DNA from: Phaeosaccion multiseriatum
Lineage: Eukaryota; Protista; Ochrophyta, other classes
Assembly (NCBI GenBank): GCA_965112735.1
Contig: OZ218954.1
Location: 496,001-560,000 of the forward strand
DNA: 64,000 nucleotides
Direction: 5' to 3'
Shown: positions 1-64,000 of the stretch, piece by piece
How positions within the stretch are numbered: the stretch's first letter is position 1
How the letters are laid out: every line of letters starts with the position of its first letter
Notes under the pieces: generated by a model
The model's database searches: none
Told to the model about the DNA's origin: nothing
Seen by the model: the letters and a program-made list of their open reading frames with translations, nothing else
Made by a program: the position numbers and the translations under genes

Positions 1-629
1 CCGCCCTCGTGTCCGTCAACGACCAGACCGAAGACGAACACGTCAAGGCTCTCATCCCAGATATCAACAACGCCCATGTCTGGGTTAGCTTCGAGCGGGA
101 AGCAGGCACCACCCGCAGCACAACAGCGTTCAAGTGGGCAGACGGCACGGCGACGGCGGAGAACACGATGGCGGACGATGAATGGGGCTGGAAGACCAAC
201 CAGCCGAACAGTAGGGGCAACGACCAGCTCTGCGGCTCGTATTACTTCGGAGGCGGCCTGGAGCCCGGCTGGAGCGATGTTCCCTGCAGCGACCCTGGCC
301 CTGTGGCTGGCTTCGTCTGCGAGCGAGGCATAGGTGCGTAAGGTAGTGGCCTGAAGAGGGCTTGGTTGGAAGTGGCGGTACCACACTATTGCGCGCGCGT
401 TGCTTAAAGGGGAAACGCCCTCTTCATCCTCTTCCACCTCGCCTCTCCTTCTTCATGTTGTAGGTTGTTCACGATCATCACCACCTCCTCCTAGTCCACC
501 ATCTCTTGCTCTACAGCCCCCCCCCCCCCCCTCTTCCCCGCTTGAAGGGAAAGCGCCTTTTCCTCCTCATCCCCGCTCCTGCTCTTCCTCCACCTCCACC
601 ACCTCCTCCTCCTCCTCCTCCTCCTCCTC

Positions 630-695
<66 letters not shown>

Positions 696-1702
696 CACCA
701 ACTCTTCCACCACCACATCCTCCTCCCCCGCCTCCTCCTCCAACAAGTATTCCACCCCCCTCTCTTCCCCTTCTGGTCTAACCTCTTAGTCTGCATCGTA
801 TTTCGGGCCCTTAGGCACTGATTTGAATTCACCCGCCCCCCAACACACCCTTCCGCTGCTACTCGTGTCTTCCTCCTTTTGCTCGCGTCTTCCTCCTGCT
901 GCCGTGCGGCCTGCTTCACTTGCGGCCGCTACTCCTCGAATGGTTGTGACACACCATGGGTGGCTGTCACTGAGCAGTGGACTTCACCCAGAGCAATACC
1001 TACACCTCTTCGGCCTCGGAGTACTTCTACGTCCCTCAGCCTGGCGTCACTCGTGACCAAGCGACTGCCCGGTGTGAGCTGAATGGGGCCGCCCTCGTGT
1101 CCGTCAACGACCAGACCGAAGACGAATACGTCAAGGGACTCATCCCAAGTATCAACGAGTTCGAAGATGACCATGTCTGGGTTAGCTTCGAGCGGGACCC
1201 AGGTACCACCCTCAGCACAACGGCATTCAGGTGGGCAGACGGAACGACAACGCCGGACGTTATGGCGGACGATGATGGATGGGGCTGGAAGACCGGCCAG
1301 CCGAACGATGCCGGCAAAGGTCAGCGCTGCGGCTCGTATTTTTTCGGAGGCAGCGGGGGGCCCGGCTGGAGCGATGATCCCTGCAGCGGCACTGCGGTTG
1401 GCTTCGTCTGCGAGCGAGGCATAGGTGCGTAAGGTAGTGGCCTGAAGAGGGCTTGGTTGGAAGTGGCAGTACCACACTATTGCGCGCGCGTTGCTTCAGG
1501 GGGAAACGCCCTCTTCATCCTCTTCCACCTCGCTCCTCCTTCTTCATGTTGTAGGCTGTTCACGATCATCACCACCTCCTCCTAGTCCACCATCTCTTGC
1601 TCTACAAGCCCCCCCCCCCCCCTCTTCCCCGCTTGAAGGGAAAGCGCCTTTTCCTCCTCATCCCCGCTCCTGCTCTTCCTCCACCTCCACCACCTCCTCC
1701 TC

Positions 1703-1759
<57 letters not shown>

Positions 1760-2769
1760 CACCAACTCTTCCACCACCACATCCTCCTCCCCCGCCTCCT
1801 CCTCCAACAAGTATTCCACCCCCCTCTCTTCCCCTTCTGGTCTAACCTCTTAGTCTGCATCGTATTTCGGGCCCTTAGGCACTGATTTGAATTCACCCGC
1901 CCCCCAACACACCCTTCCGCTGCTACTCGTGTCTTCCTCCTTTTGCTCGCGTCTTCCTCCTGCTGCCGTGCGGCCTGCTTCACTTGCGGCCGCTACTCCT
2001 CGAATGGTTGTGACACACCATGGGTGGCTGTCACTGAGCAGTGGACTTCACCCAGAGCAATACCTACACCTCTTCGGCCTCGGAGTACTTCTACGTCCCT
2101 CAGCCTGGCGTCACTCGTGACCAAGCGACTGCCCGGTGTGAGCTGAATGGGGCCGCCCTCGTGTCCGTCAACGACCAGACCGAAGACGAATACGTCAAGG
2201 GACTCATCCCAAGTATCAACGAGTTCGAAGATGACCATGTCTGGGTTAGCTTCGAGCGGGACCCAGGTACCACCCTCAGCACAACGGCATTCAGGTGGGC
2301 AGACGGAACGACAACGCCGGACGTTATGGCGGACGATGATGGATGGGGCTGGAAGACCGGCCAGCCGAACGATGCCGGCAAAGGTCAGCGCTGCGGCTCG
2401 TATTTTTTCGGAGGCAGCGGGGGGCCCGGCTGGAGCGATGATCCCTGCAGCGGCACTGCGGTTGGCTTCGTCTGCGAGCGAGGCATAGGTGCGTAAGGTA
2501 GTGGCCTGAAGAGGGCTTGGTTGGAAGTGGCAGTACCACACTATTGCGCGCGCGTTGCTTCAGGGGGAAACGCCCTCTTCATCCTCTTCCACCTCGCTCC
2601 TCCTTCTTCATGTTGTAGGCTGTTCACGATCATCACCACCTCTTCCTAGTCCACCATCTCTTGCTCTACAAGCCCCCCCCCCCCCCTCTTCCCCGCTTGA
2701 AGGGAAAGCGCCTTTTCCTCCTCATCCCCGCTCCTGCTCTTCCTCCACCTCCACCACCTCCTCCTCCTC

Positions 2770-2811
<42 letters not shown>

Positions 2812-3540
2812 CACCAACTCTTCCACCACCACATCCTCCTCCCCCGCCTCCTCCTCCAACAAGTATTCCACCCCCCTCTCTTCCCCTTCTGGTCTAACCT
2901 CTTAGTCTGCATCGTATTTCGGGCCCTTAGGCACTGATTTGAATTCACCCGCCCCCCAACACACCCTTCCGCTGCTACTCGTGTCTTCCTCCTTTTGCTC
3001 GCGTCTTCCTCCTGCTGCCGTGCGGCCTGCTTCACTTGCGGCCCCTACTCCTCGAATGGTTGTGACACACCATGGGTGGCTGTCACTGAGCAGTGGACTT
3101 CACCCAGAGCAATACCTACACCTCTTCGGCCTCGGAGTACTTCTACGTCCCTCAGCCTGGCGTCACTCGCGACCAAGCGACTGCCCGGTGTGAGCTGAAT
3201 GGGGCCGCCCTCGTGTCCGTCAACGACCAGACCGAAGACGAATACGTCAAGGGACTCATCCCAAATATCAACGAGTTCGAAGATGACCATGTCTGGGTTA
3301 GCTTCGAGCGGGAACGAGGCACTGCCAATGGCAAAACAGCATTCACGTGGGCAGAGGGCACGGCGACGGCGGACTAAACGGTGACAGAAGATGGTTGGGG
3401 CTGGAAGGACCGCCAGCCGAACAGTAGCGGCGACAAGCAGCTCTGCGGCTCGTATTACTTCGGAGGCGACCTTGTGCCCGGCTGGAGCGATATTCCCTGC
3501 AGCGACCCTGCGGTTGGCTTCGTCTGCGAGCGAAGCAAAG
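1..3540 (+). CDS. Tandem array of four C-type lectin domain exons (447 nt each, phase 1-1); the fourth carries an in-frame TAA
   Basis: Translation shows the CTLD pattern: A..RC...GA.LVSVND..E..YV, VWV, F.WADG, W..QPN...CG...W(S)D.PC....GFVCE. Acceptor gagcag|TGGAC and donor AG|gtgcgt. Unit period about 1.05-1.09 kb. Confidence 0.9.
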
Positions 3541-6500
3541 GTGCGTGAGCAAATCTCAGTGTTCTGAAGAGGACTTGGTTGGACGTGGTGGTAACACACA
3601 AAGGCCGCGTGCGGCTTCAGGGGGAGACGCTTTCTTCATCCCCGCTCCTCCTCCTCCTCCCCCTGGTCCTCCTCCTCCTCCTCCTCCTCCTCCTCCTCCT
3701 CCTCCTCCTCCTCCTCCTCCTCCTCCTCCTCCTCCTCCTCACTTACGCGCTGTCCGTAGTCGCGGAACATGTGTGCTGGCCTTGTCGAGTAGCCTATGCC
3801 ATGCCCTCCTCCTCCTTTGCCCTCTTTCCTCCCTCTCCCTTCGTATGCGATAGGTCAAAGTACCACCCCCCTTATCCTCCTCCTCCGGCTTCGACAGGGC
3901 TGTGTGCTTTGATCTATCGCGGGCACCGCCTGACAATGACGCCTACTCCTTGTTTCACTCCCATCTGCTCTTTGCCTGTTCACACTGCCTTCCCTCTTCG
4001 AACGCATGTGCGTTCGCTCGGGTGGCTCCGTGGATGGCTGCCCTTGGGACCATTGTGCACTCTCTTCTGCTTGCTCGCCTGTGCCAAGATCCCGGCAAGT
4101 AAGTGCCCCTCTGAGAAGGAGAGCTCCCCATGGACCCTTCCTTTTCTCCTCACCTTACTGAGCCACCCCTCCTGCTGCCTAAATGTCGAAGTGCAGACAG
4201 CCCATCAACTCCAGCGCATGCGAGGTCTCCGTCTTACATGTCGGTGCCCTCCCTCCCCCCGCCCTGCCCTCGCTACTCATGTGCCCTAACTCTGACAGGC
4301 AGGTCGTGATTGAAGTGCTCCAGGCGGACACTAACCCTGGGCCTGATGGTATCCTCAATCTGGCTGAAGTTGCTTGTTATGATGGCGGCAGCACGAAGAT
4401 TCCGCTGGACGGCATCACCTTGAGCTCCCTCTACAGACCCTCCACGTTTCTTGCCACTCGATGCACCGACGACGACGACACAACCTTCTGTCACTCCGAC
4501 GGGCACGCAAGAGAACCCGGCCGCCTCACTCTGAGCCTTTCCGGCGGAGCTGACCAACCCATCGCGTACTGCGAGGTCACAAACCGTCTCGATTGCCAGA
4601 CATGCAAGGACCGCATCAACGGCGCGAGCTTCAAGATCCTCGACGCGGACGGCACTACTGAGCTCTACGCCAGCACTTTCCCCTCACCCGCACAGGACTC
4701 ATACACTTTCGGTAAGTACACGTGGCTGCGTCATGCTCCCGCGGGGTGGGGGGGGCGAGTAGAGGGCGATCAATACTTAGCTGCCATGGTTGAGCTGCTC
4801 TTCGATCATTTCCCCGCCGTAGCTAAATGTCGAAGCCATACAAGCAAAATTACTCTGGCGTGCCGCTCACGCCCTCCCCCCCCCCGTTGGGCTGCTCACT
4901 GCTGCCTGCCCTGTTCGCCCGCATGTGTGCTTCACGGCTCGGCGCATGGGCGCTGACGGCCCTTTGTGAACCACTGTGCACCCTCCTGCTCTGCTGTGCC
5001 TATCGTAGAGGTTGGCAAGTAAGTACCCCCTCTGCGAAACGGAGTGAACAGCCAGAGCTCGCTATGGACCTTCCCTTTCTCGTCATTTCATTGAGCCACT
5101 CCCGCTACTGCCTACTCGAAGCGCAGATGACGTCATCACTAAATGCACGTTGCGAAACGCCCGTTTTGCCTGTCGATGCCCTCCCCCCCCCCCCGCTCTG
5201 ACAGGCAAGTCATCATCGAAGTGCCTCCGGCGGACGCTAGCACTGGGGATGAGGGTGTCCTTAATCTGGCAGAAGTCGAATGTTACGATGGCAGCAATGC
5301 TAAGATTCCGCTGGACGGCATCACCTTGAGCTCTACCAACCAAGACAAGTTTTCAGCTGAGAACTGCAACGACGGCACCAAGGACGACAAGGACAACTTC
5401 TGTCACTCCGGCGCAGGGGATACCGCTCCCCGCCTCACTCTCTACCTTTCTGGCGGACGTGACCAAGTCGTCACGTACTGCCAGGTCACCAACCGTCTCA
5501 GTACTTGCTGCAAGGACCGCATCAACGGCGCGAGCTTCAAGATCCTCGACGCGGACGGCACTACTGAGCTCTACGCCAGCACTTTCCCCTCACCCGCAGA
5601 GGACTCATACACTTTCGGTACATTGGGGAGGGAAGAGGGAGATTGGTATTTTATGCGTGCCTTTGAGTGCCACCCTCCTTTACTGTATTCAGCCGTCAGT
5701 CCTGTTGTCGGACGTGGAGCAATGCTGCGCCTCTCTCCCCCCACCTTCCCTTCGTCTGGACTGCGTGTGCCTCAGACTCAATCTCAGCCCTGTTCCCCTC
5801 CTGCTCTGTAATCGGCATGCCCATTGGACGATCAATCCCCACTTGCCGGCAGCTTGCTACTCACTTCCCTTTGTGCTTCTTGTTTCCTTTGCCGCTCCGC
5901 GCCTTTTCCCCACCTCCTTCCCCTGGACCTACCATGACTTACAGGCATTACCAGGGAGGCGATCTGCAAGCTCGGCGGTGGAGCATACGACACATCCTCC
6001 GACACGTGCACCTGCCCTTCTGTGACCCCCCTCAATCCACTTGTGTGTAGGGGACAGGTCTGCCAGGTGGGTGCGGCCGGTTGCGCCTTTCACCAGCGCT
6101 TCTCACCAAGTGCTTGACTCGCCCCGCCCAATGCACTTCCTGCGCTCTTTGCCACTACATTGAGGCTCTCTCTCTACACCAACAGCCTGTTGCCTACCAC
6201 TCTTCCTGTACCCCCTGTATCTATCTGCGTGTAGAGTTGCTGTCCCCTTCCTCGGAAGAGGGGCTAGGCGGTGTCAACGCCTTCACCATACCAATCTCTC
6301 TTTCGAGGAAGTGGGCACATGACTGACTTTTGTTCCGCCGCTCCACTTGACCCCGTTGCGCTGTGCTGCCTCCCTTCTTCTCGCTCTGCCACAAACCGCT
6401 CGCCTTCCCTCATACCACGGTCACGACTCACCAAAACATCCGCAACGATTGGTTGGCTGGGCCGCACCGCGAACGTGTCCCCTGTGCCCCCTGTCTACTG

Positions 6501-9500
6501 CTCGTCCTCACGGCGGCCTGTGGTTGGCTCCCTCGCCACCCTCCTTCTGCTGACACTGCTGCTCTTCACTGCCACGCCCTTCGCATTTTTTCCTGATGGC
6601 TGCTTTGCTTCTTCGACGTCACAGGGCACCACTTTTGTGGTGAGTGTAAGTGTTTGCTATCGCTCATCCCATCCGCCGTTTGGACTGCCTCACGCCAGGC
6701 AGCCAGGGGCTGAGAAGTGGTTCTGGCTGAGTGGGGCCTCCGCCGCTTGTTGATTGACCTTTCATTTTATTAGTGCGGGGCAGCCAGCTGCATTCTTTGC
6801 GACAACTTTAGCACTTACCTGGCCTTCGTGCCAGTCTAAGCCTGCGCCGTCGCTGTCGGCCAGGGTCAGGTCCCCCTTCTTCTCCCCCCCCCCCCCTTCG
6901 GCTGCTTTCATACTCATGCATCATGTCGACTCTGCTCACTCCGCCCCTATCTCTCTTGTCCCCACCTCACAATGCTGCCCATCCTGAAGAACTGCGCTGT
7001 TTCCTGCACGGAAAGCGGCAGCTGCGAGGTGAGTCCGTCTTGGCATGGGGGGGTAGTAGACGTTACACACGAGTTAACGGGGACAGGGCGTTGCGGTGCC
7101 TCTCCACCTTCTCGCGCCCCCTCCTTCCCACCCCATTTTCTCTCATGCTTGCTCTGCTAGTCTATGTTCGATTGGTCTCCTCGCTGTGTGTGTGGTCATC
7201 GTGTCTCGCGGCCTCCTTTCTGTTTGTCACTTCCGCTTCTCGCTCCTGTGCGTTCCTCGTATCCTGGCGAGCAAGCCTTGTACCCTTGGCCCTCTCCCCA
7301 TGTCTTGCTTTGCGTGCACCTGGCTGGGTCCAGACGAAGCGAAAGTGGACGGGGCGGATGGTATTCTCCTGTTCATCCTCTCGAAAGCGCTCTCCCAACA
7401 CTTGATTGCTCTCTGTGACCTCGCCCCAACCGCCCTCTGCAGAGTGTTGTCCTGCTGGGAAGTTCCTACGCCAATTGCGGCGCAGCCAATGCTTGTAGTG
7501 GCCTTGAGGTGTGTGTGTCACAAATGAGAGGGGGTGGGGGAAAGCCAAGCACGCCGCCGGCCGTGGACGTCCATGAGGTTTTTCTGTAACCGTAACCGCA
7601 TCTCTGCTGTCTCCTCCGTCGCTCTCTGTCATGCCTCGCGCCGCTGTGAACAACAGACCGAGGACGAAGCATGCTGCGTAGGACAGGGATGGTAGGTGAT
7701 CGCAGCAGAGTGTGCTTGCTGTGCGTGTCCTTGGCGGCGTGGGAGGGCTGTACGAGCTGTTGGCGAACCCCCCCCCACACGCGGTCGGGCCCTCGCATTT
7801 GATCTCGCTCTCTCTCCTCCTTTGTGCGCTCACGTTTGTCTGCGTTCTGCCGTGCCGACTCCGTGTCGTTTCCCGTGAATCCTCTATCCTTGCGACTTCA
7901 ATCGTACCAAAAAGCCCTTCTGCTGGGGATAGTCCCCTCACCATGTGTGTAGGTAAGAACGGAGTTGATAACATGCGGGCGGCATGGGCTTTGATGCTGT
8001 TACTACACACTGAGCACCTCCGAGTGGTCACTCGCTGCTCATTGCCTTGCTGACTGACAACGTTCGCTAACTGGCTGTTTCTGTCCTTTTCCCTTCCACA
8101 CCTCGTCCTGGTGGTGGTTTTGCTCTCCTCATGCCACCCTCTTTGCCGCTCCGCTGGTGGGCGGCGTGGCTTGCTTCTCATCCCCTAACTTGGCGTCATG
8201 CTCATGCTGCTGGGTTGTGTGCTTCCTTGTGATGCAGACACCGACGGAGATGGGATTGTGGACACGGCGGACAAGCGAGTGGACGCTGCAGGAGGGTGTG
8301 TGCGAGTGTGTGCGTGCGTGCCAGCTATTCTTCCCCCGAGTTCCCCAAAGGCCTCCAAGCAATGAGCCGTTTGATCGGTTTCAGGCGCAGTCATAAAATG
8401 GCCGTGCCCGGGCTGGTATCCGACCACTGACTGCCATACATTGCCTCCTCCCCTTTGCCCTGTGCAGTTGCCCTGAGGTTGCAAACGCTGATCAACAAGA
8501 CCTCGACGGCGACGGAGAAGGAGATGCTTGTGATGGTGAGGGATGGGTCTTAAAAAAGCAGTGGCGACGGAAAAACCCTGTCCTTTGTGAGCACTGCTCT
8601 GCGTGATGGCAAACTGACTTTCCCACCTCGTTGCGTGTGACACTCCGTGGTCTGATGGCGCCCTCTTTGCTGCTCTACTGGTGGGCGGCGCGGTGTGCTT
8701 CTCATCCTCTAACTTGTTATGGTCATTCCTCTTCCTTCTCATCATCCAGACACCGACGGAGACGGGATTGTGGACGCTGAGGACAAGTGAGTGCACTGAG
8801 ATATGGAGAGAATCGAAGTGGAGTGATGCCGTGCTTACGAGTGTTGCGCGTGTGTGCGTGCGCAACGCCCCCGTGTGTCGAAGAGGGTCCACACTGACTG
8901 CAGTACTTCCTCCCCCCCTCGTGCCGACTCCTCGCAGCTGCCCGTTCACAGCCAACTCCAACCAACAAGACAGCAATAATGACGGAGTAGGAGACGCGTG
9001 TGGTGAGAAACGGCAGGGTTCGGGGAGAAGCACTCCATTCTGCACGTCCAAACTTAGACTCTACAGCCATCTGCAGCGCGTTGCCCCTCGTCTTGTGCTC
9101 TCGCGTTCCTCCTCCTCCTCCTCCTCCTCCTATACCTCCTAGCTATGCCTCCTATACCTCCTCCGCCTCCTCCTCCTCCTCCTCCTCCTCCTCCTCCTCC
9201 TCCTCCTCCTCATCCTCATCCTCATCCTCTTCCTCCTCCGCCTCCTCATCCTCCTCCTCCCCCTTCCTCCTCTATGCTTGTGGTGATGGTGAGGGATGGT
9301 TGGTCTTGTTGGAGGGGGTTTTAGGGTGGCTGGCGCTCTGCTATTTATTGAGCACTGCTCTGTCTGTTGGCAAGCTGACTTTCCCACCTCGTTGTGCATG
9401 ACACTGTATCATGGTCTGATGGTACCATCCTTGCCACTCTGCTGGTGGGCCGTGTGGCTTGCTTCTCATCGCCGAACTTGTTATCATGCTCATGCTGCTG

Positions 9501-12500
9501 GGATGTGTGCTTCCTTGTGATCCAGACACCGACGGAGACGGGATTGTGGACGCTGAGGACAAGTGAGTGGACGCTGCAGGAGGGTGTGTGCGTGTGTGCG
9601 TGCGTGCGTGCCAGCTTTTCTGCCCCCGAGTTCCCCAAAGGCCTCCAATGAGCCGTTTGATCGGTTTCAGGCGCAGTTATAAAATGGCGGTGCCCTGGTA
9701 TCCGACCACTGACTTCCATGCATTGCCTCCCCCCCTTTGCCCTGTGCAGTTGCCCTGAGGTTGCAAACGCTGATCAACAAGACCTCGACGGAGACGGAGA
9801 AGGAGATGCTTGTGATGGTGAGGGATGGGTCTTAAAAAAGAAGTGGCGAGGGAAAGACCCTGTCCTTTGTGAGCACTGCTCTGCGTGATGGCAAGCTGAC
9901 TTTCCCACCTCGTTGCGTGTGACACTCCATGGTCTGATGGTGCCCTCTTTGCTGCTCTGCTGGTGGGCGGCGCGGTGTGCTTCTCATCACCGAACTTGTC
10001 ATCATGCTCATGCTGCTGGGATGTGTGCTTCCTTATCACCCAGACATCGACGGAGACGGGATTGTGGACGCTGAGGACAAGTGAGTGGACGCTGCAGGAG
10101 GGCGTGTGCGTGTGTGTGTGTGCGTGCCAGGTTTTTTGCCCACGAGTGCGCCAAAGGCTTCCAATGGGCCGTTTGTTCGGTTTCAGGCGCAGTCATAAAA
10201 TGGCCGTGCCCTGGCTGGTAGCTATCTGACCACTGACTGCCATGCATTGCCTCCTCCCCTTTGCCCTGTGCAGTTGCCCTGAGGTTGCAAACGCTGATCA
10301 AAAAGACTTCGACGGAGACGGAGAAGGAGATGTTTGTGATGATGGTGAGGGATGGTTCTTAAAGGAAGTGGGGAGGAGGGAAAAACCCTGTCCTTTGTGA
10401 GCACTGCTCTGCGTGATGGCAAGCTGACTTTCCCACCTCGTTGCGTGTGGCACCCCATGGTCTGATGGTACCCTCCTCCTCGCCGCTCTGCTGGTGGCTG
10501 GGCGGCGCGGTGTGCTTCTCATCCTCTAACTTGTTGTGGTCATGCCGCTGGGTTGTGTGCTTCCTTCTCATCATCCAGACACCGACGGAGACGGGATTGT
10601 GGACGCTAAGGACAAGTAAGTGACCGCTGTAGGAGGTGCGCGTGCGTGCGTGTGTATATGCTGCTGCTGCTGCTACTGCTACTGCTGCTACTGCTGCTAC
10701 TGCTGCTGCTACTGCTGCTGCTGCTGCGGGCAACCCTCCTGGCTGGCCTGTGTGTAGCCCAAGTGGCCTGCCTCAGGCCTGAACCCCCCTTCTGCGGAGG
10801 AGGTCACGCGTTAACCGCTTACGCCCCCCCTTCTCTCCGGCCGAATCCGCTGTGGATGTCCCTTGTTGTAGCTGCCCCTATTTGCCCAACCCGACCCAAG
10901 AGGATGTGAACGACTGTATAGGTGAGAAAGGGGACGGCAGAAGAGAAGAAGTACAGGCTACAGGAGGGGTGGGGGAGGTGTGAACCTTGTCGAGGGGCGC
11001 TTCGAGTAGAACATGCAAGTCCTTCGAACAACATGAGGCCCTGTGGCCTGACTGTGGTCTAACTGTGGTCTGACGGTAGCAACAAGGGTGTGCGTAATCG
11101 GTCCTGATCCTCCCATCTGCTCCTTGCTGCTTCCTGACTGGCATCTAAACTCCACACCCTCGGTGTTTACATGCTCGGGGCCTCTTTTTGCTTGTGCTGT
11201 GCTGTGCTGTGCTCTCCATGTTACTTTTTGCCCACATTGTACGCCAGCCCTGAGCGAGCTGTGCACGGAGTCATACATTCCTATCAGCGCGAACGACGGC
11301 AGATTGAGGTCATGCACGTGTACCTCTAATTCTGATCAAGTGGACTGTACCGGCTCGTTTTGCCAGGTGCGTGCGCAGCCAGGCAGGGCATCGACTCACC
11401 AGCGAATGGATGGGCCCCGTGCGCTCCTTGCTTGCTCGTTGACTCATTGAGTCCTCGACCGAGACTCTTTGAACCCTCTGCTGATGCGTGGTAGCTACTG
11501 CTGTTGCTCTGTGAGTCTTGGCATTTGTATGGCTGTGAGTAAGCGAACCCTTCTGACACGCACTTTCTTGCCTCTTGACGTGGCTGGTGCCTCTGCCTTG
11601 CCCTTGCTTGGCACCTGCGGCGTCTGTCTACACTGTGCGGCCGGCCCCGTCCTCATGTTGTTGGGTATCGCGCGCGCATGGGGTTCGTCGGACATGGTCC
11701 TTCTCCACTCGTACCCGCGGCCGCGTCTCCTCCTCGCCTCAACAGAGGACGGTGTTTAAGGTGAGGAAGCGACGAGTGTTTGCATGATCATCTTTCTTGT
11801 TGCAACGCACCCTCGTCCTTGCGCCGCCATTTTGATGTTTGCATGTATGTACGGACCCACCCTCATCCTAACACCCCAACACCCCGCTGCTTCCCTTCGT
11901 CCTGCTTTCTCATGTCCGTCATGACATGCGGCTGCTTCCTTCCGCCCCTGGCTGGGGCCCACCTCGCCTCTGCTCAAACGTCATGAAGAAATGCGCCGTG
12001 ACCTGTTTGGATGATTCCAGCTGCCGAGTGAGTGAGCAAGTCTCTTGTAGCAGCTACTGGCCCCTCATGAGTCACCCCAAGAACTCCACTCTTGTTGCCC
12101 GTCCGACTACTAGATTTTAGGTTTTGTGTCATAGCGACCCTCCTGTGGCACAGGGCCCATACGTTGAGCCTTTCTCCTCTCCTGACCTCCCCCCTGTGCC
12201 CCTCCTCTGCTGCTGGTCTTCTGCCCCCTTTTCTCTTCAACACACACCCTGCTCCACACAGAATGCAAATTTCCAAGGCGATTCCAGGGCCGACTGCTCA
12301 GGGAAGGAATCCTGTACGGTGAGTTCTCCGTCCGCTCTCGCTGCCTGCTTGGCCGATTGTGTATCTTAGCTTACTTGTGTCGTACCAGCCACTGGCGGCA
12401 CACACTCCAGGCCTCCCCCCTAGCTATCCAGACCCCCCCCCCTGTGCCCCTCGCTCTGGCTGCTGGCCTCCTGCCCTCTTTTCTCATCAACACACACCCT

Positions 12501-14309
12501 GCCTGCTCCACACAGAGTGCCATTTTTGGCGATTCGACCGCAACCTGCTCAGGGGAGGACTCCTGTTACGTGAGTTCTCAGTCCGCTCTCGCTACCTGCT
12601 TCACCGATTGTGTATCTTAGCTTACTTGTGTCGTACCAGCCACTGGCGGCACACACTCCAGGCCTCCCCCCTATCCTGACCCCCCCCCCCCTGTGCCCCT
12701 CGCTCTGCTGGCCTCCTGCCCTCTTTTCTCATCCACACACACCCTGCCTGCTCCACACAGAATGCCAATTTTTTTGGCGTTTCGGCCGTAACCTGCTCAG
12801 GGTTGAGCTCCTGTTACGTGAGTTCTAAGTCCGCTCTCGCTGCCTGCTTGGCCGATTGGGTATCTTACTTGTGTCGTACCACTGGCTGGGCTGGCGGCAC
12901 ACACTCCGGGCCTCCCCCCTGTGCCCCTCTCCTGACCTCCCCCCTGTGCCCCTCTGCTGACCTCGCACACCCGCCCTCTTGTCTCATCAACGCCCACCCT
13001 GGCTGCTCCCCTCGAAGCAGTCTGAGGACTTGCTTTGTGCTTTGATGGCAATTCGATGGCAGCCAAGTGCCAACATGCGCCGAACCTTACTCCTGAGCCC
13101 TGTTTTGTGCTTAGCTAGTCTCAGCCCACGTTCGCTCTCGTAACCTGGCTAATTCTGTGGCTTACTTCTATCGCACCGCCGCTGAAGGGCCCATGCCTCA
13201 AGCCTTGCTCCTGCCTCTCCTGACCTCCCCTCTGTGCCCCTGGCCTCTTGCTGACTCACGTCGTCAATCGCTCCCCACACAGTTTGCTAACGTTTATGCG
13301 TCGGCCGCCATGTGCACGGGTGGATCGGCCTGCCGTTATCTCAGGGTGTGTGTGTATAAGGAAGGGCCAGTCCATGCAAGGGGAAGCAAGTACAAGAGAC
13401 ACGCTTGTAGCTACGCCCCAGATGACGTGATATGTGATACGATGACTGACCATCCATCCGCGCCTGTCTCCCGCGTTTCCTTGTATCACTCTCGGCTGTG
13501 GCCAATAGCTTCAAGGGAGTGGATCATGCTGCGCGGCCACGAGGGGAGGACAATGGTAAGTGGGTAGTCGCAGGCAGAGTGCCTTTGAGGAGTGCATTTA
13601 CTCTCCTGCAGGGGCTGAGGGTTGGCCAATAAGTCAAGGAGCGCCAACCCCACACCCTCGCGCTTACACCCCCCCCCCCCCTCCCTTTGCTCCTGTCTTT
13701 GTGCGTTGATGCCTGGTGTCGTTTGGTGAACTCTCCTTTCCCTTCTTGAACCCCGCCCGTGTGCATCCCTGCAACTGTTTAGCCCCCGAATTGGGCCCCG
13801 CATAGTACCCGGGAGAAAGTGTAAAGGTAAGCATGAGCGAGAAGGGGAGGGAAGGGACAGAGCTGAGGATGACGTATGCACCTTCATCTCGTCGCTCCTC
13901 GATACGTGCTGCTTGCTTTTCATGGCCGCACAGCCAGTGAGCTCTTCGGATTCTTTTGTCGTGGCGGCCCCACCCATTGCCCTCCACAGTCTGACGATCG
14001 TTTCTCTCATGCGCTTGTCTTGTTAATGCCCTACTGGGTCGCTCCCCACCCCCTCCTGCCATGGCGTGCGTCTCGTGCGGCGGTGGCGGCCCTCCTGTTT
14101 ACAGACACCGATGGTGACGGCGTTCATGACCCTTGGGACAAGTGAGTGGTTTAAATTCATTCTATGCATTTCGGACCGACTTGACAGGCAGGAGTGGATC
14201 GCGTTGCTTGTGCGTGTGGGTGTGTGCTGCGTGGCCTGGGTGCGCCCCCCCAGCAGCGCATTTAACTGTGGCCTGCGTTCGTAGCCCTGCTTTTCATGGC
14301 TATCCGCCG

Positions 14310-14341
<32 letters not shown>

Positions 14342-14847
14342 TGTGCCCCCCCCCCCAGCGCGTCTCTGTGTCTAGCTAGTCTTTGGTTTTTGGCCTAGTC
14401 AATACCCTCCTCTCTGTGTCTAGCTAGTCTTTGGTTTTGGCCTAATCAATACCCTCCTCTCTGTGTCTAGCTAGTCTTTGGTTTTGGCCTAATCAATACC
14501 CTCCTCTCTGTGTCTAGCTAGTCTTTGGTTTTGGCCTAGTCAATACCCTCCTCTCTGTGTCTAGCTAGTCTTTGGTTTTGGCCTAGTCAATACCCTCCTC
14601 TCTGTGTCTAGCTAGTCTTTGGTTTTGGCCTAGTCAATACCCTCCTCTCTGCTCCACTTGACACGCATGTGCGACTACAACAAATATGTGTGTGTGCGTG
14701 CGCAATGCCCCCGCGTGTCGAAGAGGGTCCACACTGACTGCAGTACTTCCTCCCCCCCTCGTGCCGACTCCTCGCAGCTGCCCGTTCACATCCAACTCCA
14801 ACCAACGAGACAGCAATAATGACGGAGTAGGAGACGCGTGTAGTTAG
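1..14847 (+). CDS. 3' portion of a large multi-exon modular extracellular lectin/adhesion protein (C-type lectin x>=4, F-type lectin x2, Cys-rich repeats, TSP type-3 repeats); 5' end lies outside the window
   Basis: Phase-compatible exons: <1-333, 978-1424, 2042-2488, 3094-3540, 4089-4098, 4299-4711, 5009-5018, 5205-5617, 5945-6066, 6625-6639, 6990-7028, (unresolved 7029-8237), 8238-8274, 8468-8535, 8750-8786, 8938-9002, 9526-9562, 9750-9817, 10044-10080, 10274-10344, 10579-10615, 10872-10921, 11248-11366, 11746-11760, 11989-12027, 12262-12318, 12516-12569, 12761-12817, (unresolved ~12818-14104), 14105-14141, 14778-14847 (TAG). Treating this as one gene is inferred from phase continuity. Confidence 0.75.
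4089..5617 (+). CDS. Two F-type lectin (fucolectin/galactose-binding-like) modules, each a 10-nt micro-exon plus a 413-nt exon
   Basis: Motifs FCHS...TNRLDCQTCKDRI and FCHS...TNRLSTCCKDRI resemble the F-lectin H...RxDxxxxR signature; the LNLAEV strand is present. Micro-exons 4089-4098 (ag|ATCCCGGCAA|gtaagt) and 5009-5018 restore phase (10+413=423 nt). Confidence 0.8.
5945..7028 (+). CDS. Cys-rich module, copy 1 (exons of 122, 15 and 39 nt)
   Basis: GITREAICKLGGGAYDTSSDTCTCPSVTPLNPLVCRGQVCQ|GTTFV|NCAVSCTESGSCE; parallels copy 2 in exon sizes and Cys spacing. Confidence 0.65.
8238..10921 (+). CDS. Thrombospondin type-3 (Ca-binding) repeat exons: alternating 37-nt and 50-71-nt exons, five pairs
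   Basis: Spliced translation DTDGDGIVDxxDN|CPEVANADQQDLDGDGEGDACD matches the TSP3 consensus DxDGDGxxDxxDNCPxxxNxDQxDxDxDGxGDAC. Flanking introns are duplicated as well. Confidence 0.88.
11248..12817 (+). CDS. Cys-rich module, copy 2, followed by three CSGxxSC repeat micro-exons
   Basis: ...SCTCTSNSDQVDCTGSFCQ|RTVFK|KCAVTCLDDSSCR|NANFQGDSRADCSGKESCT|SAIFGDSTATCSGEDSCY|NANFFGVSAVTCSGLSSCY. The last three exons have cacag acceptors, gtgagt donors and phase 0. Confidence 0.7.
14365..14650. repeat. 47-bp minisatellite, 6 copies, in the last intron of the lectin gene
   Basis: Unit ctctgtgtctagctagtctttggttttggcctagtcaataccctcct repeated head-to-tail. Confidence 0.95.
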
Positions 14848-15965
14848 AAACGGCAGGGCTCGGGGAGAAGCATGATATAGTTCGGAGAGAGAGAGGGAAG
14901 CGCTGGCAAGCGTAGGCGGAAGGAGAGCCGGTGTTGGAAGTACCGAACCAACTGTGAACTGCAGGGTTCCGACAGAATGACCCTACACAGGTATACGTAT
15001 GGCTGGGTGAGAGTATCGTACATTACACTCATGTTCTGTGGACGCGCCTTCTGCGACCACACTGTGATGACATGGCCTGCAACTTGCAGTCAATCATGCC
15101 ACGCTTATCTTCCCCCCTCGGGGACTAGGAGCACAACTAGTGCTCACAACCAGATAAACAGACAAAAATAGGACATTCAACATCCAATCTCTGCCGCAAG
15201 TGATCTTCGACCATGGACTCGAGGTAAGGTTGCACTATCGAGTGTCGCCCTCCCCTCTTCGGTTCCATCGCTTGCCCTCTATTTGTCATTCGCTTCGTCC
15301 ACTGGCGTCTTACGAGCCTCAAGCTCCCCATTGTTGCACGCTGTCAACTGACCGTAGTAGCATCGTATTGCCGACAGCAGTGATGGGAGAGGAAGGAAGA
15401 GGCCAAGAAACGTTCTCCGGGATGGACACGAATGGCTGGAAGAGGGAGGAACAAGAGGGGGGGGAGAGATAGTCTATGGGGGATGGGGGAGGGAAGGGAG
15501 CTGCGACGACCGACCGACATCAGTGGTGGAAGCAAGAAGGCACAACCAAGCTCACCCTTCAACTAAGGGGGGGAAGACGTCGGAGGAGCGAGGGGAAGGA
15601 ACTATAAAGGGATGGTTCCGAGCCAGCAGCCAGTACATGGGTGCCACCCTAGTTGCTTCCGGGCAGTAACGGCTCCGCTCAGATGGCAGAGCTAAAGTTG
15701 TATGTTCTTCCTATCCTTTCGATGTATGACTCTAAATTATTATTTCTCACCCATATATATATATATATTGCCTATTGCAGACTGCCCTAGTCAAATTGGA
15801 ACTGAAACTGAAACTTCACTCCGCTCCGTAGCAGTGGACAGCAATCTGAAACTTCACTGCCCATCCTACATCCATCCTACTCTCTGCTGTTGTCTACCGT
15901 ATAAGGCAGGGCAGGTACTCTTTGCTCCTCTTCACTACCTAACTCACCCTCCCTGACTAAGCCCA

Positions 15966-23560
<7,595 letters not shown>

Positions 23561-23767
23561 CCTGTTGATCCCGAGGGGGACGATCCCGATAAGGGTCTTC
23601 CCGAGGGGCCCGGGGATGCGGGTCGCCCCCCCGAGTTGTCGTGGAGGGGGAATTACGTCTCGTGGAATGGGAAAAAGGTTCAAACTCCACAATGTCAATT
23701 GGTACTCCAAAAATGTCAAATGGCGACGTTGCCCAAAAAAAATTGTTTTTTTTTGTGAAGGCCGTAC

Positions 23768-23897
23768 CTTGTCTTCGGGGCACGTTGGCGAAGTTCCCGT
23801 ACAGTGCTCCTTCACATCAGTACCACAGCAACTCTCCCTGCATGCCTTCGTGCTCGGTTCAAAGATTCGGGGCAGTCAGCTGAAGTTCCATCACCAA
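23768..23897 (-). pseudogene. Frameshifted fragment of a disintegrin-like repeat exon
   Basis: GDGTSADCPE-(frameshift)-FEPSTKACRESCCGTDVKEHCTGTSPTCPEDK|gtacgg matches disintegrin-type spacing F.P....CR.....D..E.CTG.S..CP.D. Confidence 0.55.
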
Positions 23898-24051
23898 GGC
23901 ACATGAGCTTCTACCGACAACACCAAAAGTTTGTTGGGTTTTGGTCATTGGGGGTCGGTAGAAGCAGCATGCGCAGCTTCACATCTCTCTCGTTCCAGGC
24001 TTGAGGTGGATTTCTGCGTTAGGAAGAGATACACAACGGACAGAAAGAACG

Positions 24052-27000
24052 ATGGGCTTCATTTGTCCGGCAGGAGGAGGAGGACGAGGAGGAGGAGCGG
24101 GAAGTGTTTGTGGAGATGGTGCTGCCTTTCCACGCTCGCGGGGACCATGGGCCTCTGCCCCCTCCACTTCTCCACCCGTGCACCCTCCTGAGGGAAAACA
24201 GAGCCAAGGGCCTGTTCAGCGGCGCTCGGTGCCCCAGTTTGGAACCAGCGGTGGTCTCAATGCAGGAGGGCCGTATCAGGGACGAGGCGGTGGCAACCGC
24301 GTCCGAGGACGGCAAATAGCGCTGACCAAAGAGATCAAGAGAGTTGGGAGCAGGGGCGACTGGCGAGGGGTGGCCCGATTGCTCGGGGGGGCGAAAGAAG
24401 AGGGGGTGCAAATGAACATCATTATCTTTAGCGCCGCCATTTCTGCGGTGGGTAAGGCTGGGAGATGGAAGGGCGCGCTTGCCCTGCTCGATGAGACGAA
24501 GACAAGCGGCCTCCAACCCGATGTCATCTTGTACAGCTCTGTGATTTCAGCTTGTGCCAGGGCAGGAGAGCACGAGAAGGCGGTGGACTTGTTGAGGGAG
24601 ATGCGCAAGGAAGGCCTTCAACCCGATGTCATCTCGTACAGCTCTGCTATTACTGCCTGTGCCAAGGCAGGAGAGCACGAGAAGGCGCTTGACTTGTTGA
24701 GGGAGATACGGACGGAAGGGCTTCAACCCAATGTCATCTCGTACAGCTCTGCGATTTCTGCTTGTGCCAAGGCAGCTGAGCACGAGAAGGCGCTAGAGTT
24801 GCTCGACGAGATGCGCAGGGAAGGCCTTCAACCCGATGGCATCACCTATAGCTCTGCGATTTCTGCTTGTGCCAAGGCAGGAGAGCACGAGAAGGCGCTG
24901 GACTTGCTGAAGGAGATGCGCAGGGAAGGAATTCCTCCCGACGTCATCATGTACAACTCCGCCATGACTGCTTGTGGAAATGCAGGAGAGCATGAGAAGG
25001 CGCTTGACTTGCTGGAAGAGATGCGGAGGGAGGGGCTGCAGCTCGATGAAATCTCCTTCAATTCTGCGATTGATGCCTGTGCCAAGGCAGGAGAGTACGA
25101 GAAGGCGCTGGACTTGCTGAGGGACATGCGGAGGGAAGGCCTTCAACCCAATGAAATCTCGTACAGCTCTGCGATTTCTGCTTGTGGCAAGGCAGGACAG
25201 TACCAAAAGGCGCTTGACTTGCTGGAGGAGATGCGGAGGGAGGGCCCTCCGCCTAATGAAATCTCGTACAGCTCTGCGATTACGGCGTGTGGGAACGCAG
25301 GAGAGCACGAAAAGGCGGTGGACTTGCTGGAGGAGATGCGGGGGGGAGGGCTTCAACCCAATGTCTTCACGTACAGCTCTGCCATTTCGGCTTGTGGCAA
25401 GGCAGGGCAGTACGAGAAGGCGCTGGACTTGCTGCAGGAGCTGCGGAGGGAAGGTCTTCCTCCCGACGTGATTACGTACAGCTCTGCGATTTCGGCTTGT
25501 GCCAAGGCAGGGGAGCAGGAGAAGGCGCTCGGTTTGCTGGAGGAGATGCGAAGGGAAGGCCTTCAGCCCAATGAAGTGTCGTACAGTGCGGCGATTTCGG
25601 CCTGTGCCAATGGAGGAGAGCACGAGAAGGCGCTTGGCTTGCTGGAGGGGATGCGGAGGGAAGGTATCGTCCCCAATGAAGTGTCGTACAACTCTGCGAT
25701 TACGGCGTGTGGGAATGCAGGAGAGTACGAGAGGGCGCTGGCCTTGTTGAAGGAGATGCGCAGGGAAGGCCTTCAACCCGATGTCATTTCGTACAGCTCT
25801 GCGATTTCTGCTTGTGCCAAGGCAGGAGAGCATGAGACGGCCCTCGAATTGCTGGAGGAGATGCGGAGAGAAGGGATTCATCCCGATGTCATCGCGTACA
25901 GCTCTGCCATTTCGGCTTGTGGCAAGGCAGGGCAGTGCGAGAAGGCGCTAGACTTGCTGAAGGAGATACGGAGGGAAGGGCTTCAACCCAATGTCATCAC
26001 ATACGATTCTGCCATTTCGGCTTGTGGCAAGGCAGGGCAGTACGAGAAGGCGCTGGACTTGCTGGAGGAGATGCGGAGGGACGGGCTTCAACCCAATGAA
26101 TTCGCGTACAACTCTGCGATGGATGCTTGTGGCGAGACTGGGCAGTACGAGAAGGCGCTGGTCTTGCTGCAGGAGATGCGTAGGGAAGGGCTTCAACCCG
26201 ATGTCATCACGTACAGCTTTGCGATTACAGCTTGTGGCAATGCAGGAGAGCACGAGAAGGCGCTGGAGGTGTTGAAGGAGATGCGGAGGCAAGGCCTCCA
26301 ACCCAATGAAGTCTCGTACAACTCTGCGATTTCGGCGTGTGCCAAGGCAGGAGAGCACGAAAAGGCCCTTGCGTTGCTGCAGGACATGAGAGAGGAGGGT
26401 ATTGAACCGAATGAAATCTCATACAACTCTGCGATTGCTGCTTGTGGCAAGGCAGGAGAGCGGAACAGTGCGCTGGACTTACTAAAGGAGATGCGCAGGG
26501 AAGGTCTTGCACCCAATGAAATCTCCTACAACTCTGCGATTTCAGCGTGTGCCAAGGCAGGAGAGTACGAACAGGCGCTGGAGTTGCTGGAGGAGATGCG
26601 GAGGGAAGGTATCGAGCCCGATGAAATCTCGTACAACTCTGCGATTTGTGCGCTTGACAAGACCGGAAGAGCATACGAGAAGGCGCTGTACTTGTTGAAG
26701 GAGAGGCAGGAGCAAGACCTTCCATCCAGTGCCATCCGGTACAACTGTGCCATGACTGCTTGTGCCCAGGCCGGAGAGTACGAAAAGGCGCTGGACTTGT
26801 TGGAGGAGATGCGGAGGGAAGGGCTTGAACCCGATGTCATGACGTACAACTGTGCGATAGATGCATGTGCCAATTCGTGGCAGTATGTCAAGGCGCTGGA
26901 CATGCTGGAGGAGATGCACAGGGAAGGCCTTGAACCCAATGCCATGTCCTACAAGTCTGCAGTGGAGGCATGTAGCGAGGCGGGGGCGTACGACAAGGTA

Positions 27001-27129
27001 CTTGACTTGTTGAAGGACATGTTCAGACAAGGCCTTGAAGCTGACGTCACTTCACACAGCACGGCCATTGTGACGTATGCGAGGGCACGAAAGCGAGCGC
27101 GAGGGTCACTGACACGTACTGAGTACTGA
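24052..27129 (+). CDS. P-class pentatricopeptide repeat protein with 26 tandem 35-aa repeats (24313-27045) and no C-terminal E/DYW/SMR domain
   Basis: Uninterrupted ORF; consensus VISYSSAISACAKAGEHEKALDLLEEMRREGLQPN/D with 105-bp period. First ATG is at 24052, but an in-frame acceptor (ttccag|GC at 23998) could add upstream exons. Confidence 0.95.
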   Translation: MGFICPAGGGGRGGGAGSVCGDGAAFPRSRGPWASAPSTSPPVHPPEGKQSQGPVQRRSVPQFGTSGGLNAGGPYQGRGGGNRVRGRQIALTKEIKRVGSRGDWRGVARLLGGAKEEGVQMNIIIFSAAISAVGKAGRWKGALALLDETKTSGLQPDVILYSSVISACARAGEHEKAVDLLREMRKEGLQPDVISYSSAITACAKAGEHEKALDLLREIRTEGLQPNVISYSSAISACAKAAEHEKALELLDEMRREGLQPDGITYSSAISACAKAGEHEKALDLLKEMRREGIPPDVIMYNSAMTACGNAGEHEKALDLLEEMRREGLQLDEISFNSAIDACAKAGEYEKALDLLRDMRREGLQPNEISYSSAISACGKAGQYQKALDLLEEMRREGPPPNEISYSSAITACGNAGEHEKAVDLLEEMRGGGLQPNVFTYSSAISACGKAGQYEKALDLLQELRREGLPPDVITYSSAISACAKAGEQEKALGLLEEMRREGLQPNEVSYSAAISACANGGEHEKALGLLEGMRREGIVPNEVSYNSAITACGNAGEYERALALLKEMRREGLQPDVISYSSAISACAKAGEHETALELLEEMRREGIHPDVIAYSSAISACGKAGQCEKALDLLKEIRREGLQPNVITYDSAISACGKAGQYEKALDLLEEMRRDGLQPNEFAYNSAMDACGETGQYEKALVLLQEMRREGLQPDVITYSFAITACGNAGEHEKALEVLKEMRRQGLQPNEVSYNSAISACAKAGEHEKALALLQDMREEGIEPNEISYNSAIAACGKAGERNSALDLLKEMRREGLAPNEISYNSAISACAKAGEYEQALELLEEMRREGIEPDEISYNSAICALDKTGRAYEKALYLLKERQEQDLPSSAIRYNCAMTACAQAGEYEKALDLLEEMRREGLEPDVMTYNCAIDACANSWQYVKALDMLEEMHREGLEPNAMSYKSAVEACSEAGAYDKVLDLLKDMFRQGLEADVTSHSTAIVTYARARKRARGSLTRTEY

Positions 27130-27297
27130 AAGAGATGGGTCACTGACATAATTTTGATGGACAGAAGGAGACGCACAGGCGCAGGAGGTCTTTGTCAACT
27201 CAAATTCAAAATCTGCCGCTGGTGCTGGTGCTGCCGGAACGTATAGAATTACGTAATAATACATCGATGCCGATGTATGTTACAGTTACACTTTTTG

Positions 27298-29799
27298 TCA
27301 AAATTGCACCAGCAGCCCCTCAAAGCCTGTATGGCAGGGCTGAAGCAGGGCCTCCACCTCTTGGTCGTCATCGTCCTTGCCATCGCTACCTCCGGCGCTC
27401 CTCATTGCCACACATAGCTCCTCCCCTCCCCCTCCTCCTCCTCCTCCTCCGTCCGTCACCATTGACAGTCTCTCCCCGCTCAATGACCACACTCTCGCCC
27501 CTCTCTTGCTGCAATCGCCCAGTGAGAGACCCGACGTGCCGGACGTGAACGATTCACTTTCACTCTCACCCTCCCCACCCTTTCCCCCGTCGTCCTCACC
27601 CTCCTTGCTGCCGGATCTGTTGGCAGATTTGCTCGGCTTGGCAGTGAGGCATTGTCTCTTTCCCTTTCCCTTTCCCTTGCTGTCCACAGCACTAGCACTC
27701 GCACTGCGGTAGGCCTTAAAGAGCGAGAATTGCCCCCCGTTCTCCAGGCTCATTAGTTCAATCCCCCAGCGGAGGTCAGGATCGTGCCTGGGGGTGGGTG
27801 GATGGATGGGTGGTGGGTGCGTAAGCGAGTTGAGTGAGTGCGTGCGTGAGTGAGTGCGTAAGTGAGTTGAGTAGGATAGGGAGAGAGGGAGAGAGGGCGA
27901 GATGGTGAGTGACTGAGTGAGTGAGTGGGTAAGTGAGTGAGTGGGTAAGTGAGTGCGTGAGTGAGAGAGTGAGTGGGTGAGTGAGTGAGTGGGTGGGTGA
28001 GTGCGTGAGTGCGTGAGTGCGTGAGTGAGTGCGTGAGTGAGTGGGTGAGTGAGTGAGTGAGTGAGTAAGTAAGTGAGTGAGTGAGTGAGTGAGTGAGTGG
28101 GTGAGTGAGTGGGCGAGTGCGTGAGTGCGTGAGTGAGTGCGTGAGTGCGTGAGTGAGTGGGTGAAGTGGGTGAGTGAGTGAGTGAGTAAGTGAGTGAGTG
28201 AGTGAGTGAGTGAGTGAGTAAGTGGGTGAGTGAGTGAGTGGGTGAGTGAATGAGTGAGTGAGTGAGTGCGTGAGTGAGTAAGTGCGTTAGTGAGTGAGTG
28301 AGTGGGTGAGTGAGTATGTGAGTGAGTGAGTGAGTGAGTGAGTGAGTGAGTGAGTGAGTGAGTGAGTGGGTGAGTGAGTGAGTGGGTGGGTGGGTGGGTG
28401 AGTGTGTGAGTGAGTGGGTGAGTGAGTGAGTGAGTGAGTGAGTGAGTGAGTGAGTGAGTATAGCATGTGAGTGAGTGAGTGAGTGAGTATGTGAGTGAGT
28501 GAGTGAGGGAGGGGGTGAGGGGGTGAGTGAGTATGTGAGTGAGTGAGTATGTGAGTGAGTGGGTGAGTGAGTATGTGAGTGAGTGAGTGAGTGAGTGAGT
28601 GGGTGAGTGGGTGAGTGAGTGAGTGAGTGGGTGGGTGAGTGAGTAAGTGAGTGAGTGGATGAGTGAGTGAGTGGGTGAGTAGGTGAGTGAGTGGGTGAGT
28701 GAGTATGTGAGTGAGTGAGTGAGTGAGTGAGTGAGTATGTGAGTGAGTAAGTAAGTGAGTGAGTGAGTGAGTGAGTGAGTGAGTGAGTATGTGAGTGAGT
28801 GAGTGAGTGAGTGAGTGAGTGAGTGAGTGGGTGGGTGAGTGCGTGAGTGAGTGCGTGAGTGAGTGGGTGAAGTGGGTGAGTGAGTGAGTGAGTGAGTAAG
28901 TAAGTGAGTAAGTGAGTGAGTGAGTGAGTGAGTAAGTGGGTGAGTGAGTGAGTGAGTGAGGGAGTGAGTGAGTGGGTGAGTGAGTGGGTGAGTGAGTATG
29001 TGAGTGAGTGAGTGTGAGTGAGTGGGTGAGTGAGTGTGTGAGTGGGTGGGTGAGTGAGTGGGTGAGTGAGTGAGTGAGTGAGTGAGTGAGTGGGTGAGTG
29101 AGTGAGTGAGTGAGTGAGTATGTGAGTGAGTGAGTGAGTGAGTGAGTGAGTGAGTGAGTGAGTGAGTGAGTGAGTGAGTGAGTGAGGCACATGATACAGA
29201 GCAAGACACTAACGAGATGGGATGTGGAGCGACCTCAGGGAACGAAGCACAAGTCAAACTCAAACTCACATGTCGCACGGACGAAACCCTGTCCCGTGAA
29301 AGCACAACCCCTCCGAAGCACCAATGCCTGTGCCAGTTGTGACAAGGACGAAGGGCCCCATATCGTATCGTCTCACAGAGGCGAATCCCGCCACGCAGGG
29401 CTGAGCCACAAGCCCCACCTCGCCCCTGCCAGGTGTCAGGCCAAGCAGCTGCTGGCCGGCGGTAGGGGCGGTAGGAGGTGTCAGGACCACTTGAGCGCAT
29501 CTGTCGCCTCGGGACAGTCGCCCGCCTTCCATCTGAGGGTGTGTGGGTGTCAGGACAGTGGGCAGTGGATGGCAGTGGATGGCAGTGGATGACAGGGGAT
29601 AGCAGTGGATGGCAGGGGATGGCAGGGGATGGGTGTTCGGCCAGAGGGAGGGGGGGGGGGGGGGTGAGAGCTCAGTGAGTGGAGGGGGGCAGGAAGGAGC
29701 CCACACGAACACACACATACACGTGTCTCAGCACACACACGTAGCAACACCGCACACATACACAAACACGCGAAAGGACGTCTCCCCCCCCACACACAC

Positions 29800-29830
<31 letters not shown>

Positions 29831-32800
29831 CAGGCACACAAACACCAAAAGAGAGAGAGACACAAAAGAGAGAGAGAGAGAGAGATAAACAGACACACAG
29901 ACACCAAAAGAGAGAGAGAGACGAACCACTCAGCCTCCATCCACTGCCATCCCCCTCTCTGGCACATAACGTACTCACCCCCCATCCTCGAGCTCCGTCT
30001 GCATAGGGCCGCACCACGAGAGGAACGGAGGCCTCCCATCCACTGCCATCCTCACGCCCCTGACCTTGACCCTCCTCCTGCAGGCACAAAGCCCTGGCTG
30101 CTGCCCCTGACGCTGCCCCTGTCTCCCCGGGGGGCGATGCACAGAGGCCGTCGTTCTGTATCACCAACTGCTGCTGCTGCTGCTGCTCGCCAGCCAGTCT
30201 TCGTTCGTGACGAGACCTGTGTCTATAGTATAAATGCATACAAGAAGTATGTACATACATACATACATACATACATACATACATACATACATACATAGAA
30301 CCCACGTGCGCGCCCAAGGTGTACAGCAGCAAGCCAAGCAACGTCGTAAGTACTACTACGTAATAGGGTGCCAACATCGTAAAGACAAAAGTCCATACAA
30401 GTTCGTAATAGTGAGGTAGTAAGATTAAGTAAGAGCGGATAAGGGCGTGGGTGGGTGGGTGGTTTGGTTGGAAGCAACACTCTAACTACAAACCTTAACC
30501 TCAAACTCACCTTTTCGTCCTGCCGCACTCCTCCAACCCCATCAAACTGACGAGGGCTTCCCTCCTCTGCCCGCCCGCGATGACCCAAAGCGCGTACTCG
30601 TCGCACTCTCCCACGCGTCCGTCGCTCCGTAGGCATTCAAAGGCCTCCCCCCTGTGCTCAAAACTAAGCCCTGAGCCTGAGCCTCTGGCTTGATGATCCC
30701 TCTCGTCCTCATGCTCGTGTTGGTCATACGGATCATCATCCTCGTCGTCGTCGCCAACCAAGCCCCCAATGTCCACCATGACAAAGAAAACATTGCTGGG
30801 GAAGAAGGGCTTTTCCTTTTCGCTGGCAGTGGGTGCTGCTGTATCACCAACTGCTACCCCTGCCTCTGCCCCTGAGCCGCCTCCATCCACTGCAATCCTC
30901 CCCCCCTCTCTTCGTCCTCCTGTGCTGGCCCCCTCCGCAGCAGCCAAGACAGCAGGTGATGCAGCCCCACCACCAGCAGCGGTATCATCAATTGGCGGCG
31001 ATCCTCCGTCTAACCCGATCACCAACTGCTCTACCCCCCCTCCCTCACCCCCGGTCCCCACCCCTACCCCTCCCTCCCTCCGCCGGAAGAGGAAAGTCAG
31101 GTCGAACCCACGCATGCCCAAACTACGTAACCCCTTACGTAAGCCTCGGGGTAGGGAGCGGAGGAGACCGCTGAACTTGTATTTGGCGGTTACGTGAACG
31201 ATTTTGCCGGTGAGCTGGGCCTTCTCCCAAATTGCTGTTGAAGAGGCACCATAGAGAGGGGTCAAGGGGCACAACAGAGGAGGAGGAGCGTTGGGCTGGG
31301 GTAGAAGGAGGAGGGAAACGAGGCAAAGGCCCCATTTACTACTCAACCCCTCCCTATCGCTCCTCCCTCCCTCCCTCCCTCCCTCACTCCCTCCCTCCTT
31401 CCCTCACTCCCTCCCTCCCTCCTTCCCTCCCTCCCTCCCTCCCTCCCTCCCTCCCTCCCTCCCTTTACCCCCCCCTCTCTCCCTCCCTCCCTCCCCCCAT
31501 CTACTGCCAACCCTCCCGTCCTGCCACACGTACCTTGTACATGGCCCTTGCCTTGCCTGTCCACTGCCATCCCCGTGTTGCCCCACAGGAAGCGGTAGAG
31601 CTGCTGTGCCATCTTCAAGTCTTGTGGGACCCCTCTGCCCTTCTCGTACCTGGCTTGTTAAAAGACGCCACACATGCACAGCAATGGGTCGTCAGCAAAC
31701 GCGCCATATGCATACAAGAGGGAGAGAGAGAGAGAACATACAGTCACTGGATCATTAAAGACGGGGAGCGGCGTGGAGAGTGAAGAGGGGGAAGTGGGGC
31801 GACACACACACACACACACGCACATGTACACAATATGTATGCATACGTACATGATGGCGAGTTTGTGCATGGCGGCAGGGTGGCGTTTCGCCCCCCCTGG
31901 GCTGTAGGCCGCTGCTTGGAGGTGCCGAGCTGCCAGGGCGTAGTCGGGCTGTTGGGACGGGGGATGGCAGTGGATGGAAGAGATGAATGATAGGATGGCA
32001 GTGGGTGGATGACGAACTCGCCTCCGTACTTTACCCTACCCTACGCTCCCCTCCTCTCCCCTCCCCTCCCCTCCCCTCCCCTCCCCTCCCCTCCCCTCCC
32101 CTCCCCTCCCCTCCCCTCCCCTCTCCTCCCTTCCCCTCCCCCCTCCTCTCCTCCCCTCTCCTCTCCTCCTTTCCCCTCCCCTCCCCTCTCCCCTCTCCTC
32201 TCCTCCCTTCCCCTCCCCTTCCCTCTCCTCCCCTCCCCTCCCCTCCCCTACCTGGATGCCCCCTCCTCCCTCATAGAAGATCCGACCCAGCTCTGCATCC
32301 GCCTCAATGGAGCCCTGCTGCGCCGCCTGTGCAGTTCGAAGTGCAGTTTCAGTTTTTCCGTCAGTCTCATTTCCAGGTGGGTCGCTGTAACTCCATCCAC
32401 TACCATCCCTTGCCATCCCCTGCCATCCCCTGCCATCCACTGCCATCCCTTGGCATCCCCTGTACATCACCATCCTCTGCAATCAACTCATTCCTACTCA
32501 CCTGTGAATACAGCCTTACGGCCGCCGCCCCTCCCCCCGCCCCTCGGTAGCCGCGGCGGTGCGCGAAGAGCCAGGCTGCGTTCACCTGCAGTAAGGCAGT
32601 GAGCGTGCAGTAAGTCCGTAAGTCACTATATGCAGTATGTCAATAAGGAGGGGGCGAGTAGTAAGGCAGCAAGTGCGTTGAAGTGTACGTGCAGCAAGTT
32701 AGTCGGTCAGTCAGTCAGTCAGTCAGTCAGTCAGTCGGTCAATTGGGAGTTTTGAGTTTGAGTTCCGGGATCATCATCGCCCGCCTGCGCTTCCTCACTC

Positions 32801-33087
32801 ACCTGCGCCGCTTCCACGCCCTCGCTGGCCTGTGGTGTGGTGTGCGATGGCAGTCGATGGATGGCAGTGGATGAACGGCAATGAACGGCAGTCCATGGAT
32901 GGCAGTCGATGGATGGCAGTCGATGGATGGCAGTCGATGGATGGCAGTGGATGGACAGAAGTGGATGGACGGCAGGGGATGGTGTGGGGTGGAATCAGTT
33001 TGGATTTATCGTGCTGGGCCGCGTCCTCCTCTTATTCCTCCTCCTTCTCCTCCTCCTCCTCCTACTACTACTACTATACTACTACTT

Positions 33088-33139
<52 letters not shown>

Positions 33140-36100
33140 CACTACTACTTCTACAACTACCACCTCTACCACTACTACTACCACGACTACTCTTACTACT
33201 ACTACTACTGCTTCTACCACCACGACTACTACTAGTACTACCACTACCACGACTAATGTTACTCTTACTACTACAAAGTACGACTGCGACTACTCCTACT
33301 ACTCACCCTCAACCTCCTCCTCCCCGCCCCCCCCCCTCCTCCTCACCTTTCTAGCGAAGGCAATGAGGTCTCCCTCTTCGTCCCTCCCCTCTGCAAAGCT
33401 CTCCACCGCTCTCGTCACCTCCTCCGCCACCTCCCCCGCCTCACACACCATGGCGTACATGTCCACCGCCTGTTCAAAGTCAAAAGTTTGCAGTTTCAGA
33501 TTATGGAAGGGCATATGGGAGGGGAGGGGAGGGGAGGGGAGGGAGAGAGGATGCCATCCACTGCCATCCACTGCCATCCACTGCCATCCACTGCCATCCA
33601 CTGCCATCCACACACGCGCCCACACCCACCTTGGCGCAAGACCTCCACACTCCCATGCCATATTCAAACATCTGCCCGATGCGGAAGGCCGCAAGCACAA
33701 TGCCTGCCTCTGCAGCAAGGCCCAGGCTCTCCAGTGCCCCGCTCTGATCCCCTGCTTCCAACTGTGATTCCCCTCGGTGGTACAGAGCGAGCGGATCCTG
33801 ACCCCCGGCCATAAACAGCTCTCGAGCCTGGGAGGAGATGGGGGTGGGGTGAGTGATATGTGTCAGGACAGTGGGGTGGGTGGTGTCAGGACAGTGGGGT
33901 GGGTGAGTGTCAGGACAGTGGGGTGGGTGAGTGTCAGGACAGTGAGAGCGAGTGAGTGAGTGAGTGAGTGAGTGAGTGAGTGAGTGAGTGAGTGAGTGAG
34001 TGAGTGAGTGAGTGAGTGAGTGAGTGAGTGAGTGTGTGGGTGGGTGTCGGGATGGCAGCAGAGGGATAATTGGGCAGACAGACGGTGAGTGGGTGGTGTC
34101 AGGACAGTGAGTGGGTGGTGTCAGGACAGTGAGTGGTGAGTGTGCCAGACAGTGAGTGGGTGGTGTCAGGACTGGCGAGTGTAAGTGGGTGCCCATATGG
34201 TGCCATCTGTGACCAGTAACTCGATTCGACCCACAGGGAGGGTGCCATTTGGTGCCACCTCCCATACCCTTACCTTGCCCTCGTCCCTGTCGACGGCCCC
34301 TCCGTGGAGGTGCAACAGCCCCAGCAGCGCCGCCGCTGACGGACACGCACGCACACACACACACAGACATATACAAGCACGCACACATACACACACACAA
34401 CACGCACACACACGGGGCAATAGGACACACGCACATGCACGTAAGGAACAGGAGTTGATAAGACCTTTACTCCCAGCCCCACTTTCCGAAGGACCAAATG
34501 CTCCACCAAGACTGCCCTCTTGACTTACTGACTTACCTCTCTCATCTCCGAGGAGGTAGGCCTCCTCGAGCAAGTCTACTGCTAGGTCAGGGTCCATATC
34601 TACACCCAATCTGGAGGCATATAGAGACAATATGACAAGTCGTATGGAGAGGGAGACGGGTGGGTAGGTAAGTGGTGTCAGGACCTCATACGGAGGTGTA
34701 TAGGGAGGCTCTCGCTCTCACACACACTCTCCTTCTTTCTCGCCCTCCCTCTCCCCTCTCCCTCTCCCTCCTCTCCACCCCTCCTCTCTTCATCCTTTTA
34801 TTTCCCTTCCTCTCCCTCCCTCTCTCACTAGCATACCCTACTCACTGACTTACCCTACCCACTGCCTTGTACAACTCACTGACTTACCCTACCCACTGAC
34901 TTACCCTACTCACTGACTTACCCTACCCACTGACTTACCCTATCTACTCACTGACCTACCTTACTCACTAACTTACCCTACCTCCTCACTGACTTGCCCT
35001 ACCCACTGACTTACCCCACAAGATGCTTGTACCCCAGTGCCCCAATCGCCCCTGCGTGGTTCGCCTCCGCCGCTTTGGTAAAGTGTGCGGCCGCCAGGGG
35101 GAGGTTCTGCCGTGCCATATATACAAGTCAGCAACAACAGTTGTAAGTCAACACGAAAGAGCCACACACACACACACACACTCACTCACTCCCATACGCT
35201 CACTCATATACTCTCCCTCCCCTCTCTCCCTTCCCTGCCACTCCCTCCCTTCCTCCCCTCCCTCCCTCCCTCCCTTCCTTCCTTCCTTCTTCCATCCTCC
35301 CTCCCTCCCTCCCTCCCTCCCTCCCTCCCTCCCTCCCTCCCTCCCTCTATATCACCAACTCACTCACCTTAGCCTCCCCCAGCAGGCCGTACTCATAAAT
35401 CCTCCCCAGTTGATAACGTGCCTCCGCACCCCCCTGGGCTGCACTCAGATTCTGTCTGTCGAGGTAATATCGGAGGTGATCGGCGTCGTTTCGGAGACGT
35501 CTCTCTCTCCGTTGGCGCGACTGTTTTTTTTTGGGTATTTGTTTGGTGTTGTTGAAGGAGGGAGGGTTGGAGGGAGAGAAGGGAGGGGAACGGAGGGGAG
35601 GGGAAAGGAGGGCGGCAGAGAGAGTGGGAGGGAGGGAGGGAGGAGGGAAGAGTGTGGGGGAGGGAGTGAATGAGTATTGCCGAAACGTACGTAACGTTCA
35701 ACAATCTCACCTTCTCGTCGATGTAGTCCGCAGAGGTGTCCTTGTCGAGTTGGTACTTCTCCTCTGTGAGAGGGTCGCCGCCAGTTGCTGATGTCGCGCC
35801 GAGGGCGTCTTGGGCGGCATCCTGTGACGTGTTACAGTGTGTTGCATTGACGTGCACATACACACAAACACAAACACATACGTAACATGTACGTAACAAA
35901 CACACACGCAACATAAACAAACGCACGCACGCACACACGCGCCCCTCCTGTTATAAGCTAATGAAAGCCTCGATTCCCCCCTAACGATAAGACAACAAAC
36001 CGTCCAAACACCCCGACTCCAGAGACACACACACGCACGCACACACGCACGCACACACGCACGCACGCACGCACGCACACACGCACGCACACACACGGAC

Positions 36101-37376
36101 CTTGTACCATATGAGAGCCGTTTCGCAGTCCTTCCGAACGCCATGCCCCATTCGGAACCTGCAGAGGAGCACAACAAGGCATATGGGAATTGAAGTTAAG
36201 AGTTTCAGTTGGAAAGATAGAGATAGGACACAACGAGTGGGTCCATCGAATGTGACACATCAGAGGGAGAGAGAGAGGAGAGAGAGAGAGTGGGAGAGAG
36301 AGAAGAGACAGAGAGAGAGAGAAGGGAGTTCGAAGGAGGGAGAGAGAGAGAGAAGGGAGAGAGAGAGAGAGAGAAGGGAGTTCGAAGGAGGGAGAGAGAG
36401 AGAGTAGAGAGAGAGGGAAAGAGAGAGAGGGAGAAGGGAGCGCGAAGGGAGAGAGAGAAGAGAAGAGAGCATGAGACAGAAGCAGGGAGAAGAGAGAGAG
36501 ATCGAAAGCGCGAGAAGAGAGAGAGAGGAAAGGGAGAGAGGGATGGAGAAAGAGCAGAGAGGAAAAGAGAGGGACAGAGAGAGAGATCGACAGAGCGACA
36601 AGAGAGTGAGAGAGAGAGGGAAAGGAGAGAGAGGGATGGAGAACGAGCAGAGAGGAAAAGAGAGGGACAGAGAGAGAGATCGACAGAGCGACAAGAGAGA
36701 GAGAGAGGAAAGGGAGAGAGGGATGGAGAAAGAGCAGAGAGGAAAAGAGAGGGACAGAGAGAGAGATCGACAGAGCGACAAGAGAGTGAGAGAGAGAGGG
36801 AAAGGAGAGAGAGGGATGGAGAACGAGCAGAGAGGAAAAGAGAGGGACAGAGAGAGAGTTGACCGTACTGTACCTGTGCCCCATTGCTATTTTGGCCTGG
36901 AGCAGATGCTCAAATGCGGCCTCCTCCTCCAAGGCAGCTGCTGCAACCTCGTCTACCTCTCCTGCAAACAGGGGGGCACCCGCACTGTTTAAGGAGGGAG
37001 GAGGTGGGAGGGAGGGAGGGAGGGAGGGACAGCGATTCACAGTGAGGCACCGAGTCAAAAAGAAAACGGATGGAAATGAGGAGAGGAGAGGACAGGGATG
37101 GAAAGGAGAGGAGGGGAAAGGAGAGGAAAGGGATGGAAAGGAGAGGAGGGGAAAGGAGAAGAAAGGGATGGAAAGGAGAGGAGAGGATGTTGAGCGCGAT
37201 GTCTCATCACTCTCCTCCCAATCATTCATCCATCATCACATGCCTCAATTGTCACTTGCAATCTTTCTGTCCCTCTCTCTCGTTCCTTCTCTGTCTCCAT
37301 CTCTCTCTTCATCTTTCAGTCTCCCTCTCTGTCTTCTTCTCTCTCCCACAACCTTTCTCTCCCTTCATCTCTCTCT

Positions 37377-37414
<38 letters not shown>

Positions 37415-38073
37415 TACCCCCCCCCCCTCTCTCCCTACTCACCCGTCCCAAACCCCGAGAAACATCAAGAGCAACGCCCACCCAACCACCACACTATCAC
37501 ACCCGCCACCCCGCCATCCATCCACTGCCATCCCACCATCCCGCCAGCCCACCCCTCGCATCCATGCACTGACCTCTTGGAGAAGGCGAGAAAATGAAGG
37601 GCGGCCGCACTTCCGTCCTCCGCCGCGGCAGTCATGAGGCGCAGCGCCTCTCCGAGGTCACGTTTGGTGACACCTGGCTCGTTGCGTAGCTCCAACTCGC
37701 CTAGCTGGTACAAGGCCTCCGCCCGGAGCGCCCGACCCTCTCCTTCCCCTCCTGCTGCTGCCCCTGCCATTCCTCCTCCTCCTCCTCCTCCTCCTCCCAC
37801 TGAACTGGTCACGACGTTGGCCATTGCGACGCTTCGGAGCGAGGATTTGGCGAGCTCAACATAGCCTCTCCTTTCTCTCGAGGACCCCTCTGTCGCCTGG
37901 ATGAGGCGCTTGGCCTCGTTGAGTCGCTCTTGCGCTTGTGAGAAGGTCAAGTCACTATCATCGATCAGCTTGCCTTTCGACTTGCTACTACTGCTACTGC
38001 TACTGCTACTGCCTCCTGCTCCCTCCTCATTGGGAGGAGGAAGAGCTTCGTGCCCTCCCTCCTCCTCCTCTTC

Positions 38074-38117
<44 letters not shown>

Positions 38118-38373
38118 TATCTTGTCGATCCAGATCCCGCCGCCTTCCCTTCTGATGCTTCTCCTCTTGCTTTTGCAATGCGCTGCGTATTGCCTCATCT
38201 TGAAGCATGGGTGCCGCTTTCTCGTCCTCCTCCCCTGCTGATGCCAATCTTACACCGTTGTGCCGACCCACATCCACACCAGCCACGGCAAGCAGACCGA
38301 CCGCCATCCAGCAGCCTCGCTTTACTCTCATCCCTCCCCCGAGCGGGCGATTCCTCTCCCGAGGCCTCCTCAT
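27298..38373 (-). CDS. Sel1-like repeat protein resembling SEL1L/HRD3; multi-exon, possible N-terminal signal sequence
   Basis: Sel1 repeats: AEALYQLGELELRNEPGVTKRDLGEALRLMTAAAEDGSAAALHFLA; QAKIAMGHR|FRMGHGVRKDCETALIWYK|DAA; LGVDMDPDLAVDLLEEA; AAALLGLLHLHGGAVDRDEGK|ARELF; AAFRIGQMFEYGMGVWRSCAK. First exon 38373-37574, last exon 27787-27298. Some 3' exons are approximate. Confidence 0.8.
27820..29185. repeat. ~1.36 kb degenerate (GAGT)n microsatellite in an intron of the Sel1 gene
   Basis: Directly visible; produces THSL pseudo-ORFs. Confidence 0.97.
34842..35014 (-). repeat. ~17-bp tandem repeat of a 5' splice-site sequence (GGTAAGTCAGTGGGTAG)
   Basis: Begins at the inferred donor ...TTGTGGG|gtaagtcag (exon end 35015) and reiterates it about 9-10 times. 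Confidence 0.8.
36265..36860. repeat. AG-rich microsatellite with higher-order ~60-bp duplications, intronic
   Basis: Repeated gggatggaga..agcagagaggaaaagagagggacagagagagatcgacagagcgaca blocks. Confidence 0.85.
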
Positions 38374-39059
38374 GGCTCGCTAATGGGCACCTCGGCAACA
38401 CCAAACAAAAAATGAAATCTCAGGTTCGATCGGCTGCTGTTCGCTTGCTTTTGTTTCTTCTTCGGTGATTCTGCTGCTTCTTCTACTCCTCCTACCGGTG
38501 ATGCTGCTAAGGTTACCTCGGCTGCTCCTCCTGCGCACACCGCAACCCAACCCGAGCCAAGTGCCAAGTTGCCAAGTAATGAAGTTAGCCTTTAACACTC
38601 CGGAAGCATGCCCCAGGGACCCATATGCCTGGGTATTTTGGCGGTTATGGGATATCGAATATCGGATTTTGGCGGTTTGACCTTTTCCACCGAGCGGGAG
38701 TTTTTGGATCGGTCGGTGCTGCTCTCTCTCAGCTTGTGCTCTCTCCAACTAGTCTATGCTGCGGCTGTGCAGCCCCTCCTACTACCTCACTTCTACTAGT
38801 GCTGCTGCTGGGGGGGCGCGTGACACGCGTGCTTCGCCGTCTCCTGCCGTCTGCCTGCGAAGTCAGCCCTGAGGAATTGAGCTGAACCGTGTGCTGCTCA
38901 CCGGCCTGCTCTCCTCTCCTCTGGCTTTCTTCTTAAGTACAGTCTGACGTAAAAGCGAGACGATATAATTCCAAGTGGGACCGGCACCGGCAGAGACGCT
39001 CTCCAAAGATAGAAACAAGCAGCAGCTCCGGTGAGAGCAAGAGGCGCCGCACAACAACC

Positions 39060-42000
39060 ATGCGTGAGAAGGTGGTCGGTGGGCGGCATGGACAGGGCCA
39101 GGGGCAGCACGGACGGCATCATGAACCCTCCTTGTCGGCTCGTGTTCGCGGTGGATTTTCCTGGCACCTGCTACTGCTGCTGCTGCTCTTGGCGGCTTCT
39201 CCCTCCTCTTCTTCCGCGCTGCGCGGCGCAGCACCAGCGTCAGGAGGAGGGGGGGTGCGGAAAGCAGAGCAGGCGAAAGGCACGCTGTGGCGGGGCAAGT
39301 CAGCTGGAGAAGGAGTGGAGCTCTCTTCAGAAGGAGGCATGCATCACGGCGGGGTGACGCCAGCAGTGGGGGGGGAGGTGGGCGTGACGCTCTACTCCCT
39401 GTACAAGCAGAGACTATCCACGACAGTCACGGTGAGCAGCCATCCTGACGGCAACAGCCCGGGCATCCCGGCGTCATCTTCATCCTCCAGTCTACGCGGA
39501 TCCCGCCCAGCAGCATCAGACGAAGCAGGAGAAGAAGAAGACGGAGGAGGGGGGGGGAGCCGCGGTGGGGGAGGAAGGGTCGGTACGAATGAAGTGGGCC
39601 TGGGCGAGCAGCCTGCGTCGAGGCCCGACTGGTACAATGCCCTCTTAGCCGCCTGCTTGCGAATGACTGATGGGCTCGTCGGAGGCGGTACCACGGGGGC
39701 AATTCTCCTTCCCACTGGCCCCTGGCCCACAGAAGGAGGAGAAGAAGCAGAAGAAGAGGAGGAGGAGGATTTCTTCTTTACCGCGGCGCCCGTGCCCGGC
39801 AGCATTGTCGCAGATGGCAGCAACGGCAATGGAGACCCAACCTCCGTACACATCACCTACGAGCGGATCTTCGCCTTTGAATATGCCCCCTTTGGACTGC
39901 CATCCTCGTCGCACCTCCCAAGTGGCTCGCTGCAGACTTTCCTCAACGCATTGGAGGATGCAGAGGCCATACAGATGGCGGTGGAGAGCCACCTTCTGCA
40001 GACGACCGGCTGGGGCCACGTGACAGTAAGCAGGCCTGTGGTGGCGGTAGAGGAAGCGGGCTTTTGGACCAGCAGCAGCGCTACCCCCTGGATGATGACT
40101 GACACCGGTTCACAGTTGGCTGAGAAAGGGGCTGAGGTGGAGGGAGATGGAGAGACGGTGATGCTGCTCCGAAATGGCGACGCTGCTGCTGCGTCTGCTG
40201 CCATTGTCGCGGGTGAGCGTAGGACCCTTCAGGATGGACAGGGAGAAGGAGGTGGCGGTGAGGTCAGCATCACCTCTGTCTCCTCCTCGTCCTCGGCTAT
40301 GCGTGAGCAGCAGGAGCAGACGCAGGACCAGCTTATCCTCGATGGCCAGGGGACGGCGCAGGAGTCGAGCAATGGGGAGAGAAAGGAGAGCATCTTTCAC
40401 CTTGACGCTACCGACGAGGTTGTCATGCTTGGGTCGGGGGCGGTGTGTGTGGCCCTCGTGCTTACGGGGTTGGTGCTCTACAACAAGAAACGGCATGTGA
40501 CCAAGACGGAGGAGCTCAAGCAGAAGAACATGCGCGACCCGGTGAGTTTGAGCTTGAGTTTGAGTTGGGGCTTTGAGTGAGTTTGAGTTTGAGTGAGTTG
40601 AGAGTGGTGTGGTATTTTTGAACGAGAGCACAGCTTTACCTTCAGTGTTTTTTTTGGTTGCCTGGATTTCGATGTCGATAGTTTGGTTGCCTCGGGTTTC
40701 GAGGTCGATATTTTGGTTGCCTTGATTTCGATGTCGATATTTTGGTTGCCTCGGGTTTCGATGTACGATATCGAAGGTCAATGTCGGCACGCACAGAACA
40801 AATGTTGGGTTGTGTCCCTCTCCTTGGGTTGGCTTGGTCATACTCCTTCTAGGCATTGGGGCCATTTCCCGCTGCTGATTAATGGGCTGCTGTCCCTGTC
40901 TCTCTCTCCCTCCCTCTCTGCCCCCCCCCCCACCCACCCACCCACTCTCCTCCTTCTGTCTCACTCCTTACCTTCCCTACACAGGACATCCTCGTCGTGG
41001 CCCCTCGCTCCCAGTCGGGCTTGGGTCAAACGGGAGACTCCCAAGTCCTACCAGATGACTGCCAGGACCCCTCGGGACTGTCCGATATTGACCTGTCCGA
41101 CTTTGGCAACGAGCTTGCCTCCACGCAGAGAAGCAACGGAGCGGGGGGTGTCGACGACGACTTTATTTTCGAGGACGCCGATTTCCCTAATAACGAGGGG
41201 ACGGGAGGGGAGCGTGGCACGCTTGGCGGCACAGGTGAGAACTTTCCACGGAACGTTCTTTCTCTCTTTCCCCACCTCCGTGTAGCCGGCCTGCCATTGC
41301 CTCCTTCCCTCTTCCTCCTCCCCTCCCTCGCTTTTTTTTTGCTTTCCTCCCTACTCCTCCCTTGCTCCCTCCACTGCCATCCACACGCTCGTTTCGCAAA
41401 ACAAAACATCTCTTTCACTGAGTTCGTTGGCCTCAGACAAAGTTTGTTGAGGTGCAAATCGAAACCGAAACTGACGAAACCGTAACCCTGTCATATACTC
41501 CAACCCACTTGGCCTCCAAACTCACCCTCCCTCCGTCCCTCACCCCACGTGGCCAATTTCCAATTTGCCCTACCCCACCCCCTCCCTGTATCACCAACTT
41601 GCGCAGGGGGTAGCAGTGTCGGGCTCAGCAGCAGCTCAGGGCATTCCAACACAGGCACAAGGGAGTTTGACTTCACTCCACCCCCCGGCCCGCCTCCGGA
41701 GACGTTTGCCCCCTATCGGCCTGAAACGCAAACCAAAGCGCAAAAGAAGAAGCAGCAGCAGCAGCAGGAGGAGGAGGAGGAAGAGTCAGTTGCGGTGCCT
41801 GTTCCGGACTCCTTCGCTAACCCGTCATCATCCTCGGCAGCCCGGGACACGGCAGAGGAGCAGGGAGGAGATGCAGCACTTGGTGATACAGGGTCGTCGT
41901 CGTCGTCGTCATCCTCGCCTGAGAAGAACAGCACCGAAAAGAACATGAAGGGCGCTGCCAAAGGGTTCAAGGAACGACCCAAGAGCAGGAATCAAAGGAT

Positions 42001-43894
42001 GGCGTCGGAGGTAGTTGTGGATACATCCAACAACAGCAGCGGCAGCATCAGGTGACTGACTGATTGGGTGGTGCAGAGAGAGTTATGTGGGTGAAGGACT
42101 GACTGGACTGGACTGAGGAATAGAAACACAAGTTGCTGACTGAGTGGTGCACCGAGCCATGTGGGTGACTGACGGAGTGTTGCACAGAGAGGTATATATA
42201 TTTATTATATATATATAAATATATATATATGTATATATATATATGTATATATATATTATGGTGAAGGACTGAGTGGTGCACAGAGAGGTTTATATATATG
42301 GTGAAGGACTGAGTGGTGCACAGAGGTATATGGGTGCTCTGCCTGGGCGCTCAGTGTCTTTCTTCCTTTCGTCCATGTCATTGAATCTCACTCCCTCCCT
42401 CCTCTCCCTCACTCCCTCCACCCCCCGCAACTCCCCTCCCTCCTCAGCGTGAGCAGCAGCATTGCTTGGGTCAAGGGCTGCACGAAGAGCACCATGGGAG
42501 CGTGGGTCAAGAACGTCAAAGTCAATGTCACAAAGGGCAACGTCAGCACCCCCAACATCAACATCGACAGCGGCACCAACAGTTATACGGGTAGCAGTAT
42601 GGGCAGCAGCCGCAGCAGCAGCAGCAGCGGCAACAGCCGTTACGTGCCCAGCAGCAGCGGCAGCAGCAGCTGCAGGCCTGACAGCAGCAGCAGCAGCGCA
42701 GATGGCGACAGCGTGGCCATGAGTGTGAATACCCACAGCCCTTACTCCGTCGCCAACGATGGCTTTAGCAAGCATGTGGAGGAGGCGAAGAAGGAGGAGC
42801 GAGATGTGTCCGTGTCGTCATCTGCTGATACCGCTCGTGCTGGCACTGTGGCTGCTGCTGCTGCTGCTGTATCACCAAGTGCTGCTGCTGCTACAGGATC
42901 ATCCCCGACTACTACGGCATCCCCTTCTGGTGCTGAAGTATCACCAAGCGCTGGCAATGCCTCCCCAAGTGATGATGGTGGTGATGGATCACCAATTGGT
43001 ACGGAAGGCACAACACCGAACGCCGCCAACAAGGAAGACGCGCGAAGGGCAAGGCTCGCTCGCCTGGCCAGAGAAGGCAGAATGGTGTCTGAGAATGAAA
43101 AGGAGCGCCTGCGGAGAGAGAGCGAGAGAAAGAGCCAACCAGACATCAGCCCCAGCAGCAGATTCACAGATGGCGATGATGGCCGCAGCAGGAGTCGTAT
43201 GGGCAGTAGCGTCACCGGTGGAGGAAGCAACAGCAGCCACAGCAGGAGCAGCAGCCAAGAGGAGCAAGGGCAGGGGCACGGCACTACAACTGGCGACGAC
43301 CAGCTCCCCCCCGGACCCAAGGTTGAGAAGGTGGCGATATCCTCTGAGAGGTCGGCAGTGACAGCAGCATCAGTGGCAGCAGCAGCGGGCGGGTCGTCAA
43401 GGGCTGGAGATACCATAGCCACACCAAGGTCAGAGAGGAGTGAGAGCAGCTACGGGAGTGGTGGCAGCGATGGCAGTCAACGCTATGGCTCCAACGCAAG
43501 CAGCAGCGATGGAGGAGGAAGGAGAGCCATGTCCCCTCTTCGAGCAGCAGCCTCATCATCATCCAGAGGAGGAAGGGAGGGAGGGATGGCAGCGGATGGA
43601 GCAGACGGGGCTGTTTCTTCCGAAGCTCCCTCTTCTCAACGCTCCTTCAAGACCAATGACACGTCCTTCTCCGCCTTCTTTCGCTCCAACGCCTCCGACG
43701 ATGTGTCACTGTCTGACCTTGCTCACGTCGGGGACGGGAAGAGCAGCGTTTCGAGGGAAATGGGGCGCTTGCCGTCGGATGTGGTTTCCGAACGAGGTAT
43801 TGCTGATGATGATGATGATGATGATACTGATAGTGACGAGGAGGAGGAGCAAAGCGCTGCCAGCAGGAGGACGGAGAGCCGGGTGGAGCTGTAG
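39060..43894 (+). CDS. Predicted type-I single-pass membrane protein of unknown function with a Ser-rich disordered tail; 4 exons
   Basis: Exons 39060-40541, 40985-41234, 41607-42051, 42448-43894 join in phase (0, 1, 2). Hydrophobic leader WHLLLLLLLLAA; TM segment VVMLGSGAVCVALVLTGLVLY followed by NKKRH. Confidence 0.8.
40652..40773. repeat. ~30-bp tandem repeat x4, intronic
   Basis: ttttggttgcctcgggtttcgatgtcgata-like units. Confidence 0.8.
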
Positions 43895-45051
43895 AGGGGG
43901 AGGGGATGACACAAGGAACAGTTGGTGATACAGCAGCAGCAGCAACAGCAGCAGCAGGAGGAGCGAGATATCAACAGGTGCTTGTTGTGGATGTGTAACA
44001 GCACCATTGGTAGTTGGTTGGTGATACACGAGTGGGACGGGGGCTCCTTGGTCCAATCAACGCCAACGACATGGCAACGTCATGACGATTGTGTGGTTTT
44101 CTTTTTCGTGTGTACAAGTACTTACTTCCTATGACCTGTGTGTGGTGGGTAAGAGTACGTATAGTTTATTACAAGTATTTGTTTCGTTTCTGTTTGTGTG
44201 GGTGATTTGTTGTGGCGAAGAAAGCCTGAAGCCTGGCATGGGTGGTAACAGGTGTCAGGTGGTATGGATGGTAGCAGTTGTCAGGTGACCGGGAAAGGGC
44301 CTCGGAACGGGGCCATTACAGAGCAGCCCTGATGATGATGATGATGATGGAACGTACGTACGTATGTATACGTACGTGTGTTGTATCTTACTTGTTCATG
44401 TGGTATTTGTGTCTAATGTGTGCATGTGCGGGAGAGGAGTACAGGGATAGAAGAGGCGACGTAAGTACGTACGTAAGAAGGAAGTCAGTAGAGTAGGTAG
44501 TAGCGAGGTGAGGCAGGCAGTGGTACAATGGGAAAAAAATGAGAGAGAGAGAGAGAAAGAGGAAGGGGTTTGCGTGCCCCTCGTCACTACCTCAGACCTT
44601 CGCTTTGAAAGTGTGTGTCTGCTGAGGTGTTTTAGATGTTACCTTTTTTCTTTTTTCGATGGCAAAGGATGGCAGGGGATGAGGATGGCAAAGGATGGCA
44701 GTGGATGAGGTTGGCATAGGCCTAAAGGTATGTCCGCCCCGGTGGGGCCGGAGGAGGAGAAGGGAGGGAGGCGGTAGCGGTGGTACGAGAGGTTGGGACC
44801 AGCGGCCTCATCCACTGCCATCCCTCTCTGCTGTCGACCCTCCAACCCCTCTCTCTCTCTCTCCCTTGTTTGAAGAATACACAAAAAAACTCGAAAAAAA
44901 ATCATCGCACCGTGATGCAGAGGCAGGCGTAATACGTACGTATGTACAAACACAACATTACGTGTGTGTGTATGCACACACGAGCAAGTATGCAGGTAGC
45001 GTCCATTACACAAACTGAAACCGACGGCAGTTTCGGCAGTTTCATCATCAC

Positions 45052-52881
<7,830 letters not shown>

Positions 52882-53176
52882 CACTCTCTACTCAGCGGGT
52901 TTAACGAGGTGAAAATGACATTGTCTACATAGGCCTTGCCGCCACGCACCATGCAAGCCTCGGCCGCCGCCCAATAAAGAGTCTGCTCTCCTCCTCCTCC
53001 TCGTCCTCCTCCCTCTCCTCGTCCTCCTCCTTCTCCCCCTCCCCCCTCGCTCCTCTCCCGTTCCCCTTTCCCCCTGCTGATCCTGGGGCTCCTCAGGTGT
53101 GGGTGGTGGTGCACCATTGCCAGCCTGTGACCCACAGTTTCGTTCCGATTTTAAATGAAAAAGAGAAGCAGTAGCG
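52882..53176. promoter_or_regulatory. Probable bidirectional promoter/5' UTR region between divergent genes
   Basis: Only 295 bp separate the inferred ATGs at 52881 (-) and 53177 (+). No specific motif identified. Confidence 0.45.
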
Positions 53177-62316
<9,140 letters not shown>

Positions 62317-62899
62317 CTGAGTACTGTCTGTGAGGAGCTCTCTTTTTCTCTCCCTCTCTCTCTCTCTATTCGGTGCCGTTCTGTCGGCCTCGTCTTGACA
62401 TGTTGGTGGTCCGGCTCACAGCAAGCCCACAACAAAGGTTGTGAGGTGTACTTGGTTAGTCTGAGGGATGAAGAAGAATAGACGAGTTGGCTGAAGGTTT
62501 TCATTGGCTTAGGAAGAGCTGAAGGCTTTCATTGGCTTAGGAAGGGCGGGGAAGGATGAGGCGTGCTCAGCCCGTCCTGCTTGCTTCAATCGCAGGGAGC
62601 GAGGATGACGTGTTGGTGATCCACCCCTACCGCACTGAGGGTGTCGCGAGGCCTTCAATTCTCCCGTTTATTAGTATTAAGTAAGATCTTAAACCTGGAT
62701 TGAAGTCGAAGTTTCTGTGTGGATAGGAGCAATCATCATCATCATCATCATCATCATGGTGCAGGGGAAGGGGAACATCAGCCCAAGGGGGCTGGCGGTT
62801 CGGCAGCAGCTGTGCATCGGCAGGCTGCGTAGCGCATGCTAGAGAGAGTACGACAAGCCCATGAGTAAAGACATAGCCTACGGCACAGCAGATATTCTT

Positions 62900-63285
62900 C
62901 CACTCACTCACTCACTCCCTCACTCACTCACTCACTCACTCACTCACTCACTCACTCACTCACTCACTCACTCGCTCACTCACTCACTCACTCACTCACC
63001 CCCTCACTCATCCACTCACTCACTTACCCACTCCCTCCCTCCCTCCTTCCCTCCCTCCCTCCCTCCCTCCCTCCCTCCCTCCCTCCCTCCCTCCCTCACT
63101 CCCTCCCTCCCTCCCTCCCTCCCTCCCTCCCTCCCTCCCTCCCTCCCTCCCTCCCTCCCTCCCTCCCTCCCTCCCTCCCTCCCTCCCTCCCTCCCTCCCT
63201 CACTCTCTCACTCACTTCCTCCCTCCCTCCCTCCCTCCCTCCCTCCCTCCCTCACTCACTCACTCACTCACTCACTCATTCACTC
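62900..63285. repeat. (CACT)n/(CCCT)n compound microsatellite
   Basis: Directly visible; intergenic. Confidence 0.95.
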
Positions 63286-63315
63286 TGGACTAGCCGCCCG
63301 TCTACGTAAAACAAG

Positions 63316-63585
63316 TGATGGACCCTTTGCCACTAAGGGGATGAACCCTGACTTTGCTATTAAGGAGATGAACACTTGGCCATTAAGGGGATTAACCTGC
63401 CTTTGCCATTAAGGGGATGAACCCTGCCTTTGCCACTATTATACGGGGAGCTCTCTATCAAGGCCAAGGACGAGCAGACGAGCAGACAGACAGTCGCAGC
63501 GGGTTTAGTTTAGCTCAGACAGTCGCGGGTTTAGCTCAGACGAGCAGACAGACAGTCGCGGGTTTAGTTTAGTTTAGCTCAGCAG
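63316..63585. repeat. Two adjacent short tandem arrays: ~27-bp ctttgccattaaggggatgaaccctg x4-5, and gacagtcgcgggtttag(tttag)nctcag x3
   Basis: Directly visible; intergenic. Confidence 0.8.
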
Positions 63586-63635
63586 CGAGGGCCGCCGCCC
63601 TTGCAAGCTCAGAGCCTCCCTCCCTCCGCCTCCAA

Positions 63636-63873
63636 GCCTCGAGGGAGTGGCTACTGATACAGCAGTTGGTGATTCAGCCTCGAGGCCGCTTTACCATGGC
63701 TGCCACAAGCATCTTCGCCGAAGTGTCAGCGACTCGTCGAGGCTGAATCACCAACTGCTGTATCAGTGTCAACTTCCTCGAGCAAAAGGGGCCGAAACCA
63801 GTCCCCCCCAGCGTCAAGCGTCCGCCTCGAGGGAGTTGAGACTGATACAGCAGTTGGTGATTCAGCCTCGACG
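63636..63873. repeat. ~47-bp element in direct/inverted/direct arrangement with unique spacers
   Basis: cctcgagggagttgagactgatacagcagttggtgattcagcctcga-like copies at 63636-63683 (+), ~63737-63782 (-) and 63824-63871 (+). Confidence 0.9.
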
Positions 63874-64000
63874 GGCTGCAAAGTCCCTCTCTACTCGTCT
63901 TCCTCACCGCTCTGCTACTCACGAGCACGTTACTAATGGCGGGGGCGGGGGGGGGGGGTTGTATCCGTCGAAACCGTCACGAGCAAGCAAGCGTAAGCAA

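Follow-up and report, generated by a model that had tools for sequence, protein, structure and literature searches.

A natural 26-repeat P-class PPR protein in the alga Phaeosaccion multiseriatum, and the Shine-Dalgarno plus AUG word in its decoded RNA preference

Chloroplast P-class PPR proteins such as maize PPR10, CRP1, PGR3 and HCF152, whose sites of action are 5' UTRs and intercistronic regions, are pure repeat arrays without a catalytic domain, and the protein of Phaeosaccion multiseriatum described here resembles them in this respect and in using the same 5/35 recognition code. The algal protein aligns without gaps to the PPR10 structures 4M59 and 4M57, and the action expected from this likeness would be that of a passive clamp affecting the stability and translation of a transcript. 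It differs from the PPR10 type in its 26 near-consensus repeats, its stramenopile origin and its lack of a recognised plastid presequence. Proteins of the PPR10 type leave the ribosome-binding region accessible, their own sites lying upstream of it (bioRxiv 10.1101/2024.02.05.578914), whereas the site decoded from the algal array would cover both a Shine-Dalgarno (SD) sequence and a start codon. A second related system is the restorer-of-fertility type protein PPR-B/Rfo of radish, likewise P-class and likewise a member of a multi-copy, fast-evolving family, for which a steric block of the ribosome on one mRNA has been documented (bioRxiv 10.1101/2021.03.17.435859). PPR-B, however, acts in plant mitochondria, within a coding sequence, where it blocks elongation and no SD sequence is involved, and a block of initiation by the algal protein would be hypothetical. 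The third comparison is with the designer PPR proteins (dPPR, cPPR and sPPR), which are similarly built of near-identical repeats differing mainly at the two code residues; in contrast to these, the algal gene is natural, its repeats share 67-90% DNA identity, its cap repeats are divergent and one of its repeats has 36 residues.

The gene lies on the forward strand at 24052-27129 of the window, by which we mean the whole 64,000-nt stretch of DNA analysed, and consists of one intact open reading frame of 1025 codons followed by a TGA stop codon (27127-27129). The frame is open from 23962, with an in-frame TAG at 23959-61, and the first ATG, at 24052, stands in the context AGAACGATGG, with A at -3 and G at +4. 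The open reading frame and its Pfam PPR matches mark this as a complete, apparently single-exon coding sequence. Read joints that skip whole repeats were considered as products of splicing, an explanation that we rejected, as their sides are 21-30 letters long and they look like assembly-graph overlaps with paralogues. The strongest Pfam matches of the protein are PPR_2 (E=9e-244) and PPR (E=4e-196), accompanied by PPR_3, PPR_1 and PPR_long; only PPR/TPR-type families were matched, with no C-terminal SMR or other catalytic domain among them. A search for an SMR tail encoded in a different frame or in a further exon found nothing, and the downstream open reading frames are of low complexity. 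Variant motifs of the L or S type are absent, as are E/DYW and SMR extensions, and 27 residues follow repeat 26. The gene thus encodes a pure P-class PPR protein of 26 full repeats and a half-repeat cap. Neighbouring open reading frames carry no Pfam domain and offer no functional context, and an HMM built from the repeats of the array detected no other PPR gene within the window. The gene is probably nuclear, and a nuclear, apparently single-exon P-class PPR gene is the best explanation of the locus.

The array starts at 24313 and proceeds in 35-residue steps through 22 repeats of 35 residues, a repeat 23 of 36 residues and three more of 35, ending at 27045; Tandem Repeats Finder places at 24508-26960 a repeat of period 105 in 23.3 copies, with 78% matches and no indels (0%). 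It is preceded by an 87-residue leader (24052-24312) rich in Gly, Pro, Arg and Ser (24 Gly, 11 Pro, 9 Arg), nearly free of acidic residues, with a net charge of +8 and RGG-like motifs, which is disordered as judged by AlphaFold2 (pLDDT <50 for residues 1-78). Repeat 1 (24313-24417) is a divergent N-terminal cap repeat with the code TN, read as A. It shares only 33-47% DNA identity with the other repeats and was missed by an HMM trained on them, yet AlphaFold2 predicts a helix hairpin there with confidence (H80-99 and H104-116, pLDDT about 79-94). Repeats 2-22 (24418-26622), all of 35 residues, were identified by translation and HMM and decode to GGAGGUYAAGAAUGAnUAYYU. The divergent repeat 23 (26623-26730) has an HMM score of 18.6 and the code NS, read as C, and repeats 24-26 (26731-27045) carry ND, NN and KD, giving U, Y and no assigned base. 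At its C-terminus the translation has a half repeat, consisting of a single helix, and then a short tail of basic character (27046-27126).

In the AlphaFold2 model of residues 1-400, paired helices recur every 35 residues with pLDDT >90 from residue 88 on. The best PDB matches of the protein are 5I9G (E=6e-121), 5I9F, 5ORM and 6EEN, RNA-bound designer PPR proteins and PPR10 being closest, and in gap-free alignments to the designer structures 5I9G/5I9F and to maize PPR10 (4M59) positions 5 and 35 coincide with the code positions that these structures define. This agreement with solved PPR proteins validates the repeat register on which the 5/35 reading depends. From repeat 1 to repeat 26 the residue pairs are TN,SD,SD,SN,SD,SD,ND,NN,SN,SN,SD,SN,SN,ND,SD,SN,DN,ND,SN,NN,NN,ND,NS,ND,NN,KD, identical on re-translation to the list given by an earlier reading made from the sequence alone. 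Pairs with an assigned base occur in 24 of the 26 repeats, the exceptions being DN and KD. The code used (TN/SN=A, TD/SD=G, ND=U, NN/NS=C(U)) has the same assignments in Yan et al. 2019 (PMC6468296) and is a land-plant code applied here to a stramenopile. With it the array decodes to AGGAGGUYAAGAAUGAnUAYYUCUYn, and the sequence-only reading was right in recognising an SD sequence and start codon in this string, laid out as in a classical initiation region of bacterial type: a 7-nt core complementary to the 3' end of 16S rRNA, a 5-nt spacer and AUG.

How rare such a word is depends on the null model. When the order of the repeats is shuffled, the null proposed with the original claim, AGGAGGU+5+AUG arises at 2e-6, AGGAGG+4..10+AUG at 9e-5, GGAGG+4..10+AUG at 2.6e-4 and any 4-mer core with AUG at 1e-2. 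Under a stricter null that retains the purine/pyrimidine order of the array, by fixing the order at position 5 and permuting only position 35, the same four patterns arise at 3.9e-4, 1e-3, 3.3e-3 and 3e-2. Among 143 arrays, with 1,607 repeats, decoded in 243 related proteins from other organisms, there was no instance of GGAGG and no instance of a core followed by AUG. A single array would seldom carry this word, but there are many arrays in the genome, and the word itself was picked out post hoc. In the DNA sequencing runs of the organism, paralogous repeat contigs with >=95% identity number in the thousands, and so many arrays offer many chances for the word to appear by coincidence. We consider it more likely that the SD and AUG in the decoded string are a coincidence of a purine-rich code than that a ribosome-binding site is truly read.

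Relatives were sought with the whole protein, with its C-terminal divergent region and by exhaustive HMMER over 1.84 billion representatives. No orthologue was found in protein sets of 5.8 billion and 1.84 billion sequences, the best match, at 53% identity, being similar at the level of repeats only; BLASTP of both ends of the protein against the best hit from Chrysophaeum likewise gave repeat-level similarity. None of the codes of homologues aligned to the decoded array better than shuffled controls. The relatives recovered are repeat-level ones, with no positional orthologue among them in which repeat order could be compared. The repeats give a dN/dS of 0.34 overall and of 0.20 at scaffold columns, with a dS of 0.57, from which it follows that the protein is constrained and that the array is not brand new. 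Judged by these substitution rates, the PPR scaffold is under purifying selection.

On balance, the protein is probably an ordinary passive RNA clamp of the organellar type, in whose decoded preference the SD-AUG word is coincidental. It would wrap a single-stranded RNA of ~25 nt, one base per repeat and with its N-terminus at the 5' end, with (A)GGAGGUYAAGAAUGA-U-AYYUCUY as the predicted preference. The purine-reading N-terminal repeats would seed binding. Once bound, the protein would passively clamp a transcript, most likely an organellar one, and block exonucleases, change the access of ribosomes, or both. Miranda et al. 2018 (PMC5861457) report that contacts at the 5' end, together with purine repeats, dominate PPR binding, and that mismatches are tolerated in long tracts. 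No organelle-targeting signal was recognised in the protein, so that its organellar location is in this scheme assumed from membership of the PPR family.

Another explanation, which we regard as unlikely, is that the protein enters the plastid, or some other compartment whose translation is of bacterial type, where it binds one mRNA from the SD core to about codon 4 and thereby gates initiation or stores the message. The site could then be a start such as that of psaA, or an AUGA in which the stop and start of two cistrons overlap, with the landing site of the 30S subunit occluded; this more specific form we hold to be equally doubtful. The explanation draws on the decoded string itself, in which AGGAGGU, a 5-nt spacer and AUG stand together, rare under shuffles and absent from the 143 decoded arrays of relatives, and on the position of the SD part at the N-terminal, purine-reading end that dominates PPR binding (PMC5861457). 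The block imposed by radish PPR-B on orf138 is a precedent for steric obstruction of ribosomes by a P-class protein (bioRxiv 10.1101/2021.03.17.435859), and the dS of 0.57 between repeats suggests that they have kept their order over some time. The chloroplast PPR activators that have been described, however, attach upstream of the ribosome-binding region, which they release instead of covering (bioRxiv 10.1101/2024.02.05.578914). Further against reading of a ribosome-binding site are the many arrays in the genome, among which one striking word is not very surprising, and the lack of an orthologue with conserved repeat order. Use of SD sites is not known from stramenopile mitochondria. Import into the complex plastid of a stramenopile needs a signal peptide, and the hydropathy of the first 60 residues shows none that is hydrophobic (best 12-residue Kyte-Doolittle mean 0.75), in keeping with the caveat of the sequence-only reading that no clear targeting peptide follows the ATG at 24052. 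The protein as predicted would consequently have no canonical route into the complex plastid.

The search for a target was likewise empty or at most mildly negative for such a role. The exact decoded 25-mer was absent from metagenome contigs, and the 185,579 genomes of prokaryotic species contained it a single time, within a bacterial HAD-hydrolase ORF and in another frame; no prokaryote genome had a perfect decoded site at a start codon. A relaxed pattern with the purines fixed gave 11 metagenome matches, two of them at ordinary bacterial gene starts and none (0/11) on an AT-rich, plastid-like contig, and no match in viral contigs. Across the collections scanned, then, neither a perfect nor a purine-perfect site was found at a plastid-like start, and the decoded pattern was not found within the 64,000-nt window. 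Target-pattern matches in these collections are at chance level. The fit to 'MTIS' on which psaA had been put forward is weak evidence, since, by our rough estimate, so loose a tripeptide pattern should have a chance of tens of percent of fitting one organellar gene or another. In the literature we found nothing directly relevant on SD use in stramenopile organelles or on a natural PPR protein covering a start codon.

It is also improbable, to a similar degree, that the protein is non-organellar, either binding RNA in the cytosol or nucleus or belonging to a fast-turnover family that faces selfish or foreign RNAs, with a decoded word unrelated to initiation. The Gly/Arg-rich leader with its RGG-like motifs and the absence of a recognisable presequence are consistent with such a role, but the leader is also basic, poor in acidic residues and rich in Ser and Pro like many presequences, and the viral contigs held no foreign target. 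Nearly all characterised PPR proteins, moreover, act in mitochondria or plastids. A further reading, in which this copy has no target and is recently amplified, unexpressed or decaying, is very improbable. The five sequencing runs that contain the stretch, none of them recorded as RNA, consist of DNA-like contigs that extend over the gene and the spacer equally, as such a copy would allow, but an uninterrupted frame of 1025 codons, with dN/dS at 0.2-0.34 and a dS between repeats of 0.57, points to long-standing constraint.

Were the ribosome-binding site indeed read, this would be the first natural PPR protein shown to act by covering such a site, and its cap would represent a mode of translational repression or mRNA storage not described for natural PPR proteins. 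It would also give the nucleus a simple means of switching organellar translation in the red-plastid lineage, and would supply a ready-made, readable scaffold for synthetic repression. We know of almost nothing on translation control of this kind in that lineage. As a clean, long, near-consensus natural protein with a readable code, the array is in any case a good test of the land-plant code in stramenopiles.

Duplication of a block was considered as the origin of the repeated AGG in AGGAGG and was rejected, repeats 1-3 being 37%, 58% and 83% identical in DNA to repeats 4-6 and no closer than other pairs. Repeats 3-22 share 67-90% DNA identity among themselves and have codon choices in common, which indicates concerted evolution of the array. 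The best explanation for the gene is that it is one member of a large, near-consensus, concertedly evolving PPR family in this alga, without an SMR tail. Within the array the specificity residues toggle by single-base changes, between S (AGC) and N (AAC) at position 5 and between N (AAT) and D (GAY) at position 35.

The PPR protein is intact and under constraint, a canonical P-class solenoid whose code is readable throughout. It is encoded by the longest ORF of the region by far (window 24001-27129, + strand), with a coding sequence of 1025 codons from ATG 24052 to the TGA at 27127-27129. The frame is open from 23962, preceded by an in-frame TAG at 23959, and its first ATG, at 24052, has strong context (AGAACGATGG). 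Pfam identified PPR_2 (E=9e-244), PPR (4e-196), PPR_3, PPR_1 and PPR_long, but no SMR, DYW or other non-PPR-type domain, in contrast to the PPR-SMR family of the same genome, which carries a C-terminal SMR domain. Every sequence and fold characteristic of the P class was present (Pfam, AlphaFold2, Tandem Repeats Finder, structure alignment), and as such the protein is best filed as an addition to this known kind. Units of 35 residues from 24313 give 26 repeats and a terminal half repeat, with 36 residues in repeat 23, and by Tandem Repeats Finder the array has a period of 105, is free of indels and runs to 23.3 copies at 78% matches. For a ten-repeat segment, gap-free alignments were obtained with maize PPR10 (4M59) and with the designer PPRs 5I9G/5I9F (E=6e-121), whose structures contain bound RNA. 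Tyr4, Lys13-Ala14-Gly15 and Pro34 fall in line with the solved structures, and positions 5 and 35 are therefore the structure-defined code positions; judged from these alignments, the register is correct. On re-cutting, all residue pairs were identical to those of the sequence-only reading, whose code table also agrees with Yan et al. 2019 (PMC6468296), in which TN/SN is A, TD/SD is G, ND is U, NN and NS are C (NN also U), and DN and KD have no base. The array decodes as AGGAGGUYAAGAAUGAnUAYYUCUYn. Repeat 1, the source of the first A, is divergent and is missed by an HMM built from the other repeats; in the AlphaFold2 model, where residues 1-78 are disordered, it forms a confident pair of helices that runs on into the solenoid, and GGAGGU remains in the string without it.

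This string had been taken to spell a Shine-Dalgarno (SD) core, a spacer and AUG, with shuffled repeat order proposed as the null. One million such shuffles showed the combination to be rare, at 2e-6 to 1e-2 per array depending on strictness: 2e-6 for AGGAGGU+5 nt+AUG, 9e-5 for AGGAGG+4-10 nt+AUG, 2.6e-4 for GGAGG+4-10+AUG and 1e-2 for any 4-mer core+4-12+AUG. Because position-5 residues are visibly clustered, with runs of S giving way to an N run C-terminally, a second null kept their order and permuted position 35 alone, giving 3.9e-4, 1e-3 and 3.3e-3 for the first three patterns (with spacers of 5, 4-10 and 4-10) and 3e-2 for a 4-mer core+AUG. Among 143 contiguous arrays of at least 8 repeats (1,607 repeats, from 243 related proteins retrieved), a 4-mer core occurred in two, and GGAGG or a core followed by AUG in none. 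Together these nulls imply that the word is no routine by-product of such proteins. However, in the organism's own DNA runs, contigs of paralogous repeats at >=95% identity number in the thousands; the genome holds a large family of such genes, offering many arrays for a chance word, and the word was recognised post hoc among many possible 'meaningful' ones. Assuming ~100 arrays or more, roughly 0.01-0.3 matches as good as AGGAGG/GGAGG+AUG are expected, which is suggestive, not decisive. Comparison of the repeats at the DNA level ruled out AGG-AGG as a recent three-repeat duplication.

By analogy with its family, the protein would run parallel to the single-stranded RNA that it binds, over ~25 nt, its N-terminal purine-reading repeats would seed binding, and it would act as a passive clamp, protecting an RNA end and/or altering ribosome access. 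We consider it probable that it is an ordinary RNA clamp whose target is unrelated or not known. That it is a true initiation-site reader appears unlikely; such a reader would have a footprint of ~-12 to +13, overlapping the 30S landing site, and would therefore be a repressor or storage factor rather than an activator. Activators of the PPR10/HCF173 kind, in contrast, keep the ribosome-binding region free (bioRxiv 10.1101/2024.02.05.578914). The nearest precedent is radish PPR-B, which blocks ribosomes sterically, but on elongation and in mitochondria (bioRxiv 10.1101/2021.03.17.435859). The decoded ...AAUGA... could also represent an overlapping stop/start junction between cistrons. By rough estimate, the proposed fit to psaA ('MTIS') adds little, since a pattern as loose as M-[TNSI]-[TI]-S can match some organellar gene by chance.

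The strict 25-mer had no match in metagenome contigs and one in 185,579 prokaryotic species genomes (L001, a stretch of a Bacteroidales MAG, 2426-2450, - strand); this match lies inside a HAD-hydrolase ORF, out of frame with it, and was dismissed as chance. As purine-reading repeats tolerate mismatches least and pyrimidine codes are ambiguous (PMC5861457, PMC6468296), a relaxed pattern with purines fixed and pyrimidines degenerate was also scanned. It had no match in viral contigs and 11 in metagenome contigs, against ~15 expected (a rough figure that uses the information content and assumes a size for the collection). Seven of the 11 read ATG, two, on contigs with 53% and 64% G+C, coincide with plausible starts of bacterial genes, and none is in an AT-rich plastid-like contig. 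The window itself has no match to the decoded site within three mismatches. These scans are low-power, because long PPR tracts tolerate mismatches (PMC5861457) and the collections scanned are not known to include organelle genomes of the alga itself. The initiation-site interpretation is neither supported nor refuted, and we lean towards coincidence.

A non-organellar or conflict-type role is similarly doubtful. The 87-residue leader is rich in Gly (24 residues), Pro (11), Arg (9) and Ser (8), carries a net charge of +8 and includes RGG-like motifs. Over 12 residues its hydropathy mean reaches 0.75 at best, so it has no signal peptide. In an alga whose plastid is complex, this lack speaks against plastid import, provided that ATG 24052 is the true start. 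An acceptor-like ttccag follows a pyrimidine run at 23993-23998, inside the open frame and 54 nt upstream of ATG 24052; it is possibly an intron boundary with an upstream exon, and an ORF scan of the region revealed no evident upstream ORF with a signal peptide. No RNA run contained the PPR stretch; it occurs in five runs, which consist of DNA-like contigs and belong to two studies.

It is very improbable that the gene is a non-functional copy. Between repeats, mean dS is 0.57 and dN/dS is 0.34 (0.20 at scaffold columns), which indicates a protein under constraint and an array that is not brand new. Repeats 3-22 and 24 have 67-90% DNA identity and the same codon at most positions (e.g. TGT 22/22, AAT 12/12, TCT 17/18), and so evolve in concert. 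A change of one base switches a code residue (AGC/AAC at position 5, AAT/GAY at position 35), which amounts to a two-bit system for A, G, U or Y. Across window 24418-27045 the code covaries with the residue that follows each repeat, E coming after N35 in 8/13 repeats and after D35 in 2/12 (Fisher p = 0.04); E1 accompanies N5 and V1 accompanies S5, a pattern suggesting two repeat 'cassette' types.

The best protein matches, PPRs from Chrysophaeum taylorii, dinoflagellates, brown algae and metagenomes, reach 50-53% identity along part of the length, in keeping with the genome of a stramenopile alga, and exhaustive HMMER against 1.84 billion representatives found nothing above 53%. A search with the divergent C-terminal repeats alone gave many staggered alignments, as did BLASTP of the two ends with the top match, indicating repeat-level likeness rather than positional orthology. 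Aligned to the codes of the homologues, the decoded string did no better than its shuffled versions (best score 6.5; mean of the shuffled maxima 6.2).

The window holds no second PPR gene (HMM of repeats), and the adjoining ORFs have no Pfam match. In three runs of one sample, contig joints in window 24540-26430 jump whole repeat numbers at single-copy-like depth, e.g. from 25025 to 25134, a net skip of one repeat. Their sides of 21-30 letters point to overlaps with paralogues in the assembly graph, though an allele shorter by one repeat is possible. Contigs of the DNA runs end at 24066-24106, at 27416-27458 and at a CT-rich low-complexity tract immediately upstream of the gene (23100-23430). 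Diverged copies of window 23431-23870, also upstream, seem to exist elsewhere in the genome; same-sample contigs match it, then depart from it at 23768 and 23866 and continue as dissimilar sequence. Downstream DNA is of low complexity and includes a 1.36-kb (TGAG)n microsatellite (window 27831-29186, 339 copies, 83% matches), which gives rise to long spurious 'SLTH' ORFs (minus strand) and, at 28-30 kb, to a spike in GC skew.
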